Positions 1 to 24,331 of a stretch of DNA of 24,331 nt are shown here, piece by piece; position 1 is the first letter of the stretch; the number at the start of each line of letters is the position of its first letter. The DNA is from Candidatus Adlerbacteria bacterium. Lineage in GTDB: Bacteria; Patescibacteriota; Minisyncoccia; Phycocordibacterales; SBAW01. Under the pieces are notes generated by a model. It had not been told where the DNA came from and ran no database searches. It saw only the letters and a list, made by a program, of their open reading frames with translations. Position numbers and translations under genes: made by a program. The stretch is from assembly GCA_043784715.1 (NCBI GenBank), contig JAYVXZ010000029.1, positions 1 through 24,331 of the forward strand, in the 5' to 3' direction.

Positions 1-576
1 GACATGCAAGATACTTTTTTTATCAAAGACAAACCGGGGTATGTGCTCCGCACCCAGACTTCGCCGGTGCAAGTGCGCTACATGGAAGAGCAGATGAAAA
101 AGAATATTACGCCGCCGTATCGCATCATCGTCCCCGGCAAAGTCTTTCGAAACGAGGCGACCGACATGACGCATGAAGCAGAGTTCTTCCAGCTCGAAGG
201 GTTAGCAGTGGGCGAGGATGTAACGATGGCACACCTCAAAGGTACGCTCGACAAGTTCTATAGCGAGTTATTCAAAGGTGCCGAAGTCGAAGTGCGATTT
301 CGCCCGAGCTTCTTTCCGTTCGTCGAGCCGGGTGTCGAGGTAGACGCACGCATTAACGGCAAGGATGTGCCTGAAAAGCTGCGCGGCCGCTGGATAGAGA
401 TGATGGGTGCCGGTATGATCCACCCGAACGTGCTGCGCAATGCCGGTGTCGATCCAACAAAGTACCAAGGCTTCGCGTTCGGCATGGGGCTCGACCGTCT
501 GGCGCTCCTTCGCTGGGGCATAGACGACGTGCGTCACATGCACTCCGCCGACCTTCGATTCGTTAATCAATTTTAA
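1..576 (+). CDS. pheS: Phenylalanine--tRNA ligase alpha subunit, 5'-truncated by the window edge
   Basis: DMQDTF, LRTQTSPVQ, PGKVFRNE, HEAEFFQLEG, FRPSFFPFVEPG and GFAFGMGLDRL motifs. The ATG at 4 is internal to the conserved DMQDTF motif. Confidence 0.98.
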   Translation, partial: DMQDTFFIKDKPGYVLRTQTSPVQVRYMEEQMKKNITPPYRIIVPGKVFRNEATDMTHEAEFFQLEGLAVGEDVTMAHLKGTLDKFYSELFKGAEVEVRFRPSFFPFVEPGVEVDARINGKDVPEKLRGRWIEMMGAGMIHPNVLRNAGVDPTKYQGFAFGMGLDRLALLRWGIDDVRHMHSADLRFVNQF

Positions 577-578
577 GT

Positions 579-2615
579 ATGCTCATTTCCCGAAACTGGC
601 TACAGACTTTTTTTTGTGATGATCTACCCGGTGCAGAGGAGTTGGAGCATGCGCTCATGTTCCATGCCTTCGAAATAGACGGTATCGAACAAAAAGGAAG
701 TGATTATATTTTAGATGTAAAAATAACGCCTAATCGCGGCCACGACTGCTTGAGTCATGCAGGTATTGCGAAGGAGATTTCGGCAATACTCAAACTTCCA
801 CTAAAATCCAACCCGTACGCAGCAACTGCTTCAGAAGATACTTTAGTAGCGTTAAGAACGGTCCCAGCGGATAAAGTATCTTCTGAAGCGGGGGCCGTGT
901 CTGATTTGGTGGGGACGGACGAAACATTTAATTTCTCCGCTGCAGGACATCAAGGGGACGCTGCGAAATCAAATGTTTCGTCCGTCCCTACTGCGGATGT
1001 TGTAGTGTCTATCGATACAGACCTTTGTTCGCGTTACGTTGCAGCGCATATTAAAGGTATTAAAGTTGGGCCTTCGCCGGATTGGCTCCGCGAGCATCTG
1101 GAGTCCGTGGGCCAGCGCTCTATTAACAATGTGGTGGACGCGACGAATTACATCATGTTCCACTTGGGTCAGCCGCTCCATGCTTTTGATGCAAGTAAAC
1201 TTGTTCAAAAAGAAGGAAAGTATGCTGTCTCGGTCCGTCCAGCGAAAGTTAGCGAGAAGATGCTTGCGCTGGATGAAAAAGAGTATGCACTCAATGAATC
1301 TATGCTGGTGATAGCTGACGCAAACGCCGACCGTGCAATAGGTATCGCGGGGGTTAAAGGCGGCATGCCGGCGGGGATAACCGAGGCAACAACGGACATC
1401 ATCATAGAGTCCGCAAATTTCGACGGCGTCTCGACGCGAAAGACCGCACAGGCTTTAAAACTTCGCACTGACGCATCTGCGCGATTCGAGCAAGTCATTT
1501 CGCCCGAGCTTGCAATGTGTGGCATGCACGCTGTGGTAAATATGATCCTCGATTTGGCAGGTGGCGAATTGCAGGGGATTGTCGACGTGTACCCCAACCC
1601 GCAGGAAAAGAAAACGGCGTCGGTGACGGTTGATAAAATAAACAAAATGCTGGGTATAATGCTCACCGGTGCGGAGGTTGCCAACGTGTTCCAGCGACTC
1701 GGGTTTGCCTACAAAGAGGTAGGCGGCATGTTCGAAGTTATGGTGCCCTTTGAAAGGCTCGACCTGGAGATAGCCGAAGACTTAGTGGAAGAGGTGGGGC
1801 GCATTGTTGGCTACGATCGCGTTTTGCCGATTGAGCTGCCGCCTTTGAACCAACCTATCGAAGTAAATAAGAACTTTTATTGGTCAGAGAAAATACGTGA
1901 GTTTTTGACTGTGCGAGGTTTTTCAGAAGTTTTTACTTCGGTATTTGCTGAAGAAGGCGAGCGTGTAGTGCTCAATAAAGTCGACGGCGTTAAGCCGCAC
2001 ATGCGCACCCAACTTGGACGAGGACTTATTAATGCGCTTACAAATAATAAACGCAACAAGGAATTTCTAGGTTTACAAAGAATACAGATATTTGAAATAG
2101 GAACAGTTTGGGTTAATGGAAAAGAAAAAATTACGCTAGGACTGGCGGTAGAAAATAAAAAAGGTGAAAAAAATGCAATTGGTACTCTTCTCGATCTTGA
2201 ACAGTCCTTAGGTGCTAATGTTTCCGAAAAAGATGGTGATCCTAGTATTCGTGAATGTTACCTAGATGATTTAACCCAAGGACTTCCTGAACCAAGTCAA
2301 TATAGCGATTTGCCGCTTTCACTCACTGAGCGCTATGAACTCTATTCAAAATATCCTTATATTGTCCGTGATGTGGCATTTTGGACTCCAATGGGAACTG
2401 ATGAAAAACACATCGAACAAACGATAAAAACTGAAGCGGGGGATTTATGCATCAAAATCTCGCGCTTTGACCGGTTCGATAAAGACGGCAAAATCTCACT
2501 CGCATACCGCCTCATCTTCCAATCCTTTGACCGCACGCTCGTCGAGACGGAAGTAAATACTCAAATGGAAAAAGTCTACGCGAAACTGAAGGCCGAAGGG
2601 TTCGAAATCCGCTAA
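579..2615 (+). CDS. pheT: Phenylalanine--tRNA ligase beta subunit (short type lacking the tRNA-binding OB domain), with a ~55-aa insertion
   Basis: Starts 2 nt after pheS. ITPNRGHDCLSH, INNVVDATNYIM..GQPLHAFD, LRTDASARFE, DLVEEVGRIVGY and C-terminal FDX-ACB (YPYIVRDVAF...SLAYRLIFQ) motifs. Confidence 0.97.
   Translation: MLISRNWLQTFFCDDLPGAEELEHALMFHAFEIDGIEQKGSDYILDVKITPNRGHDCLSHAGIAKEISAILKLPLKSNPYAATASEDTLVALRTVPADKVSSEAGAVSDLVGTDETFNFSAAGHQGDAAKSNVSSVPTADVVVSIDTDLCSRYVAAHIKGIKVGPSPDWLREHLESVGQRSINNVVDATNYIMFHLGQPLHAFDASKLVQKEGKYAVSVRPAKVSEKMLALDEKEYALNESMLVIADANADRAIGIAGVKGGMPAGITEATTDIIIESANFDGVSTRKTAQALKLRTDASARFEQVISPELAMCGMHAVVNMILDLAGGELQGIVDVYPNPQEKKTASVTVDKINKMLGIMLTGAEVANVFQRLGFAYKEVGGMFEVMVPFERLDLEIAEDLVEEVGRIVGYDRVLPIELPPLNQPIEVNKNFYWSEKIREFLTVRGFSEVFTSVFAEEGERVVLNKVDGVKPHMRTQLGRGLINALTNNKRNKEFLGLQRIQIFEIGTVWVNGKEKITLGLAVENKKGEKNAIGTLLDLEQSLGANVSEKDGDPSIRECYLDDLTQGLPEPSQYSDLPLSLTERYELYSKYPYIVRDVAFWTPMGTDEKHIEQTIKTEAGDLCIKISRFDRFDKDGKISLAYRLIFQSFDRTLVETEVNTQMEKVYAKLKAEGFEIR
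828..889. repeat. Perfect 18-bp inverted repeat inside pheT
   Basis: gcttcagaagatacttta (828-845) / taaagtatcttctgaagc (872-889), 26-nt loop. Confidence 0.95.
909..991. repeat. 21-bp inverted repeat (one G-T pair) inside pheT, stem extendable inward
   Basis: gtggggacggacgaaacattt (909-929) / aaatgtttcgtccgtccctac (971-991), then atttc/gaaat after one mismatch. Confidence 0.95.
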
Positions 2616-2618
2616 TAG

Positions 2619-2641
2619 AAAACCGCAGGTTAAACCTGCGG
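2619..2641 (-). terminator. Intrinsic terminator between pheT and the convergent small ORF
   Basis: ccgcaggt-taa-acctgcgg stem (2623-2641); AAAA at 2619-2622 gives a U-tract on the minus strand. Confidence 0.75.
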
Positions 2642-2782
2642 CTATCCAATCCAGCTTAAGACTGTTCTTGTTGCCATTCCAATGTATGGCCATGAAAACG
2701 CAAATCCCCATACACCTAGTGCTGTAAGAAAGTTTCCCAAGGTTGGTGGAGTTTGTGTTGTGCGAGAAAGATGCCCAAACAT
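2642..2782 (-). CDS. 46-aa hydrophobic peptide MFGHLSRTTQTPPTLGNFLTALGVWGFAFSWPYIGMATRTVLSWIG (not in the ORF track)
   Basis: AAGGAGGT SD 7 nt before ATG, upstream promoter, and a terminator directly after the TAG. Confidence 0.75.
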   Translation of the reverse strand: MFGHLSRTTQTPPTLGNFLTALGVWGFAFSWPYIGMATRTVLSWIG

Positions 2783-2807
2783 TCGAGGTACCTCCTTTTC
2801 TAGGGCT

Positions 2808-2835
2808 ACTCTACCACAAAAAGGTTAATTGCCAA
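2808..2835 (-). promoter_or_regulatory. Sigma70-type promoter for the 46-aa ORF
   Basis: TTGGCA-16-TAGAGT with TG extension (TGGTAGAGT). Confidence 0.6.
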
Positions 2836-2877
2836 GGCTTTTTGGTGAGTTGAGAACTTTCGCTAAGCCTTAAAATT

Positions 2878-2886
2878 TGATACAAT
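2878..2886 (+). promoter_or_regulatory. Extended -10 promoter for gyrB
   Basis: TGATACAAT 32 nt before the ATG; the leader has a small agcc-gaaa-ggct hairpin and no SD. Confidence 0.55.
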
Positions 2887-2918
2887 AAAAACATAAGCCG
2901 AAAGGCTCTATTTAGATT

Positions 2919-5042
2919 ATGGCTGACGAAAAAACAAAAAAACCGGCTAAAAGCACACCCGCCTCCGCCAAGGCTTCGGCGGGCACGTACGACGCGTCGT
3001 CTATTACGGTTCTGGAAGGTCTCGAAGCGGTTCGTCGCCGACCGGGTATGTATATTGGCACCACCGGTGTCGACGGCCTGCACCACTTGGTGTGGGAAAT
3101 TTTTGATAACTCACGCGACGAAGCTATGGGTGGCTTTGCCGATGATATCGAAGTGGTGCTACTCCCTGGCAACATTGTACGCACAGCCGACAACGGTCGC
3201 GGTATTCCTGTCGATATCCACAAGGCAACCAAAGTTTCGGCGCTCGAGACAATCATGACCACGCTCCACGCTGGGGGCAAGTTCGGCGGCGATGGCTACA
3301 AGGTCTCCGGCGGTCTCCATGGTGTGGGCTCTTCAGTGGTTAACGCGCTCTCGACGTTTCTTCGCGCCGAAGTACACCGTGACGGCGGCGCCCATATGCA
3401 GGACTATACGATTGGTAAAAAGAAGAGCCCGGTCAAAAAGATAGGCTCGTCAAAGCTCCACGGTACGGTTATTTCCTTTACACCGGACGACTCCATTTTC
3501 AACACTACCGACTTCGAGTTCGATAAAATAGTCTCGCACCTGCGCGAGCAAGCGTACTTGGTGAAAGGTCTTCGCATCACCATCATCGACGCACGGAAGT
3601 CCACCGTCAAAATCCCTGAGCCGGGCCATGGGCTCTACATTCGTCACCTCCTGTCGGACTCGCCATCGCAAACCTTCTACTTCGAAGGGGGACTCCGTTC
3701 TCTTATCTCCTTCCACAACCGCTACCAAAAGCCGGTCCACAAGAATATTTTTTATGTAGAGAAAGATTTTATCCCACCGGGCGGCAAAGACGGCGACGAA
3801 GTGCAAGTCGAGATAGCGCTCCAGTATGTTGACGACATCACCCAGCGCGTTTTCCCGTTCGCTAACAATATCTACAACTCCGAAGCGGGGACGCACATCA
3901 CGGGCTTCCGAACAGCACTCACGCGAACGCTCAATGCCTACGCTCGTAAAGCCAACGCGCTCAAAGATAACGAAGAGAATTTTACCGGCGATGACGTACT
4001 CGAAGGGCTGACTGCCGTCGTCTCGGTGAAGTTACGCGAAATTCAGTTTGAAGGCCAAACAAAAGGAAAGCTCGGAAGTGTCGAAGCACGCGGTGCAGTA
4101 GATGCGGTGTTTGCAGACGCGTTCTCGACTTTTCTTGAAGAATATCCCGAAGATGCACGGTACATAGTTTCGAAGTCGATGCTTGCGCTCAAAGCTCGAA
4201 AAGCTGCAAAAGCGGCCAAGGACTCGGTGTTGCGCAAAGGCGCTTTGGAAGGCTTCGGGTTGCCGGGTAAGCTTGCCGACTGCCAAACAAAAGATGCGAC
4301 AGAGTCGGAGATATTTATTGTGGAGGGAGACTCGGCAGGCGGCTCCGGCAAGCAAGGCCGTGACCGTCGCACACAAGCAATATTGCCACTGCGCGGGAAA
4401 ATCCTTAACGTCGAGCGCGCTCGCATAGACAAAATGCTTGCGAGCCAAGAAATCCGCTACCTCATTTTGGCGCTTGGTACCGCCATTGGCGACATCTTCG
4501 ATATATCTAAACTGCGCTACCACAAGATAATCATCGCTACCGATGCTGATGTGGACGGCGCGCATATTCGTACACTCCTTTTAACGCTCTTCTTCCGCCA
4601 CTTTCGTCCTATCATTGAAGGAGGCTACCTCTACATAGCCCAACCGCCGTTGTATAAAATAAAAAAAGGAAAGGAGGTTATGTACGCGTACACCGACGAA
4701 GAAAAAATTACATTCCTCGGTAAAGATGCAGCTGACGTTGTTGAAGGTGAGCCTGAAGAAGCCGAAGAGGGCGAACTCGCAACCGAAGCAGAGGCAGCTG
4801 AAGCCGAAGTAAAATCCCGAAAACCAAAGATACATATCCAACGCTACAAAGGTTTGGGAGAGATGAACCCTGACGAGCTGTGGGAAACGACTATGGACCC
4901 GGCAAAGCGCGTGCTTAAGCAGGTACATGTCGAAGACGCAGCAGACGCTGACCGCGTGTTCGACATCCTGATGGGTGAAGACGTCTCGTCAAGAAAGACA
5001 TTCATCCAGAGCAACGCTAAGATGGCGAATTTGGATATTTAG
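2919..5042 (+). CDS. gyrB: DNA gyrase subunit B
   Basis: LEGLEAVRRRPGMYIG, DNGRGIP, GGLHGVGSSVVNALS, FIVEGDSAGGS, PLRGKILN, TDADVDGAHI, QRYKGLGEMN. Confidence 0.98.
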   Translation: MADEKTKKPAKSTPASAKASAGTYDASSITVLEGLEAVRRRPGMYIGTTGVDGLHHLVWEIFDNSRDEAMGGFADDIEVVLLPGNIVRTADNGRGIPVDIHKATKVSALETIMTTLHAGGKFGGDGYKVSGGLHGVGSSVVNALSTFLRAEVHRDGGAHMQDYTIGKKKSPVKKIGSSKLHGTVISFTPDDSIFNTTDFEFDKIVSHLREQAYLVKGLRITIIDARKSTVKIPEPGHGLYIRHLLSDSPSQTFYFEGGLRSLISFHNRYQKPVHKNIFYVEKDFIPPGGKDGDEVQVEIALQYVDDITQRVFPFANNIYNSEAGTHITGFRTALTRTLNAYARKANALKDNEENFTGDDVLEGLTAVVSVKLREIQFEGQTKGKLGSVEARGAVDAVFADAFSTFLEEYPEDARYIVSKSMLALKARKAAKAAKDSVLRKGALEGFGLPGKLADCQTKDATESEIFIVEGDSAGGSGKQGRDRRTQAILPLRGKILNVERARIDKMLASQEIRYLILALGTAIGDIFDISKLRYHKIIIATDADVDGAHIRTLLLTLFFRHFRPIIEGGYLYIAQPPLYKIKKGKEVMYAYTDEEKITFLGKDAADVVEGEPEEAEEGELATEAEAAEAEVKSRKPKIHIQRYKGLGEMNPDELWETTMDPAKRVLKQVHVEDAADADRVFDILMGEDVSSRKTFIQSNAKMANLDI

Positions 5043-5066
5043 TTTTGAAAGAATACTGCCTTAATT

Positions 5067-5100
5067 AAAAACACCCACAGCCGAAGCTATGGGTGTTTTT
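5067..5100. terminator. Bidirectional terminator between convergent genes
   Basis: aaaaacacccacagc-cgaa-gctatgggtgttttt with A- and T-tracts on either side. Confidence 0.9.
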
Positions 5101-5116
5101 ATATTACAGGAAGTGT

Positions 5117-6151
5117 TTAGTATGCGAACGGAGTTGAAGCGAAGTTGTTGGATGCTTGTTCGCCACGGGTGATGTTTGAGTCATCAACCATAATTGAGAA
5201 GGTCTTTACATTGCCACCGTATGGATTGCTCGTGTCGCAGTAGTAGCTGTCGCACCCTGCTTGAGGGATATCGAAGCCCATGGTGTAGACGATTTTGTCG
5301 CCCGGGTACATCTTTTGCTGCGGTTGCGAAAGGAAGGTGTACATAGGGTCCGTCGGAAGGTCCGACGTAAACGTCCAGCCTGAACGCGCCACGTTCGTGC
5401 CGATGTTTTCGATAACGAACTGCGCAACATAGCGACCGTTGGCAGCAGGCGTAACCGAGAGGATGCGGACCGCGAGGTCGCTTGCACCATAGAGGTAACT
5501 GGTGCGGCCCGACGCGGTGTAGTTAGTTGAAGGAGTGCGAGGAGTCGCGACCGTCTTCACTTTGACCGGCGCAGGAGTAGGTACGGGAGTGGGTGTAGGT
5601 TTTGCAACTGGGGCAACCGGCGTTGCTGTTACAGCTGCTGCTTGGTGCGTTGGATTGACGGTCACCGAGCCGCTCGTGCTCGACGCAGTCATCTTGTTGT
5701 CTGCAAGGCGGTTGGCCGCAATGGTGAAGGTTGTCGTCACCGGCTGTGCTGTGTGGAGTACCGGGATAAGCTGCATGCTTTGCGTCGCGTTAGTGAAGTT
5801 AAATGGAGTGTTGCACGGCACGATTTGCATCTGGCCAGTTGGCACCGGCGCTGCGAAGGTGAGACCCTCGGCACATGCGTAGGAGATAACAAAGCCGTGA
5901 TTACCGCTACCATTCTTGTGTGCCCACGAAAGGGTAAACGGCTGGTCGGACGTGACTGCACTTGGTTGTGAAATCACCACCTGCTCTTGAGAAGTGCTCG
6001 AAGACGAGCCGCCGCCAAAACTGTTAAAGAAATCCGGCAAACCAACAACAAGTTGGATAATACCCCACGCACCCAGCACCAAAATAGCTATTAATCCAAT
6101 AATTGCGACAGCGCGAAGCGCCGAATCCTTAAATCCTGTTCTCTCTGACAT
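5117..6151 (-). CDS. N-terminally membrane-anchored surface protein: Ig-like domain, Pro/Thr linker, C-terminal CARDB-like domain
   Basis: TM AVAIIGLIAILVLGAWGIIQLVV; FTLSWAH Ig-type strand; PTPTPVPTPAP linker; SDLAVRILSV...QFVIENIGTN...PGDKIVY CARDB-like pattern. Confidence 0.75.
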   Translation of the reverse strand: MSERTGFKDSALRAVAIIGLIAILVLGAWGIIQLVVGLPDFFNSFGGGSSSSTSQEQVVISQPSAVTSDQPFTLSWAHKNGSGNHGFVISYACAEGLTFAAPVPTGQMQIVPCNTPFNFTNATQSMQLIPVLHTAQPVTTTFTIAANRLADNKMTASSTSGSVTVNPTHQAAAVTATPVAPVAKPTPTPVPTPAPVKVKTVATPRTPSTNYTASGRTSYLYGASDLAVRILSVTPAANGRYVAQFVIENIGTNVARSGWTFTSDLPTDPMYTFLSQPQQKMYPGDKIVYTMGFDIPQAGCDSYYCDTSNPYGGNVKTFSIMVDDSNITRGEQASNNFASTPFAY

Positions 6152-6157
6152 GCCGGC

Positions 6158-6166
6158 ACCCTATCA
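6158..6166 (-). promoter_or_regulatory. Extended -10 element, probably giving a leaderless transcript of the 5117-6151 gene
   Basis: TGATAGGGT followed by exactly 6 nt and then ATG. Confidence 0.5.
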
Positions 6167-6179
6167 TGTAGTGCGCAGT

Positions 6180-6208
6180 TTGTCAAGAGTTGTAAACAAT
6201 GGTAAAGT
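6180..6208 (+). promoter_or_regulatory. Sigma70 promoter for the sortase gene
   Basis: TTGTCA-17-TAAAGT with TGG extension. It overlaps the ATG at 6199, which argues for a start at 6238. Confidence 0.65.
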
Positions 6209-6237
6209 ACTTTTACAAACGCGAACGTCGCGACATT

Positions 6238-6969
6238 ATGGCAACACGAAAAGGCGTTATCAAGGAAGTTACAGCCCGCAGCGGCTCATTCTCGCTCGTT
6301 TTTTTGCTGTTGTTCGGGATGACCTTTGGTTTTTTGGCGCTCGTGGGTGCAACGCCAGACGCGCCCGGAACAACAAAGGACTCCGACCTAGCGCTCAACG
6401 GAAATGACACGCAAGTACATCCTCCCGTGGCAAACTCGGTAACTCCACAAACATCTCCAACGCCGCAAGGCTCGCAAACACAGCCAAACCAATATACTTC
6501 GCCGACACCAACCCCAACATCAAGCGGACAGTTGCCGACGCGTATTCTCGTCAAAAAAATTGGCTTAGACGTGACGGTCGCTAACCCAAACTCAACCGAT
6601 GTCGACGTGCTCGACCGCTACCTCCTCAAGGGGTCGGTGCGCTACCCAACCTCGGGGCTGTTGGGCCAAAACGGGACAGTGTTGCTTTTTGGCCATTCGA
6701 GCTACTTGCCAATCGTACACAACCAGGCCTACAAAGCCTTTGATGGCATCCAAAATCTTAAACCAGGGGATATAATCAGCGTCTATTCAGGCAGTGAGGA
6801 ATATCAGTTTAAAGTCACCGAAGTTAAAGTTGCGGACGCAAACAACGACATCATCGAGCTGCCACAAGATGCTCAGCACCTGACCCTCGTGACCTGCGAC
6901 TCGTTTGCGTCCAAAAGCAACCGCTACGTAGTGACAGCAGATTTCGCGGGTAGCTATGCGCAACGGTAA
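6238..6969 (+). CDS. Sortase (peptidase C60 family), membrane anchored
   Basis: N-terminal TM (FSLVFLLLFGMTFGFLALVG), P/T/Q linker, catalytic His (FGHSS), FxxLxxLxxGD-like FDGIQNLKPGD, LTLVTC Cys and NRYVV Arg. Confidence 0.93.
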   Translation: MATRKGVIKEVTARSGSFSLVFLLLFGMTFGFLALVGATPDAPGTTKDSDLALNGNDTQVHPPVANSVTPQTSPTPQGSQTQPNQYTSPTPTPTSSGQLPTRILVKKIGLDVTVANPNSTDVDVLDRYLLKGSVRYPTSGLLGQNGTVLLFGHSSYLPIVHNQAYKAFDGIQNLKPGDIISVYSGSEEYQFKVTEVKVADANNDIIELPQDAQHLTLVTCDSFASKSNRYVVTADFAGSYAQR

Positions 6970-7023
6970 CTTGGTACATCAAAGGTGAGCCTTTCAGGCC
7001 CTGTTTTTTGTATTACAACAGTA

Positions 7024-7051
7024 TTGACAAAAGTCAAATTTCATATATACT
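7024..7051 (+). promoter_or_regulatory. Sigma70 promoter
   Basis: TTGACA-16-TATACT. Confidence 0.7.
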
Positions 7052-7112
7052 TCCCCCAGACTTGGCACACTTGTGTGCAGAATTGACATCCGAATAGCAA
7101 AGGAAATAGGCC

Positions 7113-8618
7113 ATGTCCAGTACAGCAGTCCGAGCCTCCTCGCCTAAGGTTGTTGCGCATTCAATCGTAGCTGCCAGCAATGGCAGCCCGATAAAGATAC
7201 TCCTCATTGGGAACGACGTCGACGGTAAAGAGCTTACATATATCTGCACTCGAGCCCCGATCAATGGCACGATTGTCGTGACACCCGGCACGAACGGCAA
7301 GGAACTTACCTACACGCCAAATCATGGCTTCAAAGGTAATGACTTGTTCACGTACGTGGTGAACAACGGCACCGATGATTCTTCACCTCAGACAGTGACT
7401 GTCGAGGTCAAAGCTTCGGCTACAGCGACACCTCCTGTACCCCCACCTCCAACAATAAAGCTAACAGCCACTCCAAGAGATGTGGTGTGCGTTGTTGACT
7501 CATCCGTGAAGTTTACAGTTGTGGGCACAGGCCCAAGTGGGATGTGGTACGAGGTGAAGGATAAACCTTCACATGGGACAGTGACGAAAGACATTTCCCA
7601 AAAGACGGACGCGAACGGCTTCACCTACACTCCGAAGCCTGGCTACAGTGGACCTGACTCGTTCACCTATGTGGTGAACCATGGTACAGCGAAGTCTGAC
7701 CCTGCTACGGTGACCATCAAAGTTACTGCGGCAGCTACTCCGATACCTCCGATGGTTCCGACTCCGGCTGTAACACCGGTTGGAACCACCACTACGACCA
7801 CCACCACAAAGGGTGACCGCATGAAAATCTGGTGGAAAAAGCCGGGAAATAAGCTTAAGCTCTGGAAAGCATTACCCGTTTTGCTACTTGTCGTTGTGGT
7901 TTTGTTTTTCTTGCCGGCAATGTGCAGCGGCCCAACGCCAGTGAGCGAGAAGAGAAGTATGGAAATACCGCCGCTCAACTCGCCTCGTGCGCCTGAATCG
8001 ACTATGGATCCATTCCGCGGTCGGCAACCGGCGACCCTATCTGAATCTTCTTCATCAAGTGAGCTGACTCAGACGTTGAAGGATGGGTTTGCGAGCATGA
8101 CCAAAACTCTTGAAGGAATTGTTGGTGTCCAAAACCAACACGGTGTGGCCATCAAAGGCCTCACGACCGGTCAGGAGGAATTGAGGAAGGATGTTGCTGA
8201 CATTCGCAACAAGGTCGACAACCACGGCGCAAGATTGGAGTCGATCGAGACAGGGAAAGAAGCTGCCCCGAACTCCAACCCGCTCTTTGGTTCCCTAACT
8301 ATTCCTCGGGATGAATGGAAGCTGAATCTGCCTCAACCACCGGTGGTAGCAGCCAGGCCGACACCGCGTACGCAACCTGTGGTTCGCGAGCCTGTCCCCT
8401 CTGATGACTACCGCAGCCGCGCCTATGAAGGTGGGGGACCGGTGGTTGGCTGGGGCGCACGTTCTCAAGGATCACAACAGGTGCAGGTGGTTGGACGTTA
8501 TTCCAACGGCTCTGTTGCTGTGGTAAACAACCTTCCTCCCGGCATGCGTGCGTGTGGTATGCCAGGAAATGGTCACGAAATCGCGGCTCGGCTCCGCGCA
8601 ACTGGCAGTGCTTGCTAG
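7113..8618 (+). CDS. Membrane protein with two N-terminal Big_9/cadherin-like Ig repeats, a central TM, a coiled coil and a Pro/Gly-rich C-terminus
   Basis: Two repeats ending YTPxxG[FY]xGxDxFTYVVNxGT; TM LPVLLLVVVVLFFLPAM; heptad-like stretch ELTQTLKDGF...ARLESIE; no N-terminal signal peptide. Confidence 0.8.
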   Translation: MSSTAVRASSPKVVAHSIVAASNGSPIKILLIGNDVDGKELTYICTRAPINGTIVVTPGTNGKELTYTPNHGFKGNDLFTYVVNNGTDDSSPQTVTVEVKASATATPPVPPPPTIKLTATPRDVVCVVDSSVKFTVVGTGPSGMWYEVKDKPSHGTVTKDISQKTDANGFTYTPKPGYSGPDSFTYVVNHGTAKSDPATVTIKVTAAATPIPPMVPTPAVTPVGTTTTTTTTKGDRMKIWWKKPGNKLKLWKALPVLLLVVVVLFFLPAMCSGPTPVSEKRSMEIPPLNSPRAPESTMDPFRGRQPATLSESSSSSELTQTLKDGFASMTKTLEGIVGVQNQHGVAIKGLTTGQEELRKDVADIRNKVDNHGARLESIETGKEAAPNSNPLFGSLTIPRDEWKLNLPQPPVVAARPTPRTQPVVREPVPSDDYRSRAYEGGGPVVGWGARSQGSQQVQVVGRYSNGSVAVVNNLPPGMRACGMPGNGHEIAARLRATGSAC

Positions 8619-8681
8619 ACTAGCCTAAACTCGACCCGGTCGACCTCTCTTCTTGAGAAGTCTGCCGGGTTATTTGTTTAC

Positions 8682-8710
8682 TTGACAAAGCTATATATTA
8701 GTAATATAAT
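8682..8710 (+). promoter_or_regulatory. Perfect-consensus sigma70 promoter
   Basis: TTGACA(8682-8687)-17-TATAAT(8705-8710). Confidence 0.85.
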
Positions 8711-8746
8711 ATAGCTTGAAATCGTTGTTATAGAAGGAATTCGCAA

Positions 8747-9157
8747 ATGCGTCGTTTTCTTATCGTTTTGACTTGCCTAACCGGAGTAGTTGGTCTGAGC
8801 GCCTGTGCGCCCGGACAAGCAGGAAGGGTTGACTTGGGTGCCGGTCCCTTTCGGGTCGGTGTCGGTGGTGCCGGAGCTATTCCGGTTGCCGGCGGCCCTG
8901 CATACGGTCCGGGACGACCCATGATGCAGGGCGGCCCTGCTCCATATGGAGCGCCCGGTGGCCCGGATACGTCCGACCCGCTGCTAGCGCGGATGGCAGC
9001 TCTGGGTCGTCCCGAGGGCTTGAAGTTTGATGTGGCCACAAACCCCGAAGCAACAGCTCGATGCCGTGGTGACATTGTGCTGGACAATGACAACGCAGTA
9101 CCTTTACAAGGTGGAAAAGTTTACTTCCCGTACAAGTGCCTTCAGAACGGAAGGTAA
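8747..9157 (+). CDS. Small Gly/Pro-rich putative lipoprotein
   Basis: MRR + hydrophobic core + lipobox LSAC; AGAAGGA SD-like site; two further Cys near the C-terminus. Confidence 0.7.
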   Translation: MRRFLIVLTCLTGVVGLSACAPGQAGRVDLGAGPFRVGVGGAGAIPVAGGPAYGPGRPMMQGGPAPYGAPGGPDTSDPLLARMAALGRPEGLKFDVATNPEATARCRGDIVLDNDNAVPLQGGKVYFPYKCLQNGR

Positions 9158-9163
9158 TTAACC

Positions 9164-9315
9164 GAGTGGAGGGTGGTGCAATTGCGCCACCCCTACTCAC
9201 CATTAATTGTATTGATGCAGACATACGGCCCATCTCAATCATTGAGGTGGTCAGCTATGTCTTCATGAGTCTTACTCTGGAGCAGATGTTCTTCACAACT
9301 CCCGCACTCGCGGGA
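9164..9315 (+). other. Structured intergenic region with three hairpins
   Basis: Stems at 9164-9198, 9219-9262 and 9300-9315 read directly from the sequence. Confidence 0.6.
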
Positions 9316-9333
9316 CAACACACGAGGTAAGCA

Positions 9334-10074
9334 ATGCGTAAGTTTTTGTCTATCGGTTTGCTCGCGCTGCTTGCAGCGTGCGCAACTCCACAAGCTCCAC
9401 GGCAAGCACAGCGTGTGCCTCAACCGGGACCACGCGCGCAAGCACTCGGCCCCACTTGCCAACCCGGCGAGTTGGTCCGAAACGGCCCAGCAATCTTGCC
9501 GGTCGCCGTGGTCGCGGTCGAAGAGACGCTTGCTACGATGGGGATCATAGACGATCTCCAGCGCGGCATTCTCAATAAACCGCGCCCCGAGCAGGTTGCC
9601 ATCATGTCGGATACCACCCGTCAGATAGCTATGGCGGCACACAACGGACAGATCGAGCCGTTCGCCGGTCATGCCGTCGCACGGTACTTGATCCACTGGA
9701 CAAACCCGCTACCGCCGCAACTGCCGTTCTTCGGGGGAGACAACATCTGCCGGGGCATGGTCGCGGTAGAGCCTATCACTGACGGTATCTACCAAGTACG
9801 CGTTCCGCTTGATGGCGGACAGTGGAAAGGCCAAGTTGGTCTGGTGTTCCCCCGAGAAGCTTTCGTTACCCCGCACCAACGTGCGTGGGTGTGCGTCGGC
9901 ATCGAAGGTGGCTCACACCTCGCCTACCAGCCGCCGCTTCGGGAAGGTCCCTACAAGGATATCCCTGACTTAATCTGCGGACTACCCGACCCACAAGGGG
10001 GCATCACGCTCCTGGGTCGGTCGGCTCAAACTACCAAGTTTGAGATGTTTCCATTCGTTGTCGCAAGGAGGTGA
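9334..10074 (+). CDS. Putative lipoprotein, module gene A1 (paralog of 12271-12972)
   Basis: Lipobox LAAC; four further Cys collinear with A2; GAGGT SD. Confidence 0.8.
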   Translation: MRKFLSIGLLALLAACATPQAPRQAQRVPQPGPRAQALGPTCQPGELVRNGPAILPVAVVAVEETLATMGIIDDLQRGILNKPRPEQVAIMSDTTRQIAMAAHNGQIEPFAGHAVARYLIHWTNPLPPQLPFFGGDNICRGMVAVEPITDGIYQVRVPLDGGQWKGQVGLVFPREAFVTPHQRAWVCVGIEGGSHLAYQPPLREGPYKDIPDLICGLPDPQGGITLLGRSAQTTKFEMFPFVVARR

Positions 10075-10075
10075 C

Positions 10076-10636
10076 ATGCAACGCCGACATCTGCTACAGT
10101 CGCTTGCTGTGACAGCGCTGGTGGGGCTCAACCCCCACCGCGTACTCGCAGCATCTAACGAGTTCGAATGGGTACACCCTGGCGGTGACCCGTACGATCC
10201 GGACGGAACGCAGCCTTTACTACCGGCTCTACACATTCTGAACAAGGATGGATTCATTCCACCTTGGGCGGTCGCAGAGCTGGAAGGGAAGATGTCTCGG
10301 GGAGATTTTTTCTCCGACTCAATTCCTAACACCGGCGACTACCTGTTCCACCGGATGCTTTTTAGTCACCGGAAAGTTACGGTGGCGAGGAACGTGCGGG
10401 CTCGAACACAAGACGCCGGCTGGGTCGGTATCACGCGCGAGCTGCGAGTGTATGTTGCCAGTCAAGGTGGGCTGCGCTACTATGCAGTCCTTCCGAGAGT
10501 CTGTGGCAACCTCGCGGTACGCCGGGTCGAATATGGCCGCTGTGTCCCCGACGACCGGTTGTGCGATGCGAATTGCATAGCCGACCAGTCGGAACTGCAG
10601 CGTCGGCAGTATAATCCGACCGGCAAATTTCGCTAA
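10076..10636 (+). CDS. Exported Cys-rich protein, module gene B1, with a twin-arginine-like signal (paralog of 12969-13520)
   Basis: AAGGAGGTG SD overlaps the A1 stop, so the start is 10076 rather than 10040; MQRRHLL..VLA-A signal; WVHPGGDPY...LPRVCGNLA...GRC...CDANC. Confidence 0.8.
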   Translation: MQRRHLLQSLAVTALVGLNPHRVLAASNEFEWVHPGGDPYDPDGTQPLLPALHILNKDGFIPPWAVAELEGKMSRGDFFSDSIPNTGDYLFHRMLFSHRKVTVARNVRARTQDAGWVGITRELRVYVASQGGLRYYAVLPRVCGNLAVRRVEYGRCVPDDRLCDANCIADQSELQRRQYNPTGKFR

Positions 10637-10655
10637 ACTGCCTTCTGTGTTCTTG

Positions 10656-10690
10656 GTGGGAGCCCTAACAAGCTCCCATCCCTTCTTTTG
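10656..10690 (+). terminator. Probable terminator after B1
   Basis: gtgggagc-cctaacaa-gctcccat followed by cccttcttttg. Confidence 0.6.
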
Positions 10691-10729
10691 TGCCGATTTT
10701 GGTATCGACTCAGAAGAAGGGAAGACCCC

Positions 10730-10758
10730 TTGACAGTATTAATCAAAGGTGCTAAGGT
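10730..10758 (+). promoter_or_regulatory. Sigma70 promoter for C1
   Basis: TTGACA-17-TAAGGT with TGC extension. Confidence 0.65.
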
Positions 10759-10789
10759 ATAACACATTAGTTAATAGTTACAAGCATAT

Positions 10790-12064
10790 ATGAATATCAT
10801 TAAGTCAACAGTATTTGGGCTCAGTATGGCATTTTTTGCTATCGCTATGGTCGTGAGCACCCCAGTAGCGCACGCTCAGTGGGATGGGAGTGGGTTTGAT
10901 AGCGGCACTTTTGACGGCGGCGGATGCTGCAGTGTCGATGCTGGAGTCACTGACTTCGGCGGCGGCGTATATTCTCCGGATTTCGGCGGCGGTGTTTACT
11001 CACCTGACTATGGAGGCGGCGTATATTCTCCGGACCAGGGCTATGCTCCTGGTGGTTACACGCAGGGCGGATACAGCTCTCCCGGCTACTACGGTGGGAG
11101 CTCATCGTACTCATCTCCTTCGTACTATTCTTCGACACCTTCATATTCTTCTAACTATGCTCCGTATCACAGTAGTACGTATGCTCCGACTACGAGCTCG
11201 ACTTTCGCTCCATACACAAGCTCTGTGTACTCTCCATACACTCACACTGTTCGCGACAATGGCAACTCTTGCATTACGCCGGGAAGCTGCTCGACTGATA
11301 GTCACAACGATAATCACACAACGACTACCACTCGCGACAACGGCAACACCAGCACGTGCACCAACCCATACAGCTGCTCGACGACTACGACGACCAGCGT
11401 CCACGACAACAACAACACGATCGACAGTAACAACTCTTGCGTGCAACCGGGTTCCTGCTCGACTACCACCACGACGACCGACAGTCACAACACGACTATC
11501 TCGAGCCCAACGACTATCAATAGTCCTATCAACATAACTTCAAGCAACCCTCCTGCAAGTCAGACGCAGATAATCTACAACAACCCTGCGCCACAGCCCG
11601 TCAGCTATTCCTACACCAGCCCAACACCCACACCGTATGTTGCGCAACAGCAGCAAATAGTTGGCGGCGTCGCCCAGCAGCAGCAATATGTTGGCGCGGT
11701 AGCACAGCAGCAAGTGGTTTACCGTGCGCCTCGTCCGACAGTACCCTATGTGACATTGTCACAGGTGCCGTACACCGGACTTGAACTTGGGCCAGCAGGC
11801 CTAGTTATGTACTGGAGCTTCCTCGTCTTGTGGTGCCTCTTTATGGCCTACCTCATTGTAGTTAAGCAAATGCACATCAAGCTTGCCCACACACTCAAGA
11901 GCGTCGTCTTCGGCGACGAAATAGACACTGCGCCAGCAACTCCCGCTGACGAGTCGGTTGAAGTGACCGACCAGTATCGAACGCTTTCAGTATACTCAGC
12001 GCCGGAAGTGAAGAAGGTAGATGCAATCGACGACTTCATCTTGACCCAGATACACCGCGCGTAA
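10790..12064 (+). CDS. Low-complexity surface protein with a VPYTG putative sortase sorting signal, module gene C1
   Basis: Signal peptide ending VAHA; G/Y/S/T-rich repeats; PYVTLSQVPYTG (11765-11779 for VPYTG) + TM + KQMHIK. Confidence 0.85.
   Translation: MNIIKSTVFGLSMAFFAIAMVVSTPVAHAQWDGSGFDSGTFDGGGCCSVDAGVTDFGGGVYSPDFGGGVYSPDYGGGVYSPDQGYAPGGYTQGGYSSPGYYGGSSSYSSPSYYSSTPSYSSNYAPYHSSTYAPTTSSTFAPYTSSVYSPYTHTVRDNGNSCITPGSCSTDSHNDNHTTTTTRDNGNTSTCTNPYSCSTTTTTSVHDNNNTIDSNNSCVQPGSCSTTTTTTDSHNTTISSPTTINSPINITSSNPPASQTQIIYNNPAPQPVSYSYTSPTPTPYVAQQQQIVGGVAQQQQYVGAVAQQQVVYRAPRPTVPYVTLSQVPYTGLELGPAGLVMYWSFLVLWCLFMAYLIVVKQMHIKLAHTLKSVVFGDEIDTAPATPADESVEVTDQYRTLSVYSAPEVKKVDAIDDFILTQIHRA
10952..11032 (+). 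repeat. 3 x 27-bp coding tandem repeat (D[FY]GGGVYSP)
   Basis: gacttcggcggcggcgtatattctccg and two synonymous variants. Confidence 0.9.
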
Positions 12065-12085
12065 TTACAATACAATTGTTTAGTG

Positions 12086-12116
12086 CAAAATCCCCACCAA
12101 CTCGGTGGGGATTTTG
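12086..12116. terminator. Terminator after C1
   Basis: caaaatccccacc-aactc-ggtggggattttg. Confidence 0.85.
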
Positions 12117-12144
12117 GTAACTCTCTTTCTTTGTTCAAAAAATG

Positions 12145-12173
12145 TTGCATAATTTGTAAAAGTGTGGTAGAAG
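12145..12173 (+). promoter_or_regulatory. Possible promoter for A2-B2
   Basis: TTGCAT-17-TAGAAG with TGG extension; the last T of the -10 is missing. Confidence 0.35.
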
Positions 12174-12270
12174 AGTTGCAGCAGGCCCTCTGAAAAGTGT
12201 CAAGTGCATGTGCACTTCATGCGCAATACAGAGGAATAGAGTAAGACAATAATAGAGGAGGAAATGCGCA

Positions 12271-12972
12271 ATGCGTACATTTTTTGGCTTAGTGCTTGGG
12301 CTGGCGCTTCTTGCCGGCTGTTCGCAGCCGGGAGAGCGGAAGACTTACACTCGGGAAGCTCAAGCGGCTTTGAGTTTTCCTTTGGAATGTCCTCGTGGCA
12401 CGGTTATGCGTGCGAAGGACTCCGGAGGAAGATTTAAGTTTCTACGCTCCCCGGTCGAGCAAGATGGTCTGGAGGTGTTACGACTTTTGCAAACACTGGG
12501 TCCATTGCCTCGCGACCATATGGCAATGCTATATGGTGTCGATAAAGGAACAGTGCAGCCGTACCACGGTCCAGGATATGTCTTGTGGTACTTCCAAGCG
12601 CACGCTGGCTTACCGGCCAAACTGCCTTGGGTCGACCACGAAGGTGCGTGCATGGGCAGTACACCCGTTGTGCCGTCGGAGGAGCACCCAGGTTGGGTGT
12701 ACGGGAAGGTGCCGCACTGGGCGCGCGTTAATGTGCCAACCGAAGTGCTGACCCGAGGCGACGTGTGCGCGAAAGCGTATCACTTCGAAACGGTGCATGA
12801 CGTCAAACAAACGGCAGGTTCCTTTATTGGGCTGCCGGGAATCATATGCTCGCACCCGGGACATACGCAAGAGGTTTTGCAAACCGGATACGACGGCGTG
12901 CTATTCATCTTCGTTACGCCGAGCGGTGCGCCACCAATCTATAAAACGATCATCGGGAGTCCGCAGGGATGA
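12271..12972 (+). CDS. Putative lipoprotein, module gene A2
   Basis: Lipobox LAGC; GAGGAGG SD; motifs collinear with A1. Confidence 0.8.
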   Translation: MRTFFGLVLGLALLAGCSQPGERKTYTREAQAALSFPLECPRGTVMRAKDSGGRFKFLRSPVEQDGLEVLRLLQTLGPLPRDHMAMLYGVDKGTVQPYHGPGYVLWYFQAHAGLPAKLPWVDHEGACMGSTPVVPSEEHPGWVYGKVPHWARVNVPTEVLTRGDVCAKAYHFETVHDVKQTAGSFIGLPGIICSHPGHTQEVLQTGYDGVLFIFVTPSGAPPIYKTIIGSPQG

Positions 12973-13520
12973 GATTTGCTTTCTTTGGCCTTTTAGGAGG
13001 CCTGATGCTGCTCGTCTCTCCGGAGGCTCACAGCGATACGGTATGGAACAAACCGAACATTGCCCCGTACCTCACCAAGGAGGAGCTAAAAAAACCGCAA
13101 ATTGTGTTAGCCAAGATCGGCGAAGCGCTTGACATTGTGGTTGTCCAAAATCTGGTTCCCAAACTGGAAGGAGCGCGCTTGAAGGAAATGGGTGCAAAGC
13201 TCCTTCTGTCCAATGAGCGCCCGGAGGACTGCCGAAGATCGGTTATTCCTGTCGGAATGCAAATCACGATGATGAGTTCGGGCGCAGACAAATACATCCC
13301 GAATGCCATTGCCGGTCCGTGGGCAGGTATGCCAGGAGCTAACAACGGCGCGTGGATGTGCCGCGTGTCTGTGCCCAGTCGCAACCAGGAGGTATATCTG
13401 GTGATACCCGACGTATGCGCAAACATTTCGCTCATCGTGATGCAAAACGGAGTCTGTATCAAGAATCCGTATGCGTGTGATGGTGATTGTGCGACGTACG
13501 CGAAGGAGTTCGTTTCGTAA
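12969..13520 (+). CDS. Exported Cys-rich protein, module gene B2
   Basis: ATGA overlap with A2; Sec-type signal ending EAHS; WNKPNIAPY...IPDVCANIS...GVC...CDGDC. Confidence 0.8.
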   Translation: MRFAFFGLLGGLMLLVSPEAHSDTVWNKPNIAPYLTKEELKKPQIVLAKIGEALDIVVVQNLVPKLEGARLKEMGAKLLLSNERPEDCRRSVIPVGMQITMMSSGADKYIPNAIAGPWAGMPGANNGAWMCRVSVPSRNQEVYLVIPDVCANISLIVMQNGVCIKNPYACDGDCATYAKEFVS

Positions 13521-13528
13521 GTGCTTTA

Positions 13529-13572
13529 GGGCGGGAGATGCGGCGTCGTGCTGCATCCCTCGGCCTCTTTTT
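13529..13572 (+). terminator. Probable terminator after B2
   Basis: gatgcggc-gtcgt-gctgcatc core stem followed by ctcttttt. Confidence 0.5.
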
Positions 13573-13636
13573 AAGAGCCGAATGTAATCGACTTTTGGAA
13601 AGGGGCCAGAACATTATTACAAATTAGTTTACTATC

Positions 13637-15967
13637 ATGCATTCAACAACAAAGAAAATCGGGGCAGCAGCACTCTTGCTTTGGAGTGTCTTGTTTGTTG
13701 CCATTTTTATTTTTAAATCAGCGCCTGCTGTGTCGCATGTAAACTCCGGAAGCGCTCTCTCTTTCTTAGGAGTACTTGCACATGCTGAAGATGGCGGGGG
13801 ATCCGACGGCGGAAATGGTGGAGGAGCTGGCGCTGGGGGCTCAGACGCTGGCGGCAGTAATGGCGGCTCAGCTGACGGTAACGGCTCTGGTGGAGCGGCA
13901 GGAGGAGATTGTGGTGGTTGTGGATCGCCATCTGAGCCTTCTGCTCCGGTTGGACCTGGAGCTCCTATCGATGTAGGCGGTGGCGGTGCGGGTGGGCCCA
14001 TTGCGATTGCTCCTACTCCGGTACCACCTGCACTAGGGACCATACAGGGGTATAAAGTTGATGCGAATAAACAAATTGCATTTGCGGAGCAAACTATCAC
14101 AGCGCTTGGTAGCTCACAGCCACCAACGAGTGGAACGAACCCGTACTTCATCACTAACCTTGTCCCGGGCGGGTACAATGTCACTTCGACTGCGCCTTCA
14201 GGCTATAGTGTTTCATATTGTATTGGCGAAAATTGCGGCGGCGGCGGGGATGCATATACCCCAGGAAGCACGGCGCATGTTGTCGTGCCACCAAATGGTG
14301 CGGTTAACTTATGGTGGTCGTACGCGGCAATTCCTCTACCACCACCGCCAGTATGTCCTGTAGGGACGACCGGCACGTACCCGAACTGTGTAACACCTCC
14401 GCCTCCCGTGTGTCCCGGAGGAACAACTGGGACGTACCCACATTGTGTCACTCCACCTCCACCGCAGTGTCCGACGGGCACTACGGGTACCTATCCTAAC
14501 TGCGTTACGCCTCCGCCTATTCTGTGTCCTGTAGGAACGACGGGTATGTATCCAAACTGCGTTGCGCCTACTCCAGAGTGTCCTGAAGGAACTACCGGCA
14601 CCTATCCACATTGTAAAACTCCTACTCCTGAATGCCCGGTCGGAACCTCTGGCACATACCCAAACTGTGTTGTGCCTACTCCAGAGTGTCCGGTCGGAAC
14701 TACCGGCACCTATCCTAACTGTGTTACGCCAACACCCAAGTGTCCGGCGGGAACATGGGGTACCTATCCAGACTGCAAAGTTCCTACGCCAAAGTGCCCT
14801 GCTGGCACAAGTGGTTCGTATCCAAACTGTGTAACTCCTACTCCGGAGTGTCCTCAAGGAACGACGGGCACCTACCCAGACTGCAAAGTTCCAAACCCAA
14901 CATGTCCTTCAGGAACGTATGGTACCTATCCTGATTGCAAAGTTCCAAATCCAACGTGCCCAACCGGCACTTACGGCACCTATCCAAATTGTGTGACGCC
15001 AACACCAAAGTGTCCTGAAGGAACCTGGGGCACCTACCCGGACTGCAAAGTCCCGACACCCAAATGTCCAATTAGCACGAGTGGTTTGTATCCTAACTGT
15101 GTCGTGCCAACACCGGTGTGTCCAAGCGGCACGAGCGGTTCGTACCCGGACTGCAAAGTTCCGACTCCGGTATGTCCGGCTGGGACCAGCGGCACATACC
15201 CTATATGTACGACGCCAACGCCCGTGTGTCCAAATGGAACCAACGGCTCATATCCTAATTGTGTTGTGCCAACGCCAAACTGCCCGGCCGGAACAAGTGG
15301 CACATACCCAAACTGCGTAGTACCAACTCCGCAGTGTCCAGCAGGAACGACCGGCACATATCCAAACTGCGTAGTACCAACGCCGCAGTGCCCAACAGGC
15401 ACAACGGGTATGTATCCTAATTGTGTTGTACCACAGCCGGTCTGCCCGGTCGGTATGACTGGATTCTATCCAAATTGTATTCCTCCATATACGCCGCCCC
15501 CAGTTTATTCGTACCCAGTCTGTTCGATAACGGTATCCAACTCTCAGGCATCCTATGGCCAGCCGGTTACCGTTTCTTGGACAACGCGCGATACTAACTC
15601 GGGTTGGATAGAGAACATCGGCTCGGTCGGCTACTACGGCTCGGTCCAGATGACGCCTGCGTATACGACAAACTATGTTGGCCACTTTATGGGCAACAAT
15701 GGCCAGCAGGTAACCTGCTCGGCAACGGTCAATATCCAACAGCTCCCACCCCCACCACCGTTGCCGCCGATATACATGACGCCGCATATGCCATACATCA
15801 CACTGTCTCAAGTGCCGTATACCGGTCTAGCGCTGGGGGCATTCGGTAACGCGATGTACTTTGGGCTCCTCGGGCTCTGGCTTAGTCTTATGGGGTACTT
15901 GGTTGTGGTTAAGAAACTCCACCATCACCTCGGCGCATACCTGGGCCGCACCTGGTATAGCGCGTAA
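13637..15967 (+). CDS. Large Cys/Pro repeat surface protein with a VPYTG putative sorting signal, module gene C2
   Basis: Signal ending LAHA; Gly-rich segment; SdrD-B/CnaB-like domain (GTIQGYKVD...LVPGGYNVT); 21 Cys repeats; Ig-like domain; PYITLSQVPYTG (15812-15826 for VPYTG) + TM + KKLHHH. Confidence 0.88.
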   Translation: MHSTTKKIGAAALLLWSVLFVAIFIFKSAPAVSHVNSGSALSFLGVLAHAEDGGGSDGGNGGGAGAGGSDAGGSNGGSADGNGSGGAAGGDCGGCGSPSEPSAPVGPGAPIDVGGGGAGGPIAIAPTPVPPALGTIQGYKVDANKQIAFAEQTITALGSSQPPTSGTNPYFITNLVPGGYNVTSTAPSGYSVSYCIGENCGGGGDAYTPGSTAHVVVPPNGAVNLWWSYAAIPLPPPPVCPVGTTGTYPNCVTPPPPVCPGGTTGTYPHCVTPPPPQCPTGTTGTYPNCVTPPPILCPVGTTGMYPNCVAPTPECPEGTTGTYPHCKTPTPECPVGTSGTYPNCVVPTPECPVGTTGTYPNCVTPTPKCPAGTWGTYPDCKVPTPKCPAGTSGSYPNCVTPTPECPQGTTGTYPDCKVPNPTCPSGTYGTYPDCKVPNPTCPTGTYGTYPNCVTPTPKCPEGTWGTYPDCKVPTPKCPISTSGLYPNCVVPTPVCPSGTSGSYPDCKVPTPVCPAGTSGTYPICTTPTPVCPNGTNGSYPNCVVPTPNCPAGTSGTYPNCVVPTPQCPAGTTGTYPNCVVPTPQCPTGTTGMYPNCVVPQPVCPVGMTGFYPNCIPPYTPPPVYSYPVCSITVSNSQASYGQPVTVSWTTRDTNSGWIENIGSVGYYGSVQMTPAYTTNYVGHFMGNNGQQVTCSATVNIQQLPPPPPLPPIYMTPHMPYITLSQVPYTGLALGAFGNAMYFGLLGLWLSLMGYLVVVKKLHHHLGAYLGRTWYSA
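14354..15478 (+). repeat. 21 tandem 18-19-aa repeats, consensus CPxGTxGTYP[ND]CxxPTPx (54-57 bp)
   Basis: Counted in the translation: first three units 19 aa, the next 17 units 18 aa, last unit partial. Confidence 0.95.
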
Positions 15968-15972
15968 AGGAC

Positions 15973-16039
15973 TGAGGTAAGTCCGACTTGCCTCAAAAAA
16001 AGTAACAAAAACTCCGTCACTTTTTGGCGGAGTTTTTGT
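15973..16039. terminator. Two adjacent terminator hairpins between C2 and the convergent thrS
   Basis: tgaggtaagt-ccg-acttgcctca + A7, and acaaaaactccgtca-ctttt-tggcggagtttttgt overlapping the thrS stop. Confidence 0.85.
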
Positions 16040-17804
16040 TTTGGAAGTATTTTTTATACTCTTCATATGTGCGGTTCTTAATTTCGTGGGCGAGTTTGAG
16101 AACTATTTCATCAATTGAAAGTTGGCCAATTTTTCCTTTGTCGCGGCTTTCGAGAGTTGCCGCATTACTAGCAACCTCTTGGTCGCCGATAATAATGGTG
16201 TAAGGAACTTTCTCGAGTTTTGATGCGCGGATTTTTTTACCAAGCGTCTCACTCGAAGTGTCCAGTACGGCGCGTATGTCTGCGTCTAGGAGTGTCTCAA
16301 AAACTTTAGTTGCGTATTCCTGATGGGCATCGGCAATAGGGAGTACTTTGACCTGCACGGGCGAGAGCCACGTAGGGAAGGCGCCAGCATAATGTTCGAT
16401 GAGTATGCCCATGAAGCGCTCAGTTGAGCCGAGCATTGCGCGGTGTATAACTACGGGCTGAGACTTGCCCCCTTGCGCGTCGGTGTATTCAAGTTCAAAG
16501 CGCTTCGGCAAGTTGAAATCAAGCTGAATGGTCGAAAGTTGCCAATCGCGGCCAAGCACGTCTTTAAATATAAAGTCGAGCTTAGGACCATAGAATGCTG
16601 CTTCGTCTTCCGCTTCGCTGAACCGCCATCCAGTCTTCGCGACGACGCTTCTTAGTGCGTTCTGTGCCATATCCCACACCGCATCATCGCCAAGATATTT
16701 CTCTTTATTTTTTGAATCTCTAAGAGAAATCCGAACCCAAAAGTCAGCAAAGCCAAAAGTTTTGTAGACCTCAGCAATCATAGTCGTCATAAGCGTTATC
16801 TCTTTTTCAATCTGGTCGGGCATGCAAAACACGTGACAGTCGTCCTGTGTCAACGAACGGACGCGAGTGAGGCCGGAGAGCTCGCCGGATTTTTCGTAGC
16901 GATAGTTAGTGGTTGTTGCAGTGTATCGGACAGGAAGTTCGCGATAGGAGTGTGGAAGTGTCTTGTATAGCATCATGAAGTGCGGACAATTCATTGGTTT
17001 AAGATAGTAATCGTCACCGTCAATGCGCATGGGTGTGAACATTGCATCGTACTTGTCGAGGTGGCCCGAAATTTCGTACAACTTTCCTTTTGTAATGTGC
17101 GGTATCCAAATGGGTACATACCCGGCACGTTCCTGTAGTTTGGTAATGTATTCTTCGATAGTGCGGCGTAACATCGCGCCCTTTGGATAAAAAAGTGGCA
17201 AGCCGGGGCCAATTTCATCAATGATGGTGTACAACTCAAGTTCTTTTCCAAGTTTACGATGGTCGCGCTTTTTCGCTTCTTCGCGCAGGGTAAGGTATTC
17301 GTCCAAGCCTTTTTTATTTTCAAATGCGAGGCCATAGATGCGGGTAAGCATCGGGTTCTTTTCGTCCCCGCGCCAGTAGGCACCCGCCATTCTTTCGAGC
17401 TTAAAGGACTCTGCTTTGATGTCTTTGTTGGGGCGCTCCGAGTGGGCGCCGCGGCATAGGTCGGTGAAACCACCGCAGATATAGAAAGTAATTTCCTCGC
17501 CGGCATTTTGTATGTCGTCGATGAGTTCGAGTTTGTATTCGTTGTCTTTAAAATACTCGCGCGCCTCGGCATGCGTGACGACCCTGTGGTCGAATTTTTC
17601 CCACGAGGGGAGCAACTCGCGCATCTTCGCCTCAATTGGTAAAAGAGCATCTTCGCCCGTGGGCTTCTCGATGCCGAAGTCGAAGTCATAATAAAACCCA
17701 TTTTCAATAGCTGGGCCAATGGTCGGCTTCGCCCCTGGGTACAATTCCTTAATTGCCGCCGCCAAAAGATGGGCGAGTGTGTGGCGTGAGTGCTCTGTAT
17801 TCAT
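16017..17804 (-). CDS. thrS: Threonine--tRNA ligase (short N-terminus, no TGS domain)
   Basis: RHTLAHLLAAA, GPAIENGFYYDF, DLCRGAH, RDHRKLGKEL, LKPMNCP, GLTRVRSLTQDD, AAFYGPKLD, HRAMLGSTERF. The start is 17804; the longer ORF overlaps dnaE. Confidence 0.97.
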   Translation of the reverse strand: MNTEHSRHTLAHLLAAAIKELYPGAKPTIGPAIENGFYYDFDFGIEKPTGEDALLPIEAKMRELLPSWEKFDHRVVTHAEAREYFKDNEYKLELIDDIQNAGEEITFYICGGFTDLCRGAHSERPNKDIKAESFKLERMAGAYWRGDEKNPMLTRIYGLAFENKKGLDEYLTLREEAKKRDHRKLGKELELYTIIDEIGPGLPLFYPKGAMLRRTIEEYITKLQERAGYVPIWIPHITKGKLYEISGHLDKYDAMFTPMRIDGDDYYLKPMNCPHFMMLYKTLPHSYRELPVRYTATTTNYRYEKSGELSGLTRVRSLTQDDCHVFCMPDQIEKEITLMTTMIAEVYKTFGFADFWVRISLRDSKNKEKYLGDDAVWDMAQNALRSVVAKTGWRFSEAEDEAAFYGPKLDFIFKDVLGRDWQLSTIQLDFNLPKRFELEYTDAQGGKSQPVVIHRAMLGSTERFMGILIEHYAGAFPTWLSPVQVKVLPIADAHQEYATKVFETLLDADIRAVLDTSSETLGKKIRASKLEKVPYTIIIGDQEVASNAATLESRDKGKIGQLSIDEIVLKLAHEIKNRTYEEYKKYFQNKNSAKK

Positions 17805-17814
17805 ATAATCGAGA

Positions 17815-20800
17815 TTACAACGCCTTGAGAGCATCTGCAACGATGGAGTATTCGCCGTTGCGGTTATTAAGTTTGCCTTTGAGCACGATACAGGACTCAA
17901 CGCGGATGATATCTTTGTGGGTCGCGTAGTCTTTTGGGAAGACGACTGCCTCGATAGAGCCGTCGAAGTCTGCAAGCTTGATAAAAGCCATTTGGTCACC
18001 CTTCTTGGTAAGTATCACGCGCACGTTCTCAATCATCCCGCCGGTGATGGTCACCATGCCCGGCTTCACGCGTGCCTTGAGTTGGCCGAGCGTCATGTTG
18101 CGCTTAGCTAGGCGCTCTTTAAATTTGTCCAACGGGTGTCCCGAGACGTATAACCCAAGCAGCTCCTTTTCCCATAAAAGCCGCTGGTCCATGGTCGCTT
18201 CCGGTGCGATAGGCAACAGTAAGTCGGCAGGCCCACTGTCGACGCCGGCAAAAAGAGAATCTTGTGAAGCGTCTTTACCCGCGTCGCGATGATACTGCAG
18301 CAACAACTCGATAGAGTGCTGCATAGTGCCGCGCTCGCCGAGCGAGTCGAGCGCCCCACATTGTATGAGCGCCTCCAACCCTTTTTTGTTGAGGCTTTGC
18401 CCCGACACGCGCGAAAGGAAGTCGGCGAGCGAAATAAAAGGACCGTTCAATTGTCGCTCAGCGATGATAGAGTCGGCTATGCCTGTGCCAAAGTTTTTAA
18501 TCGAATAGAGCCCAAAGCGAATCGCCGAGGAGGCAGGAACAAAAGTTTCCTGGACAAAATAGTCTGGCCCGCTTGGATGCAAAGTATCCCTGACAGGAGA
18601 CTCGAGGACTTTTTGGGAGGGAAACTTTTGTTCCTGCCCTGTCACGACAGTAAAGTCGCCAAAACTCTCATTAATGTCCGGCGAAAGGATAGGCACATTC
18701 ATGCGCTTACACTCGGCAACCATAATCGAAATTGTTTCGATGTCGCCCGACTCGGCGGTAAGTACGGCGGTCATGTACTCGACGGGGTAGTTGGCTTTGA
18801 GGTACGCGGTTTGGTAGGCGACACGGCCATAGCTCGCGGAGTGCGCCTTGTTGAAGCCGTATGCGGCGAACGGTTCTATCCACGCCCACACTTCGTGCGC
18901 TTTTTTTGGCGACCAGTTGGAATGGTGGATGCAGCCCTCGATAAACTTCTCTTTTTGCTTTGCCATTTCCTCGGGGATTTTTTTACCGACGGCTTTGCGG
19001 AACTTGTCGACTTCGCCCCAGGTGTATCCAGCAATTTGGTTGGCCATCATCAAGAGGTCATCTTGGTAGACGAGCACGCCGTAGGTTTGCTTAAGTATCG
19101 GCTCGATGGCCGGGTCGAGGTAGGAGATAAGAAAGGAGTTGTGCTTACGCTTAATGTAGTCGGGGATGAACTGCATAGGGCCCGGGCGGTAGAGCGCCAC
19201 CATAGCGTTGATGTCGTGAATGGTGGTGGGCTTGAGGTCGATGAGCCACTTGGTCATGCCGGCGCCGTTAAGCTGGAAGGTGCCTTCAGTCTCGCCGCGC
19301 GCCAGCATCTCGAAGGTTTTCTTGTCGTTCATGGGGATGTCTTCGATATCGACTTTAACGCCGAGAATTTTCTCGATGAGGCCGACCGCACTCGCGAGGA
19401 TGGTGAGGTTTCGGATACCAAGAAAGTCGAATTTGGTTAGGCCAACACCGTCTTCGCCGACAGAGTACATGTCGTACTGCGTGATTATCTTGCCGCCTTT
19501 GGGGTCGAGCTGGAGTGGCGCATATTCGACAAGCGGGTTTGGAGAAATAACCACACCTGCGGCATGGACGCCCACGTGGCGCGCGCAGCCCTCAATTTTT
19601 TTGCCGAGGTCGATTATTTCGCGCGTCTCTTCCTCGTTGTTGTACATCTTTGCGAGCTCAGTGTTTTCGGCCAACGCGCGGTCGAGCGTCATAGGGAAGC
19701 CTTGCTGGCCGAAAGGAATTTCTTTGGCTAAGCGGTCGCCCAGGCCGTATGGATAGCGAAGGGCGCGCGCCACGTCGCGGACGACACCGCGCGCGAGCAT
19801 GGTGCCAAAAGTGCCTATTTGCGCGACGTGGTCGGCGCCATATTTTTCGCGGGCATAGTTGATAACCTCTTCGCGCCTGTCGTCGGCGAAGTCCATGTCG
19901 ATGTCGGGGGCCGACGGGCGCTCCGGGTTGAGGAAGCGCTCGAAGGGGATCTTATATTCAAGCGGGTCAATTTTTGTTATTTGCAAAAGATAGGTGGTCA
20001 TCGAGCCGGCGACCGAACCGCGAATGTTGGAGTAGATATTATTTTCGCGCGAAAAGCGAATGAGGTCCTCCACTACCAGGAAATACATCGCGTACCCTTT
20101 GAAGGCAATAATGCCGAGTTCATAGTCGAGTCGCTCAAGCACTTCGGGTTTGCCCACAAGCTCGCGCGCATGCATGCCGACCATGCACAGCTCGCGCAAG
20201 ACGTCGTCGGCAGTTTTGCCGGGTGGAAGTGGGAAGGTAGGGAAGACGAATGTGCCGAGCACTAACTCGACAGTGCAGCGGTCGGAAATTTTTACAGAAT
20301 TTTCAAGTGCTTCCGGATAGAGCTCGAACAGCTCAGCCATTTCAGCCGCGCCGCGAAAGGCGTAGTCTTCTTCCATTGGATTTTCCTCGACAGCCTGAGG
20401 GTCTCCTATTTTGCGCAAGGTTTGCCACGCCAGACGGTCGTCGCGGTCTATATAGTATGTCTCTTGGCTCGCAACGAGCGGTATGTCGTGCTTCTTTGCG
20501 AACGCCGTTAGCACTTCGACCGTTTGCTCATGACCGTCGAGCTCTTCGTGCATCGAGAGTTCCAAAAATAAATTCTCTTTACCAAAAATACTCAAGTAGT
20601 CGCTCAGTGTGCGCTGTGCTTTTTCTTCGTCACGAGCGCGCAGCGCTGCCGGAATTTCGCCATGTAAACAGGGTACGACTGCAATTAATCCTGCTGCATG
20701 TTCGCGCAGCGTATCGCGCGTCATCGTGGCGCGACCCTCGTGCTCGGTCGTATAGGACTTGGTGACTAATTTCAAAAGGTTGCGATAGCCTGCGTCATTT

Positions 20801-21045
20801 TCGGCATACAACAAAAGCCGCGCATCGTCGGGCAAAAACGCCTCGATGCCAATGATAGGTTTGACGTCGTATTTGCGACAGACGTCTATAAACTCAATAG
20901 CCCCGTAGAGGTTGCCTAGGTCCGTCAAAGCGAGCGCCGTGCAGCCCTGCGCCTTGGCCGCCTTTACCAAGTCAGGCAACTTCGGCAGCGCCTGCAGTAG
21001 CGAGTAGTGGGAGTGGATATGGAGTGGGGTAAATCGCGCAGACAT
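17815..21045 (-). CDS. dnaE: DNA polymerase III alpha subunit
   Basis: PHP (LHIHSHYSLL), RGSVAGS, FERFLNPERPSAPDIDMDF, KFDFLG, YGFNKAHS and a C-terminal OB fold. The start is placed at MSARF, 6 nt after TATAAT. Confidence 0.97.
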   Translation of the reverse strand: MSARFTPLHIHSHYSLLQALPKLPDLVKAAKAQGCTALALTDLGNLYGAIEFIDVCRKYDVKPIIGIEAFLPDDARLLLYAENDAGYRNLLKLVTKSYTTEHEGRATMTRDTLREHAAGLIAVVPCLHGEIPAALRARDEEKAQRTLSDYLSIFGKENLFLELSMHEELDGHEQTVEVLTAFAKKHDIPLVASQETYYIDRDDRLAWQTLRKIGDPQAVEENPMEEDYAFRGAAEMAELFELYPEALENSVKISDRCTVELVLGTFVFPTFPLPPGKTADDVLRELCMVGMHARELVGKPEVLERLDYELGIIAFKGYAMYFLVVEDLIRFSRENNIYSNIRGSVAGSMTTYLLQITKIDPLEYKIPFERFLNPERPSAPDIDMDFADDRREEVINYAREKYGADHVAQIGTFGTMLARGVVRDVARALRYPYGLGDRLAKEIPFGQQGFPMTLDRALAENTELAKMYNNEEETREIIDLGKKIEGCARHVGVHAAGVVISPNPLVEYAPLQLDPKGGKIITQYDMYSVGEDGVGLTKFDFLGIRNLTILASAVGLIEKILGVKVDIEDIPMNDKKTFEMLARGETEGTFQLNGAGMTKWLIDLKPTTIHDINAMVALYRPGPMQFIPDYIKRKHNSFLISYLDPAIEPILKQTYGVLVYQDDLLMMANQIAGYTWGEVDKFRKAVGKKIPEEMAKQKEKFIEGCIHHSNWSPKKAHEVWAWIEPFAAYGFNKAHSASYGRVAYQTAYLKANYPVEYMTAVLTAESGDIETISIMVAECKRMNVPILSPDINESFGDFTVVTGQEQKFPSQKVLESPVRDTLHPSGPDYFVQETFVPASSAIRFGLYSIKNFGTGIADSIIAERQLNGPFISLADFLSRVSGQSLNKKGLEALIQCGALDSLGERGTMQHSIELLLQYHRDAGKDASQDSLFAGVDSGPADLLLPIAPEATMDQRLLWEKELLGLYVSGHPLDKFKERLAKRNMTLGQLKARVKPGMVTITGGMIENVRVILTKKGDQMAFIKLADFDGSIEAVVFPKDYATHKDIIRVESCIVLKGKLNNRNGEYSIVADALKAL
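18532..18638. repeat. Perfect 19-bp inverted repeat forming an in-frame insertion in dnaE
   Basis: ggcaggaacaaaagtttcc (18532-18550) / ggaaacttttgttcctgcc (18620-18638), with inner caaaa..agtc / gactttttg pairing. Confidence 0.95.
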
Positions 21046-21051
21046 GTAGCG

Positions 21052-21105
21052 ATTATACCGCATCTGAGTTTAAAATTTCTTTGTGGGACTCGTCCGGACT
21101 ATTAT
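21052..21105. promoter_or_regulatory. Divergent -10 elements for dnaE and rnhB, each 6 nt before the ATG (probably leaderless)
   Basis: Minus strand TATAAT-cgctac-ATG; plus strand TATTAT-atgtaa-ATG. Confidence 0.6.
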
Positions 21106-21111
21106 ATGTAA

Positions 21112-21741
21112 ATGGCAAAATTTCTTGTTGGCGTAGACGAAGCAGGGCGAGGGCCCATAGCCGGTCCGGTGGCGGTGGGGATTATTGTCGCGCCCGCGCG
21201 CTTTGATATATCAAAGTCTTTCCCGGGCGTTGCAGATTCTAAAAAACTCAATGAGAAGAAACGGGAAGAGATATTCAAACAGTTACAAGATAAAAGTGGA
21301 AAGGGGAAACAGCAACAAGAAAAAGCAGTACTACGATATATCGTAGTGTTTGCGTCGGCTAAAATGATAGATGTGAAGGGGATTAGCTTTGCAGTGCGGC
21401 ATTCTATATATAAAGGAATTAAAGCGCTCGCGCCTGACCCGAAAGAATACAAAATATTACTCGATGGACTTTTGAAGGCCCCACCCGAGTATGTTCAACA
21501 AACTATCATTGGCGGCGATGCAACCGAGCCCATAATTTCTCTCGCTTCGATTGCCGCCAAAGTGACGCGCGATAGGCTCATGAAGCGACTCGCTAAAAAA
21601 TATCCCGGCTTCGGGTTCGAGGTGCATAAAGGGTACGGTACGCCAAAGCATTATGCAGCAATTCGAGCGCAGGGACTGTGTGAGCTTCATAGAAGGAGTT
21701 ATGGATTAGGTGGTATGTCGACTGAAGATTTCGTGATATAA
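21112..21741 (+). CDS. rnhB: Ribonuclease HII
   Basis: GVDEAGRGPIAGPV, DSKKL, LLDG, GGDA..IISLASIAAKVTRD, HKGYGT..H, HRRSY. Confidence 0.97.
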   Translation: MAKFLVGVDEAGRGPIAGPVAVGIIVAPARFDISKSFPGVADSKKLNEKKREEIFKQLQDKSGKGKQQQEKAVLRYIVVFASAKMIDVKGISFAVRHSIYKGIKALAPDPKEYKILLDGLLKAPPEYVQQTIIGGDATEPIISLASIAAKVTRDRLMKRLAKKYPGFGFEVHKGYGTPKHYAAIRAQGLCELHRRSYGLGGMSTEDFVI

Positions 21742-21802
21742 AGAGATTGGCTGTACTTTGTTTCTGTGCGGCTACAAAAGTAACAAATCGGGGATAATTA
21801 GT

Positions 21803-22087
21803 GTGCAACTAAGCCGAAAGGATTCTGATGATCCTCCAAAATTGCCTTTATCTGGAGCGCTTGAGTTGTTCCGAAGACGAGCGGTTAGAACCGGAGCGTG
21901 TGTAGATAAGGCGCTGTGTACTACCTGTGCCTATCGCACCGGTGACTGGCCCGAGGGCAGGGCAGTCCTCAAAGACCATCAAGGCTTGCCGCTAGTGCAC
22001 TGCAAGATATACGACAGTGGCTGGCAAGTGCCGCCTATGACCGACTGCCGTAGTTACATTCCTGATGCGACCCTAGCTGCCGCTTAA
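21803..22087 (+). CDS. Small Cys-rich hypothetical protein (94 aa from GTG) ending in LAAA
   Basis: GGGGA SD 8 nt before the in-frame GTG; CTTC...HC...DCRSY pattern; terminator directly downstream. Confidence 0.6.
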   Translation: MQLSRKDSDDPPKLPLSGALELFRRRAVRTGACVDKALCTTCAYRTGDWPEGRAVLKDHQGLPLVHCKIYDSGWQVPPMTDCRSYIPDATLAAA

Positions 22088-22091
22088 CCTT

Positions 22092-22128
22092 GCTCCCTAT
22101 CGCATCTTGCGACGGGGGCTTTTCTTTT
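22092..22128 (+). terminator. Intrinsic terminator
   Basis: gctccc(ta)tcgca-tct-tgcga(c)gggggc followed by ttttctttt. Confidence 0.7.
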
Positions 22129-22154
22129 CCAAGGTTATTTGCTATAGTCCACCT

Positions 22155-22388
22155 ATGGTAGTCCGCATGAGACATACGAGGGCGCATACCGCGAACAGGC
22201 GTTCGCACCATGCGCTCAAGGTTCACACGCTCGCAAAGTGCGAGTGTGGAGGCGTTCGTGTGTCTCATCGCGCGTGTCCAAGCTGTGGGCGCTACCGTGG
22301 ACGTGTGGTAGTCGACTTGGTCAAAAAAGCCGAGAAGAAGAATGCCAAGCGTGCAAAAAGTGGGAACAAAAGCGAGGCTTCGAAGTAG
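22155..22388 (+). CDS. rpmF: 50S ribosomal protein L32 (Zn-ribbon type)
   Basis: RRSHHAL...CECG...SHRACPSCGRYRGR; TGCTATAGT 6 nt before the ATG. Confidence 0.95.
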   Translation: MVVRMRHTRAHTANRRSHHALKVHTLAKCECGGVRVSHRACPSCGRYRGRVVVDLVKKAEKKNAKRAKSGNKSEASK

Positions 22389-22474
22389 CTCACGTTGAGC
22401 GTCGGGCTTGGCCTTTGGGTCTAGAATTTTATCTTACAGTAAGAATTGAGTGCGCCCTGCGTTCTTTAAAAACA

Positions 22475-23380
22475 ATGGCTAATCGTCACCTATCGAGATC
22501 GGTGGTACTCCAAACACTCTTCGAGTGGGATTTTCGACAATTTGGCCCCAAACAAGCTGAAGAGGTGCTCGAGCGCAACATCGACGAATTTGCACCCGGG
22601 GCCTCTGACGTACCTTTTATGGAGGACCTCTTGAAGGGGACCATCTCTCGAAAAAACGATTTAGACTTGGTGATAGAAAAGGCAGCGCCCGAGTGGCCGT
22701 TGTCGCGCATTGCGCCCGTTGACCGAAACGTACTGCGTCTCGGCCTGTACGAGCTCCTTTTTGCGGACCGCGACAAGGTGCCTGCGAAGGTCGCAATCAA
22801 CGAAGCTATCGAGCTTGCAAAAAGCTTTGGTGGCGAAAACTCTGGACGCTTTGTTAACGGTGTACTCGGCGCAGTGTACAAAGAGCTGGGCGAGCCCGGC
22901 AAAGACGAAACATCTAAAAAGAAGAAGAGCGTACCGTTTGAGGAAATGCCGCAAGAAAGGCTTGTTGGCGCGGTCGTCTACTGCAAGCTCGCCGGCAACT
23001 ACCAGCTCGCACTCGTGCACGACATCTTCGGCCACTGGACGCTCTCCAAAGGCAAACTGACTCCCGAGGAAACTCCCGAGGCAGGTGTCGTTCGTAAAAT
23101 AAAAGAAGAGATAGGACTCGATATCGAGCCAAAAGAGCGTATCGGCGAGAACGAATACATCGCTTCGGACCCCGAAGCAGGCAAGAAGCGAAAGCACGTG
23201 ATTTACTTTTTGGCGGAATCGTCGCACACCCAAATCGACCTCGCGGTCAAAGGCGGGCTCGACGACGCGAAGTGGTTCCCGCTGGACCAGGCGCTGGAGC
23301 TCAACTTTTACGACGACATGCTCCCGATTGTTATGAAAGCAGTACAGAAATTACTACCCGGTAAACACTCACATGGCTAA
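22475..23380 (+). CDS. nusB: NusB fused to a C-terminal Nudix-fold domain
   Basis: MANRHLSR..LQTLFEWDF, DRNVLRLGLYEL, VAINEAIELAKSFG..SGRFVNGVLG; then WTLSKGKLTPEETPEAGVVRKIKEEIGL. The start is 22475. Confidence 0.93.
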   Translation: MANRHLSRSVVLQTLFEWDFRQFGPKQAEEVLERNIDEFAPGASDVPFMEDLLKGTISRKNDLDLVIEKAAPEWPLSRIAPVDRNVLRLGLYELLFADRDKVPAKVAINEAIELAKSFGGENSGRFVNGVLGAVYKELGEPGKDETSKKKKSVPFEEMPQERLVGAVVYCKLAGNYQLALVHDIFGHWTLSKGKLTPEETPEAGVVRKIKEEIGLDIEPKERIGENEYIASDPEAGKKRKHVIYFLAESSHTQIDLAVKGGLDDAKWFPLDQALELNFYDDMLPIVMKAVQKLLPGKHSHG

Positions 23381-24065
23381 AGAATTTGCAACGTTTGAGG
23401 AGAAGATAGGTATCACGTTTACAAACCAGATGTTGCTTCGGCAAGCGTTCACACACCGTTCCTACTTAAATGAGCACCGAGGCGAAGTCCATGGGCACAA
23501 CGAGCGTTTAGAGTTTTTAGGAGACGCCGTGTTGGAATTAATTTCAACGCATTTTTTGTATACAAGGTTTCCTGAGAAGGACGAAGGCGAATTGACCGCC
23601 TACCGCGCAGCGCTCGTGAATGCGGTAATACTCTCCGAAATTGCTGCGGGCATCGAGATGAACGACTACCTCCTCCTGTCACGCGGCGAAGCAAAGGACC
23701 AAGGCAGGGCGCGCGGCGTGCTCTTGGCGAATGCGTTCGAAGCGCTCATCGGCGCCATATACCTTGACCAAGGTTACGACGCGGCTCAAACGTTCATCGA
23801 GCGATTTCTATTGCCGCAAATCGAAGATATTCTCGAGCGTCGTTTGTGGCAAGACGCAAAGTCGACGCTCCAAGAAAAGGTGCAGGAGCATCAGGGCGTC
23901 ACCCCGTCCTACCAGGTTCTCAAAGAGACCGGTCCTGACCACGACAAACACTTTATAGTCGGTGTCTTTGCCAAAGACGACATGCTTGCGCAAGGAGAAG
24001 GCAAGTCCAAACAAGAAGCCGAACAATCCGCCGCACGGGCAGCTATTGACGCGCGCGGGTGGTAG
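23373..24065 (+). CDS. rnc: Ribonuclease III
   Basis: AFTHRSY, NERLEFLGDAVL, LANAFEALIGAIYLD and dsRBD DAKSTLQE...GPDHDKHF...AEQSAA. Confidence 0.98.
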   Translation: MAKEFATFEEKIGITFTNQMLLRQAFTHRSYLNEHRGEVHGHNERLEFLGDAVLELISTHFLYTRFPEKDEGELTAYRAALVNAVILSEIAAGIEMNDYLLLSRGEAKDQGRARGVLLANAFEALIGAIYLDQGYDAAQTFIERFLLPQIEDILERRLWQDAKSTLQEKVQEHQGVTPSYQVLKETGPDHDKHFIVGVFAKDDMLAQGEGKSKQEAEQSAARAAIDARGW

Positions 24066-24067
24066 GG

Positions 24068-24096
24068 TTGACAAAATATATTTAAAGCACTATAAA
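24068..24096 (+). promoter_or_regulatory. Sigma70 promoter
   Basis: TTGACA-17-TATAAA. Confidence 0.7.
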
Positions 24097-24123
24097 TCTA
24101 CCAGTCAGATTGGGGAGATATGT

Positions 24124-24331
24124 ATGAAATTCTGGGCTCTTTTTGCGATTTGCTTTGTACTGACCGCAATGATCTCTTTCCTTGGATTTGCTTACTATAT
24201 CTCCGGTAAGTATAATCTTTCTTTTTCGGACTCTGAAAATGTTGTACCGATGGCAGTATGGACATCTTCGCTCTATATGAAGTTGATGTTGGTTGCGTTG
24301 GTTTGGGCTTTCGCGTATTTATGGGTCAGGT
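24124..24331 (+). CDS. Small membrane protein, 3'-truncated by the window edge (MKFWALFAICFVLTAMISFLGFAYYISG...LMLVALVWAFAYLWVR...)
   Basis: GGGGAG SD 6 nt upstream, promoter, two hydrophobic segments, frame open to the window end. Confidence 0.65.
   Translation, partial: MKFWALFAICFVLTAMISFLGFAYYISGKYNLSFSDSENVVPMAVWTSSLYMKLMLVALVWAFAYLWVR

Follow-up and report, generated by a model that had tools for sequence, protein, structure and literature searches.

Two in-frame hairpins in pheT of a Candidatus Adlerbacteria genome as probable copies of a palindromic DNA element family with a conserved loop

Selfish DNA that is translated within essential genes is documented mainly in Rickettsia and Wolbachia, and we found no paper describing it in essential genes of Patescibacteria. 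Rickettsia palindromic elements (RPEs), according to the account of Ogata et al. (2000, 2002) given in PMC10969869, are ~100–150 bp long and have a conserved family sequence and a conserved encoded peptide. REPs, in turn, are mobilized by RAYT (Y1 HUH) transposases, are extragenic, occur in high copy number, and have conserved stems, variable loops, and a 5' tag outside the stem (GTAG-tagged and CGTC-tagged groups; PMC3733652). Here we describe a family from Candidatus Adlerbacteria that resembles RPEs but is differently built, with the loop conserved and the stem specific to each copy. We consider it likely (probability of roughly 0.7) that two hairpins in the gene pheT are copies of this family of non-autonomous palindromic DNA elements, which would be confined to one genus of these CPR bacteria.

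The window, i.e., the whole stretch of DNA that was analysed (24,331 nt, contig JAYVXZ010000029.1 of assembly GCA_043784715.1), encodes a PheT with the Pfam domains B3_4 (residues 150–328), B5, FDX-ACB, and tRNA_synthFbeta (Table 1). An initial annotation, made from the letters alone, had proposed that a MITE-like double hairpin was inserted in frame in this essential gene. Both back-to-back hairpins are real and lie in frame in the pheT open reading frame; the first has the claimed 18 perfect base pairs and the second the claimed single non-Watson-Crick position, in arms that now span 24 bp. PheT orthologues are present in 40 of 41 related genomes. The linker between B1 and B3/4 is indeed normally short, comprising 13 residues and no such segment in ~20 orthologues from the genus and from other genera, and deletion of the 69 and 72 nt from pheT yields the same linker length and a sequence similar to that of the orthologues. 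The leftover linker residues between the two insertions align to the linker core of orthologues without the element (e.g., KPELVPA). The "about 55" extra residues of the initial annotation come close to the observed stretch of 54, which consists of 47 extra residues and seven of the original linker. AlphaFold assigns a pLDDT <50 to PheT residues 82–132 and values of 80–94 to the flanking domains, and the 47 residues in the linker would thus probably be translated as disordered peptide. When folded as RNA, positions 815–1005 reach −90.6 kcal/mol as compared to −54.0 ± 4.4 kcal/mol for shuffled sequences (z = −8.3), a value equalled by none of 200 shuffles. The complementarity of hairpin 1 continues, in partial form, into the host sequence on either side (38 nt, 76%). 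Among RNA runs, none was found to contain the locus.

Chimeric reads can create palindromes, and with its 133 contigs at 84% completeness the MAG is fragmented, yet an assembly or binning artefact is hardly credible. Logan contigs of two runs, probably from the source sample, represent a second assembly and not an independent sample, and they reproduce positions 600–1300 without a single difference. Moreover, an ENA assembly of another project has hairpins at this pheT site, and the same in-frame architecture recurs in dozens of MAGs from different studies.

Table 1 Features of the window, with positions counted from its first nucleotide
Feature	Position	Strand	Basis or remark
pheT, phenylalanyl-tRNA synthetase beta chain, 678 aa	579–2615	+	ORF; Pfam; host of two element copies
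Element copy 1 (hairpin 1), 69-nt in-frame insertion, residues 83–105	825–893	-	Orthologue alignment edges
Hairpin 1 left arm, 18 nt	828–845		Perfect complement of 872–889
Hairpin 1 loop, 26 nt	846–871		Inverted in closest relative
Hairpin 1 right arm, 18 nt	872–889		Pairs perfectly with 828–845
Leftover of original B1 to B3/4 linker, residues 106–112, AVSDLVG	894–914	+	Between both insertions
Element copy 2 (hairpin 2), 72-nt in-frame insertion, residues 113–136	915–986	+	Covariance model, orthologue alignment
Hairpin 2 left arm, 24 nt	912–935		Pairs with 965–988 except at one position
Hairpin 2 loop, 29 nt, conserved, asymmetric, two CTGCAG-containing boxes	936–964		Alignments
Hairpin 2 right arm, 24 nt	965–988		Pairs with 912–935
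Hairpin variant located in frame in dnaE (17818–21069, - strand), with 19-bp stem and 69-nt loop	18532–18638		Inverted repeat; fold z = −5.0

The family unit measures ~73 nt (about 70–75 nt) and is present in 14 copies in the 0.8-Mb genome, namely 13 covariance-model matches and the dnaE variant, which scores below the model threshold. At the matching site of DnaE, a protein identified by Pfam, another species of the genus (G019) carries a canonical copy. Copy 1 in pheT (covariance-model match at 824–893, minus strand, 57.6 bits) has a loop of class III (type A) in opposite orientation to the gene, and this loop is identical over 24 nt to that of a uvrB copy on contig C130. Copy 2 (match at 914–986, plus strand, 82.3 bits) has a class I loop in the orientation of pheT, reads SAAGHQGDAAK, and has loop relatives on contigs C130, C38, C6, and C95; on these other contigs of the genome the loops are framed by unrelated stems. 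Of the 80 species of the genus, 26 have covariance-model matches, at 1–15 copies per genome, and the other 54 are without elements. Only a divergent variant was detected outside the genus, in one of 16 other genera sampled, and when 185,579 species genomes were scanned by pattern and the matches rescored with the model, full hairpins came from contigs of this genus only. Dispersed relatives, as expected by the initial annotation, hence exist within the genome and across the genus. A search of the locus against Rfam 15 returned best E-values of at least 1.6, far under the gathering scores.

Nearly all copies in the genus (75 of 76) are located inside open reading frames of at least 200 amino acids, and the host genes as identified by Pfam have housekeeping functions (PheT, DnaE, UvrB, Tgt, AtpG, PNPase, ArgS, trigger factor). 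Among the 75 in-frame copies, 52 have the orientation of their host gene and nearly always read SAAGxQGDA, and 23 are opposite to it and mostly read ASPxSPAAE; the resulting peptides are rich in Ala, Ser, Gly, and Glu. Surviving copies would be those that kept the frame, introduced no stop codon, and came to lie in permissive surface loops. Some element copies are intergenic. The comparison with RPEs drawn in the initial annotation holds for this behaviour, which is analogous. Both families consist of palindromic repeats that are dispersed over a reduced genome, sit in frame in housekeeping genes unrelated to each other, add peptide sequence to the encoded proteins where this is tolerated, and have copies common to related species. 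The analogy would not extend to sequence. The Adlerbacteria element belongs to another phylum (Patescibacteria), is shorter at ~73 nt, conserves the loop alone with a stem of its own in each copy, and is used in both orientations, which by description sets it apart from the RPE families.

The conserved part is an asymmetric loop of ~30 nt, whose apical part, closed by an inner helix of 3 bp, contains two boxes with CTGCAG. It is flanked by a stem of ~20 bp whose sequence is copy-specific yet paired, with an identity of only ~0.55 between the arms of different copies, compensatory changes in 22 of 23 stem pairs, and 91.9% paired cells as compared to 62.5% in shuffles (none of 500 as high). The stem is conserved at its inner positions and varies at its outer ones, and left arms at unrelated sites have a common GCAGAAA-type consensus. 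No two copies within the genome have a common stem, and a recent burst is therefore not indicated. Loop classes I, II, and III are common to different genomes; loops are on average as similar between genomes as within them (identity of 0.70 in both cases), which argues against genome-wide concerted loop evolution, and the pattern seen in G019 and G026 is not general. A PstI-like restriction-modification system as the reason for the CTGCAG boxes was likewise discarded, as the genome contains this hexamer about as often as expected (309 observed, 295 expected). In integron attC sites, which go with an integron integrase, the R and L boxes with their extrahelical bases are found at the base of the stem, whereas the Adlerbacteria element has its conserved part in the loop.

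Synonymous positions in the loop are invariant, while four-fold degenerate sites in the flanks are saturated between species (identity of 0.22–0.40). This bears on the proposal that the conserved unit is a peptide module (..SAAGxQGDAAE..) under protein-level selection with an incidental palindrome, which we regard as very improbable. The nearly constant frame of host-orientated copies would be in line with such a module but is predicted by avoidance of stop codons alone. The invariant third codon positions (GCT GCA .. CAA GGG GAC GCT) place the conservation at the nucleotide and not at the amino acid level, in one third of the copies it is the opposite strand that is read, which gives a different peptide, and the insert is predicted to be disordered.

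Isolated mismatches in the stems are unevenly distributed between the two strands of the element. On the plus strand they are A·C (53), C·T (15), and G·T (12), which correspond to G·T, G·A, and A·C on the minus strand, and the latter folds better by 2.25 kcal/mol on average. The bias exists in both host orientations (39:11 and 14:1) and persists after removal of near-duplicates (33 elements vs 4, p = 1e-6). In hairpin 2 of pheT, the single non-Watson-Crick position is A·C on the plus (mRNA) strand and G·T on the minus strand. The asymmetry thus tracks the strand of the element and not the direction of the host gene. As the structure is constrained on one element strand independently of host transcription, the relevant molecule would be single-stranded DNA, i.e., our data point indirectly to a single-stranded DNA hairpin, not host mRNA, as the constrained molecule. 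An element-linked mutational bias instead of selection could in principle produce the same asymmetry.

RNase III substrates have stems of ~20 bp, a size that the stems of the elements fit. Together with the strong covariation and a loop conservation beyond synonymous saturation, this would be consistent with host-beneficial mRNA structures, such as protein-binding or RNase III sites that control stability or translation, kept by selection on the message. We nevertheless judge this explanation improbable, because in 52 of 75 copies the tolerated G·T and G·A pairs are found on the antisense strand of the host gene and the bias is equal in both orientations. Furthermore, loop 1 is inverted between close relatives, the elements are absent from most orthologues and from the majority of species in the genus, intergenic copies exist, and Rfam provides no match.

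Both hairpins are also present in a relative (L134) whose PheT is 79% identical, with two compensatory changes in the stems. Its loop 1 is inverted, the reverse complement matching at 24 of 26 positions; its loop 2 is replaced by one of another class, while only 5 of the 48 arm positions differ. The pheT hairpins are thus vertically inherited between close relatives, with turnover of the loops. Beyond pheT, occupied sites in PNPase, Tgt, ArgS, UvrB, AtpG, and DnaE are common to non-sister species, which requires that the insertions are old and were cleanly lost many times, or else that elements re-insert in a site-specific manner.

Individual sites also suggest, tentatively, that hairpins might be built partly on site, in that the loop, perhaps with a short inner stem, arrives and one arm is the host flank, of which the other is a back-to-front copy. 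Such a process would account for the stem peculiar to each site. At the second UvrB site, where the empty G042 reads SRAERESLES (a region that presumably has the same length in Escherichia coli UvrB), the filled G049 and G019 gain only 42–45 nt and their left arms align with the host residues of G042. The short-armed ArgS copies P0127 and P0140 gain 39 nt, and the left arm of P0127 (AGVSEDS) aligns with host AGTSDA. The conserved inner and variable outer stem and the extension of hairpin 1 complementarity into its flanks are compatible with this scenario, too. In pheT, however, both arms of both hairpins are extra, and on-site copying leaves ~15 residues unexplained. PNPase gains 63–87 nt and ArgS in G000 and G021 gains 69–81 nt, which amounts to at least whole hairpins. 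In addition, an arm that resembles the host could be a one-arm remnant or a target chosen by similarity, given the GCAGAAA-type consensus of left arms at unrelated sites. The possibility of on-site building is therefore doubtful as a general explanation.

Under the preferred reading of a non-autonomous element family, the element may be mobile as a DNA hairpin via a single-stranded intermediate, comparable to REP/RAYT systems, IS200/IS605-type hairpins, or rolling-circle nick sites. Like REPs and REPINs it is a short hairpin-forming repeat, strand-specific recognition of single-stranded DNA as in REPIN-RAYT systems would fit the mismatch asymmetry, and adjacent element pairs in opposite orientation recall BIME/REPIN doublets. 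Unlike those, Adlerbacteria copies are intragenic, number 1–15 per genome, and combine variable stems with a conserved loop. RAYT-like genes are present in the genome, among others on contigs C33 and C92, and one of them reaches 80.9 bits with NF047646 (cut-off 80). Genes for Y1/RAYT proteins were detected in 20 of 26 element-positive and in 29 of 54 element-negative genomes (p = 0.054, uncorrected for relatedness). Three genomes with 6–8 elements had no Y1 match, no element copy flanks a RAYT-like gene in the way that repeats flank their cognate RAYT gene in a REPtron, and on C129 it is a different palindrome that flanks the RAYT-like gene. A Y1/RAYT protein may be the mobiliser, but the association with the elements is weak and not convincing.

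The MITE-like label of the initial annotation needs qualification. As is known of MITEs, the elements are small, non-coding, dispersed, bear inverted repeats, and are sometimes fused in frame to genes, and the part of the claim that concerns a dispersed palindromic family stands. However, direct repeats of at least 5 nt at the hairpin borders were as frequent as expected (4 observed, 3.5 expected) and hence give no sign of target-site duplication, the search for a parent transposon or autonomous insertion sequence yielded none, and the conserved part is the loop and not a pair of terminal inverted repeats. In G049, the RecJ site has a CTCCGC repeat that might be a duplication but is indistinguishable from chance, given an empty allele of only 76% identity. 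Otherwise, the initial interpretation is supported and extended by the present analysis.

Ultra-small CPR genomes, as the family shows, tolerate hairpin elements within genes and perhaps acquire them recurrently at the same protein loops; this has consequences for gene calling, orthology, and comparisons of protein length in MAGs, and the hairpin family may explain part of the unexplained insertions in CPR proteins. The asymmetric loop, the co-varying stem, the transcription-independent wobble signature, and the inversion and exchange of loops also provide concrete starting points for testing how these elements spread and are maintained. It is intriguing, if rather unlikely, that the loop acts as an exchangeable recognition cassette for a strand-specific enzyme acting on single-stranded DNA, with a stem that merely presents it, and that in different species new hairpins arise at identical surface loops of essential proteins, sometimes with a host flank as arm. 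An existing stem could then receive another loop or have its loop inverted, and candidates for the enzyme would include an HUH-type nuclease (a RAYT or Rep relative) or another protein. Such an arrangement would constitute a protein-less, structure-guided "homing" system inside CPR housekeeping genes.

Conserved loop motifs are known from the nick-site hairpins of HUH Rep proteins and relaxases at rolling-circle origins and from ssoA-type single-strand origins, which reside in plasmid or virus origins beside the Rep gene. The Adlerbacteria elements would be similar to these in having a conserved loop on a stem of free sequence that is functional on one DNA strand only, but their copies are many, chromosomal, and inside genes. 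On the folding strand of some loops, TAGCGT or CAGCGT may resemble, over six bases, the CS-6 motif of ssoA.

The two back-to-back hairpins that the initial annotation had seen in frame in pheT are a real feature, at the level of a family. The 191-nt region folds at -90.6 kcal/mol, compared with -54.0 ± 4.4 kcal/mol for shuffled sequences (z = -8.3). Positions 600-1300 recur without difference in Logan contigs of two sequencing runs, probably of the source sample; these contigs represent a second assembly of the locus from a sample that is not independent. The suspicion of an assembly artefact is excluded by an ENA assembly from a different project, in which both hairpins occur at the same pheT site.

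Hairpins, host genes and associated loci, with positions in the window unless another contig is named
Feature	Contig	Position	Strand	Description
pheT ORF	window	579-2615		678 aa; domains B3_4, B5 and FDX-ACB
Hairpin 1	window	828-845, 872-889		perfect 18-nt arms; 26-nt loop
First extra segment of PheT	window	825-893		69 nt; residues 83-105
Linker core between hairpins	window	894-914		seven residues, AVSDLVG
Hairpin 2	window	912-935, 965-988		24-nt arms with one mismatch; 29-nt loop
Second extra segment of PheT	window	915-986		72 nt; residues 113-136
dnaE	window	17818-21069	-	
Variant hairpin in dnaE	window	18532-18638		in frame; 19-bp stem; 69-nt loop
Trigger-factor copy	C78 (L014), own genome	906-1011		expanded loop
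RAYT-like gene	C129 (L224), own genome	847-1509	-	
Different palindrome	C129 (L224), own genome	817-847, 1590-1618, 1660-1688		three copies
PNPase orthologue	G008:C1	254363-255511		one in-frame TAG

The edges of the insertion are apparent from an alignment of PheT orthologues. In about 20 orthologues, drawn from this genus and others of the order, the linker between the N-terminal domain and B3/4, rightly described earlier as normally short, is 13 residues long. In this PheT it holds two extra segments, and the residues between them align with the ordinary linker core. With both hairpins deleted, the linker returns exactly to its ancestral length and is similar in sequence, and therefore each hairpin is added DNA in both of its arms. 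This supports the first reading, i.e., a palindromic element that has become part of the coding frame of an essential CPR gene. As AlphaFold2 (56-sequence alignment) gives residues 82-132 a pLDDT below 50 and no secondary structure, with 80-94 for the flanking domains, the insert is predicted to form a flexible excursion at a permissive site. The tRNA_bind/OB (B2) domain was not found by Pfam in this roughly 600-aa type of PheT, and the hairpins occupy the short linker, where canonical PheT has B2. More distant relatives carry a single element in this linker or degraded remnants in which an HQGG or PQGDG motif is present. Another variable segment, at about residues 530-572 of PheT, fails to align with most orthologues and lacks a hairpin signature.

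A BLAST search for dispersed copies in the organism's own 815-kb genome returned only the loops, each between long stems of different sequence. Ten copies align well, and RNAalifold finds compensatory changes in 22 of 23 pairs; paired cells amount to 91.9%, against 62.5% in shuffles (0/500 as high) and 36-50% with the partner column slid. A covariance model counts 13 copies in this genome. Relative to the host gene, the element has the same orientation in UvrB, ATP synthase gamma, PNPase and ArgS and the opposite orientation in Tgt, while PheT, trigger factor and an ABC-type ATPase hold two copies each, one in either orientation; the remaining two copies lie between genes, upstream of rplK in one case and between a convergent gene pair in the other. 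Adjacent, oppositely oriented pairs like that in pheT are also present in trigger factor, the ABC ATPase and several other genomes. The larger-looped hairpin in dnaE is below the covariance-model threshold; the start of its loop resembles a variant loop of another genus (CCTGGACAA..ATAG), and a canonical copy occupies the same DnaE position in species G019. In the trigger-factor copy on C78, about 39 nt are added in frame between the two conserved loop boxes, and the loop middle thus tolerates extra sequence.

The element was detected by the covariance model in 26 of 80 species genomes of the genus (1-15 copies each) and in a single carrier among 16 other genera of the order, where the variant is divergent and mostly intergenic. 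A scan of 185,579 species genomes for the exact pattern yielded 59 loci. Upon rescoring, full hairpins were restricted to contigs of the genus, some of them labelled Saccharibacteria or Paceibacterota by their submitters, and all other phyla in the scan gave only loop-only chance matches of about 26 bits. The public contigs CAZLHN01 and CAYRHY01 (L099, L118, L125, L126), submitted as Candidatus Saccharibacteria, agree in length and hit position with contigs of genomes G091 and G021 of this Adlerbacteria genus, and their label is probably wrong. In addition, a 13.5-kb Logan contig of higher depth from another organism in runs X1 and X2 has the same loop with two differences, matching window positions 932-968, but set in other arms (..CAGGAAAAGGAGT / ACTCCTTTTCCTG..); the sediment is thus home to a second carrier of the family.

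We collected 85 elements, 76 of them from the genus, and 75 of these 76 are located in open frames that span 200 aa or more. The 52 host-oriented copies nearly always read ..SAAGxQGDA(A/S)E.., and the 23 opposite copies mostly ..AASPxSPAAE.. or ..PLDDLQR... In the loop (GCT GCA .. CAA GGG GAC GCT), third codon positions are invariant, whereas four-fold sites of the flanking genes, compared between the same species, are saturated (identity 0.22-0.40), and the loop is thus conserved at the nucleotide and not the peptide level. Three loop classes are common to several genomes, with an inner 3-bp helix that co-varies from class to class (CGC/GCG, ACC/GGT, AGC/GCT).

In the close relative that encodes P0003 (locus L134), PheT is 79% identical over residues 1-260 and has both hairpins in the same places. 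The stems of this relative have undergone two compensatory double changes, one from T-A to G-C and the other from C-G to T-A. Its loop 1 equals the reverse complement of loop 1 in the window at 24 of 26 positions, i.e., the loop has flipped with the stem unchanged. The arms of hairpin 2 differ at 5 of 48 positions; its loop, of class I in the window, has nevertheless become class III in the relative and agrees at 24 of 26 positions with class III loops from another species. It follows that a loop can be inverted or exchanged while its stem persists.

The stems also indicate which strand folds. On the (+) strand, defined as reading TCCGCTGCAGG..GGGGACGCTGCAGA, isolated mismatches are strongly asymmetric (A·C, 53; C·T, 15; G·T, 12; C·C, 4; A·G, 3) and become stable G·T, G·A and G·G on the (-) strand. 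With near-duplicate orthologues removed, 33 elements point one way and four the other (sign test, p = 1e-6), and the (-) strand folds better by a mean of 2.25 kcal/mol (49 vs 27, p = 6e-5). This pattern also holds for pheT hairpin 2, whose sole mismatch is A·C in the mRNA strand and G·T in the opposite one. Since the bias is alike in host-co-oriented (39:11) and opposite (14:1) copies, the constraint follows the element and not host transcription. Two thirds of the copies have a favoured strand that is antisense to the mRNA, which argues against a function at the mRNA level. These observations argue for a single-stranded DNA hairpin as the folding molecule; a transcript of the element's own is less likely.

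The same protein positions are filled across species with different stems, sometimes in opposite orientation. Such shared sites are found in G021 (Tgt, ArgS, UvrB, PNPase), G019 (PNPase, DnaE), G013 (AtpG) and G086, G091 and G070 (Tgt). For PNPase and PheT, the site was clearly short ancestrally, and closer relatives can lack the element. Recurrent insertion at preferred sites is possible, as are old insertions followed by many clean or partial losses, in line with one-arm remnants in PNPase of G008 and G020. The G008 orthologue retains a short remnant, SAEKSLSP, at the element site. No target-site duplication was detectable at element copies. An insert may gain a stem by adding a back-to-front copy of host flank as one arm. 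This model fits a second UvrB site, empty and of ancestral length in G042, where the gain is only 42-45 nt in G049 and G019 and the left arms can be aligned with host residues; it also fits ArgS copies with short arms, which gain 39 nt. It does not fit pheT, where whole hairpins are extra, PNPase, with gains of 63-87 nt, or ArgS of G000 and G021, with gains of 69-81 nt. The two routes may coexist, or the host-like arms may represent remnants or targets chosen by similarity. In the ArgS linker of relatives (G021 L054; P0124, P0128, P0130, P0132, P0137), the host motif LER(S/T) stands two or three times in tandem beside the element. These repeats resemble direct duplications of host flank on the downstream side and may have been left by repeated rounds of insertion or excision.

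The initial annotation proposed a mobile, MITE-like element with a parallel in Rickettsia. A dispersed in-frame family is borne out, but the target duplication and conserved termini that define MITEs are lacking, and the element is likewise no REP, as these are extragenic with a conserved stem. Rickettsia palindromic elements are closest in behaviour, but the family is not one of them; size, phylum and architecture, here a conserved loop on a free stem, are different. No Rfam family matches the element, and we found no paper describing such elements in Patescibacteria.

RAYT-like enzymes are plausible actors on single-stranded DNA hairpins. The genome encodes four or five Y1 (HUH) transposase-like genes, REP-associated tyrosine transposases by NCBIfam (one scoring 80.9 bits, the cut-off being 80). 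None of them is flanked by the element, the one on C129 is accompanied by a different palindrome, and co-occurrence across the genus is weak (Y1 hits in 20 of 26 element-positive and 29 of 54 negative genomes; p = 0.054, uncorrected for relatedness), all of which counts against these genes as actors on the element. Y1 hits are absent from three genomes that carry 6-8 elements. The C129 palindrome, CTGTCAAACAC-nnn-GTGTTTGACAG in three copies, belongs to a REPtron-like unit unrelated to the pheT element.

Follow-up and report, generated by a model that had tools for sequence, protein, structure and literature searches.

A PYTG-type module as the probable substrate signal of a dedicated sortase lineage in Candidatus Adlerbacteria and related CPR bacteria

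Introduction

Why do two neighbouring genes of a Candidatus Adlerbacteria genome encode proteins with different passengers and nearly the same 12 residues in front of a similar membrane helix? The question is raised by a window of 24,331 nucleotides (contig JAYVXZ010000029.1), i.e., the whole stretch of DNA analysed here, in which a first-pass annotation had proposed a long, non-canonical sorting signal read by its own clade of sortases. The tiny CPR bacteria, most of them uncultured, are believed to live in attachment to other cells, thus the building of their surface is central to their biology. Sortases are common in CPR (PMC6744442), and our searches of the literature and of curated models found no description of the module or of CPR sortase signals.

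Results

The C1 gene (P0001, 424 aa; 10790..12064, plus strand) encodes a signal peptide, a low-complexity ectodomain rich in S/T/G/Y/P and with 0 Lys, the module and a cytoplasmic tail. The C2 gene (P0002, 776 aa; 13637..15967, plus strand), as read from its sequence, specifies an N-terminal signal or anchor, a Gly-rich region, about 25 CPxGTxGTYPxC repeats forming a Cys-loop array (48 Cys and 12 Lys in the passenger), one Ig-like domain and the module. Translation of both genes recovered exactly the two strings that had been quoted, with the shared 12-mer PY[VI]TLSQVPYTG differing by a single V/I exchange; it reads PYVTLSQVPYTG in C1 (aa 319-330, 11744..11779, plus strand) and PYITLSQVPYTG in C2 (aa 719-730, 15791..15826, plus strand). 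In both proteins, VPYTG is followed by a 9-residue spacer, a 19-residue helix and K (C1) or KK (C2); the helix and its first Lys occupy aa 340-358 and Lys359 in C1 (11807..11866, plus strand, read from the sequence) and aa 740-758 and Lys759 in C2 (15854..15913, plus strand, by translation). A pentapeptide ending in TG, a hydrophobic helix and Lys, together with the N-terminal signal of each protein, make up the layout of a sortase signal. Beyond this module the proteins are indeed unrelated, as had been claimed, the best BLASTP match between their passenger regions having an E value of 3.0.

The quoted C1 string ended at VVK, whereas C1 runs on for 65 more residues, 94 after PYTG. This cytoplasmic tail (aa 360-424, 11867..12061, plus strand) is conserved in the C1 family and closes with a conserved D-D-F-I-L-T-Q-I peptide (12023-12061, plus strand). 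At least 196 proteins of the C1 family, all with a common layout, were retrieved; more than 60 residues follow PYTG in 192/196 of them, the D-x-F-h-x-x-Q-h terminus is found in 190/196, and the helix positions Y, W, F, L, L, W, A, Y and L are each at least 90% conserved. In C2, K759 is followed by 17 residues (PYTG by 46), while its orthologs in the same genus (L044 with 609 aa and L045 with 544 aa) have tails of 53-62 residues with a D-x-F-I motif. A hidden or frameshifted C2 tail was ruled out: reading 15880-16140 in three frames yielded no tail of the D-x-F-I type, there is no long A run behind the helix that would allow slippage, and thrS starts 50 nt away. C2 would be an exception by tail loss, acting as a classical C-terminal signal.

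The likeness of the two modules is not due to chance, since a profile built from C1-family modules of other organisms, with C2 excluded, matched C2 and its motif at 58.5 bits (E 2.8e-20). The profile search was used because residues 712-776 of C2 are too short for the word-indexed search of a database of 5.8 billion sequences, which returned no match at E <=10. Among the six-frame open reading frames of the 0.82-Mb source genome VPYTG occurs twice, exactly at the C1 and C2 sites, and these two proteins are the only carriers of the module there. Different synonymous codons had been counted for 9 of the 11 identical residues of the 12-mer; our recount gave 7 (P, Y, L, S, Q, Y, G), the codon being the same in 4 (T, V, P, T). 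Across all 41 codons of the module (aa 319-359, 11744-11866 in C1; aa 719-759, 15791-15913 in C2; both on the plus strand), 26 residues are identical, 13 of them with different codons; of the 13 that share a codon, three are Met or Trp, for which no other codon exists, so 13/23 of the codons able to vary synonymously differ. On the corrected counts, the synonymous differences still argue for an old divergence under long-term purifying selection. The two modules would be homologous through old duplication or domain shuffling.

The module is found in 850 protein clusters (50% identity) at E <=0.001. Its order-wide core is h-x-L-[ST]-Q-[VI]-P-Y-T-G, a spacer of about 9 residues, a helix in which W and [AS]-Y are conserved, and a basic residue; with the Pro of PYTG as reference, positions -4 (L), -3 (S/T), -2 (Q) and -1 (V/I) are conserved throughout. 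PYTG is invariant across the aligned modules with the single exception of VPDTG (L092). The earlier idea of a longer recognition element is supported as far as conservation on both sides of the pentapeptide goes, but PY at -8/-7, like most of the helix pattern that had been quoted, belongs to this genus and the C1 family and is not general. Likewise, the term sorting signal fits the tripartite layout but not the position, since the module is usually internal, C1 included, and stands ahead of a conserved cytoplasmic tail: 50-427 residues follow it in 39/43 carriers outside the window, and 11-36 residues in four tail-poor relatives. No family for whole C1 or C2 or for their C-terminal pieces was found in Pfam at E <=0.01 or in NCBIfam at E <=1, and the LPXTG models PF00746 and TIGR01167 matched neither protein. 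In a class-wide census a C1-biased profile hit 6/401 genomes: five belong to the same order, and the sixth hit is a spurious helix-only match; this count sets no bound on the true range, because such a profile misses diverged modules.

The occurrence of the module follows that of one lineage of sortases. Among 401 genomes of the order, 87 have the module; any sortase is present in 86/87 of these, and a full clade-I sortase in 82/87. In one more genome the clade-I sortase is a fragment cut by the contig end, and in the other 4/87, all of them fragmented assemblies, the module sits close to the end of a contig or on a small one. The tallies of the large scans are lower bounds, because the first sortase census overlooked two genomes in which direct search found sortases. 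A clade-I sortase lies in 34/40 module loci, upstream of the module gene and on the same strand in 33/34, with a gap of <=300 nt in 17. Starting from the enzyme gave a similar picture: among 20 clade-I sortase loci from genomes missed by the module profile, 16 encode downstream a protein with L-x-Q-[VI]-P-[YA]-T-G and a helix. The sortase tree splits with 100/100 support into clade I, which contains P0005 of the window and has 37 PYTG-adjacent members among its 39 rows, and a second clade of 29 rows, 12 of which adjoin classical C-terminal [LFMT]PNTG signals, the motif being followed by 33-44 residues. In the source genome, one clade-I sortase accompanies two PYTG proteins, and two further sortases adjoin LPNTG and TPNTG proteins. 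Co-occurrence, adjacency and tree thus all support the proposal of a signal dedicated to one sortase clade. In most genomes there is one substrate per clade-I sortase, and most other families adjoin their enzyme, while C1 and C2 lie 3.8 kb and 6.7 kb from theirs.

P0005 (256 aa; 6199..6969, plus strand) has a short cytoplasmic N-terminus, a membrane anchor, a linker rich in P/T/S/Q and a catalytic domain that matches Pfam PF04203 at 72.6 bits (cut-off 26.6), or 74.2 bits in the genome search. The catalytic segments LFGHSS, LTLVTCD and NRYVV are readable, with the catalytic Cys in TLxTC, and all 34 aligned clade-I sortases share the His (H75 of the domain alignment), the Cys (C142) and the Arg (R151). 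The structure model (pLDDT 93.8) is an eight-stranded sortase beta-barrel, for which Foldseek found SrtA, SrtC, SrtD and SrtE structures at TM 0.6-0.69 and E 1e-9 to 1e-8. Since the triad is invariant and the sortase fold is modelled with confidence, the enzyme looks active. It stays under every cut-off of the NCBIfam class models (class E 39.6/160, class D 34.9/165, class C 31.1/160 bits) and, at 39.2 bits, under that of TIGR01076 (39.35). A complex prediction for residues 20-256 of the sortase and 306-368 of C1 scored 0.01 with no controls and speaks neither for nor against binding.

The sortase gene is transcribed divergently from that of P7 (P0007, 344 aa; 5117..6151, minus strand), a protein with an N-terminal membrane helix and two Ig-like beta-sandwich domains. 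Its AlphaFold model (pLDDT 79) shows helix 6-37 and two beta domains, and Foldseek matched only generic tandem Ig-like folds (antibody Fabs, transglutaminase C-terminal barrels, RbmA), which yielded no functional lead. A P7-like gene adjoins the clade-I sortase in 32/40 and 18/20 loci, compared with 1/40 loci of other sortases, and this one locus (L099) has a clade-I sortase. The syntenic island comprises gyrB, P7, sortase, module proteins, thrS and dnaE, and the arrangement of P7, clade-I sortase and C1/C2 downstream on the same strand is retained in six genomes of the same genus. Directly upstream of C1 are the genes for the lipoprotein A1 (9334-10074) and the Cys-tail protein B1 (10040-10636), and directly upstream of C2 those for the lipoprotein A2 (12271-12972) and the Cys-tail protein B2 (12969-13520), all on the plus strand. 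B1 resembles B2 (E 1e-6), A1 weakly resembles A2 (E 0.003), and such pairs precede the module genes in the same-genus loci L043-L045; whether they are part of the sortase-module system is uncertain.

Discussion

We consider it probable that PY[VI]TLSQVPYTG with its helix is the genus version of an order-wide CPR module that serves as the substrate signal of a dedicated clade-I sortase. In these bacteria of the class Paceibacteria, the partner would be, in the present locus, P0005 accompanied by the membrane-anchored two-Ig protein P7. After export by Sec, the helix would retain the passenger protein in the membrane; the sortase, with the putative substrate peptide TLSQVPYTGLELG, would cut between T and G (T329/G330 in C1) and transfer the passenger to an acceptor, for which a peptidoglycan precursor would be the simplest choice. 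A cell wall is likely made, because penicillin-binding transpeptidases are present in the source genome; MraY was not found in this draft, which is 84% complete. A remnant of G-L-E-L-G, helix and tail would remain in the membrane.

In most carriers, C1 included, the module would also link a passenger outside the membrane with a part inside the cell. Since these carriers keep a conserved tail or domain in the cytoplasm, it is probable that the remnant, or else the uncut form, has its own function. For a sortase signal it is unusual that the helix sequence is so strongly conserved and that the residue at X is invariant, and both traits may reflect partners other than the sortase. We know of no described sortase substrate in which an internal module is followed by a long conserved tail. 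A bolder version, which we hold as possible but doubtful, is that the module is a sortase-operated transmembrane junction at which the passenger is separated from the conserved cytoplasmic part in most carriers. If true, surface display would be coupled to a step that frees or activates a remnant inside the cell or in the membrane, or alternatively the cytoplasmic part would control when and where the cut happens; the terminal D-x-F-h-x-x-Q-h peptide of C1 would then dock a cytoplasmic partner.

The same features could also be read without regular cleavage, the module being an uncut juxtamembrane and transmembrane anchor of full-length single-pass proteins that the sortase and P7 bind without cutting, or cut conditionally as shedding or a release switch. 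Cytoplasmic parts conserved in nearly all carriers, a helix conserved far beyond plain hydrophobicity and P7 as a conserved third membrane partner would suit such an anchor. We nevertheless regard it as unlikely, as the P-x-T-G core is near-invariant (variants VPDTG and VPATG only) and holds a fixed place before the helix and basic residue, and the catalytic triad is intact in 34/34 aligned clade-I sortases. Moreover, C2 and four relatives do without a tail, which indicates that the module works without an inner part.

Far less probable is that C1 and C2 are pilus-type subunits, polymerised head to tail by the clade-I sortase in class C fashion and not attached to the wall. A dedicated sortase in a locus with two substrates, and solved class C sortases among the structural neighbours of P0005, are compatible with this, and V occupies the first motif position in pilin signals of Streptococcus pneumoniae (VPDTG in RrgC). 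However, the C1 ectodomain offers no Lys as a nucleophile, most genomes have a single substrate per clade-I sortase, the structural similarity to classes A, D and E is equal, and Pfam found no pilin domains. That the 12-mer is the mere product of a recent duplication or gene conversion of neighbouring genes, with no functional constraint, is hardly credible in spite of the tandem A-B-C arrangement with C1 and C2 genes 1.6 kb apart, as the synonymous sites of the module are near saturation, a divergence that rules out recent conversion as the sole cause of the similarity, and the same module is kept across an order and in the 850 clusters.

The preferred reading of a substrate signal with its own sortase invites comparison with LPXTG and SrtA, as in protein A of Staphylococcus aureus. 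Both have a secretion signal at the N-terminus and a pentapeptide ending in T-G that is followed by a hydrophobic helix and then a basic residue, and P0005 resembles SrtA in its membrane anchor, His/Cys/Arg triad and sortase beta-barrel. The module differs from LPXTG in that its motif [VI]PYTG fixes Tyr at X, where the choice of residue is normally free, and in the conservation of L-[ST]-Q before the motif and of the helix sequence. It also differs in being usually internal, with 50-427 cytoplasmic residues behind it, C2 with its 17 residues being borderline. Closer in organisation are the class GN 'marine' sortase TIGR03784 and the LPxTATN-specific SrtD NF058671, where a sortase likewise lies beside one or two substrates with a private extended motif. 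P0005 is a member of neither, because its scores of 34.8 and 34.7 bits are below the respective cut-offs of 158 and 140, and these systems differ from ours in taxon (CPR), motif (PYTG) and the internal position with cytoplasmic tails. A precedent for a helix-containing sortase remnant with its own function is C-peptide signalling in Streptococcus gordonii, where, according to the summary in PMC11502775, the membrane remnant of an LPXTG adhesin cut by sortase A acts on a histidine kinase. There the remnant is the ordinary short C-terminal peptide, whereas the module remnant would carry a conserved tail of 50 to >400 residues.

A private signal with its own sortase lineage provides a simple rule to predict one class of surface proteins in CPR genomes. 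The PYTG and xPNTG lineages, which occur in the same cells and differ in specificity, form a natural enzyme pair on which substrate reading by sortases can be studied, and they could possibly be useful for orthogonal protein ligation. If cleavage is true, the internal position ahead of conserved cytoplasmic parts would represent a new layout of sortase substrates.

Two copies of one module

The genome containing the window comprises 0.82 Mb in 133 contigs and is 84% complete; its relatives appear in public records under the names Paceibacterota, Parcubacteria or Patescibacteria. Two window proteins, C1 (10790-12064, 424 aa) and C2 (13637-15967, 776 aa), share a module of 41 codons (11744-11866 in C1 and 15791-15913 in C2), i.e., the motif PY[VI]TLSQVPYTG followed by a membrane helix. 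The strings quoted in the first-pass annotation match the translations of both genes, and the C1 residues are as given, but the quotation breaks off at VVK, with 65 more residues following in the protein. The two 12-residue motifs have 11 identical residues, and the codons of seven of these, not nine as had been counted, differ synonymously. The long-term purifying selection claimed on this ground holds over the whole modules, which have 26 identical residues: among the 23 identical codons able to vary, 13 differ synonymously, thus the modules are old copies under selection at the protein level. A profile of C1-type modules from other organisms only, with C2 left out, matched C2 at E 2.8e-20. 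The passenger regions of C1 and C2 are unrelated, and the six-frame ORFs of the genome contained no VPYTG beyond these two.

No Pfam or NCBIfam model matched the module. A full-text literature search yielded nothing relevant on PYTG with sortase, on sortases of Patescibacteria or Parcubacteria, or on internal sorting signals; CPR sortases are merely recorded as frequent (PMC6744442).

Extent of the signal

In an alignment of 46 modules, PYTG is near-invariant, with VPDTG at locus L092 as the exception. Counted from its proline, L at -4, S/T at -3, Q at -2, V/I at -1 and a hydrophobic residue at -6 are conserved across families, as are the helix Trp and [AS]-Y near the inner helix end. Only the window genus and the C1 family show the "PY" at -8/-7 and the greater part of the helix pattern quoted in the first pass. 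The idea of a longer element was therefore right in kind and only partly right in extent: the L/[ST]/Q/[VI] flank and the helix Trp and [AS]-Y are order-wide. Residue conservation points to a real element extending beyond the pentapeptide, shorter across the order than proposed, whose flanks the sortase may read. The variants beside clade-I (PYTG-linked) sortases (L129:7131-8849, L135:7796-8848 and L092:845-2371) include a tandemly duplicated motif at one of these loci, LSQTPYSG then LSQLPYTG, as well as VPATG and, at L092, VPDTG.

The module as a junction

Among 43 module ORFs outside the window, the module is followed by at most 20 residues in one, 21-49 in three, 50-150 in 19 and more than 150 in 20, and module sub-families conserve tail ends of their own. 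These long post-module parts with conserved ends indicate that the module is usually a junction, joining an outer passenger to a part on the inner side. The picture of a C-terminal sorting signal fits C2 only; 39 of the 43 ORFs have at least 50 residues after the module. The nearest documented precedent is C-peptide signalling by a sortase remnant of Streptococcus gordonii, as outlined in PMC11502775.

The last 120 residues of C1 gave 85 matches in a sequence search. When 1.84 billion cluster representatives were searched with a module profile of 44 columns, 850 matched at E <=0.001 and 228 at E <=1e-10, with the C1 layout in all of the top 150; judged by these matches, C1 is a member of a large family. 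Of 196 retrieved family members, 192 have more than 60 residues beyond PYTG and 190 the terminus D-x-F-h-x-x-Q-h, and conservation reaches 90% or more at every one of the helix positions Y, W, F, L, L, W, A, Y, L. The same-genus C2 orthologs have tails of 53-62 residues with this same terminal motif. In the window C2, K759, the lysine closing its module, is followed by only 17 residues, and no hidden tail is encoded behind the gene in any frame; C2 is a tail-less derivative. In another genome, a 109-aa ORF directly downstream of the sortase (L044:12349-12678) keeps the C1-type helix and a D-x-F-L tail, with the passenger gone and LHTG in place of PYTG, and looks like a decayed copy of a C1-type protein.

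Gene neighbourhood

The island of gyrB, P7, sortase, module proteins, thrS and dnaE keeps its synteny in six genomes of the same genus. P7 (5117-6151), modelled as an N-terminal helix with two Ig-like domains, lies beside clade-I sortases at 50 of 60 loci and beside other sortases at none of 39; the sole match among 40 "other" sortase loci, L099, itself carries a clade-I sortase.

In the stretch 9334-15967, a three-gene unit occurs twice in tandem; it comprises a lipoprotein A, a secreted protein B whose tail is Cys-rich, and a VPYTG protein. The B proteins match each other at E 1e-6 and the A proteins weakly (E 0.003). Module genes at the same-genus loci L043, L044 and L045 are likewise preceded by A/B pairs. 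P0006, with two Big_9 Ig-like domains, a Lys-flanked helix, a 230-residue tail and no signal peptide, and the small lipoprotein P0009 (together 7113-9157) occupy the site at which, in other families, the PYTG substrate immediately follows the sortase. Both lack counterparts in six same-genus loci, which suggests that this stretch is an insertion peculiar to the window genome. The thrS open frame has 660 aa in the window (16017-17999) versus 406-427 aa in five same-genus genomes (L041-L045), where the shorter frames match from residue ~240 onward; a separate small ORF matches the thrS N-terminus at L043 and L044, and the N-terminal part may have been split or lost in these five genomes.

Pairing of sortase and signal

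The window encodes one sortase (6199-6969) and the whole genome three. In the order sample of 401 genomes, in which the unpublished G636 counts as one unit, the module occurs in 87 and a sortase in 182. Both were found together in 84 of the 87 module genomes in a first census, and direct search recovered a sortase in two of the remaining three. At 40 surveyed module sites, a sortase is present at 34, upstream on the same strand in 33 of these, and the gap is at most 300 nt at 17 sites; the other six sites lie at a contig edge or have the sortase on another contig.

A clade-I sortase profile with invariant His, Cys and Arg matches 150 of the 401 genomes, usually in single copy, and 82 of the 87 module genomes. 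One further module genome has a clade-I fragment cut at a contig end, and the remaining four are fragmented assemblies whose module lies close to the end of a contig or on a short one. Conversely, at 20 clade-I loci from genomes missed by the module profile, 16 had a downstream protein with L-x-Q-[VI]-P-[YA]-T-G and a helix.

Scored against the profile of module-linked sortases, the sortases of 40 other loci reach 16-41 bits versus 175-219 bits for the module-linked ones, and they neighbour classical signals of the type [LFMT]PNTG, in which the motif is followed by 33-44 residues. This second clade of the same order (L081-L119, including L113 and L112 on contigs C63 and C68 of the window genome) adjoins [LFMT]PNTG C-terminal signals whose X position, normally free, is always Asn. 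A tree of 68 sortases divides into two groups (support 100/100), one of 39 rows (37 PYTG-adjacent, the window sortase included) and one of 29 rows (12 xPNTG-adjacent). The window sortase, modelled with confidence (pLDDT 93.8), resembles structures of classes A, C, D and E to a similar degree, with 15-27% identity, and it reaches none of the NCBIfam sortase class cut-offs. Sortase domains also occur in much longer open frames, of 454-470 aa in family f9 (G537, G607, G715, G758), 781 aa in G406:C1 and 4096 aa in G624:C11, which may be fusions.

In the window genome, one clade-I sortase accompanies two PYTG proteins, and the two other sortases adjoin LPNTG and TPNTG proteins, a clean pairing of sortase and signal. 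Cleavage and an acceptor are inferred; the proposed dedicated pairing of the clade-I sortase with the PYTG signal has strong support from comparative genomics across the order.

Follow-up and report, generated by a model that had tools for sequence, protein, structure and literature searches.

A translated palindromic insertion in dnaE belongs to a structure-defined family of hairpin elements in one genus of Candidatus Adlerbacteria

The window analyzed here is a 24,331-nucleotide stretch of a Candidatus Adlerbacteria genome (contig JAYVXZ010000029.1, assembly GCA_043784715.1); its palindromes in dnaE and pheT are listed in Table 1. The DnaE protein has PF02811, PF07733, PF17657, PF14579, and PF01336 on record, with the domains in the order PHP, polymerase core, finger, helix-hairpin-helix (HhH), and OB, and its PDB matches are 2hpi (E 1.6e-40), 5lew, and 2hnh. 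An inverted-repeat scan returns a 107-nt hairpin at 18532-18638 with a perfect outer stem of 19 bp. The 19-nt arms (18532-18550 and 18620-18638) are fully complementary, and at 28 nt the complementarity is 86%. The predicted RNA fold has an energy of -53.1 kcal/mol, against -33.9 +/- 4.2 for shuffled sequences (z = -4.6, with 0/200 equal or better). Arm complementarity and fold thus confirm the hairpin that the earlier note had proposed from the letters of dnaE.

Table 1. Features of the window, with the evidence for each
Feature	Position	Strand	Evidence or remark
Host gene dnaE, DNA polymerase III alpha	17815..21063	-	translation P0001, Pfam, PDB match 2hpi
Whole family A copy	18532..18638	+	R1 score, inverted repeat, fold; the + strand is the A strand, with AAAATAGTCTGGCCCG, antisense to dnaE
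Outer stem, left arm GGCAGGAACAAAAGTTTCC	18532..18550	+	locus-specific; perfect complement of 18620-18638
Internal-loop spacer TGGAC, 5 nt, facing 18615-18619	18551..18555	+	alignment to R1 model
Conserved 5' core AAAATAGTCTGGCCCG	18556..18571	+	(near-)invariant columns in alignments of 22 and 88 copies
Apical hairpin GGAT-gcaaagt-ATCC, exchangeable module	18572..18593	+	type unusual within family A
Conserved 3' core CAGGAGACTCGAGGACTTTTT	18594..18614	+	2 departures from consensus CGGGAGACCCGAGGACTTTTT; cmsearch alignment marks 2 non-standard pairs
Internal-loop spacer GGGAG, 5 nt	18615..18619	+	alignment to R1 model
Outer stem, right arm GGAAACTTTTGTTCCTGCC	18620..18638	+	complement of left arm
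Family C element, PheT linker, second pheT hairpin	907..993	+	R2 78.6 bits, E 2.2e-18
Diverged family C relative ("family B"), first pheT hairpin	817..900	-	R2 39.8 bits, E 2.3e-8

The dnaE frame reads through the hairpin on the minus strand, at a position between the finger and HhH domains. The match to Thermus aquaticus Pol III alpha (2hpi) stops at DFKVV-G884 and restarts at E886-ILFGL. Residues 810-846 of P0001 have no counterpart in that structure, so that 37 amino acids, with peptides such as KVLESPVR and DTLHPSGPDYFVQETFVPASSAIR in the region, stand where 2hpi has a turn of 2 residues and order-level relatives have 2-10. The claim of about 36 extra residues in place of the usual short loop therefore holds. 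The AlphaFold model draws the insert as a coil between two strands with pLDDT <50, in a model that is poor as a whole (mean 61.7). The insert is probably a disordered surface loop of ~37 residues. DnaE, with the 2-residue turn of 2hpi replaced, is the one host protein for which a fold-compatible insertion site was seen. When residues 740-900 were searched, the closest DnaE relative was 77% identical, and no closer strains of the source species were found.

R1, the covariance model of what we term family A, scores the dnaE hairpin at 83.6 bits (E 1.8e-22). Such a model and a search for further copies had been suggested in the earlier note, and the search yields hundreds of family A copies across the genus: 67 of 80 genomes contain about 400-420 R1 matches in all, with 0-17 per genome and 13 genomes having none. 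Outside the genus, 150 genomes of the class give R1 a single match, a weak one. Across 185,579 species genomes, the exact core pattern occurs only in records labeled Adlerbacteria, Paceibacterota, or Patescibacteria, or corresponding to genomes of the genus. Rfam gives no match within the window at the gathering score and none at E up to 1 for three loci with strong family A copies, and our literature search turned up no report of elements of this kind from Adlerbacteria, Parcubacteria, or Patescibacteria. Copies are 105-120 nt long (R1 matches, 95-130 nt). About 37 nt are conserved, 16 nt in the 5' core and 21 nt in the 3' core (consensus CGGGAGAyCCGAGGACTTTTT); the latter pairs with AAAATAGTCTGGCCCG as a conserved helix and an asymmetric internal loop; the architecture has a small internal loop besides the cores, and the outer stem of 12-27 bp is different at each locus.

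The earlier note had joined the dnaE and pheT palindromes in a single dispersed, RPE-like family. The dispersed family, translated within genes, is borne out for this genome and for the whole genus, but the kinship of the two palindromes is not. The likeness between the dnaE loop and the pheT hairpin is at the level of chance (best local alignment 17, against 16.0 +/- 2.2, with 332/1000 dinucleotide shuffles scoring as high), and the likeness of the arms reflects merely a common A-run/T-run composition. The letters that match pheT belong to the dnaE copy's apical region, which is variable among family members, and those that match dnaE sit where the loop of the pheT copy meets its arm. With R1, the pheT hairpins reach 8.6-12.7 bits, comparable to ordinary terminators, and R2, the model of family C, gives the dnaE hairpin 13.9 bits; by R2, both pheT hairpins belong to family C, in mutually opposite orientations (Table 1). 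On the cross-model scores and the chance-level alignment, a single family was rejected.

Of 88 family A copies, 68 lie in long stop-free ORFs of differing, unrelated proteins; 43 of these are antisense to the host gene and 25 sense, and every frame is used. The peptides read from the six frames are unrelated to one another (KKVLGSPV..GPDYF, RSSDLP..RARPF, EKIVWPE..GDPRTF, and ENSLAR..GRPEDFF are examples), and there is therefore no single conserved peptide in family A. The frame that turns the TAG of the core into a stop is used by 3 copies, in which the core reads TGG or AAG. Intron-like removal at the RNA level was rejected because the frames are open, the core TAG is substituted, and both orientations occur. 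Conceptual translation shows family A copies lying mostly within ORFs, in any frame and either orientation, and being read through. Comparison across species likewise shows insertions returning to loops that tolerate them: different species bear different elements in the DnaE beta-turn, and so too in the PheT linker.

The pairing of family A is well kept, with 98.2% of structure cells paired, and 96.6% in the arms alone, though these are drifting. In alignments that are fitted to the model and composed of related copies, the covariation score is 0.613, versus 0.16 for shuffles and ~0.11 when partners are slid, each of the 12 outer-stem pairs has changed on both sides, and the variable arms, read on the A strand, hold 40 G.T/T.G pairs versus 8 A.C/C.A pairs (p = 3e-6). 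The core contains one invariant U-G pair. The G.T excess on the A strand persists in sense, antisense, and no-ORF copies, and selection on the host mRNA was rejected because the excess follows the A strand whatever the orientation of the host gene. On one contig (G092:C1), the A strand is the C-rich strand in 10/11 copies, and in 20-kb windows elsewhere it lies on the C-rich strand in 30 copies versus 12; orientation by local gene-strand majority is 18 versus 13. The A strand is thus mostly the lagging strand, with a bias that is not cleanly separable from gene orientation.

Comparison of orthologous copies gives an indication of age. The dnaE copy is common to three other genomes (G070, G021, and G004), and in G070 the left arm is ~72% alike, with compensated changes. 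Where the flanks of orthologous pairs are 84% identical, the arms are 70-75%, the cores 97%, and the apical parts 76% identical; between orthologous family A copies overall, the arms are 65-75% identical, and some orthologous copies have identical arms with flanks of 85-91%. The apical hairpin behaves as a separate module. At one locus (L239) it has been swapped with the arms unchanged, six G070 paralogs have a common apical type and differing arms, and apical types cluster by genome, while orthologous copies may differ in type. A comparison of a filled and an empty site (G008/G076), with flanks that are ~80% identical in an indel-rich region, places the ends imprecisely. Direct repeats of 3 nt flank 14/104 copies, versus 4.5 expected, and none of 4 nt are seen; the dnaE copy has none. 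The motif G[GAC]AG peaks on either side of family A copies.

We consider it reasonably likely that the dnaE copy is an old, vertically inherited member of a non-autonomous, structure-defined palindromic insertion element of one Candidatus Adlerbacteria genus, RPE-like and selfish. The loop-centered conservation, the covarying arms, the G.T excess, and the replication-biased strand point to an intermediate that is single-stranded and recognized by its structure. The element would spread as selfish DNA through this intermediate with the A strand folded, and a trans-acting protein would recognize the conserved internal loop, not the termini. Insertions would persist only where a peptide of ~36 residues does no harm. 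Selection on the folded strand may uphold the pairing of the arms locus by locus, or one arm may be copied from the other, and apical modules could be swapped among copies through conversion at the conserved cores.

Candidates for the mobilizer were sought among known systems. The earlier note had proposed a cognate IS200/IS605 or REP-type TnpA; two genomes rich in copies, G052 (9 copies) and G094 (17 copies), yielded no Y1_Tnp. PF01797 is present in 51/80 genomes and absent from G052, G094, and G048, which bear 5-17 copies, and the Y1_Tnp genes of the source genome are flanked by other palindromes. An IS200/RAYT Y1 transposase was accordingly rejected, as it does not co-occur with family A copies. 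Small GIY-YIG genes occur in 79/80 genomes, which makes this nuclease uninformative as a lead. A phage vector was set aside since the family A core is absent from viral contigs. An autonomous unit between two hairpins was also considered; in the one neighboring copy pair that was read (L291), the two copies lie within two adjacent host genes.

The lasting pairing at resident copies is unexpected for decaying selfish DNA and fits a host function equally well. The folded A strand, as single-stranded DNA at the fork or as a protein-bound site, might serve, for example, replication, repair, or chromosome organization. If it were useful to the cell, copies would be kept in place by purifying selection, with coding regions merely tolerant. 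Orthologous cores that are 95-97% identical while their flanks are 75-84% agree with such a role, as do the pairing retained in the drifting arms, the orientation biased to GC skew, and the presence of family A in 84% of the species of the genus. A needed site, however, should hardly range from 0 to 17 copies, with 13 genomes lacking any, or be restricted to one genus. Its positions are irregular, the same protein loops hold elements of different families, and placing it within essential ORFs in all six frames would be costly. We regard this host-serving role as unlikely.

A more speculative proposal, which we rate as rather unlikely, is an undescribed mode of moving DNA, in which a hairpin recognized by its internal loop, as folded single-stranded DNA (or as RNA copied back), would enter the nascent lagging strand at the fork through an enzyme outside the known transposase families. 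Any pairing arm sequence would then suffice, because the arms would merely hold the two ends together.

The excess of wobble pairs could also be read as the mark of RNA. A structured small-RNA family expressed from the A strand, often cis-antisense, would evolve by compensatory changes through G-U intermediates. It would account for the fivefold greater tolerance of G.T over A.C on the A strand in any orientation of the host gene, for the invariant U-G pair of the core, and for the 43/68 intragenic copies that are antisense to their host. Single-stranded DNA, however, likewise favors G.T over A.C, and the 25 sense copies make no sense for an antisense regulator. The surroundings of the copies showed no conserved promoter or terminator, Rfam offers no relative, and while the DNA of the source is present in two runs of one study, none of the RNA runs holds the organism. 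This origin seems distinctly unlikely.

That the arms are remade from the target at each insertion, as a core joined to inverted flanking host DNA, or are hypermutated, was suggested by the G070 paralogs, in which nearly the same core and apical parts are combined with differing arms, and by the right arm in G008/G076, which equals the empty-site sequence at 9/12 positions. The arms nevertheless have a family consensus (GGAAAAATTTCTC / GGGAATTTTTTCC) and therefore belong to the element, orthologous arms are homologous and change stepwise, or are identical in some orthologs with flanks of 85-91%, and L152 and L168, two of the G070 paralogs, have arms that are ~75% alike by eye. The consensus and the stepwise change leave this origin very improbable. 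Finally, although the source MAG is fragmented (133 contigs) and one contig end bears a 64-bp fold-back, an assembly artefact (fold-back chimera) is refuted by contigs that Logan assembled independently from another sediment sample taken in the same study, which span the dnaE hairpin with zero differences, and by hundreds of homologous copies in 67 independently assembled genomes, and a selected protein module with an incidental palindrome is at odds with unrelated peptides in six frames, so that the chance of either is next to nil.

A selfish, structure-defined insertion element has its closest functional counterpart in the RPE of Rickettsia. According to the account of Ogata et al. (2000, 2002) given in PMC10969869, RPE-1 to RPE-10 are hairpin repeats that lie in frame in Rickettsia housekeeping genes and are translated. 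Both RPE and family A are dispersed hairpin repeats of ~100-150 bp, in frame in many unrelated housekeeping genes of bacteria with small genomes, both add a peptide at fold-compatible sites, and the mobilizer of neither is known. Family A differs in its host group (CPR, against Alphaproteobacteria), in its conserved internal-loop core of ~37 nt with locus-specific, covarying arms, and in using six frames without a conserved peptide per family. We know of no report of an A-strand-type wobble excess or a GC-skew bias for RPEs. The confinement of the core pattern to records of the Adlerbacteria genus argues against common descent with RPE. Family A thus resembles RPE as a functional class, yet its defining feature is the conserved internal loop, with stems that differ per site.

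Further comparisons bear on the same point. REP elements with their RAYT (Y1 HUH) partners include intragenic REPs, and these palindromes can occupy ORFs (Di Nocera et al. 2013, PMC3733652). They share with family A a palindrome recognized as a folded single strand, and a replication-linked orientation bias is expected for single-stranded DNA transposition. REPs, however, measure 20-40 nt and carry a tag (GTAG or CGTC) as well as a stem conserved per genome, whereas family A copies measure 105-120 nt with varying stems, and neither tag occurs in the consensus of 88 copies; Y1_Tnp genes also do not track family A copy number. Like family A, MITEs are short, non-autonomous, and multi-copy, with inverted ends, and sometimes lie in frame within genes. 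Their terminal repeats, in contrast, are conserved and match a parent IS, whereas in family A the arms are least conserved and the middle is conserved, and no parent IS was found in the ORFs read at the one neighboring pair (L291). Mobile G+C-rich hairpin clusters and double-hairpin elements of mitochondria enter coding regions in frame and are kept as loops. These in-frame loops are the likeness to family A; the mitochondrial elements are much shorter, GC-rich, conserved throughout, and organellar.

Rickettsia and organelles are the main known sources of in-frame palindromic elements. CPR bacteria now offer a natural series of 80 species and ~400 copies, with orthologous copies at graded distances, and family A is unusually informative on mechanism. 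Essential proteins (DnaE, PheRS) gain tens of residues from the elements, which helps explain lineage-specific insertions in CPR proteins; annotators and modelers who align CPR housekeeping proteins should expect and mask such inserts. Family C, for its part, ranges over 24/80 species of the genus, with wobble counts, in small numbers, of 10 G.T versus 19 A.C, and the loop of the first pheT hairpin ("family B") recurs elsewhere in the source genome, at G000:C130:69-134.

The earlier note had described a 107-nt palindrome with a 19-bp perfect stem inserted in frame in dnaE, and the analysis bears this out. The 19-nt arms are perfect complements separated by 69 nt (86% complementary when stretched to 28 nt), the RNA folds at -53.1 kcal/mol compared with -33.9 +/- 4.2 for dinucleotide shuffles (z = -4.6; 0 of 200 as good), and the dnaE frame, translated as P0001, stays open across the hairpin. 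Logan contigs of a second sediment sample taken in the same study run through the hairpin without difference. A short loop is indeed normal for DnaE at this point, as had been proposed: the ground state in 40 relatives is DFTVV, 2-10 residues and AIRFGL, and the alignment with Thermus aquaticus Pol III alpha (2hpi) breaks off at DFKVV-G884 and restarts at E886-ILFGL, leaving P0001 residues 810-846 unmatched. A fold of DnaE residues 690-970 with 31 homologues, a poor model (mean 61.7), hints that the insert is a coil (pLDDT <50) between the short strands DFTV and AIRF.

Locations of the hairpins, genes and related features (window unless a contig or locus is named; G000, the window's own genome)
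Feature	Location	Strand
First pheT hairpin	817-900	minus (R2 match)
Second pheT hairpin	907-993	
dnaE hairpin	18532-18638	plus (A strand)
dnaE frame	17815-21063	minus
Short A-run/stem/T-run hairpins, intergenic	5066-5101; 12086-12116; 16004-16040	
Partners of the GATGCAAAGTATCaCTGAC match	18576-18594; G000:C62:5366-5384	
Truncated family A copy	G000:C34:1477-1497	
Y1_Tnp (IS200/RAYT-like) genes	G000, C129:817-1688; C104:97-125; C2:1978-2840; C35:261-734	
Long inverted repeat	G000:C32:2324-2513	
Orthologous family A copies with flanks 85-91% identical (oriented coordinates)	L239 1119; L174 727; L260 1720	-; -; +

A short-word search of G000 (815,670 bases, 133 contigs, GC 49%) shows that the inner part of the dnaE hairpin recurs on other contigs and that the outer arms do not. 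We call the recurring element family A, and its A strand, which is antisense to the gene at dnaE, carries the 15-mer AAATAGTCTGGCCCG. With at most one mismatch allowed, about 100 occurrences of this 15-mer are spread over 39 of the 80 genus genomes, compared with 2 for the reversed control pattern. Folding of 30 loci (alignment A1) yields one architecture: a copy-specific outer stem; the first half of a small internal loop, between this stem and AAAATAGTCTGGCCCG; AAAATAGTCTGGCCCG itself, on the 5' side of a variable apical hairpin; CGGGAGAyCCGAGGACTTTTT on the 3' side of that hairpin; and the second half of the internal loop with the outer stem, which closes the element. The covariance model of the family, R1, gives about 420 matches at E <=0.001 in 67 of the 80 genomes (maximum 17 per genome), some of which are both strands of one locus. 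Outside the genus, one weakly matching genome was found among 150 others of the class. Six weak matches (33-48 bits, e.g., L128 and L130) in G242, a genome of the same order and another family, may represent a distant sister family.

The exact core pattern is present in 36 metagenome contigs, in none of the viral contigs scanned, and, across 185,579 species genomes, in 38 stretches. Every one of these is in a record titled Adlerbacteria, Paceibacterota, Parcubacteria or Patescibacteria, or in one that apparently represents a genus genome. DnaE homologues bear the same taxon names. Comparison of the window and loci with Rfam gave no match to family A, and the literature searched for such elements in Adlerbacteria, Parcubacteria and Patescibacteria yielded no description of it. 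The truncated copy on C34 lies inside a 262-codon frame and retains the 5' core and the peptide PSGPDYFLQK; its 3' core is unrecognisable. Separately, the dnaE copy has an unusual apical hairpin, which matches a small hairpin on C62 at 18 of 19 positions (BLAST E 0.06).

The pheT hairpins belong elsewhere. The core of the second, CCGCTGCAGG-N7-GGGGACGCTGC, is found in further copies, each with a perfect stem of its own, and the corresponding covariance model (R2, from alignment A3) places this family C in 24 of the 80 genomes, with about 12 loci in G000 and a covariation of 0.67 vs 0.185 for shuffles. R2 scores 39.8 bits on the minus strand of the first pheT hairpin, so both are family C in opposite orientations. 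The earlier note had united the dnaE and pheT palindromes in a single family. This is refuted: their best local alignment scores 17, compared with 16.0 +/- 2.2 for shuffles (332 of 1000 as high; pheT 808-991), R2 gives only 13.9 bits on the dnaE hairpin, and R1 gives 8.6-12.7 bits on those of pheT. The letters in common fall where members of each family differ among themselves, and the likeness does not exceed chance. The wider proposal of a family of coding palindromes stands, given the spread of R1 matches across the genus and some 20 hairpins of families A and C in G000, nearly all in long ORFs.

In alignment A2 (88 family A copies), 98.2% of cells hold standard pairs, 545 cells show changes on both sides, double changes occur at 12 of 12 outer-stem pairs, and the covariation score is 0.613, compared with 0.16 for shuffles and ~0.11 for slid partners; A2 is model-fitted and the copies are related, which biases these figures towards structure, but the effect is large. 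At the ten variable outer pairs, G.T/T.G outnumber A.C/C.A on the A strand by 40 to 8 (binomial p = 3e-6). The excess holds in copies sense (8:3) and antisense (23:4) to the host gene and outside long ORFs (9:1), so structure is selected on the A strand. Selection on host mRNA structure is ruled out, since the wobble excess stays on this strand whatever the orientation of the gene. From replication-linked deamination, an excess in the other direction would be expected. On G092:C1, a 590 kb contig with an origin near 500 kb and a terminus near 140 kb by cumulative GC skew, 10 of the 11 copies have their A strand on the C-rich, lagging strand. In 20-kb windows round 49 copies from ten other genomes, the A strand lies on the C-rich strand in 30 vs 12 of those with significant skew; counted against the local majority of gene strands, the split is only 18 vs 13. 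The orientation bias is real but moderate, and entangled with gene orientation.

Orthologous copies, located through their flanks, show how the parts diverge. With flanks ~84% identical, arms are 70-75%, cores 97% and the apical part 76% identical; at ~75%, the values are 65-68%, 95% and 68%. Thus the arms drift at about the rate of neighbouring coding DNA or faster, with pairing kept. Between G000 and G070, the dnaE arms are ~72% alike by eye (71% and 75% by aligner) with compensated changes, which fits one old insertion. A family arm consensus and stepwise change rule out both arms copied from the target and hypermutated arms. L174, L239 and L260 (flanks 85-91% identical) share identical arms, and the apical hairpin of L239 differs; six paralogs in G070 share one apical type on differing arms. 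These patterns suggest that the apical module may be swapped between copies via the conserved cores.

Stop-free frames of 150 codons or more enclose 68 of the 88 copies; relative to the A strand, 43 are antisense and 25 sense. Every frame is used, and the resulting peptides are unrelated. Three copies (L185, L190, L181) use the frame in which the core TAG is a stop, and there AAATGG (two) or AAAAAG (one) replaces AAATAG. The open frames and the exchange of TAG for TGG or AAG indicate that the copies are translated and not spliced out.

The DnaE turn and the PheT linker are permissive sites that have been hit repeatedly. The turn holds family A in G000, G021, G004 and G070, family C in G019 (L007), another kind of hairpin with a 30-bp stem in G017 (L004), two hairpins in G016 (L005), and a stemless 20-residue remnant (..KAAALAGD..) in eight species (L006, L008-L014). 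Elements of different kinds, in either orientation, sit in the linker of at least 10 species. Further unclassified linker insertions (SKTWPSGLERSSG; LIRTLEPELGALKEG) occur in L068/L070 (G073, G076), L067/L086 (G056, G063) and L063 (G022), and PheT is 592 to 781 residues long across the genus.

Rickettsia palindromic elements, as outlined in PMC10969869, are dispersed hairpin repeats translated in frame at tolerant sites of housekeeping genes, and family A resembles them in each respect; however, they encode one conserved peptide, which family A does not. Unlike those of MITEs, its ends vary from copy to copy, and unlike REP/RAYT systems it has no tag, a different length and no cognate Y1 gene. 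Conservation in the internal loop, arms free to vary if paired, and selection on one strand set family A apart.

The earlier note had proposed looking for a cognate transposase such as an IS200/IS605 or REP-type TnpA, and the data lend such a TnpA no support. Across the 80 genomes, Y1_Tnp genes occur in 51 and are absent from the copy-rich G052 and G094. Three of the five in G000 (C129, C2, C35) are bordered by different, short palindromes of their own, e.g., TGTCAAACAC-cga-GTGTTTGACA, and represent REP-like systems distinct from and unrelated to families A and C. Nearly every genome of the genus has small GIY-YIG genes. In one pair of close copies with ORFs read, which sits in two adjacent host genes, no transposase lies between them. 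Of 104 family A copies, 14 have three-base direct repeats at their flanks vs 4.5 expected, and G[GAC]AG peaks on either side at ~17-20 nt from the cores; either a small target duplication or a terminus that is asymmetric could account for this. The flanks of the dnaE copy carry none.

The three intergenic hairpins of the window are probably bidirectional intrinsic terminators, and score 8-17 bits with R1 and R2, the noise level of generic hairpins. Finally, the inverted repeat on C32 (64 bp, perfect, 62-nt loop) finishes exactly at the contig end and is either a fold-back assembly artefact or an insertion-sequence end.
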